35,622 nt of DNA from Bacteroidales bacterium (lineage in GTDB: Bacteria > Bacteroidota > Bacteroidia > Bacteroidales > UBA12077). A model generated the notes under the pieces. It was not told where the DNA came from. It was given only the letters and a program-made list of their open reading frames with translations, and made no database searches. The stretch covers positions 1 to 35,622 of the forward strand of contig DAOVYZ010000001.1 in assembly GCA_030635365.1 (NCBI GenBank), read 5' to 3'. Positions 1 through 35,622 of this stretch are shown one piece after another. Positions within the stretch are counted from its first letter, which is position 1. Every line of letters begins with the position of its first letter. The position numbers and the translations under genes were made by a program.

Positions 1-141
1 AACAAAAGAAGGCCGGGAGGAGTATGCCCGGTTAAATGAAGAATTAGGTGAAACAAATACCCAAATCAATGAACAACGCCTAGCATTTAATGATAGTACT
101 AAGAATATAGGCAAATACAAAGATTCCTTAAAAGGTGCTGA
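1..141. repeat. Terminal direct repeat, copy 1. It is identical to 35482-35622 and is most likely the assembly overlap of a circular or circularly permuted genome.
   Basis: I compared it base by base with the last 141 nt of the window and found 141/141 identity. The repeat lies inside a continuous ORF. Confidence 0.95.
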
Positions 142-2476
142 AAGTGGAACTAATTCATTAAGTAAATCATTTAAAGCATTATTAGCTAATCCTGTTGTTT
201 TAATTTTGGCCTTAATTACGGGAGCCTTGGCTGCTCTTTTTGGTGCTTTCAAGAAATCTGAAAACGGGGCTAAGTTATTAGAGAAAGCAACTGCAGGATT
301 GAATGGTTTAATGATGATCTTAACAAGGGTAATGAATACTTTAGCTAAAGCCCTTACAAAAGCTTTTGAAGACCCTAAACAAGCTGTAATTGATTTATGG
401 GAGGCAATTAAAAAGAATTTGGTTAATAGGGTTGAGGGACTTATAAGACTTTTCAAAGCCCTTATAGATATAGACTTTTCAAACTTAAAAAAATCAGCAA
501 AAGAAGTTGCCAGCGCATTTGTGCAGGTTTCAACTGGTCTTGATGAAGAACAACAAAAAAAGATAGCAAAAGGTTTTGCAGATATAGCAAAAGAGGCTGC
601 TATTTTGGCTCAAAAAATGGCTGATTTGGCAGCGTCTCAAAGGGCTTTAAGGGCACAAAGCAGGATATTAGAAAAAGATATTGCTGTTTTAAATGCAGAA
701 TTTGAAATGCTTGGTGAAATTGCCGGAGATGATACCCGGAATATGGAAGAAATGAGACAGGCCGCCATTGATGCCGGGGCGGCTGCCGCTGAATTAGCAC
801 AAAAACAAGAGAAATTAGCACAAATAAGATTAAACACAATTAATCAGGAGGTTGCCGTTCGCAGGAGTGCCGGTGAAGATATACAAGATCTTTTAGATAA
901 ACAGGCTGATGCTGAAGTTGCATTAACAGAGGCCAGATCACAGGCGGCAATTGCTCAGCAAAAAATACTTATTGAACAGAGAAAAATAGAACGTGATATT
1001 TTTGAGCAAAATCTTGACATCCTTTTAGATGTTGGGGACAAAATTAAAACAGAGCAGGAAAAAGCAATTGCAAACGAAAGCTTTTCACTTGAAAAAAGAA
1101 AGCGATTATTAGAAGCCTCAAAAGTTGCATTAACGGCCAACTTTGACGAAATAAAAAAGGAATATGAATTGTACGGGGTTACAGCCGAACAAATAAATGA
1201 TGTCATTAACGCCAGCGATGCAAAACAAGCCAATGAAAAATTAAAAGCATTAGGTTTAAATGAAATTGCAATAAATAGATTGCGCGAAATCATCCTGGAA
1301 AGAAAACAAGCTGAATTAGATTTCAATGATTTATCAAAAGATTTAAGTGATGAAGAAATTGAAAGAAAAAAAGCCGCAAACGAAACAATACAAGAAATCA
1401 ATGAAGAGGCTGCTTTATCTCAAATTGAAAACGCTGAAGAGCTAAGGGATAAACTAATTGAATTTGAGGAGGCTCGTCTTCAATTATTATTAGAAGATGA
1501 AACGCTAATTGCTGAAGAAAGGCAGGCTATTATTTTAGAATCAGAAGAAAAGATTCGTGAAATAGAACAAATATTTGCAGATGAAAAAGAAGAAGACGAA
1601 GAAGACAGATTAGAAAAAAGAAAACAATTACTTGAAGGTTTCTTCTCTGATCTTATCCAAATTACCGGACGTTTCGCAGGTGATGAGATTGCTATATTTA
1701 GTAGGATAGCTGCCGGTATTGCCAAGGCTTTTGAAGATGGTAAAATCACAGCAGAAAACGCATTGGCCGGTATTTCTTTAATCTCAAATGCTGTATTTGA
1801 TAATTTATCTCAAAGAAGGGCACAAGATTTAACAGAAAACGAAGCGGCCAGACAAAAAGAATTAGAACTTGCAGAGGGTAATGCTCAGGCTCAAGATGAA
1901 ATAAATGAATTTTTTGATAAAAAGAATGCTGCCTTAAAATTAAAACAATTCAATTCAGACAAAGCAAGGGCGTTAGTAGATATTGCAATTGCTACGGCAG
2001 TGGCAGTCGTTAAAGCTTTGCCAAATATACCATTATCTATAATAGTGGGAGGCTTTGGATTAGCTCAAGGGCTAATAGTTGCATCAAAAAAGCCACCTAA
2101 ATTTGAAAAAGGTACCAGTGATATAGTAGGTATTGGAGACTCTCACGCTTCAGGAAATGATACAGATGTTTGGGGTTTTTCTGGTAACAAAAAACAGTAT
2201 TTTGGTAAAGTAGAACGTGGTGAAGCAATGCCAGTTATTCGTAAAAGTGCTGTGAATGATTATATGATAGCAAAGTTAAACGGACGTTTTAGTGGTAGAG
2301 GTCGGACTTTTCAGGATGGAACGCCAGATATTACTAACCAGGAAACACAAAACAATGAAGTTTTTGTATCTAATTTAGTTGATGCTTTTTCTAATATTCA
2401 AATTGTCGCAAAGATTGAAGACATTACCAAAGAAGCCGGGAAAAAGATTGAGATTGTTGATAATTCTAAGGTTTAA
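2..2476 (+). CDS. Tail tape measure protein, C-terminal part. It continues from 35078-35481 across the circular junction, giving 959 aa in total.
   Basis: The frame of ORF 206-2476 stays open back to nt 2 and is in phase with the ATG at 35078 once the 141-nt overlap is collapsed. The protein has long A/E/K/Q-rich coiled-coil sequence, a Gly/Ala/Val-rich hydrophobic stretch (ALVDIAIATAVAVVKALPNIPLSIIVGGFGLAQGLIVA), and is the largest ORF. The TTG start at 206 in the track is an artefact of the window edge. Confidence 0.85.
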   Translation, partial: TKEGREEYARLNEELGETNTQINEQRLAFNDSTKNIGKYKDSLKGAESGTNSLSKSFKALLANPVVLILALITGALAALFGAFKKSENGAKLLEKATAGLNGLMMILTRVMNTLAKALTKAFEDPKQAVIDLWEAIKKNLVNRVEGLIRLFKALIDIDFSNLKKSAKEVASAFVQVSTGLDEEQQKKIAKGFADIAKEAAILAQKMADLAASQRALRAQSRILEKDIAVLNAEFEMLGEIAGDDTRNMEEMRQAAIDAGAAAAELAQKQEKLAQIRLNTINQEVAVRRSAGEDIQDLLDKQADAEVALTEARSQAAIAQQKILIEQRKIERDIFEQNLDILLDVGDKIKTEQEKAIANESFSLEKRKRLLEASKVALTANFDEIKKEYELYGVTAEQINDVINASDAKQANEKLKALGLNEIAINRLREIILERKQAELDFNDLSKDLSDEEIERKKAANETIQEINEEAALSQIENAEELRDKLIEFEEARLQLLLEDETLIAEERQAIILESEEKIREIEQIFADEKEEDEEDRLEKRKQLLEGFFSDLIQITGRFAGDEIAIFSRIAAGIAKAFEDGKITAENALAGISLISNAVFDNLSQRRAQDLTENEAARQKELELAEGNAQAQDEINEFFDKKNAALKLKQFNSDKARALVDIAIATAVAVVKALPNIPLSIIVGGFGLAQGLIVASKKPPKFEKGTSDIVGIGDSHASGNDTDVWGFSGNKKQYFGKVERGEAMPVIRKSAVNDYMIAKLNGRFSGRGRTFQDGTPDITNQETQNNEVFVSNLVDAFSNIQIVAKIEDITKEAGKKIEIVDNSKV

Positions 2477-2793
2477 TATAATTTATTATAAATTGTATTT
2501 ATCTTTTCATTAGAAAGAAATTGGTGTTTAAATGTGTGTTTTTTAAATAATTCACCAAGTATTTTTATACTATCTTTTTCACTTTTTAATGCCATTCTTA
2601 CAAAAGAATCAAATAAATTAAATGTTCTATCCAAAATGACTTTGACCTCCCTATTTGTCATTGTTTGCGTTATTTTGCTTTTATAATAATCTTCGCATTT
2701 TTTGCAAAGTATTTGATTCAGTTCTTGTATATTTTGAGGGGTAGATAATTCTGATTGTTCGCATATTTTTAATAATTCATCATCTAAAAACAT
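2473..2793 (-). CDS. Hypothetical protein, 106 aa. It is the last gene of the minus-strand cassette.
   Basis: Clean ORF with an ATG start, 13 nt downstream of the HTH gene on the same strand. Its stop codon overlaps the tape measure stop in a shared TTAA (2473-2476). The sequence looks all-helical. I recognise no family. Confidence 0.6.
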   Translation of the reverse strand: MFLDDELLKICEQSELSTPQNIQELNQILCKKCEDYYKSKITQTMTNREVKVILDRTFNLFDSFVRMALKSEKDSIKILGELFKKHTFKHQFLSNEKINTIYNKLY

Positions 2794-2806
2794 AATTATT
2801 TATTTA

Positions 2807-2995
2807 TTAAACCAAATATTTCTTTCTAAACTCTTCTAAATCATCCTGTTTAATTCTATATTCAGTACGCAAACCATGTTTGACCTGAATAGCTTTGAGC
2901 TTTTCTTTTTGTTTGCCTACTCCGTTGCGTATATAGTTACGTACAGCTCCCGGACATACATATAATTTATTGGCGGCTTCTTTAACTGTCAACAT
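2807..2995 (-). CDS. Small HTH DNA-binding protein of the excisionase/MerR-like HTH_17 type.
   Basis: MLTVKEAANKLYVCPGAVRNYIRNG ... YRIKQDDLEEFRKKY matches the excisionase-family pattern: LT..EAA..L.vs...v...i..G, then a beta hairpin, then dl..f. It is 62 aa. Confidence 0.65.
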   Translation of the reverse strand: MLTVKEAANKLYVCPGAVRNYIRNGVGKQKEKLKAIQVKHGLRTEYRIKQDDLEEFRKKYLV

Positions 2996-3001
2996 ATTAT
3001 C

Positions 3002-3265
3002 TTAATTTGTTGAATAATAAGACATTTTAATTAAATCATGAATTGTTATTTTCTTAACTCCTTTATGTTTATTATACCATTTAATATAATCATTATTCAC
3101 AACTGTCAATTTAGTATCCGACAATGGCACAACATGATATCTTTTTTTAGTCATTTTGTGCAATTTATTTGCTTTGCGCTTCATTTTCCAAAAGTTATAA
3201 TAATTCAAAAGAGAATTAATTTCAAAAATAATCGAAGCTTTAATTTTGTTAAATACGTTTTTCAT
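3002..3265 (-). CDS. Hypothetical basic protein, 87 aa. It is the first gene of the minus-strand cassette.
   Basis: ORF with an ATG at 3265. It is K/R/H-rich. A TAAGTTTG box lies 4 nt upstream on the minus strand. I recognise no family. Confidence 0.55.
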   Translation of the reverse strand: MKNVFNKIKASIIFEINSLLNYYNFWKMKRKANKLHKMTKKRYHVVPLSDTKLTVVNNDYIKWYNKHKGVKKITIHDLIKMSYYSTN

Positions 3266-3269
3266 TCCA

Positions 3270-3277
3270 CAAACTTA
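3270..3277 (-). promoter_or_regulatory. Candidate Bacteroidota-type -7 promoter box (TAAGTTTG on the minus strand) for the minus-strand cassette. The transcript may be leaderless.
   Basis: The plus strand reads CAAACTTA, which is TAnnTTTG on the minus strand. The motif ends 4 nt before the ATG at 3265. Confidence 0.3.
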
Positions 3278-3286
3278 CGCAAAAAA

Positions 3287-3310
3287 TACATAAAAAGCAA
3301 AATTTATGTA
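3287..3310. promoter_or_regulatory. Perfect 8-bp inverted repeat, TACATAAA-N8-TTTATGTA, in the divergent intergenic region. It is a candidate operator.
   Basis: Read directly: 3287-3294 is TACATAAA and 3303-3310 is TTTATGTA, its reverse complement. It sits between the divergently transcribed cassette and the head operon. Confidence 0.35.
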
Positions 3311-3360
3311 ATGTACGTATTGATTTATATAATTCGCTTTGATATAGTTTTTATCTATAT

Positions 3361-3368
3361 TACTTTTG
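3361..3368 (+). promoter_or_regulatory. Candidate -7 promoter box (TACTTTTG) upstream of the head operon.
   Basis: It matches TAnnTTTG and lies 16 nt upstream of the ATG at 3384. Confidence 0.3.
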
Positions 3369-3383
3369 ATAAAAAATAAATTA

Positions 3384-4511
3384 ATGCCGAAACCCATTCT
3401 ATTATATACGGATATTTGGTCGCAATCTGCAAAAGATTTCACAGATCAGATATTGGAAACTCCAGAAAATGAAGCTATTGAAATATGGATGAACAGCCCC
3501 GGAGGCTCTGTTACGGCTGGATGGGCTATGATTGCAGCATTGAGCGAACATAAAAATGATGTTAATATTTCTGTAATGGGTGACGCTTCGTCAATGGCTT
3601 TTTTCATGCTACTTTTTGCTGATAATGTATTAGCTTATGATACTTCCAATTTTTTAGTTCACAGGGCATCGAGTTGGTTTGAAGATATTGCAGAAGAGTT
3701 TAAAAAGGATATTGAAAATCGTAATAAATTAATTCGTAAAAAATTAGAGGCTAGAATTGATGAAGAAAAATTTAAAAAAGTAACCGGAAAAACATTTGAT
3801 GATATTTTTGATATGGAAAATAGATTAGATGTTCGATTGACAGCTAAAGAAGCTAAAAAAATTGGCTTAGTTGACAAAGTTATAAAGCTTGATGTAAAGA
3901 AAAGAACAGAAATAGAAAGCCGTTATTTTAATGATATTGCGGCTCTAGCAACACCAAATACTAATTCAAAATCAAATAAAATGAGAATACTAAGCAAAGC
4001 GTTTGGTAAAGATGATCCGGTACTTTTGGCCACAATTGATGATTCTCAATTTGCTTATAGTAAATTAGAAAAAGGAGAATTAATTAAAGCCATTGGTGAA
4101 GGTGATCATAAGCCAATCTCTGGCACATTTGAGGCCAAAGATAAAATAATTACTGTTGTAGATAATAAAATTACAGCGGTGGAGGACATTGATAATAAGC
4201 AAATTCAGCTTGATAAACTGACCGAGCAAGTAACTGCGTTATCTGAGGCCGTTTCTAAAATTGGTGAAAAAGAACCAAAAAAAGAAGTAGCTGAAGATGA
4301 AAACCAAAAGCGGATTAATGCATTGACTAAACAAATTACTGATTTAACCGCTGTTTTGGATAAAGCAAAAATTACAAAGTCTGATCCTGATTTACCGGCG
4401 GGTGAATTTAAAGATGATATTGAGATTGAAGATGAACGCGATCTTCGTGAAAAATTGGTTGCACAACAAAACGAAAGCCATGAGGCAAAAATTAAATCAA
4501 GGGGGGCATAA
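3384..4511 (+). CDS. Prohead (head maturation) serine protease of the ClpP/S14 family, fused to a C-terminal scaffold-like coiled-coil region.
   Basis: The motifs MNSPGGSVTAG, GDASSMAF (catalytic Ser context) and FLVHRAS (His context) occur in ClpP-like order and spacing. The C-terminal ~190 aa are K/E/D-rich and helical. It sits directly upstream of the capsid gene. I prefer the ATG at 3384 over the TTG at 3366 used by the track. Confidence 0.8.
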   Translation: MPKPILLYTDIWSQSAKDFTDQILETPENEAIEIWMNSPGGSVTAGWAMIAALSEHKNDVNISVMGDASSMAFFMLLFADNVLAYDTSNFLVHRASSWFEDIAEEFKKDIENRNKLIRKKLEARIDEEKFKKVTGKTFDDIFDMENRLDVRLTAKEAKKIGLVDKVIKLDVKKRTEIESRYFNDIAALATPNTNSKSNKMRILSKAFGKDDPVLLATIDDSQFAYSKLEKGELIKAIGEGDHKPISGTFEAKDKIITVVDNKITAVEDIDNKQIQLDKLTEQVTALSEAVSKIGEKEPKKEVAEDENQKRINALTKQITDLTAVLDKAKITKSDPDLPAGEFKDDIEIEDERDLREKLVAQQNESHEAKIKSRGA

Positions 4512-4514
4512 AAA

Positions 4515-5465
4515 ATGGCTATAACAGTAACAAGTACGAACTATAACGGCGAATTAAATGAATTTCTATATAAAGTCATGGGTCTTGGTGCCCAGACAGC
4601 TATGAAAGGAGGTTATCATTTAATACCGGGCGTTAACATGAAAGAACAGCTTGACAAGCTGATTACCACTGAAGACCCTTTTACGGATTACACAGATGAT
4701 ACTCCGTCAACAGGTGAAAATGCCAATACTAAATCTAAACGGGAATTAAGCCCTCTTAAATTTACAGTTTGGGGCTCAATTACTCCGTCAGTTTGGTTAC
4801 CAGTTTGGAGAAGGTACAGAAGTCAAGGGACTTTAACTCAATTAAGTGCTAACCCTCAGTTTTTGGCCGATGTTTTTGATCTGGTTAAAAACTCAAGTGC
4901 CAGGCAGCTTGATAAATTATTCTGGCAAGGTGATGTCGGTGCAGGAGGTTCTTCTCCTTTACGTTTCTTTGATGGTGTCATCAAGAAAATTGAAGCTGAT
5001 AGTGACACCGATGTAACATTTGTGACTCCTGCCGGTACAATTGTAAAGGCAAATGTAGTTGCAATTTTGGAAGCTTTTTACGCTGCAATTCCTGATAAGT
5101 TTTTTGATGATCCTGATTTCAAAATTCACATGAATACAGGCGATTTTAAATTATTGCAATTCTTTAATAACGATGCGAAAAAAACAACGGTGGGTGTTCT
5201 TAATGAGACTATTCAGCGTCTTTTCTTAGAAAAAAGAATTGAGCATTTTACCAATTTACCAGCCTCCAGAATTGTTGGGGCTAAGACTTTAAGCGGTGAA
5301 AGTTCAAACTTAGTTCTTGGAATGTATGCAAGTTTAGAGGACGAAATTATGGGTATGAAGATTGAGAAAAAAGACCTTTCAAATATTACCCGTTATCGTT
5401 TTGACGGCATGGCAGATGCACAATACAGATATGGTGGGGACATCGTTTATTATAAACCAGTTTAA
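4515..5465 (+). CDS. Major capsid protein, probably HK97 fold.
   Basis: It starts 4 nt after the protease/scaffold gene and is 316 aa. It has a G-rich pre-start region and a Met-Ala start. The segment ARQLDKLFWQGDVGAG resembles the conserved capsid-family region, from memory. Confidence 0.65.
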   Translation: MAITVTSTNYNGELNEFLYKVMGLGAQTAMKGGYHLIPGVNMKEQLDKLITTEDPFTDYTDDTPSTGENANTKSKRELSPLKFTVWGSITPSVWLPVWRRYRSQGTLTQLSANPQFLADVFDLVKNSSARQLDKLFWQGDVGAGGSSPLRFFDGVIKKIEADSDTDVTFVTPAGTIVKANVVAILEAFYAAIPDKFFDDPDFKIHMNTGDFKLLQFFNNDAKKTTVGVLNETIQRLFLEKRIEHFTNLPASRIVGAKTLSGESSNLVLGMYASLEDEIMGMKIEKKDLSNITRYRFDGMADAQYRYGGDIVYYKPV

Positions 5466-5466
5466 T

Positions 5467-5474
5467 AAGGAGGT
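5467..5474 (+). promoter_or_regulatory. Strong Shine-Dalgarno site (AAGGAGGT).
   Basis: A perfect 8-nt SD sits 6 nt upstream of the ATG at 5481. It is one of very few SD sites in this genome. Confidence 0.7.
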
Positions 5475-5480
5475 TTAATT

Positions 5481-5840
5481 ATGGCTTTTAGAAATCAAAA
5501 TTTTGCTTCACAGCTAATTACAGATACGGCAACGGTATATATTACATTGCTTAAAAATCTGGAAAGTATATTTGAGGGGTCTTTACAATTTACAGTAACC
5601 CCGACAAACGCAACCGGAACTTTTGATGTTGACGCTCAATTACAGGGTTCGAATAGTTCAGACTTTTCAACCGGTGTTATCAATTTAGGTTCACCCGTTG
5701 CATTAACTGACACAGTTACAAGTGTTGTTGCATTATCAGGTACTTTGCTTGCTTATGCTTATTACAGGGTTGCAATAACAGGCGCAGACACACAAACTAC
5801 TAACGTAATCGGCACGGTTACAATGAAAGGGAGGAGTTAA
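5481..5840 (+). CDS. Probably abundant virion protein of unknown role, 119 aa. A decoration or connector role is possible.
   Basis: It has a perfect SD and a Met-Ala start. The sequence is T/S/G/V-rich and beta-type. It lies between the capsid gene and the tube-like gene. Confidence 0.5.
   Translation: MAFRNQNFASQLITDTATVYITLLKNLESIFEGSLQFTVTPTNATGTFDVDAQLQGSNSSDFSTGVINLGSPVALTDTVTSVVALSGTLLAYAYYRVAITGADTQTTNVIGTVTMKGRS
5829..5836 (+). promoter_or_regulatory. Shine-Dalgarno site (GGGAGGAG).
   Basis: It lies 6 nt upstream of the ATG at 5843. Confidence 0.6.
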
Positions 5841-5842
5841 AT

Positions 5843-6430
5843 ATGGCAAATTGTATAATTAGTACAGAATCGCTTTTTGATTGTGCAAATCCGCCTATCG
5901 GAGGAGTCCAAAACTTTGTCATGCTCTACAATTATACAGAGTGGAGGGCTATGGTTGACAGCGGCACAAATGTAACACGTGATGCAGATGGAACTATTAG
6001 TGGTATAACTAATGCAGTCGGTGTTCAGGCTTATCGCTTTGATATTCCTGACGAAACAGCCCTTGTATTAGGTTCACCAAACAGAGAGGTCGATGGTGGT
6101 ATTGATGGTTTTGATCATACTTGTAATATGTCGGTATTGGATACAAAACAGGCGAAGAAAAACGCTGTGAGGGCAATGACATTTGAAAAGGTTGTTGCTG
6201 TTGTATACCGAAAGAACGGCACGGGCGAAGTGTACGGAGACGAACAGGGATTAAAACCAACAACTAATACTTATAATCCAAATGATCCAAGTGTGGGTTC
6301 TGTAATACCTATTCAATTAGCAACTTCAACCAGAACAGCAGCAGAAAACAAAATGCCGGCTGATATATTCGACACTGATATTTCAACCACTAAGGCACTT
6401 GTTGAAGGTCTTAATGTTGTGGGTGTTTAA
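5843..6430 (+). CDS. Candidate major tail tube-like protein, 195 aa.
   Basis: It has a strong SD. Its N-terminus MANCI is shared with ORF 24470. The layout G..Y/F.h then F.. then a ~20-aa loop then vv....nG.GevyG..qGL resembles the tail-tube fold by pattern only. Confidence 0.35.
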   Translation: MANCIISTESLFDCANPPIGGVQNFVMLYNYTEWRAMVDSGTNVTRDADGTISGITNAVGVQAYRFDIPDETALVLGSPNREVDGGIDGFDHTCNMSVLDTKQAKKNAVRAMTFEKVVAVVYRKNGTGEVYGDEQGLKPTTNTYNPNDPSVGSVIPIQLATSTRTAAENKMPADIFDTDISTTKALVEGLNVVGV

Positions 6431-6447
6431 TCTTAAATTTGTAAATT

Positions 6448-6681
6448 ATGGCAAAGGGAAAAAATGGTACCACTAAAAAGGTAGATACGCAAAAAACAAC
6501 TGAAACAAAAACAGTTGAAAAAAAGTTTAAGCATAAAGTAAAAATTGATTGTGGATTTAAATCAAGAAACTATTACATAAATACTAGAAATGTTTTACTT
6601 ATTGCAGGGAAAGGAATTGATGAAGATGATTACAATTGTTTCTCAGAAGCTGCAAAAGAAAAATATTTTACAACTACTTAA
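6448..6681 (+). CDS. Hypothetical Lys-rich protein, 77 aa.
   Basis: ORF with a Met-Ala start. It is followed by a strong terminator. Confidence 0.5.
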   Translation: MAKGKNGTTKKVDTQKTTETKTVEKKFKHKVKIDCGFKSRNYYINTRNVLLIAGKGIDEDDYNCFSEAAKEKYFTTT

Positions 6682-6710
6682 TTGTTTTTTTTCAATAGCT
6701 TTATTTATTA

Positions 6711-6741
6711 GCCCGTCCGGTCAATTCGGGCGGGCTTTTTT
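6711..6741 (+). terminator. Rho-independent terminator.
   Basis: GCCCGTCCG (6711-6719) pairs with CGGGCGGGC (6727-6735), giving 9 bp with one G-U pair. A T6 run follows. Confidence 0.8.
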
Positions 6742-6755
6742 AATATAAAAATATT

Positions 6756-8267
6756 ATGTCTAACGATTTAAAAGGCACATTACCAGATAGTAGTGCAGAC
6801 AATGACGAAAGAAAACCGCAAATACAAGTAAATTCTCTTGATTTTTTGGTGTCTGTTGACAGGTTGGCTATATTTAGAAGCAATGCACAAGGCATTTATC
6901 TTTATGGTGCTGATAACAATTATCCACGTAAAATAATGCAATCAGCAGACCGGAGCAGTTCACTTGTTACAGTCCGAAATAAGCAAGCGCAATTCGTACA
7001 AGGTTTAGGTTTTCCGGGTGCTACTGCAATGGATGTAAAAAATGACACGGCTGTTGTAATTAATTCAAAAGGACAAACGGCTTATGATCTATTAAAATTT
7101 TGTGCAGAACAAAAGGCCAATATCAATATAGCTATTCATGTAAATTATAATGTACTTGGTGAGGCTGTTGAATTTAATCTAATCCAATATGATTTTGTCA
7201 GGCGTAAAATGCCCAGGACAAAAGAAAAATTCACACGTTATATAATTACTAACATTTGGCATTTAGAAAATGATTACACTGGTTTTGGCTATGCTGCTAA
7301 ATTAATGGAGTTCAATAAATGGGTGCATAAAAAAGAAACTAAACTTAGTTTTATTGCCCTTGAGGTTTTCGATTATAATCCTAACCCTTTGATTGTTCGT
7401 GAACAAATTGAAATATCCGGAGGCATTGAAAATTATCCAGGTCAATTGTTCTATATGAAAAGAACTGAGGACGTTTATCAGAAAGCATTATATGATAGTG
7501 TTGCCGATGATTTTCAGTTTTTAGCAGAAAGCAAATTAGCAAGTTTAAGTAATATTCAAAACGGATACGCAGCCGGGGGCATTTTTAAGCATTTCGGAAA
7601 TCTTGCTGGCACAAAAGAACTTAAAGAATTAAAGGGTAAAATTCATAATGTTACGGGTGCTGAAAATTATGGTCGAACAATTGCAATTGAAGTACCTCAA
7701 AGCGCAGATATGAAGATTCCGGCAAGAATGTTTGAGCCTACCCAAATGCAAAACATTGATAAACTTTATCCTGAACAAAAAAAGGATTCAAAAGAAAATC
7801 TAAAAAGTCTTTATACAATTCCAAATTCTCTAATTGGTAAGGATACAGAAGGCAATTTTGCAACTCAGAAAATGCAAGAGGCGTTTGATTTTTATAATAG
7901 TGTTACTGAACCGTTAAGGCAAGAACTCGAAATTGAATTAACAACATTGTTTAAAAATTCGATTTTTGCAAATCAAATTACCTTGCCTATTGAGATAATT
8001 CCAATTCAGTATATTAGCAGAACAATTGTTGATGATGATGAAAACGAAGCAATAAGAGCTGAAAGCCAGGCAAGATTAAAAGGTACTGTCGGAGGCGTTC
8101 AGGGTGTTTTACAGATACAAACATCAGTGAGTCAAGGAACCACTCAACATGAAGCCGGAATTGAGATACTTAAAGATATTTACGGATATGGTGATGAACA
8201 GGCCAGGAAAATTCTTGGTGATCCAATAGACTTGACTCCTGAAGATTCAGAAACAGTAACAGAATAA
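6756..8267 (+). CDS. Portal protein.
   Basis: It is 503 aa. The region LKSLYTIPNSLIGKDTEGNFATQKMQEAFDFYNSVTEPLRQELEIELTTLF matches the conserved portal pattern: fgvP..llg......s.......f...t..P....le..l. It has an acidic C-terminus and sits in the head module. Confidence 0.65.
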   Translation: MSNDLKGTLPDSSADNDERKPQIQVNSLDFLVSVDRLAIFRSNAQGIYLYGADNNYPRKIMQSADRSSSLVTVRNKQAQFVQGLGFPGATAMDVKNDTAVVINSKGQTAYDLLKFCAEQKANINIAIHVNYNVLGEAVEFNLIQYDFVRRKMPRTKEKFTRYIITNIWHLENDYTGFGYAAKLMEFNKWVHKKETKLSFIALEVFDYNPNPLIVREQIEISGGIENYPGQLFYMKRTEDVYQKALYDSVADDFQFLAESKLASLSNIQNGYAAGGIFKHFGNLAGTKELKELKGKIHNVTGAENYGRTIAIEVPQSADMKIPARMFEPTQMQNIDKLYPEQKKDSKENLKSLYTIPNSLIGKDTEGNFATQKMQEAFDFYNSVTEPLRQELEIELTTLFKNSIFANQITLPIEIIPIQYISRTIVDDDENEAIRAESQARLKGTVGGVQGVLQIQTSVSQGTTQHEAGIEILKDIYGYGDEQARKILGDPIDLTPEDSETVTE

Positions 8268-8283
8268 ACAAATACTAAAGAAG

Positions 8284-9057
8284 ATGAATCAAATACTAGT
8301 AACTAATACTGATTTGCGCAAGCTTAGACAACTGGGAAAACAAGTTAATATTGATAATTTCACAGCTAGAGCTAGAGAGATCCAAACTAATGAATTTACA
8401 GAACTATTAGGGGCTGCTTTAATTTTTGATTTTTTCAATTTTCTAGAGAATGGGTTTACTTTATCAAATGATACTTTTGTACGTACTTCAGACACTCAGA
8501 TAACGGCAACGGGAGTTGATTTATCTTCATGGGTAGATAATTCCTTAAAATTAAACAATGGTATTTATGTTTTAGTTACGGCTGCGGTGTTTAGTGGTGG
8601 CAATACGTTAATAACTGTAATCGGGAACAATTTAACCAACGAGACAGACGAAAACGGCGTGTTATTAATTAAATATTTGCCTGACACTTTAACGACAATT
8701 GCGTTTAGCACAGAAAATAAATATACTAAATTATTAAATGGTACTTCATATACTAAGGACTCAGATACTATTCAATATAACGGATTAAGGTTTTTTATTG
8801 GTTGGAAATTTCTTGCTATTTTCACAATGGATGGAACAATAAAACATTCTGATGTTGGAAATTTTTCAATAACAGGGCAAAGTTTTAGATCACCATCAGC
8901 CGGTGAAATAAACGCCTCAAAGTCTACATATTTACAGAATAGTACCCGTGAGGAGAATCACATTATTGATTATCTCAATGAAAAAAGTACAGATTTTATA
9001 TTGTGGGATTCGAAAAATAATGAGAATATTCAGAATTATAATATGATTGTTATTTAA
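8284..9057 (+). CDS. Hypothetical virion-associated protein, 257 aa. A connector or minor head role is possible.
   Basis: It follows the portal gene in the same operon. I recognise no motif. Confidence 0.4.
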   Translation: MNQILVTNTDLRKLRQLGKQVNIDNFTARAREIQTNEFTELLGAALIFDFFNFLENGFTLSNDTFVRTSDTQITATGVDLSSWVDNSLKLNNGIYVLVTAAVFSGGNTLITVIGNNLTNETDENGVLLIKYLPDTLTTIAFSTENKYTKLLNGTSYTKDSDTIQYNGLRFFIGWKFLAIFTMDGTIKHSDVGNFSITGQSFRSPSAGEINASKSTYLQNSTREENHIIDYLNEKSTDFILWDSKNNENIQNYNMIVI

Positions 9058-9063
9058 TTTTTG

Positions 9064-9071
9064 TACATTTG
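9064..9071 (+). promoter_or_regulatory. Candidate -7 promoter box (TACATTTG) within the conserved 13-mer TTTTGTAYATTTG.
   Basis: The same 13-mer context recurs at 19178-19190 and 22336-22348. All three copies are intergenic. Confidence 0.4.
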
Positions 9072-9077
9072 CACTTG

Positions 9078-9181
9078 TTAATGAACCTCTACCTTTGACA
9101 TGAAAACGATAAATAAAGACTTAATATATTTACAATTACCCATCTTAAACAGAGTAGAGGCTGTTTTCGGTGGGTTTTTTT
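9078..9181 (+). ncRNA. Candidate short transcript of about 100 nt, bounded by a promoter box and a terminator. It could be an sRNA or an attenuator leader of ORF 9200.
   Basis: The promoter-like box at 9064-9071 is followed by a two-tier hairpin and T7 run at 9138-9181. A long-range 7-bp pairing is possible between CCTCTAC (9086-9092) and GTAGAGG (9154-9160). The only ORF inside is a 29-codon ATG ORF (9100-9189). Confidence 0.25.
9138..9181 (+). terminator. Rho-independent terminator at the end of the head/portal operon.
   Basis: The outer stem pairs ACCCATC (9138-9144) with GGTGGGT (9169-9175). The inner stem pairs AAACAG with CTGTTT. A T7 run follows. Confidence 0.65.
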
Positions 9182-9199
9182 ATGCTTAAAAATTAGGTT

Positions 9200-9457
9200 A
9201 TGGAATACAAGGGGATTGATTATATTAATAAAACACCAAAGGAAAATGTAAATTATGTATTTAATAATATATGTGTTGAATTGATTAAAAGGAATGAATT
9301 ACTTTTTGAAGAAGCAATGAAATTAATGAAGTTTTATATTGAATATATGAGAAAAGAGACTTTAGAAAGTGATAAAAAAAGAGGTGTTTTATTAGAATTA
9401 GAGCCTACATGGAAGGCAATGGAAAAAGAATTGTGTTCTATAAAAATGTTAAAATAA
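9200..9457 (+). CDS. Hypothetical protein, 85 aa.
   Basis: ORF with an ATG start. I recognise no family. A ~430-nt noncoding region follows. Confidence 0.45.
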   Translation: MEYKGIDYINKTPKENVNYVFNNICVELIKRNELLFEEAMKLMKFYIEYMRKETLESDKKRGVLLELEPTWKAMEKELCSIKMLK

Positions 9458-9856
9458 AGAATTGCCGGTTGATATTCCGAACCGACACTAAAAATTGAGC
9501 TGTAAAAAGGATGTAAAATGCAATTAGATAAACAAATCATTAATAAAAAAGTCCGGCACTATCTTTTACAGGTTTTTGATAACTGGCAACTGAAAGCGAG
9601 AGCAAACCATTAATGATATTAAAATAAAAGTGATAGCTTGGCAGCGATTTTACACTAAATTAGTAATTATTAACAGGGATGAAAATTTAGTCAGGGTATT
9701 TTAATAGTTTATCAGTTAATTAAATTTAACAATATTCTAGTTTCAGGGAGTAATAAAACCTGTTAATTAAAATCGAGTTGCAAAATAAAACATATCAACT
9801 ATTTAGAATCAATTTAAATTACTATATATATTCGTAAAACGTTTATATTTACTCCG

Positions 9857-9864
9857 TATATTTG
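9857..9864 (+). promoter_or_regulatory. Candidate early promoter -7 box (TATATTTG).
   Basis: It matches TAnnTTTG 24 nt upstream of the ATG at 9888, at the end of the largest noncoding region. Confidence 0.4.
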
Positions 9865-9887
9865 TAGAGAATTAATAATAAAGCTAT

Positions 9888-10055
9888 ATGAAAACAGCTA
9901 AAGAAATAATTAAAGAAGCAATAAAAGAAGCTGAAGAAAAAAAACTGCCATTCCCTGATTCTTTTGCAAGAGGTGCATTGAGAGCAAAATACGATATGTT
10001 AAGAAGGGAATATTTAGAACTAAAAACGAACTTTGAAAAACTACAAAAGAAATGA
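9888..10055 (+). CDS. Small hypothetical protein, 55 aa. It is absent from the ORF track.
   Basis: Hand translation gives MKTAKEIIKEAIKEAEEKKLPFPDSFARGALRAKYDMLRREYLELKTNFEKLQKK. Its stop overlaps the next start as ATGA (10052-10055). The AATAAAGCTATATG start context matches other early genes. Confidence 0.55.
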   Translation: MKTAKEIIKEAIKEAEEKKLPFPDSFARGALRAKYDMLRREYLELKTNFEKLQKK

Positions 10056-10255
10056 AACAATTAAAGCAAAAAATAAGCCTTGAAATAAAAAAGACTTTAG
10101 AAAACTCGGAGCTTTGGATCACACGCAAGGTTTTGGCTAGAATGGCCGGGGTTTCAGAAACAACATTGTACAGCGCATTAAAAGGTGAGGGTTCACTTGA
10201 TAATTTAATGAAGGTGGCCAAGGTATTGAACATTAAAATTGATTTAATTAAATAA
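10052..10255 (+). CDS. XRE/Cro-type HTH transcriptional regulator.
   Basis: ITRKVLARMAGVSETTLYSALKGEGSLDNLMKVAKVLN fits the XRE helix-turn-helix pattern. It is 67 aa and is an early gene. Confidence 0.65.
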   Translation: MKQLKQKISLEIKKTLENSELWITRKVLARMAGVSETTLYSALKGEGSLDNLMKVAKVLNIKIDLIK

Positions 10256-10259
10256 AGCT

Positions 10260-10652
10260 ATGAGAGAAATAAAATTTAGAGCTTGGAACGATGAATGGAA
10301 CGAATTTATTTATTCAAATACTGTTGGACGTCATGAAAAAAGAGATTGGTATCCTTTTGGGTTTGATATAGGATTTAGTCATTATCCGCATTATTTAGAA
10401 AATACAATTATTGAACAATACACAGGCTTAAAAGACAAGAACGGAACAGAGATTTATGAAGGGGATATAATAAAACATAACAAAAATACATTTCAAGTAA
10501 TACATAGTGAAAGGCAACATGTATTGGTATTAAGACACATTAAACAAGAAACTAATTGGAGGGATTTAAACTGGTGTTATTGTGTTAGAAAATATATTGA
10601 AGTAATAGGAAACATTCACGAAAACCCAGAACTTTTAAAACAAACAAAATGA
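10260..10652 (+). CDS. YopX-family protein.
   Basis: It has MREIKFRAWN at the N-terminus and YTGLKDKNGTEIYEGDII in the core, both hallmark YopX motifs. Confidence 0.75.
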   Translation: MREIKFRAWNDEWNEFIYSNTVGRHEKRDWYPFGFDIGFSHYPHYLENTIIEQYTGLKDKNGTEIYEGDIIKHNKNTFQVIHSERQHVLVLRHIKQETNWRDLNWCYCVRKYIEVIGNIHENPELLKQTK

Positions 10653-10747
10653 TAGGCAGATTAATAGTAATATTAACATTTGCATTGGTCGCTCTTTTAG
10701 TTTGGCCGATACATTTTATAATAAACTTATTTAAAAAATTAAAATAA
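10649..10747 (+). CDS. Candidate 32-aa single-pass membrane peptide. It is absent from the ORF track.
   Basis: Translation is MIGRLIVILTFALVALLVWPIHFIINLFKKLK. Its ATG overlaps the YopX stop as ATGA. It fills an otherwise empty 100-nt gap. Confidence 0.4.
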   Translation: MIGRLIVILTFALVALLVWPIHFIINLFKKLK

Positions 10748-10753
10748 AGCGAA

Positions 10754-11107
10754 ATGGAATATAAGATAACAAAAGAACAATGTCAAGCTACGATAAATAA
10801 AGCAAAACCAATTGTTTGTACCCATTGTGGTGGGCAATTAAGCCCTGTTAGGACAGTAGATAATGCAAATAATCCGACATATTGGGTTGGGTGTAATGGA
10901 TGTAATCACTTTGATAATGGAACAACACCAGAACATTATGAAATTGCTAAACGAATGGTAATTGAAAGACGCTTACGGCCATATAGTCACTTAAAAGAGC
11001 CAATTAAAGAAAATAATTTAGTTGATTATAAATATTGGTTAATATCACAAATAGGCGGTGCTGTAAGCATTGTTGAAGATATAATTACACTATATAAATT
11101 TAAATAA
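10754..11107 (+). CDS. Zinc-ribbon protein, 117 aa.
   Basis: It has two Cys pairs, CTHCGG and GCNGCNH. The function is unknown. Confidence 0.5.
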   Translation: MEYKITKEQCQATINKAKPIVCTHCGGQLSPVRTVDNANNPTYWVGCNGCNHFDNGTTPEHYEIAKRMVIERRLRPYSHLKEPIKENNLVDYKYWLISQIGGAVSIVEDIITLYKFK

Positions 11108-11322
11108 TGAAAATATTTGAAACAGCATACAACGATTTACAGGACTTCATTTATGATGATCCTTGTTTGGAAAATGACATTTATTCTGATTATGACAGAG
11201 ACGAGCCTGACTTTTATTCTGATTATCCAAGAGATGAAGATGGTAATTTAATTTCTGCCTGTTGTGGTGAAATATTGGATGAAGATGTTATGATTTGCCC
11301 GGAATGTAAAGAACATTGTTGA
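11107..11322 (+). CDS. Highly acidic 71-aa protein with a tandem 11-aa repeat and a C-terminal Cys4 knuckle.
   Basis: IYSDYDRDEPD is followed by FYSDYPRDEDG. The 13-nt TTATTCTGATTAT occurs at 11181-11193 and 11214-11226, a 33-nt period. About one third of residues are D or E. The C-terminus reads CCGE...CPECKEHC. Confidence 0.6.
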   Translation: MKIFETAYNDLQDFIYDDPCLENDIYSDYDRDEPDFYSDYPRDEDGNLISACCGEILDEDVMICPECKEHC

Positions 11323-11395
11323 GATTTGTTTTTCTCATTTTATTGTTATAAATTGCACACAATAAAATTAATATTAATTTAAATAAATAAAGCTT

Positions 11396-11590
11396 ATGAG
11401 TAAAAATGTATCTTCAGGTAACGGAGTGAGCACATTAGGATTATTAGGTGTTGCATTCGTAATTTTAAAATTAACAGGTGTTATTAATTGGAGTTGGTGG
11501 TATGTAACATTGCCGTTTTGGGGCGGAATTGTTTTAGCTCTGATAATAGGTTTAATTTATCTCATATACTGGTTAATAACAAATGATTAG
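11396..11590 (+). CDS. Small membrane protein, 64 aa with two predicted TM helices.
   Basis: The hydrophobic segments are LGLLGVAFVILKLTGVI and GGIVLALIIGLIYLIYWLI. Confidence 0.55.
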   Translation: MSKNVSSGNGVSTLGLLGVAFVILKLTGVINWSWWYVTLPFWGGIVLALIIGLIYLIYWLITND

Positions 11591-11602
11591 CCTTCTAGCT
11601 TT

Positions 11603-11620
11603 AGCCCCTTAATTGGGGCT
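11603..11620 (+). terminator. Weak hairpin that may act as a terminator.
   Basis: AGCCCC, loop TTAATT, GGGGCT. The T tail is poor (TTCT). Confidence 0.25.
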
Positions 11621-11647
11621 TTCTGGGTAAATAAAATAAATAAAGCA

Positions 11648-12565
11648 ATGGAAATAAAGCAAATTGACAATCTTAGCAATGAGATTTATCACAATGGAGA
11701 CCAATATAAAGATTACTGGTCAAGTTCAAACCTCAAAGAATACCTGAAAACACCACGTGAGGCCAGATATCAAAAGATTGATGCAGAAAAAAGAGAGAGT
11801 AATGCCATGGACTTTGGCAATTATTTTCATGACTTTTTAGCTTCAAAACATGTGAAAGGTCAGCCGTTTGAATGGAATATCTTTGAACCTCCAACCAATC
11901 CAAGTACCAAAAAATATTACGGAAAAGACAGCCAAAAATATAAAGATGCATTAAGCCATATTATTAATCCAATTTCATTAGATGATATGGAATTGATTCA
12001 AGACATTTGGCAAATGATAAGGAGTTCAAATTATAGTTGGTTTTTTGAACAGCAAATTTTGAGCAAAGGAATTGCAGAACCCTCTTTTTTTGTTGATGGA
12101 ATGCATAAATATAAATACCGTCCCGATGTAGTGACAGATAGGTTTATTTTTGATTACAAATCTATCGATAAAAGATACTGGAAAGCTGATAAACTCAATT
12201 ATAGAATACTGGAATTTGAGTATGATATAAGTGCTGCTATGTACCAATATTTTGAACATGAGCGAACCGGAATTTGGAAGCCTTTTTTAATTATCTGGCT
12301 TATGAAAGACCCTCCTTTTGATATTCTTATAAGTGATATTTCACAATATTGCTTTGAGCCCATTGGTAATAATGAGGTAATTGTCAATTCCGGGGCTATG
12401 GTATTCCTTAAGCTAAAAGATCAACATGAAGCTTGCCAGGTAACAAATCAATGGCCGGGGCTTGCTAATCAATTTGACAGCTACAATGGTCTGAGATTAG
12501 CTAATTTTGCACCCAGATATGACCGGGGCTTTGATGAATTTGAAATTGAATTAGATAATTTTTAA
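11648..12565 (+). CDS. PD-(D/E)xK exonuclease, RecE/exonuclease VIII-like. It is the probable partner of RecT.
   Basis: The N-terminal LSNEIYHNGDQYKDYWSSSNLKEY and the core YRPDVVTDRFIFDYKS (D...D-x-K) match the phage RecE-like (DUF3799-type) nuclease pattern. It lies upstream of recT. Confidence 0.65.
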   Translation: MEIKQIDNLSNEIYHNGDQYKDYWSSSNLKEYLKTPREARYQKIDAEKRESNAMDFGNYFHDFLASKHVKGQPFEWNIFEPPTNPSTKKYYGKDSQKYKDALSHIINPISLDDMELIQDIWQMIRSSNYSWFFEQQILSKGIAEPSFFVDGMHKYKYRPDVVTDRFIFDYKSIDKRYWKADKLNYRILEFEYDISAAMYQYFEHERTGIWKPFLIIWLMKDPPFDILISDISQYCFEPIGNNEVIVNSGAMVFLKLKDQHEACQVTNQWPGLANQFDSYNGLRLANFAPRYDRGFDEFEIELDNF

Positions 12566-12575
12566 AATAAATGAC

Positions 12576-12797
12576 ATGGATAGTTATAGGCATAAAGCAC
12601 GCAAAAATTATAAATGTGATTATTGTAAAGGCATTATAAAAATTGGTGAAATTTATGAGTTAGGAAAAGATAGAATACCTGTTTTTGAAACTGATAGAAT
12701 AGATGCAATTTATGGATATGATGGTAAACAAACAGGAATTGAATATGTTTCATGGAAAATTTGTTCTAAATGTTTAATTGAATTTGAAGAAATATAA
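12576..12797 (+). CDS. Small zinc-ribbon protein, 73 aa.
   Basis: It has the Cys pairs CDYCKG and CSKC. Confidence 0.45.
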   Translation: MDSYRHKARKNYKCDYCKGIIKIGEIYELGKDRIPVFETDRIDAIYGYDGKQTGIEYVSWKICSKCLIEFEEI

Positions 12798-12807
12798 TTT
12801 TTAAAAC

Positions 12808-13026
12808 ATGATCGAATCTAAAAATAAAATACAAAAAAGCCGTCTTGAATATGCTGAAATGATGATTTTAGAACTCGGTTTTGATATTGTTTCCGCTAAT
12901 AAAACCGAATTACGATTTGAATTTAACGGAAACACTGTATATTTTTTCCCTTTTACCGGTTGGCATTCTGGGAAAACTATTCAAGACGGTAGAGGCTTAA
13001 ATAATCTTTTAAAACAATTGAAATAA
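12808..13026 (+). CDS. Hypothetical protein, 72 aa.
   Basis: ORF with an ATG start. The motif FPFTGWHSGKTIQDGRGLNNLL looks conserved, but I cannot name the family. Confidence 0.45.
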   Translation: MIESKNKIQKSRLEYAEMMILELGFDIVSANKTELRFEFNGNTVYFFPFTGWHSGKTIQDGRGLNNLLKQLK

Positions 13027-13051
13027 ATTCTTTTTTATCAAATTAATGTGT

Positions 13052-13059
13052 TAAATTTG
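13052..13059 (+). promoter_or_regulatory. Candidate -7 promoter box (TAAATTTG).
   Basis: It matches TAnnTTTG 30 nt upstream of the recT ATG, in a 62-nt intergenic gap. Confidence 0.3.
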
Positions 13060-13088
13060 TAACAATAAACTAATTAAAATAAAGCAAA

Positions 13089-14159
13089 ATGAGTAATATT
13101 AAAAAAGCGTTAGTGCCAGACCTGAAAAATAAAAAGGTCGAAGATATTGTACAATTAGTACAAAATGTCTATGATAATAATGGATTATCAACTGAATTAG
13201 AACTTCAGTTCATTCAGCTAAAGATAAATGAAAGCCCTCAGCTTTTGAGAGCTGTAAAAGCAAATCCTGAAAGCCTGTATAATTCAATCTTACAAGCTGC
13301 CGAAAGTGGTTTATCTCTTAATCCACAATGGCAGGAGGGATATTTTGTGCCGTATAACATGAAAGTTGATGGAAAAGAAGTTCCTACAGTTACATTTTCA
13401 CCAATGTACAGAGGTAAAAAAAAGCTACTTATTTCCAAAGGAATTGTAAAGAATATCCTTACTGAATTGGTTTATGAAGGTGAGGAGTGGGATGAGAAAA
13501 TTAATAATGGTGTTCGTGAGATTCATCATATACCAAATAGTTTTAAGCGAGCAGACCATACAAAAATAATTGGTGGTTATGCAATCATTATTTTAAACAA
13601 TGATGAAAAGCAATATGTAGTAAAAGGCCGGGATTATTTCGAGCGATGTTTGGCAGCAAGCAAAAGGAAAATGAATGGTAAAACTTCACCAGCATGGAGA
13701 GATTGGTACGATCAAATGTGTAAAAAATGTCTTATAAATGCCGCTGATTCTGAAATCCCAAAAATTGGCGTTAATGCTAAGGTGACTCAATTATTAAATG
13801 ACATTAATACAAATGATGTTGATTATGTTGATGTGACTGATGAAAAAACAGGAAAATTACCAGAACCTAAAAAGAAGCTCTCCATGCATGAATTTTCTGA
13901 TTTGATTGATAAGCTATTACGATATGAAATTTCATTGAAATCGGCACGCCAAAAGTACAAAGGATATGATTTTACCGATAAACTAAAAGATGAAATTAAA
14001 AAAGCCGGAACTATAACCGATGAACGATTAACCGAAATAATTAACTTGGTTATTGCTGATAAAAAAGAACTTACTCATTTCGAGTTCTATCTTGATGAAA
14101 TCCAATTTGAAACGCTTAAGAATGCAATTGTTGATCATACCATGCAAAATGAAAAATAA
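13089..14159 (+). CDS. recT: RecT-family single-strand annealing recombinase.
   Basis: LRAVKANPESLYNSILQAAESGLSLNPQWQEGYFVPY...FSPMYRGKKKLL follows the RecT core pattern: S...al..aA.lGL.p.....ay.iPy......iGY.G. It pairs with the upstream exonuclease gene. Confidence 0.7.
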   Translation: MSNIKKALVPDLKNKKVEDIVQLVQNVYDNNGLSTELELQFIQLKINESPQLLRAVKANPESLYNSILQAAESGLSLNPQWQEGYFVPYNMKVDGKEVPTVTFSPMYRGKKKLLISKGIVKNILTELVYEGEEWDEKINNGVREIHHIPNSFKRADHTKIIGGYAIIILNNDEKQYVVKGRDYFERCLAASKRKMNGKTSPAWRDWYDQMCKKCLINAADSEIPKIGVNAKVTQLLNDINTNDVDYVDVTDEKTGKLPEPKKKLSMHEFSDLIDKLLRYEISLKSARQKYKGYDFTDKLKDEIKKAGTITDERLTEIINLVIADKKELTHFEFYLDEIQFETLKNAIVDHTMQNEK

Positions 14160-14319
14160 ACTATTAACCGTCAAACAATATGCTGAAGTTGAGGGAGTCT
14201 CGACTTCGGCTATTTATAACCGTATCAAAAGAGGGACACTAATTAAGGTCTTCAGATATGGAATTACGTTTGTATTTTTTCGAGAAGATAAGACAATTAA
14301 GAAACCAAGAATAAAATAA
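14149..14319 (+). CDS. Small HTH DNA-binding protein of the HTH_17/excisionase type, 56 aa.
   Basis: From ATG 14149 the translation is MKNKLLTVKQYAEVEGVSTSAIYNRIKRGTLIKV. This overlaps the recT end by 11 nt. I reject the longer track start at 14053, which lies inside recT. Confidence 0.55.
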   Translation: MKNKLLTVKQYAEVEGVSTSAIYNRIKRGTLIKVFRYGITFVFFREDKTIKKPRIK

Positions 14320-14330
14320 AATATTTTGAT

Positions 14331-14546
14331 ATGGAAACAACAATTACAATTTACACTCAAAGCAGCCGACAAATAAAGGCTTACAAAAAAGTGAAAAAAG
14401 TAATTCTTTCTTGTAACAAAAAAGAACAAATTAAAGGTGCGAAACGGATGGTATTTTTATTCCATGCAAAATTCAGGTCATTATATTTCTATATGAAATT
14501 AATAGATTTTTTAAACCACAAAGAACGTGAATTTGAACAGAATTAA
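14331..14546 (+). CDS. Hypothetical basic protein, 71 aa.
   Basis: ORF only. Confidence 0.4.
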   Translation: METTITIYTQSSRQIKAYKKVKKVILSCNKKEQIKGAKRMVFLFHAKFRSLYFYMKLIDFLNHKEREFEQN

Positions 14547-14576
14547 AAATAACACCTCCGAATAAAGGATTTAACT

Positions 14577-14597
14577 ATGATATTAAAGCGATTGTAA
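14577..14597 (+). other. Six-codon upstream mini-ORF (MILKRL-stop) that duplicates the first codons of the methyltransferase gene.
   Basis: ATGATATTAA occurs at 14577 and again at 14602, the true start that encodes MILRRL. The two copies are 25 nt apart. Confidence 0.3.
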
Positions 14598-14601
14598 GGA
14601 A

Positions 14602-15375
14602 ATGATATTAAGAAGATTAGGAAATAAAAAGAAATTAGCCAAACAAATCCAGGCATACTTTCCACCGCATAAAATTTATATTGAACCATTTTTTGGCGCC
14701 GGTGGTATGTTTTTTAATAAGCCAAAAGCAAAATATAATATTGTGAATGATTTGGATTCAGATGTATTTAATTTGTTTCAAGTGGTAATGAATCAAAAAG
14801 AAGAACTTGAAAAAGCTTTTTATATTATGCCTATTCATTCTGATTTATTGGAGTACTGGAAAAATAATTTAGAAACTGACCCGATTAAAAAAGCTTTAAG
14901 ATTTTTATTTTTGAGTAATTTTACATTAATGGGTCAGAGAGGAAATTTAAGATTTGGCGAAAGACAAGATAAGAATATGTTTTATGAAAATATAAATGAC
15001 ACTTTTAAAAAATTGGAATCTGTTCAATTTAATAATTGTGGTTTTAAAAATATATTTAATAAAATAGAAATAAGGGATAATACCATACAAGATATATTTA
15101 TTTATTTAGATCCACCATATTTGCATTTAGATGATAAACGGCCCTATAATGGGCATAATTTCACAGAATCCGATTCTATTGACTTATTCGAAGAACTTGA
15201 ACAAACAGGTTGCAAATTCGCATACTCAGAATTTAACAATCCTTTTATTTTAGATCAGGCCAAACAAAGAAATTTAAACATAATTTATATAGGCGAAAGG
15301 CAAAATTTGAAGAATCGCAGAACTGAAATATTAGTAACTAATTATCAAAATCAACAAAAAACTATTGATTTCTAA
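14602..15375 (+). CDS. dam: Orphan Dam-type (D12 class) N6-adenine DNA methyltransferase.
   Basis: Motif I is EPFFGAGGMFF, followed by IVNDLDSDVFNLF. Motif IV is YLDPPY. The order matches alpha-class Dam enzymes. I recognise no restriction endonuclease gene nearby. Confidence 0.8.
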   Translation: MILRRLGNKKKLAKQIQAYFPPHKIYIEPFFGAGGMFFNKPKAKYNIVNDLDSDVFNLFQVVMNQKEELEKAFYIMPIHSDLLEYWKNNLETDPIKKALRFLFLSNFTLMGQRGNLRFGERQDKNMFYENINDTFKKLESVQFNNCGFKNIFNKIEIRDNTIQDIFIYLDPPYLHLDDKRPYNGHNFTESDSIDLFEELEQTGCKFAYSEFNNPFILDQAKQRNLNIIYIGERQNLKNRRTEILVTNYQNQQKTIDF

Positions 15376-15394
15376 TGACAATTGAAGCAATATT

Positions 15395-15793
15395 ATGGAA
15401 ACTAAAATTATATATCTAGTATTGAGTGTATTCGGATTGTCTTATGAAGCTGTTTTTATAATAGGTAGAAAGTCAAGAAAACGAGAATTGGTAATATGTA
15501 GACAAACCATACATTATTTTATACATGAAAAAACCAAATATACACTTGGCGAAATTGGAAACCTAGCGGGCGGAAAAGATCATGCAACGGTCTTGCATTC
15601 AATTAAGTCGATAAAAGCTATTAAATCTACTAATTTCAGGCCTTATTCTGATTATATAAAATACATACTAAGTCAAATTAATTACAGTTACTGGGATTAT
15701 ATTACAGATTTAAACAAACCTATTAAAATCAAGTACCCAAAGATAGCAACTAAGAATTATATATTTTATGAACATTCAAATTTAATAATTTAA
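15395..15793 (+). CDS. Stand-alone DnaA C-terminal (domain IV) HTH-like protein.
   Basis: GRKSRKRELVICRQTIHYFIHEKTKYTLGEIGNLAGGKDHATVLHSIKSIK parallels the DnaA domain IV signature R.r.i...Rq.amYL.r.lt..Sl..IG..fGgrDHtTVlha..ki. There is no AAA+ domain in its 132 aa. Confidence 0.7.
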   Translation: METKIIYLVLSVFGLSYEAVFIIGRKSRKRELVICRQTIHYFIHEKTKYTLGEIGNLAGGKDHATVLHSIKSIKAIKSTNFRPYSDYIKYILSQINYSYWDYITDLNKPIKIKYPKIATKNYIFYEHSNLII

Positions 15794-15803
15794 AATTAGA
15801 ATT

Positions 15804-16061
15804 ATGTTACATGCAAGAGAAGATTACAACAGAATCCAAGACCCGGAAAATAAGATTGGTGAAAATGAGCCTGTTTTTATAGTAAGGGCAAAAGACTCAT
15901 TTTCAACTCATACCATGCTAGCCTGGGCAGATGCTGTATTGTTTGAAGGACAATTAAAAAATGATAATAAATTAAAAGCAATGGCAGGTATGGTTTATGA
16001 ACACGTAAAAAAAACAATTGAATGGCAAAATGAAAACGGATGTAAAAATCCTGATTTATAA
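15804..16061 (+). CDS. Conserved phage hypothetical protein, 85 aa.
   Basis: The DP....ig.nEPVF..RakD ... W ... K.PDL pattern recalls a widespread phage family of unknown function, from memory. Confidence 0.45.
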   Translation: MLHAREDYNRIQDPENKIGENEPVFIVRAKDSFSTHTMLAWADAVLFEGQLKNDNKLKAMAGMVYEHVKKTIEWQNENGCKNPDL

Positions 16062-16097
16062 CGATTAATCAACTAAATTGTAATTAATATATTTATT

Positions 16098-16385
16098 ATG
16101 AAACCAGTACCATTTAAACATCAAAATACTACATTTGCTAAAGATCAGCCAGAATATATGCCTTTACCAGCTTTAAAATTAGAGGGAGATGAAGGTCATG
16201 TTATTTCATGTTGGAAATTATCATTAAGGGAAAGAATTAAAGTTTTGTTTTTTGGTCGTATATGGCTTGATCTGTTAAGTTTTAACAAACCATTGACGCC
16301 TAGTTTTATGTCGGTAAACAGAAAAGCTGTTTTTTCTCATCCTGATGATTCAATTAAATGGTATAAGAAGCTATTAATTAAATAA
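16098..16385 (+). CDS. Hypothetical protein, 95 aa.
   Basis: ORF only. Confidence 0.45.
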   Translation: MKPVPFKHQNTTFAKDQPEYMPLPALKLEGDEGHVISCWKLSLRERIKVLFFGRIWLDLLSFNKPLTPSFMSVNRKAVFSHPDDSIKWYKKLLIK

Positions 16386-16392
16386 TTTTTAT

Positions 16393-16400
16393 TATATTTG
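16393..16400 (+). promoter_or_regulatory. Candidate -7 promoter box (TATATTTG) upstream of the replication gene leader.
   Basis: It matches TAnnTTTG 110 nt upstream of the ATG at 16510. The leader holds an 8-bp inverted repeat, ACTCTCAC (16424-16431) and GTGAGAGT (16466-16473). Confidence 0.35.
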
Positions 16401-16509
16401 CATTATGACTTCAAAACTCTCACATATCAAGAAAACATTTTTAAAGCATGGTTGATTTTAGGCTCGTGAGAGTGCCTATTGTTGGCTGTGCTTTGTTTAT
16501 TTAATCCTT

Positions 16510-17256
16510 ATGAATCAAGGTTTTATTTTGCTGCATAGAAAGTTTATGTCCTGGGAGTGGTATCAGGATAAAAATACAAAAATCTTATTCATTCATTGTC
16601 TTCTAAATGCAAATTTTGAGGAGAAAACATGGCAAGGAATCACAATTAAAAGAGGTCAATTTTTCACCTCAATAAATCACTTATCAATTGATCTTAAAAT
16701 GTCAATTAAGGAAATTAGGACTGCTTTAAAAAAATTACAAAAAACAAATGAAATTGTTCAAAAAGGGGCAAGCAATGGGACAATGATAACAGTTTGTAAA
16801 TATGATAGTTATCAAGAAAAACAAAAACCAAAGGGCAAACGAAGGGCAAGCGAGGGGCAAGGCAAGGGCAAGCGAGGGGCAACAACTAACAATGATAAAC
16901 AATTAAACAATGATAACAATGTAAACAATAAAGATATATTATTCACTTATGAAAATTTCATTTTTCTTTTCAATGAAATAACAAAACGAAACTTCAAAGG
17001 AGATTCAAAAAGCGAAGGCCATTTTAACCAAAGAATTAAAAAATACAATGGTGCTGAGTTTGGAATTGCAATTCGTAATGCTTTTAATGATGAATATTTA
17101 CGCCAAAATCCAAAATATCTTACACCGGAATACATAACCAGGGAAAACCAGATTGAAAAATGGTTAAATGTGGTTGAGGGAGAAGAAACCAACGGCAAAT
17201 TTAAAAAACCTGATTTTGAAAAAATAAAAGAATATGGACGAAAACTAAACAAATGA
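16510..17256 (+). CDS. Replication initiator or organiser protein. It has an N-terminal winged-HTH domain, a K/G/R-rich linker, and a conserved phage C-terminal domain.
   Basis: The N-terminus GFILLHRKFMSWEWYQD...RGQFFTSINHLSIDLKMSIKEIRTALKKL is typical of phage replication wHTH proteins. The C-terminal FNEITKRNFKG...RIKKYNGAEF..AIRNAFNDEYL...KYLTPEYITR resembles the conserved phage C-terminal domain (TIGR02220-like, from memory). Confidence 0.6.
   Translation: MNQGFILLHRKFMSWEWYQDKNTKILFIHCLLNANFEEKTWQGITIKRGQFFTSINHLSIDLKMSIKEIRTALKKLQKTNEIVQKGASNGTMITVCKYDSYQEKQKPKGKRRASEGQGKGKRGATTNNDKQLNNDNNVNNKDILFTYENFIFLFNEITKRNFKGDSKSEGHFNQRIKKYNGAEFGIAIRNAFNDEYLRQNPKYLTPEYITRENQIEKWLNVVEGEETNGKFKKPDFEKIKEYGRKLNK
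16842..16882. repeat. Perfect 19-bp direct repeat AAGGGCAAGCGAGGGGCAA, two copies with a 22-bp period, plus a partial third copy at 16831. It is iteron-like.
   Basis: The copies lie at 16842-16860 and 16864-16882. They form a GC-rich island in AT-rich DNA and are translated in different frames (RASEGQ versus KGKRGA). An AT-rich tract with AACAATGATAA repeats follows at 16887-16935. Confidence 0.85.
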
Positions 17257-17969
17257 AAACTACAAATATCAGACTATTAGATGAAAACCAAATAAATGAT
17301 TTATCTTCAGAACTATTTGAATATATTTGCGGCGTTTATGATATTAAAGCACCTGATGAAAAATTTTATCACTATTTCATTACTTACATGAAAAAGTATT
17401 TTGGTTTCATGACTTTTGAGCAATTAGAATCTGCTTTTGAATTAAATTCTTTAAACTATTTAGATAACTTCCTGCAAAAAATTGGACAAAGGCCAGACAA
17501 TAAAATTAAGTCATTTAATATACCAGATTTAGTCAAGATAATAAATGCTTACAATAATTATAAAGGAATTCAAAAAAGTGATTCAACAGATATTTACAAT
17601 CCATTTACAAAAAAATCAGAGCCAGGGGGAGCTAAAATATTAACCGAAAAGCAAAAGCATGAATCTATGAATAATTGGTGTGATCGTTTATGCCAAATAT
17701 TTGAAAAGTACCGTGATGAATTTGAAAAAACTACAATAGCTATTCCTTTGTTCACTTGCCAGATATTAGCTAAAAATGGGGCTTTGGATTATAAAGATAT
17801 TGATATGACAGAAAAAACCATTAGTATTAAAATAGGAAAATATCAGGGAAGTAATTCAAATGAAGATTTAATTTATAAAACTTTTGATAAAATTATTCAG
17901 GATCAAAAACATGTTGAAGATTATCTAAAACATCAAAGAAGTAAATATTCACAAGAAATGCCTTATTGA
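17253..17969 (+). CDS. Hypothetical protein, 238 aa, translationally coupled to the replication gene.
   Basis: Its start forms an ATGA overlap with ORF 16510. I see no NTPase motif. Confidence 0.5.
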   Translation: MKTTNIRLLDENQINDLSSELFEYICGVYDIKAPDEKFYHYFITYMKKYFGFMTFEQLESAFELNSLNYLDNFLQKIGQRPDNKIKSFNIPDLVKIINAYNNYKGIQKSDSTDIYNPFTKKSEPGGAKILTEKQKHESMNNWCDRLCQIFEKYRDEFEKTTIAIPLFTCQILAKNGALDYKDIDMTEKTISIKIGKYQGSNSNEDLIYKTFDKIIQDQKHVEDYLKHQRSKYSQEMPY

Positions 17970-18083
17970 TTATAACAACTGTTATAATTATTTAAACTAT
18001 AAGGTTTTAGAATTAATATCTGAACTTGAAAAATTCACAAAAGTTAAACAAAAGAAAAATTTAAAACGATTATTGAAATAAAA

Positions 18084-18407
18084 ATGATTAATTTTGATTT
18101 AGATAGTTCTAGTTTCCACCGAATAAATATTATGAGTTTGGTAATAGAAATTAAACAAGAAGCGGAAATAAGTAACCGGGAATTAATGAAATATATGGAG
18201 TCGATGAAATCAAAAAAACCAGAAGATTATTACTGGTTAAAAGATAGATTTCACTTGATGAAAACATTTAGGGAGCAAGTCTGGCATTTTAAAACGTCAG
18301 CTTTTATGCTCTCAAAAAGGGAATTAAAAGATTTTGAAATGCTCGATTTACTAAAAGAATGTAACAAAATACAAAGTTCACTATTGAAAAAATTAAATAA
18401 AACTTGA
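18084..18407 (+). CDS. Hypothetical protein, 107 aa.
   Basis: ORF only. Confidence 0.45.
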   Translation: MINFDLDSSSFHRINIMSLVIEIKQEAEISNRELMKYMESMKSKKPEDYYWLKDRFHLMKTFREQVWHFKTSAFMLSKRELKDFEMLDLLKECNKIQSSLLKKLNKT

Positions 18408-18651
18408 TTATGGAAAAATTTTATTTTAAATACAGAGATTCTGAAATATGCAAAACTAAAGATTATTTTATTGATTATATGAAAAATAATAATCTTAATG
18501 AGATTGAAGTCTATAAAGCTGAACCCGAAAAAGTAACGGGCATAGTTTAAATTATGAACCTAGGAATAAAGTGTCATGACGTTGTAGATACCATAGTACA
18601 AGACTTTATATGTGTGGAGATAAAGTTAAATTAATACTTTAAATAAATGAT

Positions 18652-19167
18652 ATGAGTAGTAACCAACAATTTAAGGAATATAATATCAGATTAAAGAGAC
18701 AAGTAAAAGAATTAAAAGATATAAATATTTCATTAAGAAAACAAATAGTTTTTTTAAAAAATGCATTATCCAAAAAAACAATATTTAAACGAAAGCCTAA
18801 AAAACAAAGAATTATGAAAAACTTAAAAGATTTCGGAATCTTATCTGCTATCATGCTTTTTGGTGTTTTTGTAGGCTTTTTAATAGCTGATGATATTAAC
18901 CGGGATGATAACAGATTAAATGAACTGTATATCTCAGTAATAGAAAAAACAAATGATAGCCTTGAAACAGAATTAAAAGAGCTTAGAGAGTTCAAAAAGT
19001 ACGGAATTTCCATTGGTGATACTACAATTCAGGCTGTAACTAACTTAAAAATACAGGGTAAAGATCACAGGGTATTGCATATTGATAGAATTAACCCCGG
19101 CAAAAATTACTTCTATTATGTTTTACGTGAGAATGTTGCGGTTGAATTATATGTGATGAAATACTGA
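18652..19167 (+). CDS. Membrane-anchored protein, 171 aa. It has an N-terminal coiled coil, one TM helix and a C-terminal domain.
   Basis: The TM segment is FGILSAIMLFGVFVGFLIA, preceded by the basic stretch KRKPKKQR. Confidence 0.5.
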   Translation: MSSNQQFKEYNIRLKRQVKELKDINISLRKQIVFLKNALSKKTIFKRKPKKQRIMKNLKDFGILSAIMLFGVFVGFLIADDINRDDNRLNELYISVIEKTNDSLETELKELREFKKYGISIGDTTIQAVTNLKIQGKDHRVLHIDRINPGKNYFYYVLRENVAVELYVMKY

Positions 19168-19182
19168 TAAATCAAAATTTTG

Positions 19183-19190
19183 TATATTTG
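19183..19190 (+). promoter_or_regulatory. Candidate -7 promoter box (TATATTTG) within the conserved TTTTGTATATTTG 13-mer.
   Basis: It lies 26 nt upstream of the ATG at 19216. Confidence 0.4.
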
Positions 19191-19215
19191 TCCATTATTA
19201 ACTAAAATTTTTATC

Positions 19216-19392
19216 ATGGATGATTTAATCAAACGCTTGACAAATTGGACATCAACTATTATCGGAACTATTGTATTTATGGTAGCGGCTTTTCTATTTT
19301 TTGAGATTATTACACCTACTTTAATTTGGCATACTATTGTGGAAATGCTAGCAATGTTTTGCGGTGTCGTTCTTATTTTTTCAAGATTGTAA
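19216..19392 (+). CDS. Small membrane protein, 58 aa with two TM helices.
   Basis: From ATG 19216 the translation is MDDLIKRLTNWTSTIIGTIVFMVAAFLFFEIITPTLIWHTIVEMLAMFCGVVLIFSRL. I reject the track's TTG start at 19180 because it lies inside the promoter-like box. Confidence 0.5.
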   Translation: MDDLIKRLTNWTSTIIGTIVFMVAAFLFFEIITPTLIWHTIVEMLAMFCGVVLIFSRL

Positions 19393-19395
19393 GGC

Positions 19396-19518
19396 ATGAA
19401 TGAAATAATTCCAGGTATATTAATATTTATAGCAATAATACTCACATTTTTTATGCCTGCATGGTTGGAAATAATAGAACATAAAAAATGGATGAAGAAA
19501 AATAATATAAAGCCATGA
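19396..19518 (+). CDS. Candidate 40-aa single-pass membrane peptide. It is absent from the ORF track.
   Basis: Translation is MNEIIPGILIFIAIILTFFMPAWLEIIEHKKWMKKNNIKP. Its stop overlaps the next ATG as ATGA (19515-19518). Confidence 0.45.
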   Translation: MNEIIPGILIFIAIILTFFMPAWLEIIEHKKWMKKNNIKP

Positions 19519-19724
19519 ACTTCGACTTCAAATATATTAAATTAGCATTGAATTTATTCTTTTTAGCTTTAATTAGCTATATGGGATTTGCATTGTTTAA
19601 TGCTGGGTCATTTAACCCAGTCGATTGGTATCCAAAATCACAAATATATTTTATTGTTGTTTTGATTTGCTGTGTATTGGCTTATATGGTTTTTTCAGCT
19701 GAATTACCGAAAAATAAAGAATAA
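19515..19724 (+). CDS. Small membrane protein, 69 aa with two TM helices.
   Basis: The hydrophobic segments are LALNLFFLALISYMGFALF and IYFIVVLICCVLAYMVF. Confidence 0.5.
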   Translation: MNFDFKYIKLALNLFFLALISYMGFALFNAGSFNPVDWYPKSQIYFIVVLICCVLAYMVFSAELPKNKE

Positions 19725-19728
19725 TGAT

Positions 19729-20079
19729 ATGGAATATAAAGCTATAAATAACGAACTTGAAGGAATTATGGATTATCAACACGATATTATGCAGGAATGT
19801 ATAGGTAAAATCATGCTAGATATTCAGGAAAAGAAAACGAATGTAATAAAAGAGCGGCTGAAGACTTTAAATATTGAAATTGATTTTAAGCACGAGAGAG
19901 AAAGAAGATTTAAATTAATAACTTGCGAAACAAGCAATGAATTATATTCTAATGAAACATACTATTATAATGATGGATCAAAAGAGGGTATTCGAATAGT
20001 TACTTTTACGGAAACTCCTCCGGAATATCCAAATGAATTTCAAAGAAGCGAAATTAATATAGGTTTTAATTATTATTAG
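19729..20079 (+). CDS. Hypothetical protein, 116 aa.
   Basis: I prefer the in-frame ATG at 19729, which begins MEYKAINNELEG. The track start at 19672 overlaps the previous gene by 53 nt. Confidence 0.45.
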   Translation: MEYKAINNELEGIMDYQHDIMQECIGKIMLDIQEKKTNVIKERLKTLNIEIDFKHERERRFKLITCETSNELYSNETYYYNDGSKEGIRIVTFTETPPEYPNEFQRSEINIGFNYY

Positions 20080-20080
20080 A

Positions 20081-20635
20081 TTGGGAAAAAAGAAATATAT
20101 ATTAAGTGAAAAACAAAAAGCTTTTGGCCGTGAATATGTTTTTGATTGGAACGCAACGCAAGCAGCTATAAGGGCTGGTTATAGTCCTAAAACAGCTAAA
20201 GAACAGGCTTGCAGACTGTTAACAAATGTCAACCTTCAAGAGTATATTTCAAACATACAAAAGGACATAGCAAAATTAGCTGGTATTAGTGTATTATCTC
20301 AAATCTCAGAGCTTAAAAAGGTTGCAACGTCAAGTATTGCCAATATTCATAAAGATTGGATTACACGCAAAGAATTAGAAGATTTACCGGAAAATGTAAA
20401 AGCTTCTATTTCAGAAATATCAACACAGATTCGGACTGTTTTTGGTAAAGGTGATGAACAGCCAATAGAAGTTGAATTTGTTAAAATTAAATTGCATAAC
20501 AAACTTGAGGCCATAAAAGAAATAAATAAAATGCTTGGTTATTACGAACCTGAAAAGCAAGATATAACTTCAGGTGGTGAAAAACTTAATCAAGAAACTA
20601 CAGTCACTTTTGTTAATGCACGAAAAAAAGAGTAA
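20081..20635 (+). CDS. terS: Terminase small subunit, Terminase_2 type.
   Basis: KAFGREYVFDWNATQAAIRAGYSPKTAKEQACRLLTNVNLQEYI is the classic small-terminase HTH signature. The start is TTG, with no nearby in-frame ATG. Confidence 0.85.
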   Translation: MGKKKYILSEKQKAFGREYVFDWNATQAAIRAGYSPKTAKEQACRLLTNVNLQEYISNIQKDIAKLAGISVLSQISELKKVATSSIANIHKDWITRKELEDLPENVKASISEISTQIRTVFGKGDEQPIEVEFVKIKLHNKLEAIKEINKMLGYYEPEKQDITSGGEKLNQETTVTFVNARKKE

Positions 20636-20655
20636 TAAATTAAATAAATAAAGCT

Positions 20656-20943
20656 ATGAATAATTATATTTTAAAAGGAAAAGAGCCAATTATTGAAACT
20701 GATTTAATAAAATGGGCACAATGGTTTAAAACTGCAGATAGACACGTAAAAAGCACAATATTACCAGATAATGTTCGTGTTTCTACTATTTTTTTAGGAA
20801 TGAATCACGGCTTTGATGGTGAAATTTTATTATTTGAAACAATGATCTTTGGTGGAGAACATGATGGATATTGTGATCGTTATTCAACATGGGATCAAGC
20901 AGAAAAAGGACATGAAAAAACACTACTGTTAGTATTTGAATAA
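20656..20943 (+). CDS. Conserved phage hypothetical protein, 95 aa.
   Basis: VSTIFLGMNHGFDGEILLFETMIFGG...YSTWDQAEKGH matches a widespread small phage family of unknown function, from memory. Confidence 0.5.
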   Translation: MNNYILKGKEPIIETDLIKWAQWFKTADRHVKSTILPDNVRVSTIFLGMNHGFDGEILLFETMIFGGEHDGYCDRYSTWDQAEKGHEKTLLLVFE

Positions 20944-20951
20944 TATTACTA

Positions 20952-22325
20952 ATGAACTTCAAGCCTCTTGATGTCTATGAACCTCTTTACTTCACACCTC
21001 CAAAAGTCCGTTATATTTCTGCTTGCGGTGGTCGTGGAGGCGGGCGCTCCCATAATTGTAGCGAATATTATTTTTTCAAAATCACAAGACCACAATATTT
21101 CAGGGGGCTAATTGCACGTGCCATATTTTCAGATTTAAAACTAACTACCTGGTTGGAATTTATTGATAGAATGCATGAGACAGAGGGGCTTGATCCTAAT
21201 CTATTCAAAATCAACAACACCGAAAAGATAATTGAATACATACCAACAGGCAATACAATCACAGGAATAGGCTTTAGAAAGTCAGCTGGGAGCCGTAAAG
21301 CTTCATTAAAGGGTTTTGCAAATGTTACCGATGTTTTGATTGAAGAGGCTCAAGAACTTACTGAAAAAGAATTAAATCAATTAGATGATAGTTTACGAAC
21401 AATTAAGGCACCGATTAGAATAATATTTGCTTTTAACATGCCTGAAAAAACCCATATACTAATGAGGCGTTTCTTTGATCTAAACCCTGTTAAATTAATT
21501 TGTGGCAATGGCATCGAACACGAGGGATTTATGAAGGCGATCCCAAAGAAAACCAGGCCTGATCACATTATGATCTTCTCAGACTACCGGGATAATTATA
21601 AACATTTGGACGCTCATACGATTGCTAATTATGAACGTTATTATTATGAAAACCCGGAGCATTATTTCACTGAAATTATGGGATATGTTTCCGGGGGAGC
21701 TAAAGGTGTTATTTTTAAATATAATCTTAATTGGTTTGAATATTCAGAGCTTCCGGACTTTGATTTCTATGAGACTTATGGACTTGATTTTGGTGGTGGT
21801 GGTGTGAATGATAAGCGAAAAGTTTATCCTGAAATTTATAAATTTGATGAACCGGACGGGAGCAGTACAACAGTGTTAGTAAAGTTGTTAATAAATAAAT
21901 CTTCAATGTCTGTTTATGTGAAACTATTGCTTTATAAGGCTTATATTAGTCCTGATGATTTAAGCCAAGTTTGTCAGGATTTTACGATTACAAAAGACGG
22001 CAAATATATCAAGAAAAAGAACATACTTGCTGACAATGCCCGTGCCGATAAAATAAGGGATTTAATCAATGATGGTTTAAATTGTATTGGTGCGAAGACA
22101 AAAGAAGGGGCTTCAAATAAGGTTATTACTGGTATTGATATTATTAAAAAATATAAGGTGTTCATTCATGTTGATGATATACCCGCTCAAGTTGAGGCAA
22201 ATAGCCACAGGTGGGAAACGTCAAAATCAACAGGAGAATTAACAGGAAATGTCGAGGATAAATTTAAGGATTTTTGGGATGCAGTACGCTATGCCTTAGT
22301 CAATTACGATTTATATAGCTGGTAA
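20952..22325 (+). CDS. terL: Terminase large subunit.
   Basis: It has a Walker A-like CGGRGGGRSH near the N-terminus and a Walker B-like VLIEEAQE. It is 457 aa and lies downstream of terS. Confidence 0.85.
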   Translation: MNFKPLDVYEPLYFTPPKVRYISACGGRGGGRSHNCSEYYFFKITRPQYFRGLIARAIFSDLKLTTWLEFIDRMHETEGLDPNLFKINNTEKIIEYIPTGNTITGIGFRKSAGSRKASLKGFANVTDVLIEEAQELTEKELNQLDDSLRTIKAPIRIIFAFNMPEKTHILMRRFFDLNPVKLICGNGIEHEGFMKAIPKKTRPDHIMIFSDYRDNYKHLDAHTIANYERYYYENPEHYFTEIMGYVSGGAKGVIFKYNLNWFEYSELPDFDFYETYGLDFGGGGVNDKRKVYPEIYKFDEPDGSSTTVLVKLLINKSSMSVYVKLLLYKAYISPDDLSQVCQDFTITKDGKYIKKKNILADNARADKIRDLINDGLNCIGAKTKEGASNKVITGIDIIKKYKVFIHVDDIPAQVEANSHRWETSKSTGELTGNVEDKFKDFWDAVRYALVNYDLYSW

Positions 22326-22340
22326 TTGAAATATATTTTG

Positions 22341-22348
22341 TATATTTG
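22341..22348 (+). promoter_or_regulatory. Candidate -7 promoter box (TATATTTG) within the conserved TTTTGTATATTTG 13-mer. It may be a late promoter.
   Basis: It lies immediately after the terL stop, 140 nt upstream of the next ATG. Confidence 0.4.
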
Positions 22349-22487
22349 TAAAAAATAAAACCCAGCGGAGGAGTTTGTTTACCGACAATTTGAACATTCT
22401 CTAGCACACGGATAAAATACCTGATAGGCTGCATGTTGTCGGACATCGCCTTGAGGGTGTTTTTTAATTTAACGTAAAAATAAAGCT

Positions 22488-22805
22488 ATGAAAAAGTACA
22501 GAGTAACAGAGAAACATCCTTATTTAAAAACAGGTATATCGTTTGAATTAGTTTGCGAATCGGCAGATCATGGATATTACATTTTTAATTTAGGATTAGT
22601 TCAAGAAACTTTAGCTGCAGGTATAGATGCTGATTGGCTTAATAATGGTTGGATAGAAGAAATCCAAGAGCCTGAATTTATAAAGGATGATATAGTTGAA
22701 TTTTTGGAATATCTTTTGAAACAAAATGATAGGCATTGTGAAATGGATGAAACTGAGTTTGTTAATGAATGGATAAATGATAAAAATGAAAACAAAACTA
22801 ATTAA
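22488..22805 (+). CDS. Acidic hypothetical protein, 105 aa.
   Basis: By my count it has about 23 D/E versus about 10 K/R residues. It is the first gene after the long structured leader. Confidence 0.5.
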   Translation: MKKYRVTEKHPYLKTGISFELVCESADHGYYIFNLGLVQETLAAGIDADWLNNGWIEEIQEPEFIKDDIVEFLEYLLKQNDRHCEMDETEFVNEWINDKNENKTN

Positions 22806-23028
22806 ATTTATTCTTTCGTTCACTGATTACGATAATATAAAAAAGGAAAATGAAAGCCTAAAATCGGTTATAGATACACTTATTGAAAAACCACATTCTA
22901 CTGAGTCTTTAATTATAATCGAAGGGCATAGATTAAAAAAACAATTAATTCGCAGCGTATGGATGGGAGATACTGGAAGAAAGTTAAAAAAATTTGATGG
23001 TATTTTATTAAAACATATAACGCCATGA
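22777..23028 (+). CDS. Hypothetical protein, 83 aa. An alternative start exists at 22786.
   Basis: It overlaps the previous ORF end. Its stop overlaps the next ATG as ATGA. Confidence 0.45.
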   Translation: MIKMKTKLIKFILSFTDYDNIKKENESLKSVIDTLIEKPHSTESLIIIEGHRLKKQLIRSVWMGDTGRKLKKFDGILLKHITP

Positions 23029-23612
23029 AAGTCAAAATAAACAATAAAAACCACAAGATAAAACCATCTTCAGAGCTGACAGTTAAAGAGTATACTCAAT
23101 ATTTTGACAGTTTAAAAGATGATTCCGGCAATTTAGAAAAGTTGATTTGCTATATTGTTGCAATAACAGGATTAAAATACAATCATGTTGCCGATATTGA
23201 TATAAACGAGACTACTATTAGGCGTTTATTCGCATACATTGGTGAGATTCCACAAGCAAAAGACATGCCAGAAAGCAAAGAATTTTATTATAAAAGAACA
23301 GGCAAAACATTGTATCAAAAGTCTGTTAATTGGCGAACTATCGGAGTCAGGAAATTACTTGAAGAAAGAAAAACGGATGATCCGCTTGATCAGGTTGTTT
23401 ATCTATTAGCTATTTATTTATCGAATGATTACGATCATCAAAAGATTGAAGAAATCTATAAAGAATTACAAGATTATAACGCTGTTGATGTACTTAGTTT
23501 TGTGATTTTTTTTTTCAAAAAATTGTATCCTGGCAGGAATTACGACAGAAGCTTTTTAAAAATGCAACCGAGAAAAGCAAATACAAACACAGTGAAACGA
23601 TTAAGCAAATAA
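23025..23612 (+). CDS. Hypothetical protein, 195 aa. It is the zero-frame product of a probable frameshift pair and may be a chaperone-like assembly factor.
   Basis: The ORF contains a T10 run at 23506-23515. See the -1 frame extension listed next. Confidence 0.55.
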   Translation: MKVKINNKNHKIKPSSELTVKEYTQYFDSLKDDSGNLEKLICYIVAITGLKYNHVADIDINETTIRRLFAYIGEIPQAKDMPESKEFYYKRTGKTLYQKSVNWRTIGVRKLLEERKTDDPLDQVVYLLAIYLSNDYDHQKIEEIYKELQDYNAVDVLSFVIFFFKKLYPGRNYDRSFLKMQPRKANTNTVKRLSK

Positions 23613-23794
23613 CTGGGCAAAGGCTAGATAAATATTCGGCTGTCAATGAAATAGAGTACATTTTAGAAAAAGGATTTGCCAATAATATTGATGATGCTTT
23701 GAAAATTGACGATGTTTACTTAACTTTGTCTCAATGTTCTAATATTGAACAACAGGATATTGATAGGAAAATTAGTGAAGCGATAAATAAATAA
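23498..23794 (+). CDS. ORF in the -1 frame with no start codon. It is probably reached by a programmed -1 frameshift from ORF 23025, giving a fusion of about 256 aa.
   Basis: I verified the codons by hand. The -1 frame opens at 23498, just after TAG at 23495-23497. It runs 98 sense codons to TAA at 23792-23794, 4 nt before the next ATG. It contains no ATG or GTG. The slippery T_TTT_TTT and T_TTT_TTC lie at 23507-23516. Confidence 0.5.
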   Translation, partial: FCDFFFQKIVSWQELRQKLFKNATEKSKYKHSETIKQITGQRLDKYSAVNEIEYILEKGFANNIDDALKIDDVYLTLSQCSNIEQQDIDRKISEAINK

Positions 23795-23798
23795 AACT

Positions 23799-23990
23799 AT
23801 GGAAATAATTGGGAAAAAAGCAGTAAGAACAGTAATATCGAAATCAGCAAAAAGAAGTAAAATAGAAACTATCCACGGGTTTTTTCCTTTTTTTACTGAA
23901 CAGGTTGTTTATAAAACACCCATTGGAAAGGTTAAGGGTAAAATAAAATATAAATCTATTACCAAACATGAGCCAATTTTAAATCTGTGA
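23799..23990 (+). CDS. Hypothetical basic protein, 63 aa.
   Basis: ORF only. Its stop overlaps the next GTG start as GTGA. Confidence 0.45.
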   Translation: MEIIGKKAVRTVISKSAKRSKIETIHGFFPFFTEQVVYKTPIGKVKGKIKYKSITKHEPILNL

Positions 23991-24466
23991 ACATAATAAC
24001 CACCATACAAGCAGCTCTGACAGCTCTCAATAATAATGCAGAGCTTTTTTTGCTTGAAAGAAGCCGAGCCGAAAATGAAGAGCTAAATCACGAAAGCGAT
24101 GTAATTGTTGTTTATCCTGATTGGCGAACCACTAACACTTTTAACCAAGGTTTAGAACTAATAAAAACCCGTGTTTACAATATTGACTTTAAGACTCCGG
24201 ACGAATGGGATAATTCAGACAACAACTTACCAACTGCATATGAAAGTAAAACAAGTGCAGACAGGATTGAAGATATGGAAATATTGGCAGATAGTATTTT
24301 TAGCTACATAACATTAAAAAATAACCTATTCCCAGAAATAAGAGAAAAATTAAAATGGACTTCACCAAGGCCAATTTTGAGGGCTAATAATGGTACGATG
24401 TCCGGGGTTAGTGTCCAGCTGACCGTTGTGTTTAGTGGTGAACGTATTTGTGATTACACACCTTAA
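23987..24466 (+). CDS. Candidate head-tail joining or tail completion protein, 159 aa.
   Basis: The size, the position before the tube-like gene, and an N-terminal I..I..AL.aL....lfl....... pattern resemble tail completion or terminator families. This evidence is weak. Confidence 0.3.
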   Translation: MNIITTIQAALTALNNNAELFLLERSRAENEELNHESDVIVVYPDWRTTNTFNQGLELIKTRVYNIDFKTPDEWDNSDNNLPTAYESKTSADRIEDMEILADSIFSYITLKNNLFPEIREKLKWTSPRPILRANNGTMSGVSVQLTVVFSGERICDYTP

Positions 24467-24469
24467 TTT

Positions 24470-26266
24470 ATGGCAAATTGCATAAATGAAATACAAGGCA
24501 TTCAAAGCATATCATTATATCCAAATAGTGGTATTCAATTAATACGGCCTGATATTTCAAATGAAAACGAGGTCAATTTAATAGCTGACGGTGCAGGCAG
24601 TTATACTATTTCTAATCCTGTTTTGCTGCCAAAATGGGAGCGAAATGTAGGTTATTCTGGAAATTATAAACAAAATTATAGTGACGAATTTAAGTTTATG
24701 GTTAATGGTATTGAGAATGAAATACCAGCAATAATAAAAGATTTAAGAAATAACCGGGTAGGCTATATTGCTGAAATACTCACAACAGGCAATCAAAACT
24801 ATGTTTTTCAATCTCCTGTATTCCTGAATAATGCCAATACAAAGCAAATAGACTCGCATAGCTGGCAAGTTTCATTATCTTACCGTATTCCCAGCTTTTT
24901 AAATAAGCTAATATTATTAGAAACTATTTTAACGAATAATCCAGATATATTACCGGTTGATGTTGAAATAGTAGGAATCCAAAGAATGGCATTGTATATT
25001 AATGAAGATGTAATATACAGGTATCTTGATCCGTCCAATGAAAATGAAATTGCTTTAGTTTCACCCGTTGAGCCTTTTATTATAATAAATGATATTAATC
25101 AATTACCTAAATGGGAACGTATAACAGATAATTCCGGCAATTATAAGCAGAATTACAATGATGAGTTTACCTTTTTATTACATGGAATTGAAAATGATGT
25201 GCCGGGAATAACCCAAAGTTTAAGAAATAACAGACTTGGTTTTATAGTTGAAATATTGACAACAGGAAACAAACCATTTATTTTCCGAACACCTGTTTTT
25301 TTAAATGAAGATAACACAAAACAAATTGATTCACATAGTTGGGAGGTTTCTCTATCATATAGAATACGAAGTTTTTTGGATAAATTAACATTAACAGAGA
25401 GGCCTATTGTAGAATATAGAAACGGAATTGTTACAAATTCTTTTTTTGGGAATGTTGCGGTTTTTGATTTTGAAGCAAAAATAAATTCTAATACACAAGT
25501 TACATTTACTGTTAATTGGGGTGCTGAGATTGGTACAACTGTAATAAATTCAATTATGGTTGATGGTGTATGGAAAGCCTTACAAACTTCAATATTAATT
25601 CCTTTAGGTGTGAATCCTAATCAAACAATTATTGTTACTGATAATTTTGGTGATAGTTTTGAGGTGGAATATGTTATTGAAGCGGGTATTCCTGTGCCTG
25701 AATTAAATTACTGGCCTTTTTTAGGCAATACTGATGATATTGTAGGAGGTAACGATGGTGTTAATTTTGGAGCTGCGCTGGTAGCGGATAAAGGAGGAAA
25801 TCCTAATAGTGCCTATTTTTTTGATAATGCAGAATCGGATTATATGGGTCTAACAAGTTCTATTAACGCAGCAAAGGTTCATTCATTTACTGCTAGATTA
25901 AAATGTGTAGTTTATGGGAATATAATATTTAATGATGGGGTTAATACTTTTATTTATGTGCGCAATGCCACGGAAATTCAATATCGCGCAACGGGCAGTG
26001 ATATTTTAAGCTTCAGCGCCATCCTTCCATCTGCTAATACATATTTCGACTTAGTAATAACAAGAAATGGAACATCTGTATCCTGTTATATTGATGGAAT
26101 ACAGCAAGATACTGCAAAAACATTAGTGGCAAATAATGATTACATCTTTGATCTGCTGACGAGAACAGGAACGTCTTTCAGAATGAATGGTACAATTGAT
26201 AATATGAGAATTTATAACAGAGTAATAACACAAGACGAAATAGATCTAATACATGCAGAAACATGA
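24470..26266 (+). CDS. Tail structural protein, 598 aa. It has two tandem copies of a roughly 159-aa tube-like domain, a beta-sandwich region, and a C-terminal LamG/concanavalin-like lectin domain.
   Basis: The internal repeat spans aa 8-147 and aa 167-306 with a constant 159-aa offset. By my count 66 of 95 aligned residues are identical from LPKWER to SFL.KL. The C-terminus WPFLGNTDDIVGGNDG...FRMNGTIDNMRIYNRVITQDEIDLIH is the LamG (Laminin_G_3) signature. Confidence 0.7.
   Translation: MANCINEIQGIQSISLYPNSGIQLIRPDISNENEVNLIADGAGSYTISNPVLLPKWERNVGYSGNYKQNYSDEFKFMVNGIENEIPAIIKDLRNNRVGYIAEILTTGNQNYVFQSPVFLNNANTKQIDSHSWQVSLSYRIPSFLNKLILLETILTNNPDILPVDVEIVGIQRMALYINEDVIYRYLDPSNENEIALVSPVEPFIIINDINQLPKWERITDNSGNYKQNYNDEFTFLLHGIENDVPGITQSLRNNRLGFIVEILTTGNKPFIFRTPVFLNEDNTKQIDSHSWEVSLSYRIRSFLDKLTLTERPIVEYRNGIVTNSFFGNVAVFDFEAKINSNTQVTFTVNWGAEIGTTVINSIMVDGVWKALQTSILIPLGVNPNQTIIVTDNFGDSFEVEYVIEAGIPVPELNYWPFLGNTDDIVGGNDGVNFGAALVADKGGNPNSAYFFDNAESDYMGLTSSINAAKVHSFTARLKCVVYGNIIFNDGVNTFIYVRNATEIQYRATGSDILSFSAILPSANTYFDLVITRNGTSVSCYIDGIQQDTAKTLVANNDYIFDLLTRTGTSFRMNGTIDNMRIYNRVITQDEIDLIHAET
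24491..25387 (+). repeat. Intragenic tandem duplication with a 477-nt period. Copy 1 is 24491-24910 and copy 2 is 24968-25387.
   Basis: The two protein segments align with no net indel. The DNA copies are clearly similar, for example AATTATAAACAAAATTATAGTGACGAATTTA versus AATTATAAGCAGAATTACAATGATGAGTTTA. Confidence 0.85.
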
Positions 26267-26673
26267 AAAAACTAATAACAATATTATTCTTGTTTGCATT
26301 TACAATAAATGCTCAAATACAACTAAGTGAAGATTATTCTTTTAAACAGGATAAGGCTTATCATGTATTAGCAGGCACCGGGATAAGTGCAGGTACTTTT
26401 ATTCTAGTTAATCGCAAAACAAATGACATTGACTTAGCTTTTAGGGCTGCTTGGATGTCTTCAGCATTTGCAGCATTGGGCAAAGAAATAATTGATTGCT
26501 CACAAGGCAAAGAATTATCATTATCAGATATGAGTTATACTATAGGGTCGGGATTATTGACAGCTTGTGCATTTAAGATAATTACAAAGCATAGAAAGAA
26601 AAAACGAGCATTAAAGTTTGAATCAAATATCTGGTCTTTAGATAATGAATTTATAAATGAACGATCAAATTGA
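26263..26673 (+). CDS. Secreted or membrane protein with a signal peptide, 136 aa.
   Basis: The N-terminus is MKKLITILFLFAFTINAQ followed by IQ. The motifs DKAYHVLAG...LGKEIID...LSLSDMSYTIGSG recall small periplasmic YfiM/DUF2279-like proteins, from memory and uncertain. Its start forms an ATGA overlap with ORF 24470. Confidence 0.5.
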   Translation: MKKLITILFLFAFTINAQIQLSEDYSFKQDKAYHVLAGTGISAGTFILVNRKTNDIDLAFRAAWMSSAFAALGKEIIDCSQGKELSLSDMSYTIGSGLLTACAFKIITKHRKKKRALKFESNIWSLDNEFINERSN

Positions 26674-27136
26674 AATAGTAATCCAAGAGGTTGAAAAGTT
26701 TAACGATTCGATTAGAGATGCTCTAAACAGCAAAGATATTTCTGACACAAGAGAGGCTGCAAATTCTTTATTTGTTGAACATGGTAAAGATTTTGTACAA
26801 TCAATAGGTATATTTTATATTGAGTTTTTGGATACAGGACGGGCACCGGGTAAATTCCCACCAAGGGCACCGATTGCAAGGTGGGTTGAAAGTAAATTGG
26901 GAATTTCACCAAGTGATCCAGAATTTAACGGAATAGTCTATGTAATCAGTAAGAAAATAGCCGATCTTGGCACGACAATTTTCATAAATCAAGGAAAAGG
27001 AATAGAATTAGACAAAAAAATTGTAACTTTACGAAAAAATTTAAATGAAGCTTTAAGAGAATCGACAATTGCAACTATCAGGCAGAGACTTGACAGATTT
27101 AAGAAAGTACATATTAAAAACAAATACGGTTTATAA
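26657..27136 (+). CDS. Candidate tail or neck component, 159 aa.
   Basis: IEFLDTGRAPGKFPPRAPIARWV loosely resembles HK97 gp10-like tail-component families. This evidence is weak. Confidence 0.3.
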   Translation: MNDQIEIVIQEVEKFNDSIRDALNSKDISDTREAANSLFVEHGKDFVQSIGIFYIEFLDTGRAPGKFPPRAPIARWVESKLGISPSDPEFNGIVYVISKKIADLGTTIFINQGKGIELDKKIVTLRKNLNEALRESTIATIRQRLDRFKKVHIKNKYGL

Positions 27137-28788
27137 TGGCAACAAAAATTTATTTATCAGGTGGAGCGATCAATATTGAAGGGGTTACAACTGAAACACT
27201 TGTAATTAATCCTGCACATTTTGATTGGAATCCAAAAGGCAATAATTATTCTGCTAGAGATGGGATAGAAAACCAATCTTATGATTTAGGCATTTATAGT
27301 AATATTCAAGATGAAAATGGAACTGCGTACACAAGTGATGCAGACGTTAAGTTTTTTCTAAATACTTTAGTATATAAGCAAGTTGGTGTTAATCCGAACA
27401 ATATACCTGCATCTTATACTCATCAAAAAAGTAATTCAGTATTAAAAGCTGTAAATAAAGGACAATTAAATAAATTCAGATTAAGACCTCAAGTATTGAA
27501 TGAGCATGTTGAAAGCTCGAGAGAAATTCAGGCTGTTGTTGATGCTAGTACAATAGTCGGACAAATATTTAAGCTTAATGAAGATAATATAAATGGTATT
27601 GCCTTAACTATGGAAAGTGCCGAAGGTGTTTCTCTTGATAATTTTGAAAGTTATGCTAATAGTGGAGCTTTACAAGCTGTTTGGGTAAAAGGTGGTACAG
27701 ATGAAGCAACACTTGAAACCGTTATTGTTTCTGGTGGCACAAAATCAATGAAATTACCTTTAACTCTTTTGGATGGTGAATGGGTAGATACAATTACTTC
27801 CACTGATTACACTGATTTTATTTTTGAATTTGATTTTCAGCAAAGTACTATCTTTGGATTAACTGGAGCAATAGTTGCATTTTTTATTGGTGATGGTGTT
27901 AATACTAAAAGTTTTGAAATAACATTTGATACAATTAATATCTGGCATCACATTGATGTATTTGAGGCTGCAATGACAGAAGACGGAGGCACAACTGATG
28001 TGACAGCAATTACAAAAATAGGTTATAGAGTTATTGGGAAAAAGAATGGTGCTTTTGCATATATTGATACTCTTTTAGCAACTCCACCACCAGGCCAAAT
28101 AATGGCTAAACTTTGGGATATGGGGACAGATATTCCGGTAACTGCCGTGACATCAATTGACGATGGTAATCAATACACTGAATTAGGAGACAGGGGCTTA
28201 AATGGTGGCGTAGTAGCTGATGAAATAATTGTATCATTAGTAGGTGGCACCCGGCGTTATGCGCTTACTACCTATGTGGCTGGTGTGGCATTGGAAATTC
28301 CTGATAATACATTGCTTACAATTGGTAATTATTATGCTATAACATTGCATTATATTGATACTGATGTTAGTATATTGGGCACAGACCCATCACTTGCAAC
28401 TCAATATTATGATAATGGCTATGCTTTTACTGCACCCGATGAAGCAACTGCAATCACAGCTGTAGGAGAATTTAATAATCTGATGTTTAATATATTTAGC
28501 ACACAAAATGTTTTTATCAATACTCTTTTAAGAATATTTGATAGTGCTTCCGGAGGTTTAGCTCGCGAATCAATATATATCGAAGATAAGAATATGAAAG
28601 TTATAGGAATTGTAATTGATGATTCTTTAGCGCCTCAAGAATTTCAAATTGAATTTAAAGATCGGGTTTTCTGGATGCCAAAAGGCTCTAAATTTGAAGA
28701 TTATTACAATGATGATTTTAATGACAGTGTGGCGTCAGTAGCATTAACCATAGGTTATATGTATGAACCCCCTATAGTAAACGGATAA
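27136..28788 (+). CDS. Large tail, baseplate or fibre protein, 550 aa.
   Basis: The call rests on size, position in the tail module, beta-rich composition and a Met-Ala start. I recognise no motif. Confidence 0.4.
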   Translation: MATKIYLSGGAINIEGVTTETLVINPAHFDWNPKGNNYSARDGIENQSYDLGIYSNIQDENGTAYTSDADVKFFLNTLVYKQVGVNPNNIPASYTHQKSNSVLKAVNKGQLNKFRLRPQVLNEHVESSREIQAVVDASTIVGQIFKLNEDNINGIALTMESAEGVSLDNFESYANSGALQAVWVKGGTDEATLETVIVSGGTKSMKLPLTLLDGEWVDTITSTDYTDFIFEFDFQQSTIFGLTGAIVAFFIGDGVNTKSFEITFDTINIWHHIDVFEAAMTEDGGTTDVTAITKIGYRVIGKKNGAFAYIDTLLATPPPGQIMAKLWDMGTDIPVTAVTSIDDGNQYTELGDRGLNGGVVADEIIVSLVGGTRRYALTTYVAGVALEIPDNTLLTIGNYYAITLHYIDTDVSILGTDPSLATQYYDNGYAFTAPDEATAITAVGEFNNLMFNIFSTQNVFINTLLRIFDSASGGLARESIYIEDKNMKVIGIVIDDSLAPQEFQIEFKDRVFWMPKGSKFEDYYNDDFNDSVASVALTIGYMYEPPIVNG

Positions 28789-28816
28789 AAATTAACATAA
28801 ATTAAATACAAATATT

Positions 28817-29194
28817 ATGGCACTAGCAGCACAAGCAACAAAAATTAGTTTAGATGCAACAAAAACACCTTCGGGATTTACTGATCCAGGCGGCTCAAAT
28901 TTGTCAAGCTCTCAACCAACTTATGAAAATTTATCTTTGTCGGTTTTAAAAGCAACGGTTGAAGATTCAACAAAAGCAACAACTTTTGATCAAATCAGGA
29001 CGGATGCAACAATCGGGATTGAAAAACAGGTTGCCGATTTATTGACAAACGATATGGATGTAGCAGTTGCAACAATCACTTACAATATTGATTGGAAAGA
29101 CATTAGAAACAATCAAATATTTACAGAAGAATTTTACAGCGATGTAGCTAATAGTTATGTTGCCATTGTTGACGTTTATATCAATGTTTCATAA
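28817..29194 (+). CDS. Hypothetical virion protein, 125 aa.
   Basis: ORF in the tail module. Confidence 0.4.
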   Translation: MALAAQATKISLDATKTPSGFTDPGGSNLSSSQPTYENLSLSVLKATVEDSTKATTFDQIRTDATIGIEKQVADLLTNDMDVAVATITYNIDWKDIRNNQIFTEEFYSDVANSYVAIVDVYINVS

Positions 29195-29198
29195 ATGA

Positions 29199-30158
29199 AT
29201 GTCTGTATCTTTAACATCATACCCGGTTATAACTTCGTCTGGCAAAGTTAGGAATATCTTTGCCGGTTTTCAGGCTGTTGAATTAGACTTCAAGCGTGAA
29301 GATGCTGTTGTTGTAGATGTCACCCAGGGAGCAAATAATAAGATACTCATTTCAATTGCCGGAGACATTACCAGCAGCCTTAATGTAGGCGAATGGGTTT
29401 ATTTATTTTCCGAAGGTGTAACTTTTACATATGATAATAGTTATCAGATTATAACTGTTGTTTTCAGCAGCCCAAACACTGAAATTACAGTTGAAGGAGA
29501 TTTCATAGAAGGCTCAACAGGTGGATATTGTAATTATAAACAAAACTGGTTTTTAGAATCCAAGTTAGTAAGCCCTGACAATAACGATGTAAAAAATTAC
29601 CCCCAACTATTGCAAAATGATGGGAATCCTAATGGAGAAGTTGAGGTAAACACATCAATGTTGGTTGACTTTTTGAAAAATGAAATCGAAACAACATCGC
29701 AGGAAATCACAAACGGACGCCAGGAATGTAAAGCAATGTACCGGGAAGTATGGCGTGAAGATGATGCACAATCATTTATATTAGTTGACCAGGAGCCTAT
29801 TATTATCATATTTGCAGCTGAAAATTCAGAAATTGAAGATTTCACTAATGAATTTGAAACCCCCAAAATGTGGGAAGGTTATCCGTTCTTTTTGAACATA
29901 TTACATTCTCTTCAAAATTCAGTTGGTGAAAGGGTTGCGGTTACATTTGACGAGCTTGATATTAATCAGGATAATATAATAATTGATAATGTATTGACTA
30001 ATTTTGAACCTGATGATTTTGGGATATTGCAATCTAATTTCAATGACAATGTAAAGATAATTGAAGACAGCACACGGTTTATAAAGTTCAATGCTAATTC
30101 ATCGAGTGCAGCCGATTATTTGACAGGAGATTATAACGACTCAGATTACTCAACTTAA
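29199..30158 (+). CDS. Hypothetical tail or baseplate protein, 319 aa.
   Basis: ORF in the tail module. Confidence 0.4.
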   Translation: MSVSLTSYPVITSSGKVRNIFAGFQAVELDFKREDAVVVDVTQGANNKILISIAGDITSSLNVGEWVYLFSEGVTFTYDNSYQIITVVFSSPNTEITVEGDFIEGSTGGYCNYKQNWFLESKLVSPDNNDVKNYPQLLQNDGNPNGEVEVNTSMLVDFLKNEIETTSQEITNGRQECKAMYREVWREDDAQSFILVDQEPIIIIFAAENSEIEDFTNEFETPKMWEGYPFFLNILHSLQNSVGERVAVTFDELDINQDNIIIDNVLTNFEPDDFGILQSNFNDNVKIIEDSTRFIKFNANSSSAADYLTGDYNDSDYST

Positions 30159-30169
30159 TATAAATAATT

Positions 30170-31042
30170 ATGGCAGTAGGAAACAGAACAGAAACGAAAG
30201 CAGCAGTTACAGCTGCATTAGTGCCTACTTTAACGCTCGCTAATCATATTACCTTGCTCAATGATAGTGTAAATGAAAGTGCTGTTTTTCGTAAAGATAT
30301 AATTGCAACCGAAACAGAGGCAGCTGGTCTTGTAACCATCAATTATGCAAACAAAGACACGGCAACAGTAACAACTGCCGTAAATTTGGCCGTTTCTTTT
30401 ACTAATATTGAAAATGGTGATGTTAAATATTTATCAATTACAAAGGGAGCGACCGATACAATTTCATTTACCGGTGCAACAGATGTTTCTATTAGGAAGG
30501 ATTATATAGACGGTACAGCAACTCTGGTTGTTTATGAAGTTTTCAATAAAAACGGTAACATTTATGTTCATTCTATCAATATAGACAATAGCGCGCCTGC
30601 ATCAGAGACAACACAAGGCGGTTTGGAAATTGCTACAACAGCCGAAGCACAGGCATTAGCTTTAGATACAAAAATTATCACACCAAACAAATTAGCAGAT
30701 GTAAATGGTGGAACGCTCAAAAAGAAAGTTGATATTGGTGATTGGGATATGAACGCCACGGTAATATTGGCAGTAACTCATAGTATTGGTGATTGGACTA
30801 AAATAATAGGTGTAAAAGCCACTATTTTTGCCGATGACGACAGTAGCCTTGATCCACTTAGTCAAGACTTGTTTGTTGCTGATAATCCAGGTGCATTTGG
30901 TACACCTGTTATTACCGGAGCTTATGCTACTAACGCAACTACAATCGTATTATCAAGATTAACAGGCGGATGGTATGATTCTGTGGAATTTGATAAAACA
31001 TCTTATAACAGAGGCTATGTTGTAATTGAATATTTACCATGA
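30170..31042 (+). CDS. Tail fibre or receptor-binding protein.
   Basis: ASETTQGGLEIATTAEAQALALDTKIITPNKL matches the widespread tail-fibre motif as.t.aG...lAT..Ea.ag.d....vTP..l. Confidence 0.6.
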   Translation: MAVGNRTETKAAVTAALVPTLTLANHITLLNDSVNESAVFRKDIIATETEAAGLVTINYANKDTATVTTAVNLAVSFTNIENGDVKYLSITKGATDTISFTGATDVSIRKDYIDGTATLVVYEVFNKNGNIYVHSINIDNSAPASETTQGGLEIATTAEAQALALDTKIITPNKLADVNGGTLKKKVDIGDWDMNATVILAVTHSIGDWTKIIGVKATIFADDDSSLDPLSQDLFVADNPGAFGTPVITGAYATNATTIVLSRLTGGWYDSVEFDKTSYNRGYVVIEYLP

Positions 31043-31470
31043 TAAAAAAAATAATTTTAATATTGTTTTTATCCATTGTATTAAAGTCTTTTTCAATAGC
31101 TCAAATAAAAATAAAAAGTGATATTGAAATGGGTTATTTAAATGATAAATATAGTTTAAATAATGATGGCTATTTTATACAATATGAATCAGGTAATGTT
31201 TTGTACTGTGATATAATTGCAGATTTTTCAATAAAGAGATTTCATGTTGAACAGCAGATTTTTAACATGTTTGCTTATGATGATTCATATTCATTTAAGC
31301 CAATGGAAATTTTATATAAAACAAGACTTTATTATAAATATAAGTCTTTTTCTGGTGGAATTGAGCATATGTGTTTGCACCCGATCATTAACCAGCATAA
31401 TGCATTAGATCAGATTACAAGGAGAGCCAGTCACGATAAAATATTCATAAGATTCACATTTGAAAACTAA
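31039..31470 (+). CDS. Secreted beta-rich protein with a signal peptide, 143 aa. It is a candidate small outer-membrane beta-barrel carried as a moron.
   Basis: The N-terminus is MIKKIILILFLSIVLKSFSIAQ followed by IK. The sequence has alternating aromatic/polar stretches and ends IFIRFTFEN. It sits among fibre genes. Confidence 0.45.
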   Translation: MIKKIILILFLSIVLKSFSIAQIKIKSDIEMGYLNDKYSLNNDGYFIQYESGNVLYCDIIADFSIKRFHVEQQIFNMFAYDDSYSFKPMEILYKTRLYYKYKSFSGGIEHMCLHPIINQHNALDQITRRASHDKIFIRFTFEN

Positions 31471-31802
31471 TGAATAAATTTAACGCTAAAAAAATAATTA
31501 TAAGCGGGATTATATTCGATAGCAAGAAAGAAGGGCTTTATTATTTAAAATTATTAATGCTCAAAAAGGCTAATAAAGAAAGTGAAAGGGTCATTAATAT
31601 AGCATTACAACCAAGATTTGATATAATTATCAATGGTAAAAAGATAGGCTTTTATAAAGCTGATTTTAAAGTTACTTATGCAGATAAGCACACAGAAATA
31701 ATTGATATTAAAGGCTTAAAAAAGGGTTCTGCTTATCAACTATTCAGATTGAAAAAGAAGCTTGTAGAAGCACTTTATAACATTGAAATAATTGAAAAAT
31801 AA
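31470..31802 (+). CDS. DUF1064-like small PD-(D/E)xK nuclease-fold protein.
   Basis: F.SKKEGLYY..L then YKADFKVTY...TEIIDIKG fits the DUF1064 pattern: FdSk.E..... then aDF..... then E.KG. Confidence 0.5.
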   Translation: MNKFNAKKIIISGIIFDSKKEGLYYLKLLMLKKANKESERVINIALQPRFDIIINGKKIGFYKADFKVTYADKHTEIIDIKGLKKGSAYQLFRLKKKLVEALYNIEIIEK

Positions 31803-32231
31803 ATGGCATTAATAGCTAGTAAAGTCTGTCAATATATACGACCTGATTCAGTTGATAATTCAGATGCAGAAGCCTACGAATATTATCTTGTTTGGCTTGG
31901 TGTTGATGGTGGTGTTTATAATTGGTTGTTTGAAGATTTCACCAAAGAAAAAAATATAAATGGTGAGGTTGTTAATACTAAATCTGAAAACATAACAAAG
32001 CTTTACAGGAATGCAAATCAGAGCATTGAGATAGTTGCTGAAGATCTAACTGAAAATGAATTTGATACAATTTGCGATATTACCAGGGCATTAGTTGTAA
32101 GAAGATATTTTAAGGATGGGACTTTTTCAAATTTAGCAATATTAACAGATAGTATTGAAAAGCCAAAATCACAATTTAGATATGATTTGGAGCTTGAGGT
32201 TGCAGAAGTTGAAGAAAAAATAATGAGATAA
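31803..32231 (+). CDS. Hypothetical protein, 142 aa.
   Basis: ORF with a Met-Ala start. Confidence 0.4.
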   Translation: MALIASKVCQYIRPDSVDNSDAEAYEYYLVWLGVDGGVYNWLFEDFTKEKNINGEVVNTKSENITKLYRNANQSIEIVAEDLTENEFDTICDITRALVVRRYFKDGTFSNLAILTDSIEKPKSQFRYDLELEVAEVEEKIMR

Positions 32232-32236
32232 AAGAT

Positions 32237-32308
32237 TATCATGTAGTGTAATTGGCAACACGCGGGGTTCTGGTCTCTGAACTTTGGGTTCGACTCCCTT
32301 CATGATAA
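32237..32308 (+). tRNA. tRNA-Gln, anticodon CUG.
   Basis: Hand fold. The acceptor stem pairs TATCATG with CATGATA (7 bp, U1-A72). U8 and A14 are present. The D stem pairs GTGT with ACAC, and the D loop has GG. The anticodon stem pairs CGGGG with CTCTG, and the loop is TT-CTG-GT. The T loop is TTCGACT, flanked by GGG/CCC. The two outer T-stem pairs are U-U mismatches. No CCA is encoded. Confidence 0.7.
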
Positions 32309-32340
32309 TTTTTTAGTAATTATATAATAGTTTGTAATGA

Positions 32341-34065
32341 ATGGCACAATTAATAATCAATAATGAAATTGTTGAACTTGGGAATAATAAACTCGTATTT
32401 TCAAAGTCTGGTTATTCTTTTGAAGATTGGATAACAAAAGATATTCCTTATTCTGAGCGTGTCACACTTCCGGAAACATCATTATTAAATTCAATATTTT
32501 TCCGTCCTTTTTCGCCTGATATTACAGGGCAAAAATTCTCAAAACTATATACATATACTTATAAAGACAACGGTAAAATTGTTTCTTCAGGTATTGCCAA
32601 ACTACTCAAATTTAATGAAAGTAAGGAATACGAATTACAGCTTTTAGATAGCAGCTTTGAATTATTTGAAAACTTAAAAGACAAATTAAATGCTTTAGAT
32701 TTTGAAAGCTCAGATTTTACATTTAATTCGTCTGCTTATACAACTTTAAAAATATTAAATAGTTCTGCATGGATTTGGAGCGCAAGCTCAATGCATGAAG
32801 AAAAGATACTTGCAAAGAATATTCTTTCCGGGAATTTGGCTTTTTCACGCCCTTTTTTTTCAGTTCAAAGGTTAATTGAAGGAATGTTTTTAGCCAATGG
32901 GTGGACTTATGAATTAGGTGTTAATGCTGATTTTTTTGATACGCTTATTATATCAGCTAAAAACGACTTTGTATTTACATCTTATGAAAAGTCATTCACA
33001 GCAAGTTTAGCAGCCGGCAATTTTGACTTAACAAGCCCTGTATTTATCAAAACAGATTCATTGACCGGAGTAGATATTTTAAATATTACCTACAATACAA
33101 AATTAAGGTTCCGGGGCAATGCTGATGCCGACAACGATTTCATATTGCAAATTTCAGTAACCGGAACGGATCCACAAACACAAACTTTTGTATTAAATAA
33201 GGGTGCTTTTGATCATGATTTAACAAGCAATGAATTTACTGCAGGAGATGCAATAACTGTTTCTTTAATTGGAACCGGCAACGTTGCTTTTACTGATTGG
33301 CTTATTTATACTATCATTAGTGAAAACGATTTCGGATCAATGTCAACAGCAACTTTTACTGATTTTAAAGTAAAGACATATGATAATTTGCCGGATATTA
33401 TTCAAAAGGAATTGTTTAAAAATTGCCTGGTAAAAATAGGCGGGTTTTTTACAACAGATAATTTTAAGAAAGTAATAAATATTAGTTCAGTTGTTTCATT
33501 ATCAAAACTTGGTGCAATTGATTTGAGTGAAAAGTTTATTGAAGATACTGAAAGCGAAATGCCTTTACTTGGTTATGGTAAAATAAATTATTTTGTTTAT
33601 AATAATTCAGATTTAAAACCCTCTAATTTGGGGCGCGGCTCATTTGAAATTGATAACGAAACAATTCCGGATACAATAGACATTTATACATCAATTTTTG
33701 CAGCCTCGCCAGAAGTTGAAATAACTGATACAATGATTGATAATACTGTTTATGATGATACTGAGCGGATTAATGAAATAAACAATCTAATTGGCTATTA
33801 TGAATCAATTAGTAGTTACACAGTTGCCAGATTTGAAAATTTAAACGGAAATAATGTTTTATCAACTTTTTATTCTAATTTTATAGCCGCAATCCAAAGG
33901 GGTGAAATAACAGAATCAAAATTTAATCTTAATAAATCAGATTACTTTTTATTTGACTTTACAAAATTGGTATATTTACAACAAAAAAAATCTGTTTTTT
34001 ATGTTTTGAATGTAGGTAATTACTCAGATAATGAATTAACAGATGTAAAACTTTTAAAAACGTAA
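32341..34065 (+). CDS. Large tail fibre or baseplate protein, 574 aa.
   Basis: The call rests on size, position and composition. I recognise no motif. Confidence 0.4.
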   Translation: MAQLIINNEIVELGNNKLVFSKSGYSFEDWITKDIPYSERVTLPETSLLNSIFFRPFSPDITGQKFSKLYTYTYKDNGKIVSSGIAKLLKFNESKEYELQLLDSSFELFENLKDKLNALDFESSDFTFNSSAYTTLKILNSSAWIWSASSMHEEKILAKNILSGNLAFSRPFFSVQRLIEGMFLANGWTYELGVNADFFDTLIISAKNDFVFTSYEKSFTASLAAGNFDLTSPVFIKTDSLTGVDILNITYNTKLRFRGNADADNDFILQISVTGTDPQTQTFVLNKGAFDHDLTSNEFTAGDAITVSLIGTGNVAFTDWLIYTIISENDFGSMSTATFTDFKVKTYDNLPDIIQKELFKNCLVKIGGFFTTDNFKKVINISSVVSLSKLGAIDLSEKFIEDTESEMPLLGYGKINYFVYNNSDLKPSNLGRGSFEIDNETIPDTIDIYTSIFAASPEVEITDTMIDNTVYDDTERINEINNLIGYYESISSYTVARFENLNGNNVLSTFYSNFIAAIQRGEITESKFNLNKSDYFLFDFTKLVYLQQKKSVFYVLNVGNYSDNELTDVKLLKT

Positions 34066-34091
34066 TTTATTATTAACTAAATATTTATATT

Positions 34092-34265
34092 ATGCCAGAT
34101 CCGCCAATCAAGCCACCAAACAAAGGGGCAGAAAAATTATTAAATGAAATAGAAATTGCAACAAAAAACAGAACATTTGATGAAAAATTAGGAATAACTA
34201 TTGCTATTCTTGTTAATAAAATTGCAATATTAGAAGATAAAATAAATGCGCTTTCTGAAAAATAA
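34092..34265 (+). CDS. Small hypothetical protein, 57 aa. It is absent from the ORF track.
   Basis: Translation is MPDPPIKPPNKGAEKLLNEIEIATKNRTFDEKLGITIAILVNKIAILEDKINALSEK. It is on the plus strand like its neighbours. I prefer it to the minus-strand ORF 34085-34372. Confidence 0.45.
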   Translation: MPDPPIKPPNKGAEKLLNEIEIATKNRTFDEKLGITIAILVNKIAILEDKINALSEK

Positions 34266-34644
34266 AGGAATTGCGTTTTTAATTCTTGTTTTTGCTGTAG
34301 TGGCTGAGTATTTTCATTTGCTTTTTGTAGGTGAAATACACAGTCATTACATACGAAATGGAATAGAAACACGCATTTACTGGGATGATATGGTGTACTA
34401 TTTTTTTAATGAATTATTTACTTTAATATTAATTGTAATAATATTTATAAAGATAGGAAAAAACAAAGCATCAAAAGCAATTTTAGCAGGAGTTTGCTTT
34501 TGGTTTTTTGTTGAATGGGTTGAAATTACACTGCAATTAGCAAAAATAAGTGACGCCCGGCTTTATATTAATGATGGATCATGGTTGCAATTGTTCACCT
34601 GCTTGACAATAGTATTATTAGTTTTCTTTGGGAGCAAAAAATAA
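34246..34644 (+). CDS. Integral membrane protein with four predicted TM helices, 132 aa. It may be holin-like or have another membrane function.
   Basis: It has four hydrophobic stretches of about 20 aa: IAFLILVFAVVAEYFHLLFV, FTLILIVIIFIKI, AILAGVCFWFFVEWVEI and LQLFTCLTIVLLVFF. Confidence 0.55.
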   Translation: MRFLKNKGIAFLILVFAVVAEYFHLLFVGEIHSHYIRNGIETRIYWDDMVYYFFNELFTLILIVIIFIKIGKNKASKAILAGVCFWFFVEWVEITLQLAKISDARLYINDGSWLQLFTCLTIVLLVFFGSKK

Positions 34645-35075
34645 ATATATTAAGCGGAATTTTTTTAGGCTTAACAATTTATTCTTGTTTTTATAAAAAA
34701 AAGTTAGAATTTAAAAAAATAGAATTTTTAAAACGAAATTCTTATTTAATAAAATGGCAAATATTAATACTGAAACAAATGAGTGATAAAGAAAATTACC
34801 AGGTAAAAGAAATATTAACAGCTCATATAAAAAAAAATGATGTTTTCAAAAATGAAGTCAGGTCTGAATTAAAAAAAATTAATGAAAAAATAACCAATGA
34901 AATAAAAACGGTTATTCGGGTATTGACTGATTACATGTTAACAAATGATAAAAGGGTTAGCGAATTAGAGGGCGAACAAAAAGTCACAAAAAGAGAGATT
35001 GCAATTTATATTGGTATTGTGGGCACTTTTATAATGCTTGTAATAAATACATATATGACATTTAAAGGCGGTTAA
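34581..35075 (+). CDS. Membrane protein in the -1 frame relative to ORF 34246. The start is uncertain: ATG 34581, ATG 34779, or entry by frameshift.
   Basis: It overlaps the upstream ORF by 64 nt. It has a TM segment near its N-terminus (ILSGIFLGLTIYSCFY), a coiled-coil middle and a C-terminal TM anchor (IAIYIGIVGTFIMLVINTYMTF). It ends 2 nt before the tape measure ATG. Confidence 0.5.
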   Translation: MVAIVHLLDNSIISFLWEQKINILSGIFLGLTIYSCFYKKKLEFKKIEFLKRNSYLIKWQILILKQMSDKENYQVKEILTAHIKKNDVFKNEVRSELKKINEKITNEIKTVIRVLTDYMLTNDKRVSELEGEQKVTKREIAIYIGIVGTFIMLVINTYMTFKGG

Positions 35076-35077
35076 AA

Positions 35078-35622
35078 ATGGCAGATGAACAAATTATAGT
35101 AGATATTCAAGTTGATTCTAAAGAGGTAAAAACAGCCGAAAATAGAGTTGATGAGTTGACCGATTCCATCGAGGAGTTAGGTAATAGGATTGCTACAGCC
35201 AGAAAACAGAATAAACAATTTAAAAAAGATCAACAGGATTTAAATAAATTATATAAGGATGGTGCCATATCTTCAGATAAATACGAAAAAGAAGTTGATA
35301 AACTTAATACTAAAATCAAAACAAACAATAAAGTAATTGCTGAAAGTTCTGTTGAATTAAGTAAGCAAAAAAGAGAAAGAACTTCAAACATTAAGTTAAT
35401 AAATTCAGAAACAAACTCCCTTGCACAATTAGAGGCAAAAGCATCATTATTAAATAAAGCAATTACCAATCAAACAACGGCAACAAAAGAAGGCCGGGAG
35501 GAGTATGCCCGGTTAAATGAAGAATTAGGTGAAACAAATACCCAAATCAATGAACAACGCCTAGCATTTAATGATAGTACTAAGAATATAGGCAAATACA
35601 AAGATTCCTTAAAAGGTGCTGA
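35078..35622 (+). CDS. Tail tape measure protein, N-terminal part. It is open to the window end and continues at nt 2 through the terminal overlap.
   Basis: From ATG 35078 the translation begins MADEQIIVDIQVDSKEVKTAENRVDELTDSIEELGNRIATARKQNK. I checked every codon and found no stop before the window end. The ORF track does not list it. Confidence 0.85.
   Translation, partial: MADEQIIVDIQVDSKEVKTAENRVDELTDSIEELGNRIATARKQNKQFKKDQQDLNKLYKDGAISSDKYEKEVDKLNTKIKTNNKVIAESSVELSKQKRERTSNIKLINSETNSLAQLEAKASLLNKAITNQTTATKEGREEYARLNEELGETNTQINEQRLAFNDSTKNIGKYKDSLKGA
35482..35622. repeat. Terminal direct repeat, copy 2. It is identical to 1-141.
   Basis: 141/141 identity by direct comparison. Confidence 0.95.

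Follow-up and report, generated by a model that had tools for sequence, protein, structure and literature searches.

The window analyzed here, a stretch of 35,622 nt, carries the complete, circular, 35.5-kb genome of a phage. Between the genes for its tape measure protein and its ClpP-like head protease lies a cassette of three small genes on the minus strand, which comprises, in cassette order, an ORF for an 87-aa protein (3265..3002), the gene for a 62-aa HTH_17 protein (2995..2807; Pfam PF12728), and an ORF for a 106-aa protein (2793..2473). The intergenic gaps are 6 nt and 13 nt, respectively. The stop codons of the tape measure gene (2474-2476, plus strand) and the 106-aa gene (2475..2473, minus strand) overlap in a single TTAA (2473-2476), and no terminator-like hairpin was found between these two convergent genes at the end of the cassette. 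In three of the relatives introduced below (L007, L035, and L053), the last cassette gene likewise overlaps the 3′ end of the tape measure gene. A preliminary description of this DNA had given the three ORFs and the TTAA overlap with correct coordinates and had called these genes the only minus-strand cassette. This view holds: the four other minus-strand ORFs of at least 80 aa outside the tape measure gene look like shadows, because they lack a Pfam match and overlap plus-strand ORFs.

The three minus-strand genes are real. Compared with the closest relative, L007, the codon changes are 15 synonymous and 0 non-synonymous in the HTH gene, and four synonymous and one non-synonymous in the 87-aa gene. 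For the 106-aa gene, support comes from its 90 homologues and from an AF2 model with a pLDDT of 95.6. The GC content of the HTH gene (34.4%) is like that of the core genes (34–38% for both), whereas the 87-aa and 106-aa genes are AT-rich, with GC contents of only 22.3% and 23.1%. Judging from the short gaps and the presence of a single promoter, the three genes are probably co-transcribed as one operon.

The divergent control region between the cassette and the head operon (3266-3383; the ATG of the head protease gene is at 3384) has a length of 118 nt and a GC content of 19.5%. The preliminary description had correctly located in this region TAnnTTTG boxes facing both ways. By itself, this motif is common in the genome (42 copies on the plus strand and 39 on the minus strand), but the complete −33/−7 pattern is rare, with three occurrences on the minus strand and four on the plus strand, and the full consensus is found exactly upstream of each of the two divergent operons. 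The cassette promoter, of the Bacteroidota sigma-A type, is TTTG-N20-TAAGTTTG (3301..3270, minus strand), with the −33 TTTG at 3301..3298, a spacer of 20 nt, and the −7 box TAAGTTTG at 3277..3270. Back-to-back with it is the head-operon promoter TTTG-N19-TACTTTTG (3338-3368, plus strand), a perfect sigma-A consensus. The cassette promoter is kept in seven of the eight aligned relatives, and both boxes of the head-operon promoter are kept as well. Only 4 nt separate the end of the cassette −7 box from the ATG of the 87-aa gene. In Flavobacterium psychrophilum, the sigma-A box occupies positions −12 to −5 (PMC9723704), which would place the +1 position of the cassette mRNA at the A of this ATG. 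The earlier idea of a leaderless transcript is thus borne out as a prediction, with that A as the probable first nucleotide of the cassette mRNA.

The 62-aa protein had been described as an excisionase-type HTH protein in the middle of the cassette, and it indeed passes the Pfam cut-off for HTH_17 (35.6 bits vs. a cut-off of 27; residues 1–59 match profile positions 1–49 of 51). Its gene was found in antisense orientation between the gene for the tape measure protein and that for the head protease in all ten distinct loci that were compared from an uncultured lineage of Bacteroidia phages, one of which (L052/L053) was retrieved via the capsid protein and not via the HTH protein. The gene contents, in cassette orientation and with protein lengths in aa, are: 87, HTH, 106 in the window; 87, HTH, 60 in L007; 87, YopX (117), 71, HTH in L050; 145, 127, 64, 131, HTH, 69, 83 in L033; HTH with a Zn-finger tail, then 96 in L051; YopX (152), HTH, 80 in L038; 55, 86, 72, HTH, 64 (transmembrane) in L037; 64, HTH, 60, PAPS reductase (297) in L032; HTH alone in L035; and 124, 72, N6_N4 MTase, 110, Dam MTase, 73, 58, HTH in L052/L053. 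The HTH_17 gene is therefore a lineage-wide core gene and the conserved anchor of the site, and, as it stands alone in L035, not the private regulator of an accessory gene.

The turnover of the other genes, here termed cargo, is high: 23 proteins from eight loci fall into 18 families. The window and L007 are near-identical over the promoter and the first two genes of the cassette, and are identical again from the tape measure stop codon onward; the third gene is unrelated, with a 60-aa gene in place of the 106-aa gene. Variable presence among relatives had been suggested as a check, and small genes are indeed swapped around a conserved HTH gene, as the idea of an Aca-like accessory island predicts. 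Judging from these gene contents, the site is a hot spot for the gain, loss, and exchange of small accessory genes. Among the cargo of the relatives are two orphan DNA methyltransferases (L052/L053) and a 297-aa PAPS reductase that is BrxP-like (L032; E 5e-20).

By their sequences, the 87-aa and 106-aa proteins are members of two widespread, uncharacterized phage families, which occur elsewhere in early or replication regions of other phages. The 87-aa protein is very basic (pI 10.1; 19 K+R vs. 4 D+E), and its AF2 model (pLDDT 84.5) consists of a long N-terminal helix (residues 2–39), a beta-hairpin, and two helices. Its family has an invariant C-terminal MSYYST motif and consists of stand-alone small phage proteins, with 20 close homologues and 217 clusters (50% identity, E ≤ 1e-3) of uniformly small proteins of about 44–190 aa. 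The 87-aa protein gave no Pfam, NCBIfam, or PADLOC match, its PHROGs matches were exclusively families of unknown function, and its model had no significant fold match in the PDB, no RelE/HigB-like fold, and no match in BFVD. Members of this family are also located directly before a small HTH_3 gene in the Mu-like contigs L006 and L013. The 106-aa protein is all-helical, and its family, which occurs in at least five different phage contexts, has a near-invariant N-terminus, MFLDDELL. None of its 90 homologues contains a Pfam domain, and the model has no fold match in the PDB or BFVD (best E 0.8 and 0.6, respectively). For these two flanking proteins, Pfam, NCBIfam, PADLOC, the PDB, and BFVD thus gave no match, and PHROGs gave none with an assigned function. 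Neither protein matched the PADLOC defense models, and neither is acidic, which makes both unlike DNA mimics.

The preliminary description had also pointed to a perfect palindrome in the control region as a candidate operator. The palindrome, TACATAAA-N8-TTTATGTA (3287-3310), exists and is its own sole copy in the genome; its proposed role as operator was not supported, as it is conserved in L007 only. The right arm is degenerate or lost in L033 and L051, which have the same type of HTH residues 12–17, and in L037 the corresponding position holds a comparable palindrome with another sequence. Inverted repeats with arms of at least 8 nt and a spacer of at most 14 nt are present in 2.7% of the 118-nt windows of the genome and in 15% of the shuffles of this AT-rich spacer, so that the palindrome by itself is only weakly beyond chance. 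A better candidate for the HTH_17 operator is a pair of tandem hexamers, TACGTA-CAT-TACATA (3305..3319, minus strand), which ends 3 nt upstream of the cassette −33 TTTG and shares sequence with the palindrome in the left arm only. This arm contains the second hexamer; the right arm, which lies within the promoter spacer, may be a third hexamer in inverted orientation. The tandem pair has a single copy in the genome (0.12 expected), which fits an autoregulator, as the HTH_17 protein is presumed to be.

A hexamer pair is present at the same position in eight loci, with variable N3 spacers and constant hexamers. In four of them, HTH residues 12–17 of the type xVC[PT]G[AT] go with TACGTA-N3-T[AG]CATA, and in the other four, x[VL]E[PQR]QT goes with AAC[GA]TT-N3-A[AT][CT]GTT. 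The hexamer type is therefore concordant with residues 12–17 in eight of eight loci, a small sample for which the hexamer pattern was defined post hoc, after inspection of the data. Outside residues 12–17, the HTH protein of L050 is 96% identical to that of the window and yet is of the QT type, whereas that of L051 is 71% identical and yet is of the VC type, so that the similarity of the backbone does not track the split of the hexamers. The first gene does not account for the site type either, because L050 starts with the 87-aa gene and yet has AACGTT, and L051 has no upstream gene and yet has TACGTA; the site type tracks the HTH type. Part of the concordance could reflect linkage, and a single recombination just after codon 17 would explain L050. 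No recognizable hexamer pair was found in L035 (QT type, HTH alone), and in L053 the HTH residues are NVEPAT and the upstream region is longer and different.

The explanation we favor, with moderate confidence, is that the cassette represents an accessory operon that is autoregulated and leaderless and lies at a hot spot shared by the whole lineage, with the HTH_17 gene as its anchor and exchangeable cargo. The three genes would be read as one operon from the promoter of the host sigma-A type, back-to-back with the head-operon promoter, and the AT-rich 87-aa and 106-aa genes would be horizontally exchanged cargo. The HTH_17 protein most likely binds TACGTA-N3-TACATA, which abuts the −33 element of its own promoter, and binding would repress the operon, much as Aca proteins control anti-CRISPR operons. 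Most likely, the cargo would act early, in host takeover or counter-defense. Relatives carry the orphan methyltransferases and the BrxP-like PAPS reductase at this site; as a pointer to cargo function, these enzymes are only a hint. A role of the cassette in counter-defense is plausible. A bolder version would make the locus an HTH_17-anchored counter-defense island, in which the 87-aa and 106-aa proteins found two new families of defense inhibitors or host-takeover proteins, and in which a swappable recognition code would link residues 12–17 to the operator (VC..G. to TACGTA and.E.QT to AACGTT). We regard this extended version as rather doubtful. About equally doubtful is that the main task of the HTH_17 protein would be to time the head (late) operon, by activating or repressing the protease/capsid promoter from a site between the two divergent −33 elements, with the small genes hitch-hiking on its transcription unit. 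Such a role would be compatible with autoregulation, and the protein could equally regulate the adjacent head promoter: its gene belongs to the core and is found on its own in L035, the two divergent promoters are conserved together, and the hexamer site is only 17 nt from the −33 box of the head promoter. However, the hexamers abut the −33 box of the cassette (3 nt) and not that of the head promoter, the latter already has a perfect consensus, and no further operator copies are found at other late promoters.

The remaining explanations have much lower probabilities. The preliminary description had considered a minimal lysis-lysogeny or superinfection-immunity module, in which the HTH protein would be a CI-like repressor expressed from the prophage and the flanking genes would be exclusion genes. 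Antisense genes with their own promoter in late operons are indeed typical of prophage-expressed morons, and one cargo protein of L037 is a small membrane protein (64 aa). Yet, as the description had noted for integrases, no integrase, recombinase, or partition Pfam match was obtained among the 43 ORFs of the genome, and a collection in which 185,579 species are represented by one genome each yielded no prophage copy, no relative of the 87-aa family, and a single relative of the HTH protein, on a 26-kb MAG contig with the same phage genes. In addition, the putative operator is present only once and is absent from the early region, and 62 aa leave no room for an oligomerization or cleavage domain; such a switch is therefore improbable. 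Still less credit can be given to a toxin-antitoxin-like pair of the 87-aa and HTH genes in the HigB/HigA order (toxin first, HTH second). The 87-aa protein is small and basic, with many conserved polar residues, and its family directly precedes a small HTH gene both here (HTH_17) and in an unrelated phage group (HTH_3; L006/L013), but most family members lack the HTH neighbor that an obligate pair would require, the HTH_17 gene occurs without the 87-aa gene in seven of the ten loci, two other genes separate them in L050, and the 87-aa model lacks a RelE/HigB-like fold. That the 62-aa protein is an excisionase, a recombination directionality factor, is barely credible in a circular genome with no integrase match among its 43 ORFs, no att-like context, and no integrated copies. 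Its resemblance to the family extends beyond HTH_17 to NCBIfam TIGR01764 'excise', at a score below the cut-off (23.7 vs. 28.8 bits; E 4e-5), and to the structure of Pukovnik Xis (4j2n; E 0.025), both as weaker matches. Proteins of the Xis type, such as lambda Xis, bind tandem repeats.

The favored accessory operon shares several features with the Aca1 and Aca2 anti-CRISPR operons and with loci anchored by AcrIIA1 in Listeria. In all of them, a small HTH gene lies in an operon, in our case by the layout of the genes, with small, fast-evolving genes that vary among relatives, a site for the HTH protein at its own promoter (presumed here) implies negative autoregulation, and the island is located within the structural-gene region. 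In contrast to these systems, no cargo protein of the present locus is a known Acr, cargo is found on both sides of the HTH gene, which is kept even without cargo, and the setting is a Bacteroidia host with sigma-A −33/−7 promoters and a predicted leaderless mRNA. The operators of Aca1 and Aca2 are typically inverted repeats, whereas the presumed operator here is a tandem hexamer pair. As in the morons of lambda/HK97-type phages, the cargo lies between structural modules, deviates in composition (22–23% vs. 34–38% GC), and varies among close relatives by swaps. However, a classical moron is one gene that brings its own promoter and terminator, whereas the antisense cassette described here, with no visible terminator-like hairpin, has a single promoter and a single conserved regulator for as many as eight cargo genes. 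In the immI region of P22 (mnt / arc-ant), tiny DNA-binding repressors and divergent promoters also lie within late genes; those repressors are ribbon-helix-helix proteins instead of HTH_17, and the present phage has no antirepressor homologue and no sign of being temperate. The HTH_17 excisionase family (Xis of Tn916/Pukovnik, AlpA, TorI; PADLOC mad1) shares the domain family, the size of about 60 aa, and likely tandem sites, but here the protein has no integrase partner and anchors a conserved transcription unit in an apparently non-integrating phage. HTH_17 proteins have been observed adjoining Acr homologues (PMC6739104).

In phages of Proteobacteria and Firmicutes, no route to new anti-CRISPR and other anti-defense proteins has been as productive as variable islands anchored by a regulator; to our knowledge, comparable anchors have hardly been described for Bacteroidota phages. 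The present locus offers a defined anchor gene at a constant genomic position, flanked by the genes for the tape measure protein and the head protease, from which candidate cargo can be harvested, with 18 families already at hand. It also provides two families of small phage proteins that are of considerable size, have structure models of confident or fair quality, and lack known relatives by fold, as well as a compact, testable case of co-variation between recognition helix and presumed operator in the poorly studied excisionase-type HTH family, at a Bacteroidota sigma-A promoter whose transcript is predicted to be leaderless. If the counter-defense island were real, the HTH_17 gene would serve as a guilt-by-association anchor for the mining of anti-defense genes in a phylum with hardly any known examples; if the cargo consists of ordinary early genes, the locus would still illustrate clearly how phages exchange genes as modules at a hot spot.

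Judged by the capsid protein, the closest isolates, at 28% identity, are the Nonlabens phages P12024L/S (Inhavirus). They gave no HTH_17 match and no homologue of the 87-aa or 106-aa protein, and their head protease belongs to a different family (S78_2). Their 35.6-kb genome has a comparable, though not necessarily homologous, layout, with eight small minus-strand genes (gp51-gp58) flanked by a 686-aa gene and the gene for the head protease.

The three minus-strand genes that the preliminary description had placed between the tape measure and head protease genes are real and match that description exactly: they encode proteins of 87 aa (3265..3002), 62 aa (2995..2807) and 106 aa (2793..2473). 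The 62-aa protein passes the Pfam HTH_17 model, in agreement with the excisionase-type HTH proposed for the middle gene, and the TTAA at 2473-2476 is indeed common to the stop codons of the tape measure gene and the 106-aa gene. The HTH also matched, over its full length, mad1, a PADLOC model for the MADS defence system (2810-2995, minus strand; E 1.7e-5), a match that probably reflects merely shared HTH_17 ancestry.

The window is an entire contig belonging to a 3.4-Mb MAG. The same 141 nt stand at both of its ends, which makes it a complete circular assembly, 35,481 bp long. Among 43 ORFs, Pfam scans identified structural and packaging genes (small and large terminase subunits, a portal-like protein, the ClpP protease, a LamG tail protein) and genes for replication and recombination (RecT, a PDDEXK protein, DnaA_C, a Dam methylase, YopX), and found no integrase. 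The four other minus-strand ORFs of at least 80 aa outside the tape measure gene lack a Pfam match and are overlapped by plus-strand ORFs, and so look like shadows. Beneath one of them (9910-10233, minus strand), at the start of the early region, lie two small plus-strand ORFs of about 55 and about 67 aa (9889-10256), the second with an HTH-like sequence (ARMAGVSETTLYSALKG). Three consecutive small, hydrophobic-rich ORFs of 70, 40 and 69 aa immediately before the small terminase gene (19180-19724, plus strand) may be a holin or lysis cluster. The gene after DnaA_C (15804-16061), which the layout of contig L004 had suggested as a paralogue of the 87-aa gene, was ruled out because the sequences are unrelated.

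A DNA search with the cassette region against 50,697 isolate phage records gave no match, and no close isolate phage was found, the top capsid match being Nonlabens phage P12024L with 28% identity. Metagenomic relatives were reached by three routes: L007 through the 87-aa protein; L032, L033, L035, L037, L038, L050 and L051 through the HTH; and L052 and L053 through the capsid protein, so that the last two are free of the bias of the HTH and 87-aa searches. Every relative found carries the HTH_17 gene in antisense orientation, with the tape measure gene on one side and the ClpP-like protease gene on the other. The surroundings of this gene vary: the number of cargo genes ranges from 0 (L035) to eight (L053, counted from an ORF listing made for this analysis) upstream of the HTH gene and from 0 to two downstream. 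The preliminary description had asked whether the cassette is variably present in related phages; the cargo around the HTH does differ, with 18 sequence families among the 23 cargo proteins of the eight loci compared.

The comparison with L007 illustrates the turnover. The two phages are near-identical in promoter, 87-aa gene and HTH gene; their third genes (106 aa and 60 aa) are unrelated, and identity resumes from the tape measure stop codon. Base differences amount to 1.9% in the 87-aa gene (3002-3265) versus 9%, all synonymous, in the HTH gene (2807-2995), which suggests, from these sequences, that the 87-aa gene was recently exchanged between the two phages. Within the window, the GC content is 22-23% in the cargo genes, 34% in the HTH gene and 34-38% in the neighbouring core genes. 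Taken together, the constancy of the HTH, the swapping of its neighbours, the GC contents and the differences from L007 identify the locus as a hot spot in which the HTH gene belongs to the resident core and the two genes beside it are mobile cargo.

Some variants of the locus deserve description. In the IMG/VR contig L053 (491-4114), and also in L052, a 3.7-kb antisense cassette separates the tape measure gene from the protease gene. It comprises an N6_N4 DNA methyltransferase of 249 aa, a Dam-type methyltransferase of 275 aa, a second HTH-like gene (72 aa) and several small ORFs; HTH_17 is the final gene, and its stop codon overlaps that of the tape measure gene. The HTH_17 orthologue of L051 (1534-1827) carries an extra 35-aa C-terminus with a C2H2-like zinc-finger pattern (CKICGESFKEYDELYQHYDENH). 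In P12024L (NC_018272; L040:4159-6522), eight small minus-strand genes (gp51-gp58) lie between the genes for a 686-aa protein and the head protease; this cluster is analogous, but it has no HTH_17 match and no homology to the cargo of the window.

The 118-nt control region between the divergent genes (3266-3383, 19.5% GC) contains two divergent promoters, as had been described. The cassette promoter on the minus strand has the pattern TTTG-N20-TAAGTTTG and ends 4 nt before the ATG; the head promoter, which precedes the ClpP-like protease gene on the plus strand, has the pattern TTTG-N19-TACTTTTG. An alignment of eight spacers shows the two promoters to be conserved together. When the 87-aa gene is the first of the cassette (window, L007, L050), its ATG follows the -7 box by 4 nt; when it is another gene, a leader of 16-20 nt follows the box. 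The sigma-A box of Flavobacterium psychrophilum occupies positions -12 to -5 (PMC9723704); by this analogy, +1 would be the A of the 87-aa ATG and the cassette mRNA is predicted to be leaderless, a class that makes up about 4-6% of Bacteroidota mRNAs. An inverted repeat, ATATAG-N7-CTATAT (3342-3360), exactly fills the 19-nt spacer of the head promoter. It has 7-bp arms in L033 and L038 and 5-bp arms in L050 and is absent from L007, L032, L037 and L051; it may be the operator of a different regulator, or may have arisen by chance in AT-rich DNA.

Two candidates for the operator of the HTH were weighed. The palindrome at 3287-3310, proposed in the preliminary description, is real and unique in the genome, but it is not a conserved operator: it is kept only in L007, and L033 and L051 have a degenerate right arm despite an HTH of the window's type at residues 12-17. 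In addition, a comparable inverted repeat appears in 15% of shuffles of the spacer. Being unconserved and statistically weak, the palindrome was ruled out in this role. The second candidate, a hexamer pair with a 9-bp period (TACGTA-CAT-TACATA at 3305-3319, minus strand), is conserved and ends 3 nt upstream of the -33 TTTG; its first hexamer occupies 3314-3319 and its second 3305-3310. Across the eight loci compared, and with the hexamer pattern defined after seeing the data, it occurs in two types concordant with the HTH: residues 12-17 of the form xVC[PT]G[AT] accompany TACGTA-N3-T[AG]CATA (window, L007, L033, L051), and x[VL]E[PQR]QT accompanies AAC[GA]TT-N3-A[AT][CT]GTT (L032, L037, L038, L050). 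In the window these residues are YVCPGA. According to the domain alignment, residues 12-17 would cover the turn and the first part of the second helix. Similarity outside them does not track the split: there, the HTH of L050 is 96% identical to that of the window although its motif and its site are both of the other type, whereas that of L051, at only 71% identity, agrees with the window in motif and site. One well-placed recombination could account for L050. The type of site is also independent of which gene comes first. The hexamers hold while the N3 spacers vary, the window contains one copy of the pattern against 0.12 expected, and no near-copy was found at another promoter of the window; these observations speak for the hexamer pair as the operator of the HTH and for an HTH that regulates this locus only. 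A recognisable hexamer site is absent in L035, and L053 has a longer, different upstream region.

We propose that host RNA polymerase would start at 3265 and produce a leaderless tricistronic mRNA, and that the accumulating HTH would then occupy the hexamers beside the -33 box and shut the cassette promoter. The cargo would act early. No terminator was found where the cassette and the tape measure gene converge; their overlap would imply that the two transcription units are separated in time or interfere as antisense transcripts.

For the 87-aa and 106-aa proteins of the window, PADLOC and NCBIfam searches gave no match, nor did a tblastn comparison with the 50,697 isolate phage records, and profile searches of alignments A1 and A2 against PDB sequences yielded only chance-level matches. 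The 106-aa family comprises 90 homologues, 103-148 aa long, and Pfam recognises no domain in any of them. It occurs in unrelated phage contexts: ahead of a terminase, next to a helicase-like gene and QueD, within a Mu-like early region and ahead of an S49 protease. Its AF2 model, six helices, is very confident (pLDDT 95.6), and Foldseek found no fold relative in the PDB (best E 0.8) or BFVD (best E 0.6). The 87-aa family comprises 217 clusters at 50% identity, with an invariant signature KRYHV...MSYYST. A profile search of 1.84 billion representatives matched only small stand-alone proteins, thus revealing no informative domain fusion, and the family did not turn up in a search of 185,579 species, each represented by one genome. 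The protein is strongly basic (pI 10.1); it is modelled by AF2 as a long helix, a beta-hairpin and two helices (pLDDT 84.5), with nothing significant in the PDB (best E 1.5) and weak MADS-box-like Foldseek matches (probability <0.1). In L004, a member is part of the replication module. In the Mu-like contigs L006 (6001-6509) and L013 (3977-4493), the family forms an antisense two-gene unit with a conserved HTH_3 gene within the structural genes, and thus pairs with a small HTH also in an unrelated phage group; an HTH neighbour is absent from most other loci of the family.

The sole functional hint concerns the relatives and not the 87-aa and 106-aa proteins of the window. DNA-modifying enzymes are classical counter-restriction cargo, and the relatives carry at the hot spot YopX proteins, a BrxP-like PAPS reductase (E 5e-20) and two orphan DNA methyltransferases. 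An anti-defence function of the locus, as proposed in the preliminary description, is plausible but unproven, and we would give it a clearly minor share of the probability. The alternative offered there, a lysis-lysogeny or immunity switch, was judged unlikely and rejected, as were the readings of the HTH as an excisionase, which its family would suggest, and of the locus as a toxin-antitoxin pair. Nearest in logic are Aca-anchored anti-CRISPR and anti-defence operons and morons. Unlike in these, the regulator is of the excisionase type, its presumed operator is tandem rather than inverted, cargo flanks the regulator on both sides, the regulator is retained where cargo is missing, and the promoter is of the Bacteroidota kind, with a predicted leaderless mRNA.

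Follow-up and report, generated by a model that had tools for sequence, protein, structure and literature searches.

An array of 11-bp repeats within an initiator gene probably marks the replication origin of an uncultured phage and recurs in distant phage relatives

In a metagenome scaffold from an uncultured phage of low G+C content, we identified a compact set of DNA elements that is probably the phage's replication origin, of the iteron type and situated inside the initiator gene that it serves. The set consists of a head-to-tail array of 11-bp repeats, an A-rich tract that follows it and a solo repeat copy upstream; here, 'the window' denotes the whole 35,622-nucleotide stretch that was analysed. 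We regard the set as most likely the replication origin because dozens of distant relatives share the same layout, and these sequence comparisons support the first-pass annotation, which had read the region as a possible internal origin. To a specialist this will come as no surprise, because lambda, SPP1 and phage L already provide examples of the arrangement; the phage that bears it is new.

The gene that hosts the element (16510–17256, + strand; 248 aa) was assigned as a replication initiator from the open reading frame list and from PHROG and tblastn matches. The PHROG matches were to a DnaD-like helicase loader family (PHROG 2514, 1e-24, spanning aa 1–140) and to O-like replication initiation families (8e-7 and 2e-6). 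Using tblastn, we retrieved proteins of Vibrio and Cellulophaga phages and P22-like 'replication protein O'/gp18 sequences, among them gp18 of the phage L/ST64T type (E 3e-6), and some of the relatives carry the annotation 'replisome organizer'. Pfam searches with the initiator, its C-terminal domain and four homologues returned nothing above threshold, the initiator's best signal being a sub-threshold one to HTH_36. The lambda O family itself, Phage_rep_O (PF04492), is not matched by the initiator and is absent from the top 14 families of 61 homologues, and phage L gp18 is also without a Phage_rep_O match. DnaD_N was matched by 4 of the 61 homologues (best 2.6e-4) and the SPP1-type Phage_rep_org_N by only one, weakly (0.005); no DnaD-type C-terminal domain was detected in the initiator, and a sequence search of the PDB gave chance matches only.

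Judging from the AlphaFold2 model, the protein is built of two folded domains joined by a disordered linker. The N-terminal domain (16510–16824; aa 1–105, pLDDT about 90), the presumed reader of the iterons, is modelled as a winged helix, with helix 3 at aa 66–78 and the wing strands at aa 82–87 and 90–95. Foldseek comparison of this domain with the PDB returned generic winged-helix (wHTH) repressors at E 0.03 or worse, matches that confirm the predicted fold class and point to no specific relative. The predicted linker (16825–16932; aa 106–141) has pLDDT <50 at residues 106–115 and 117–141, and its coding DNA coincides with the array and the A/T-rich tract, consistent with the earlier placement of the repeats between the winged-helix and C-terminal domains. 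The C-terminal domain (16948–17256; aa 147–248), presumably a module that recruits the helicase or a partner, is modelled as helical, with pLDDT >90 over the helices at aa 147–219. This type of C-domain is common to only 2 of about 88 loci, and the C-domain is exchanged between relatives. The next gene (17253–17969, + strand; 238 aa), whose start overlaps the initiator stop codon (ATGA), is a candidate partner or loader; its product has a single, weak PHROG match, to a family of unknown function, and homologues of the gene lie near the initiator in three other loci (L086, L087 and L088).

The array occupies 16831–16885 on the + strand and comprises five head-to-tail 11-bp iterons that start at 16831, 16842, 16853, 16864 and 16875 and supply the codons for aa 108–125 of the linker. 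All units contain an invariant GGGCAA, with flanking positions that are A in some and G in others; they form one direct-repeat family (D1; spacing 11, 11, 11) and are the top-scoring tandem repeats of the window in Tandem Repeats Finder (period 11 bp, 4.7 copies, 16831–16882, unit AAGGGCAAGCG). The first-pass annotation had instead emphasised a 19-mer, AAGGGCAAGCGAGGGGCAA, with a 22-bp period. This 19-mer does occur exactly at 16842–16860 and 16864–16882 and, with two mismatches, at 16831–16849, no further copy being found on either strand of the window; its expected count is 0.02, and three matches were reached in 0 of 100 shuffles. The two exact copies are indeed translated in different frames, as RASEGQ and as KGKRGA. 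The 22-bp unit was nevertheless rejected as the basic period: Tandem Repeats Finder also reports a 22-bp reading, but three close relatives, in which the unit variants stand in a different order, conserve the 11-bp unit and not the 19-mer pattern. One helical turn, 11 bp, is thus the base period, and the 22-bp/19-mer pattern is particular to this window.

With 62% G+C, compared with 31.6% for the window as a whole, the array is in the top 0.04% of 55-bp windows, and the description of a GC-rich island is accurate for this locus. It does not extend to the family, in which no more than 49 of 70 arrays exceed the G+C content of the gene that holds them, and we rejected it as a defining trait. The family trait is T-poverty rather than G+C richness: T makes up on average 5% of the arrays versus 28% of the N-domain coding DNA. 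At the present locus the array is enclosed in a T-free run of 74 nt on the coding (+) strand (16813–16886), the second-longest such run in the window measuring 33 nt.

All 20 units of four close relatives keep GGGCAA unchanged, and the invariance of third codon positions in these relatives is 0.83 in the array, compared with 0.42 for the N-domain and 0.24 for the DNA past the tract. We then asked how far the layout extends, with the N-domain alone as the query for relatives, which yielded 78 distinct loci; IMG/VR alone holds >490 relatives, and relatives occur in Vibrio, Cellulophaga, Salmonella and gut phages. An 11-bp-period array is present at the equivalent position in 68 of the 78 loci, most of them with a 9-bp A/T-rich array after it, and a few relatives (L034, L037) have no array. 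Within 155 bp past the N-domain we counted 71 arrays in 12 kb, versus 5 in 234 kb of flanks, and lag-11 autocorrelation in the array zone reached 0.61. The units themselves vary widely (GGGCAAGC, GGGACAACAA, TAACAAACAA, TGACAAACCA and TAACACCCAA, among others): identity within an array is 0.7–1.0, many different units are found across loci, and N-domain identity among the array-bearing lineages is 27–59%. The repeats thus have the traits of iterons, taken broadly as repeated sites for initiator binding: they are tandem direct repeats at whole helical turns, uniform at each locus and divergent between loci whose initiators diverge. Units that are alike within a locus and different between lineages are typical of iterons changing in concert as they track their reader, and the pattern across these sequences is suggestive of such a history.

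The encoded linkers range from K/G/R-rich through N/Q/T-rich or T/H/Q-rich with no change in the 11-bp period of the DNA, which, together with the third-codon invariance, bears out the earlier proposal that the DNA rather than the peptide is what is conserved. It is therefore highly unlikely that the peptide is the target of selection, as a linker first K/G/R-rich and then N/D-rich that the protein would need in order to work, for example for non-specific DNA contacts, with the DNA repeat incidental. Such selection would account for the similar linker peptides of the nearest relatives (KPxGKxxASEGQxKGKRGATTNN) and for the 9-bp tract being in frame, with (N/K)(N/K)(D/E) repeats in many lineages. 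However, the linker peptide changes across the family, the 11-mer has no counterpart in a peptide repeat because its copies are translated in three frames, and the third codon positions of the array are the most conserved of the gene. Moreover, an 11-bp period cannot come from peptide selection, and slippage by one unit would shift the reading frame. The linker peptide is barely constrained, and DNA-level selection can therefore dictate the sequence.

Directly after the array, at 16886–16935 on the + strand, lies the A-rich tract, a presumed DNA-unwinding element. It has a 9-bp period with unit TAACAATGA, in frame as Asn-Asn-Asp; Tandem Repeats Finder reports period 9/18 at 16887–16929 with the same unit, and ACAATGATAA is present twice. 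Of its 50 nt, 29 are A and 11 are T, and the tract is A/T-rich, as first described, yet not extreme for this genome, because its G+C of 16–18% ranks only in the lowest 3–6% of windows. Synonymous sites show no conservation of its exact sequence (0.29 among the four close relatives), and relatives carry 9-bp arrays at the equivalent place. For the family as a whole, G+C over the 45 bp that follow the array is 0.22 versus 0.36 for the flanks, and it is the lower of the two in 65 of 70 loci; the lag-9 autocorrelation is 0.54.

Outside the array, the 9-mer core RGGGCAARC occurs in the window at a single site, which lies 67 bp upstream and still within the initiator gene. This solo iteron (GGGGCAAGC, 16765–16773, + strand) is followed by the tract motif ACAATGATAA at 16780–16789, and two repeat families (D2 and D3) connect its region to the A/T-rich tract. 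The copy sits in DNA encoding the wing hairpin, where segment 16760–16791 is 91% invariant among the four relatives and 73% invariant at third codon positions. In other lineages the equivalent wing segment resembles the array unit of its own locus, matching it at 9.56 of 11 positions compared with 7.92 for unrelated units, and the observed sum of matches was reached by only 5 of 20000 permutations. The robust finding is a single upstream copy that co-varies with the array across lineages. Several upstream iterons at 11-bp spacing were rejected as a family trait, the lag-11 autocorrelation there (0.33) not being above that of other lags; the multi-copy pattern is confined to some loci (L064, L050, L018, L024 and L002). 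We also compared helix 3 residues with unit prefixes by eye as a possible recognition code and rejected it: the correlation is confined to the wing, and it is unreadable as a code because the wing overlaps the upstream iteron copy. A speculative and rather doubtful extension is that gene conversion between the wing-coding copy and the array drives their joint change, such that a single event may rewrite both the binding site and part of the surface that reads it. If true, new origin specificities would arise by a self-referential route, which could account for the great diversity of the 11-mer, and the roughly 70 natural initiator–iteron pairs would be a ready dataset for a recognition code.

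The same observations bear on two further readings of the array. It is very unlikely that the repeats arose neutrally, through replication slippage in a disordered linker of low complexity, and have no function at the DNA level. The predicted disorder, a copy number that varies from 2.3 to 7.1 in the family and the many almost perfect arrays, which suggest recent homogenisation, would all fit such an origin. Against it, slippage in coding DNA should favour multiples of 3, and in the post-domain zone period 11 dominates over period 12 by 71 arrays to 11; period and position are kept across N-domains that have diverged as far as noted above, while the unit changes; conservation at synonymous sites exceeds that in the folded domain; and changes in the array are matched in the upstream copy. 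More improbable still is a slippage-prone frameshift switch, in which gain or loss of a unit would truncate the initiator to a regulatory DNA-binding N-domain fragment. A period of 11 bp is not divisible by 3, and both alternative frames do run into stops in the A/T tract (TAA, and TGA within TAACAATGATAA). Nonetheless, the array is in frame in all 78 loci and in three contigs with an identical protein, no frame-shifting copy-number variant was seen among the loci examined, and a switch would leave the co-varying upstream copy and the A-rich tract unexplained.

Read as an origin, the element has close counterparts in known phages. Each lambda iteron has internal dyad symmetry and is bound by an O dimer. 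Lambda O and SPP1 gp38 bind direct repeats inside their own genes beside an A/T-rich unwinding element (PMC8022706, PMC6316719), and the lambda iterons measure about 20 bp (PMC8022706). As in the lambda origin with its four ~20-bp iterons, the present array is internal to the initiator gene, close to where the DNA-binding N-domain gives way to the C-domain, and is followed by an A/T-rich region, and in both systems the N-domain and origin move together while the C-domain is exchangeable. Unlike in lambda, the units here are 11 bp, asymmetric and head to tail, one per helical turn. O-like PHROG families match the initiator whereas Pfam Phage_rep_O does not, and because the protein is outside Phage_rep_O the likeness to lambda O amounts to an analogy, joined by remote homology to gp18 proteins of the L type.

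The closest parallel is Salmonella phage L (and the ST64T type), in which 11-bp repeats inside gene 18 have been called the likely origin (PMC8022706), an origin itself assigned by inference. Residues 25–129 of phage L gp18 align end to end with the initiator N-domain (28% identity, E 1e-14), and the repeats, TGTCCAACGGA, share the 11-bp period but not the unit sequence. In both phages the repeats are within the initiator gene on the coding strand and begin shortly after a shared KYDxxQ motif, 3 codons after it for the annotated phage L rep_origin (MW013502) and 5 codons after it here. The two differ in that phage L has two clusters (2.8 and 2.5 copies, ~36 bp apart) and no clear 9-bp A/T-rich array, compared with one array of five and such a tract here, and in that the next gene encodes a DnaB-type helicase in phage L, whereas here it is the 238-aa gene and no helicase was detected. 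In SPP1, oriL lies inside gene 38 with the gp38 repeats beside an A/T-rich element (PMC6316719), a layout as found here; a further SPP1 origin, oriR, lies at another site, and the phage encodes both a loader (gp39) and a helicase (gp40), whereas neither a second repeat cluster nor a helicase was found in the window. More generally, a homologous N-terminal DNA-binding domain, at least three direct repeats at the N/C boundary and an adjoining A/T-rich region are all present here, as in the in-gene origins of the lambda O, P22/L gp18 and SPP1 gp38 type. In iteron plasmids such as pSC101, F, R6K and pPS10, a winged-helix Rep likewise binds tandem direct repeats beside an A/T-rich region, and iteron sequence co-varies with the initiator. 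Plasmid iterons are typically 17–22 bp, spaced by about 22 bp and outside the rep gene; the units here are 11 bp and within coding sequence, and no homology of the initiator to plasmid Rep proteins was detected.

The cumulative G+C skew shows no origin signal and is uninformative in this respect because all genes are on one strand and the skew rises monotonically. DnaA boxes are not enriched (11 one-mismatch matches versus 13 expected), no link was found between the element and a nearby DnaA-domain-IV-like ORF, the promoter and terminator scan was not above shuffle expectation, and Rfam matched only a tRNA in the whole window and nothing at the locus. A hairpin-type origin or structured RNA was rejected on single-strand folding of 16800–16960 (z = -0.2). 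It is unlikely that the repeats, although bound by the initiator, serve mainly for roadblock autoregulation, for copy-number control or as a recombination joint between N- and C-modules, the true origin being elsewhere. The lack of a skew signal, the solo iteron upstream within the gene and the similarity to close relatives, which collapses immediately past the A/T tract where C-domains are swapped, would be compatible with such roles. Nevertheless, there is no other repeat cluster or iteron copy across the 35.6-kb window, the pairing of array and A-rich tract seen in 65 of 70 loci is a classic origin layout that a roadblock would not need, and the identical layout is a functional origin in lambda and SPP1.

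For the origin reading, with lambda O/ori, SPP1 gp38/oriL and phage L as the models, we infer that iteron binding, melting, helicase recruitment and the start of replication would take place here. The winged-helix N-domain (aa 1–105) would bind the iterons in its own gene and, with one site per helical turn, monomers would line up head to tail along one face of the DNA. The resulting nucleoprotein array may distort the helix and open the adjacent A-rich tract, after which the C-domain, possibly with the product of the translationally coupled downstream gene, might recruit the host replicative helicase. The steps after opening are conjecture, because no helicase or known loader is identifiable: no phage helicase, primase, polymerase, P-like or other known loader was detected in the window.

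The probable origin of an uncultured phage has been narrowed to about 200 bp, and the initiator, its DNA-binding domain and the likely sites are named and directly testable. In a literature search of incomplete coverage, we found the family-wide layout described nowhere apart from the phage L paper. The comparisons suggest an origin grammar for the family, in which a winged-helix domain is followed by 4–7 iterons of 11 bp in the linker DNA and then by an A-rich tract of 9-bp period, and which is fixed across a large family of phage initiators while the 11-mer diversifies. With such a grammar, origins could be annotated by a simple rule in phage genomes by the thousand, and matched protein–site pairs would be at hand for studies of winged-helix specificity; these genes would also be a clear case of DNA that codes for a disordered region and carries a second function at the DNA level.

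Within the replication-initiator gene (16510-17256, + strand), the 19-mer AAGGGCAAGCGAGGGGCAA has two exact copies, at 16842 and 16864, and a third at 16831 that carries two mismatches, as the first-pass annotation had described. A search for further copies, which that annotation had suggested, returned none in the 35.6-kb window on either strand; the expected count was 0.02, and three matches were reached in 0 of 100 dinucleotide-preserving shuffles. Tandem Repeats Finder (TRF) resolved 16831-16882 into 4.7 copies of an 11-bp unit, AAGGGCAAGCG, with a 22-bp reading in addition, together the top-scoring tandem repeats of the window. There are five + strand iteron units, starting at 16831 (AAGGGCAAACG), 16842 (AAGGGCAAGCG), 16853 (AGGGGCAAGGC), 16864 (AAGGGCAAGCG) and 16875 (AGGGGCAACAA). 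The perfect 19-mers are indeed read in two frames, the first encoding RASEGQ and the second KGKRGA. That the array is a frameshift switch is hardly credible, no evidence having pointed to one. Its G+C content is 62% (window average, 31.6%), and it lies inside a 74-nt T-free run, the second-longest such run of the window being 33 nt. The A/T-rich tract noticed after the repeats is also present: 16887-16929 is a repeat of 9/18-bp period (unit TAACAATGA) with 16–18% G+C, low but only in the lowest 3–6% of windows.

PHROG profiles identified the initiator as a DnaD-like helicase loader (1e-24) or a replication-initiation O-like protein, and no Pfam family scored above threshold. An AlphaFold2 model that drew on 61 homologues (mean pLDDT 78) divides the protein into a winged-helix N-domain (residues 5-102; helix 3 at 66-78, wing strands at 82-87 and 90-95), residues 106-141 with pLDDT below 50, and a C-domain that is helical from residue 147; Foldseek with this model retrieved generic winged-helix repressors only. 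The array encodes residues 108-125 and the A/T tract residues 126-141, so that the element maps onto the disordered linker between the two domains, where the repeats had originally been placed.

Searching phage genomes by tblastn matched only the N-terminal half of the initiator, with hits in, among others, Vibrio phages (about 50%), Cellulophaga phage phi18:3 (41%), P22-like gp18/'replication protein O' (27%) and 'replisome organizer' genes. All four relatives fetched first carry an 11-bp period array at the equivalent place: Vibrio 1.135.O (unit CAAGGGCAAGC, 5.8 copies), Vibrio 1.085.O (CAAACGAATAG, 5.3 copies), Cellulophaga phi18:3 (AAAGGGCAAGC, 4.8 copies) and Salmonella phage L (TGTCCAACGGA, 2.8 + 2.5 copies). 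In the phage L record the 11-bp repeats are annotated as rep_origin, and the phage L paper regards them as the likely origin, drawing a comparison to lambda O and P22 gene 18, whose iterons are ~20 bp long (PMC8022706). Over its whole length, the window N-domain aligns with residues 25-129 of L gp18 (28% identity, E 1e-14). Counted from the KYDxxQ motif that both proteins share, the repeats begin after 3 codons in L and after 5 in the window. With a homologous domain, equal period and equal position, phage L gene 18 is the closest known case; lambda and SPP1 are analogues in function. The lambda-like internal origin proposed initially is supported by layout and comparison (array, tract, linker and phage L homologue), but the protein is not a member of Pfam Phage_rep_O, so that, strictly speaking, 'lambda O family' is the wrong label for it.

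To avoid circularity, IMG/VR was searched with an alignment of the N-domain alone (aa 1-105), and we surveyed 80 loci at 44–59% identity out of >490 relatives; counts refer to 78 distinct loci, window included, with an array defined by a TRF score of at least 40 within 155 bp after the domain. An 11-bp array was present in this zone in 68/78 loci, and 41/78 have a 9-bp array after it, and several loci without the former show 12-, 22- or 23-bp periods. Period-11 arrays numbered 71 in 12 kb of zone versus 5 in 234 kb of flanks, and autocorrelation reached 0.61 at lag 11 in the linker zone and 0.54 at lag 9 in the next 50 bp, both being about 0.3 elsewhere. Only L034 and L037 have neither array nor tract after the N-domain (anchor 0 to +125); they either have their origin at another place or rely on a different replicon. 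Units vary by lineage (AGGGCAAGCGA, AGGGACAACAA, ATAACAAACAA, ATGACAAACCA, GTAACCAAGCA, ATAACACCCAA, TCCCACACAAA and others) around the general form NNNN-CAA-R-C-N-A, and linker peptides shift along with them, from K/G/R-rich to N/Q/T-rich. DNA periodicity is thus kept while the peptide is not, the reverse of what the first-pass annotation had named as refuting a DNA element, and this turnover contradicts selection at the peptide level, a very improbable explanation of the array. Across the family, arrays are T-poor (5% vs 28%), and the 45 bp that follow are 58% A, with a G+C of 0.22 versus 0.36 in flanks (lower in 65/70 loci). The GC-rich island, real in the window, was rejected as a general trait (49/70 loci). 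Some arrays (L006, L026, L052, L084) have a 33-bp super-period of higher identity than the 11-bp period (93% vs 70% in L006), as in-frame duplication of three units at once would produce.

Three closer homologues, whose aligned parts are 83%, 61% and 71% identical in amino acids, were recovered with their DNA; all have five units, each with an invariant GGGCAA and changing only by A/G at flanking positions. The order of unit variants differs among them, so that the 19-mer/22-bp pattern, although a valid reading in the window, is not conserved, whereas the 11-bp units are. Third-codon invariance was 0.83 in the array, 0.73 in an upstream iteron segment (16760-16791), 0.42 in the rest of the N-domain, 0.29 in the A/T tract and 0.24 beyond it. 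Array DNA is hence the best conserved of the gene at synonymous sites, and such a peak in a disordered linker is strong comparative evidence for a cis-acting DNA element in linker-coding DNA. The A/T tract appears to keep composition rather than sequence, as expected of an unwinding element. An 11-bp period is hazardous in coding DNA because one-unit slippage shifts the frame; that it has nevertheless persisted speaks for selection on helical phasing. That neutral slippage made the repeats has little probability: this period, the conserved position and the synonymous-site data all contradict it. Past the tract, close relatives simply have different C-domains: similarity stops about 50 bp beyond it (16936-17256 compared with L086, L087 and L088), and in most relatives the C-terminal domain is unrelated, a sign of a recombination joint at the putative origin, as in mosaic lambdoid replication modules.

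The core 9-mer RGGGCAARC has one more copy, 67 bp upstream in wing-hairpin coding DNA (16765-16773), followed by ACAATGATAA, the A/T-tract motif. In other lineages the equivalent segment holds a copy of the lineage's own unit: best matches average 9.56/11 for own versus 7.92 for unrelated units, a control N-domain segment shows no such difference (7.54 vs 7.47), and in a test on nine representatives, no two of which share a unit, only 5/20000 permutations reached the observed sum. DNA for the helix 3 end and wing hairpin (window 16741-16795; anchor -96 to -30) holds one to three own-iteron copies (L002, L008, L015, L018, L019, L024, L050, L056, L064), two or three of them 11 bp apart in L064, L050, L018, L024 and L002; such spacing was rejected as a general trait (lag-11 autocorrelation 0.33). 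Because this DNA contains the own iteron, the wing peptide changes with iteron type, pairing, for instance, KGASNG with GGGCAAGC, KGYNKY with GGGACAACAA and ITIKTTNK with TAACAAAC; the correlation is at least partly due to the overlap.

The window, which matches a 36.1-kb metagenome scaffold, is phage-like in content: it has genes for tape measure, protease, portal, terminase, RecT, exonuclease and methyltransferase, and a helicase, primase or polymerase could not be recognised anywhere in it. A + strand recombination/modification module (11648-15375) precedes the replication genes, with an exonuclease (11648-12565), a RecT-like annealing protein (13089-14159) and a DNA methyltransferase (14602-15375). 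A small ORF three genes upstream of the initiator (15395-15793, +, 132 aa) matches DnaA DNA-binding domain IV (Pfam Bac_DnaA_C, E 2.7e-15); the window has no excess of DnaA boxes (11 vs 13 expected). Both ARAGORN and Rfam detected a tRNA-Gln (anticodon CTG; 32236-32309, +) amid structural genes. Intergenic DNA before the initiator contains TATATTTG (16393-16400), fitting the Bacteroidota -7 promoter motif, TAnnTTTG, and a perfect 8-bp inverted repeat, ACTCTCAC/GTGAGAGT (16416-16473, arms separated by 42 nt); these may be the replication operon's promoter and operator, and may hint at which phylum the host belongs to. The downstream gene, encoding a 238-aa protein, is translationally coupled, its start ATG (17253) overlapping the initiator stop codon.

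On the best-supported reading, array and tract make up an origin of the iteron type within the initiator's own gene. By analogy with lambda O/ori (PMC8022706) and SPP1 gp38/oriL (PMC6316719), where this logic is established by experiment, winged-helix N-domains would occupy, at one per helical turn, the solo site and all five head-to-tail sites; the bound array would stress the helix so that the adjacent A-rich tract opens; and the C-domain would recruit the host helicase, perhaps together with the coupled 238-aa protein. That the repeats are instead initiator-binding sites serving autoregulation or a module joint, with the origin elsewhere, is unlikely, and the window contains no second repeat cluster.

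Two features go beyond the literature searched: the family-wide grammar, in which 11-bp iterons precede a 9-bp A-rich tract within linker-coding DNA, and the co-varying iteron copy in wing-coding DNA. The latter invites the speculation, admittedly a long shot, of a self-referential specificity switch, the wing being encoded by the initiator's own iteron copy; if true, this would be much more interesting than the origin finding itself.

Follow-up and report, generated by a model that had tools for sequence, protein, structure and literature searches.

Is one phage gene read in two frames, so that part of its product escapes ordinary gene calling? This question is raised by a locus in a window, by which we mean the whole 35,622-nt stretch of DNA that was analysed; the ends of the window overlap by 141 nt, which points to a circular or terminally redundant genome of 35,481 bp. 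On the + strand, an open reading frame (ORF) encoding 195 aa (23025..23612; ATG at 23025, TAA at 23610–23612) contains ten consecutive T's followed by a C (23506..23516), and a second frame, displaced by -1, is open at this site and far beyond it. A first-pass annotation had proposed that a -1 shift yields products of 195 aa and ~256 aa. The comparative data presented below support this claim, and the shift is possibly made mainly by RNA polymerase. On re-reading, the coordinates and codons that had been given for ORF 23025–23612, the TAG, the 98 codons, the TAA, the T10 run and the A6 run were all found to match.

Two overlapping frames at a run of ten T's

The zero-frame codons at the shift site are GTG ATT TTT TTT TTC AAA AAA. 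The window contains no other homopolymer as long as the T10 run (23506–23515) and no other T run of at least nine, and a run of six A's (23517–22) comes after C 23516, 3′ of the T's. The classic heptamers T_TTT_TTT (23507–23513) and T_TTT_TTC (23510–23516) are both in phase, as the first-pass annotation had it. In the -1 frame, a TAG (23495–23497) is followed by 98 sense codons from 23498 and by a TAA at 23792–23794, and the ATG of the downstream gene is at 23799. Translation in the -1 frame is not expected in its first part, the open stretch 5′ of the shift site (23498..23515, + strand). The continuation (23516..23794, + strand), which comprises 92 codons and the TAA, corresponds to the C-terminal domain of a long isoform made of 23025–23516 joined to 23516–23791, that is, 164 + 92 = 256 aa. 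The short isoform consists of a conserved N-terminal domain (aa 1–164) and a basic, poorly conserved tail of 31 aa; as a 195-aa ORF it is identical to a database protein (P0001). Loss of one U from the run, or a gain of two, would lead to a stop 14 codons past the run.

The -1 frame contains neither ATG nor GTG, and the earlier statement that TTG occurs in it only late holds, with TTG codons at 23699 and 23726 only. An open run of 98 codons had also been called improbable by chance, and our calculations agree: its probability is ~1.5e-4 at the local base composition, and 0/20,000 shuffles of the 297 nt were stop-free. No conserved independent start for the -1 ORF was found, the only early ATT codon being variable among relatives. 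Likewise, neither a promoter nor a terminator for this ORF was detected in the region, and no terminator-like hairpin lies 5′ of the T run.

Conservation of the -1 frame among close relatives

We used the fused 256-aa sequence as a query against ~5.8e9 proteins and retrieved 46 close homologues. All 46 are 163–213 aa long, mostly exactly 195, and none has ~256 aa. Close-clade DNA was then compiled for 16 loci from IMG/VR, JGI, GTDB genomes, NCBI, ENA, and Logan assemblies. In each of the 16, the run is exactly T10, with a C after it and the phase unchanged (NTT TTT TTT TTC, where N is never T); all 11 positions of the shift site are invariant in 15/15 close loci, and the -1 frame is open for 92–94 codons past the run in every locus of the clade. 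The encoded -1 peptides follow the consensus FFFQK..W..R..LF..A.EKS.HK[HY]SE.IKQITG.RLDKYS..EIE..LEKGFANNI.DALKIDDVYLTLSQCSEIEKQDIDRKI.EAI.K, and the C-terminal domain that they form is open in all relatives, with 55–80% amino-acid identity.

Column entropies at the three codon positions were 0.72, 0.42, and 1.28 bits for the zero frame 5′ of the run, 0.82, 0.54, and 1.16 for the -1 frame in the 97-nt overlap just past the run, and 0.54, 0.36, and 1.03 for the -1 frame beyond the zero-frame stop. Exactly at the run, wobble variation stops following the zero frame and begins to follow the -1 frame. These patterns indicate that purifying selection on the -1 frame is strong. In the overlap itself, pairwise identity is 40% for the zero-frame tail versus 55% for the -1 peptide, and at one locus (L013) the zero frame ends 8 codons past the run with the -1 frame intact. 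The position of the zero-frame stop seems largely to be a by-product of the -1 motif Q-I-T-G (CAA ATA ACN GG). The short form could itself be a by-product, given how little selection acts on the zero-frame tail in its own right. Relatives differ in how far 5′ of the run the -1 open window reaches, the distance being 17 to ~77 nt.

Distant relatives and a natural in-frame variant

When 1.84e9 cluster representatives were searched exhaustively with a HMMER profile, 127 clusters at 50% identity emerged. The protein family, with at least this number of clusters, occurs in freshwater, groundwater, sediment, and other metagenomes. All of the distant cluster representatives (127/127) are 126–237 aa long. 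Among the 121 that are full-length, 119 have FF[FL] at the site equivalent to the T run, and the residues that follow this motif in the full-length representatives number 2–70 (median 35) and are mostly basic. Among the distant relatives, three alignments diverged too far to be used in locus scanning. In the four distant groups from which DNA was obtained, T9 occupies the same site: the run context is NNT TTT TTT TTG in L009, L018, and L019 and GGT TTT TTT TTC in twenty IMG/VR loci of another clade. At these distant T9 loci, the -1 ORF has 93–105 codons, and its product is homologous to the C-domain of the window, with which it shares ...LC.LLN.N..E.....D....

In total, 39/40 fetched loci combine T9 or T10 with a -1 ORF of 92–105 codons. 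It had been suggested earlier to check whether both frames and the slippery run are kept in relatives; they are, and no relative with stops in the -1 frame or without a slippery run was found. The remaining locus, L039, has T10 in a T9 clade, which results in a single in-frame ORF of 235 aa with the junction GFFF-LQ as predicted. This natural variant confirms, by its sequence, the expected appearance of the fused product. A profile of the C-domain searched against 5.8e9 proteins gave 11 matches, all of them fragments of 63–100 aa that appear to be calls from spurious internal starts, and no long in-frame C-domain fusion was found among these 5.8e9 proteins.

The same out-of-frame run is present in independent NCBI, ENA, JGI, Logan, and IMG/VR assemblies, down to ~20–27% protein identity. 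The two-frame architecture is conserved in both its nucleotides and its proteins, and the out-of-frame state itself appears to be under selection.

Constraint on the T run

The run comprises at least nine T's in 40/40 loci. Its first T is at codon position 2 in the T10 clade, to which the window belongs, and at codon position 3 in three other clades, which have T9. Phe within the run is always encoded by TTT, while TTC makes up 23% of the Phe codons elsewhere in these genes. The preceding Ile, Val, Leu, Gly, or Ala codon always has T at its wobble position; elsewhere, four-fold degenerate codons end in T in 37% of cases. Wobble positions outside the run are near saturation. A need for FFF at the protein junction could account for part of the conservation of the run; it explains neither the exclusive use of TTT nor the T at the wobble position of the preceding codon.

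A canonical in-phase X_XXY_YYZ heptamer is present in every run of the 40 loci, in both phase arrangements. The heptamers are T_TTT_TTC and T_TTT_TTT in the window clade, and T_TTT_TTG or T_TTT_TTT in the T9 clades. The loci also show the features expected, at the sequence level, of a transcriptional-slippage site, namely an A/T run of about nine or more at the frame transition and a run length that exceeds the coding need and is independent of phase. What is kept thus seems to be a stretch of at least nine T's, whatever the codon position at which it starts, rather than a heptamer.

How the frame may be changed

Taken together, the comparative data support the view that the T10 run at 23506–23515 is a programmed recoding site, deeply conserved in a phage protein family. 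Standard decoding would produce the 195-aa protein, that is, the N-domain with a basic, dispensable tail. Some expression events would include a -1 move within the run, which would join aa 1–164 to the conserved 92-aa C-domain, predicted to be helical, giving 256 aa.

From the form of the run, we infer a mechanism that is mainly transcriptional, a reading that we consider somewhat favoured. RNA polymerase would realign the nascent U-run on the A10 template and add one extra U, and ordinary translation of the U11 transcripts would then give the long form. The ribosome would contribute a smaller share by -1 slippage on U_UUU_UUC or U_UUU_UUU. RNA polymerase slippage is preferred because no RNA structure follows the run and because the run always has at least nine T's, whatever its phase. 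Indeed, the RNAalifold consensus downstream of the run amounts to -1.21 kcal/mol, with a weak AU stem 35 nt downstream as the only helix, and the window's own fold is weaker than that of shuffled sequences (z = +1.15). An Rfam scan at the shift site gave no match, and a Shine-Dalgarno (SD)-like upstream stimulator is also absent. Bacterial RNA polymerase slips efficiently at nine A/T, and its RNA:DNA hybrid spans 9–10 bp (Atkins et al. 2016, PMC5009743). In Citrobacter rodentium, the A11 run of tssM1 yields ~20% of shifted product by a transcriptional route (PMC4256274).

The best-surviving alternative, which we regard as possible if the less expected, is that the shift is purely or mainly a ribosomal -1 frameshift in the style of lambda G/GT or P2 E/E′, occurring without a stimulator on a homogeneous U10 mRNA and supplying the long form at no more than a few percent. 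A ribosomal shift of the G/GT kind suits the two-isoform logic and the neighbouring tail genes, and P2-type phages reportedly use T_TTT_TTG in this ribosomal way. The presence of in-phase canonical heptamers at all 40 loci, in either phase arrangement, speaks for it as well. At phage G/GT sites, stimulators are usually absent and the efficiency is low (PMC5009743). In E. coli, unstimulated heptamers give ~0.1–0.3% ribosomal frameshifting, with U_UU.U_UU.C and U_UU.U_UU.U exceeding 0.1% and being used by insertion sequence (IS) elements (PMC4066793). However, a ribosomal heptamer needs six or seven T's, and no locus has fewer than nine, the extra synonymous positions being invariant; nor does the site offer the ribosome an SD-like element or a downstream structure. 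Moreover, nine or more T's are expected to provoke RNA polymerase slippage in any case (PMC5009743), so that transcript heterogeneity would coexist with a ribosomal shift and probably dominate it quantitatively.

The long form might instead arise at the DNA level, through variation in homopolymer length by replication slippage, in a manner resembling phase variation, with T11 genomes (T10 in the T9 clades) encoding it; we consider this quite improbable. Homopolymers of 9–10 nt are prone to mutation, and L039, with its fused ORF, is a T10 variant of just this sort within a T9 clade. U7/A7 runs have also been mentioned as indel-prone (PMC4066793). However, the run is out of frame in 39/40 consensus assemblies, genomes of a minority type would be unable to provide both proteins in each infected cell at a reproducible ratio, and the depth to which the out-of-frame state is conserved implies that it is selected for. 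Finally, some sequencing platforms err at homopolymers and one window alone cannot exclude an artefact, but a sequencing error (a true T11, the alternative that the first-pass annotation had kept in view), a recent frameshift pseudogene, or an independently translated downstream ORF is hardly credible and is excluded for practical purposes because the out-of-frame design is kept in relatives: dozens of assemblies, obtained independently, share the out-of-frame run length, purifying selection acts strongly on the -1 frame, and this frame has no ATG or GTG, conserved start, promoter, or terminator signal.

The two isoforms, made at a set ratio, would probably serve tail morphogenesis in the manner of gpG/gpGT. 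Both this ratio and the role in tail assembly are inferred, the latter from the genes that surround the locus.

Fold of the protein

The AlphaFold2 (AF2) model of the protein has a pLDDT above 90 for residues 1–165 (the N-domain), and the C-terminal extension is predicted, from a single sequence and with low confidence, to be helical. Neither blastn nor tblastn searches of the GenBank phage collection gave a match. Scans of Pfam and PHROGs with the fused protein and 14 fused relatives returned no match to a tail-assembly chaperone (TAC) and nothing meaningful. One weak PHROG match to a tape-measure family (E 0.001) is probably a coiled-coil artefact. A profile search of the PDB with the fused protein gave 0 matches, and a Foldseek search of the AF2 model against the PDB gave none either (best E 0.69). 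The Foldseek matches in BFVD were proteins of uncultured phages, all uncharacterised, apart from a 74-aa TAC at E 2.3. Neither the sequence nor the fold places the protein among the known TACs represented by the Pfam Phage_TAC_* entries, the PHROG TAC families, or solved TAC structures.

Genomic context and possible role in the tail

The order of genes in the window is: the terminase large subunit gene (TerL; 20952..22325, + strand; Pfam Terminase_3, E 1e-16), two small ORFs, the shifted gene, a 63-aa ORF, a 159-aa ORF (23987..24466, + strand), a gene for a tail-tube-fold protein (24470..26266, + strand), and a tape-measure-like gene. The last of these starts at 35078..35622 (+ strand) and crosses the 141-nt terminal overlap to window positions 1–2476, for a total of 959 aa. 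TerL is also found upstream of the shifted gene in L011–L016, L019, L020, L027, and L039. In all clades, the shifted gene comes after TerL (after a portal gene in L009) and is followed by an ORF of 147–184 aa and then by tail genes. The 159-aa protein is encoded 3′ of the shifted gene in close relatives, among which its homology is clear (72–86% identity). The 147–184-aa ORFs of distant clades align with it only weakly, at 18–20%. A PDB profile search with the 159-aa neighbour gave no sequence match.

The tube-fold protein encoded at 24470–26266 contains a duplicated domain of ~155 aa, the internal repeat being ~60% identical. The tandem tube domains span aa 1–150 and 160–310 and are followed by a C-terminal ConA/LamG-like domain (Laminin_G_3 in Pfam); the AF2 model has a pLDDT of 80. 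The top Foldseek matches of this model were the T5 tail tip core chain 7qg9_G (E 2.6e-5), the tail tubes of T1 and Mu, and lambda gpV. Duplicated tube-domain proteins are known from phage T5, as pb6 and p140 (PMC10038345). We also considered whether this 338/598-aa neighbour could be a major capsid protein, with the shifted gene as its scaffold, and rejected this, as the neighbour has a duplicated tail-tube fold.

The shifted gene does not lie between the tube and tape-measure genes, where a G/GT pair would be expected. Its placement, 11.5 kb upstream of the start of the tape-measure gene, is unusual, as the first-pass annotation had noted; the gene does not immediately follow the terminase block, two small ORFs separating it from TerL. 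Of the G/GT logic that had been invoked, the two-product part is supported, while the protein is no detectable member of a known TAC family. Only in L018 is a tape-measure-like gene directly upstream of the shifted gene, the sole adjacency of this kind. Two ORFs upstream of the tape-measure gene in the window (34246–34644 and 34581–35075) were considered as the real G/GT pair and discarded, as both encode multi-pass membrane proteins.

As the functional hypothesis that needs the fewest assumptions, the gene neighbourhood suggests a tail-assembly chaperone that is displaced and non-homologous and follows G/GT logic, and we hold it to be close to an even call. It is put forward because the order of TerL, shifted gene, ORF, and tail genes is syntenic, a tube fold is encoded nearby, and no G/GT pair precedes the tape-measure gene. 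Other roles in assembly are possible, such as that of a chaperone for the tail fibre or baseplate or that of a connector factor.

Implications

The recoding site is well supported by the comparative sequence evidence, was previously unannotated, and appears to define a large phage protein family. Gene callers have cut the protein short in every database entry seen, leaving hypothetical proteins of ~195 aa, and the conserved C-terminal domain is effectively missing from protein databases. Recognising the shift site restores the 256-aa protein and explains a recurring noncoding gap of ~180 nt in dense genomes. It would also carry the principle of two isoforms per assembly gene, known from long-tailed phages, over to a protein family and a genome position that are both new to it. 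If the protein is a tail chaperone, the G/GT function can come from a displaced, non-homologous gene. A more far-reaching proposal, which we advance tentatively and regard as doubtful, is that the family represents new morphogenesis chaperones of tailed phages, whose isoforms arise by an obligatory, family-wide transcriptional slippage and which replace the canonical G/GT; if true, this would be the first case in which the assembly of phage virions makes deeply conserved use of RNA polymerase realignment. With its T9 and T10 runs, which occur in two codon phases, and a natural in-frame variant, the family offers a clean system for separating transcriptional from ribosomal slippage.

Comparison with known systems

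Stimulated -1 frameshifting, as in dnaX, IS911, and IS3, differs from the present case, as no hairpin, pseudoknot, or SD-like stimulator was found here.

Phage P2 makes E and E+E′ at the slippery site T_TTT_TTG, which has six T's. The present family resembles P2 in its T-rich heptamer, and its clades with T9 followed by G hold the same T_TTT_TTG in phase. However, the run never has fewer than nine T's here, and the protein family and the genome position are different. P2-like phages show a higher frameshift efficiency (PMC5009743).

Frameshifted extensions of structural proteins are known for T7/T3 gene 10A/10B, the major head protein of Lactobacillus phage A2, and the capsid and tail proteins of Listeria phages A118 and PSA (PMC5009743). 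There, as would be the case here, a shift adds a C-terminal domain to a fraction of a phage morphogenetic protein. Those extensions are usually Ig-like and sit on a capsid or tube protein, whereas the present one is a small domain, predicted to be helical, on an uncharacterised alpha/beta base protein.

A close parallel in layout is lambda gpG/gpGT (Levin 1993; Xu 2004; reviewed in PMC5009743), in which a shared N-terminal domain is extended by a -1 shift into an overlapping ORF without a start. In both, the arrangement is kept despite very low identity and without an RNA stimulator, and the phage is long-tailed and carries genes for a tube and a tape measure. In systems of the G/GT type, the tape measure is bound by the short form and the tube protein by the extension, and neither product is part of the virion. 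Unlike gpG/gpGT, the present protein has no similarity to TAC families in sequence or fold, and its gene is found downstream of TerL, one gene ahead of the tube-fold gene and 11.5 kb from the tape-measure gene. Where gpG/gpGT has a bare heptamer, the present site is a T9/T10 homopolymer, and 31 codons, not just a few, separate the shift from the zero-frame stop.

Cases of transcriptional slippage include Thermus thermophilus dnaX (nine T's), tssM of Citrobacter rodentium and Yersinia (A11), Shigella spa13 and mxiE, and IS elements (PMC5009743; PMC4256274). These genes are cellular or belong to IS elements and are mostly confined to narrow lineages, whereas the present run is conserved across a very divergent phage family of 127 clusters at 50% identity. 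Slippage of this kind is defined by a mixed mRNA population (U10, U11, U12 and so on) made from a homogeneous DNA template. The known cases share with the present one a coding A/T homopolymer of at least nine, the lack of an RNA stimulator, and two length variants per gene. In tssM1, a machine that itself resembles a phage tail depends on the presence of the two length variants and on their ratio (PMC4256274).

Variants at and near the shift site in related phages

Among the 40 related phage loci compared, only L039:3001-3708 (IMGVR_UViG_3300028920_000178) carries a T10 run instead of the T9 of its clade. The one extra T produces a single in-frame fusion of the N- and C-domains (235 aa). This locus could stand for a lineage that is truly in frame, for a variant within a population, or for slipped molecules that were assembled. 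In the close relative L013:4001-4519, the zero frame reaches a stop just 8 codons past the T10 run, giving a product of 172 aa, and the -1 frame is intact. Hence, the basic zero-frame tail can be dispensed with. At the protein level, all but 2 of the 121 full-length representatives of the family's 50%-identity clusters have FF[FL] where the shift occurs; the exceptions are P0134 and P0141, both of which belong to distant clusters. These two proteins, which read AYYISKNFF and VFFYRNL, respectively, at this position, may use another shift site, or none.

Genome ends and the region upstream of the tape-measure-like gene

Positions 1-141 of the window are identical to positions 35482-35622. This exact 141-nt direct repeat shows that the genome is circular or terminally redundant, with a length of 35,481 bp. 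Linearisation cuts through the tape-measure-like gene (35078-end plus 1-2476, 959 aa in total). Directly past it lie three small minus-strand ORFs (2473-3265; 106, 62, and 87 aa), which may form a regulatory or lysogeny-switch module. Nowhere else in the genome does the coding strand clearly switch.

The usual position of the lambda-type G/GT tail assembly chaperone pair is just upstream of the tape-measure gene. Here, the place directly upstream of the tape-measure-like gene is occupied by a pair of ORFs (34246-34644 and 34581-35075) that overlap by 64 nt, the second being in the -1 frame. Both products have several hydrophobic, membrane-like segments and may be holin-like. The second ORF contains an A9 run (34829-34837), the sole homopolymer of at least 9 nt in the window besides the T10 run. 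Further upstream, a DUF1064/Holliday-junction-resolvase-like ORF (31470-31802; Pfam E 1.5e-19, PHROG E 3e-26) is embedded in a block of late genes that otherwise look structural.

Genes following the shifted gene

The shifted gene (23025-23794) is followed by a gene for a 159-aa protein (23987-24466) that is 72-86% identical among close relatives. Distant clades encode ORFs of 147-184 aa in the same position, which align only weakly to it (18-20%). This protein, for which no family or PDB match was found, is likely a functional partner of the shifted gene's product.

Next is a 598-aa tail-tube-fold protein (24470-26266), whose N-terminal 310 aa are a tandem duplication of the tail-tube-fold domain, the two copies being ~60% identical, with additional domains, among them Laminin_G_3, C-terminal to it. 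The versions encoded by relatives have two domains (~338 aa) or one (~178 aa) or are longer (744 aa). This arrangement is reminiscent of phage T5, whose tube proteins pb6 and p140 are likewise duplicated.
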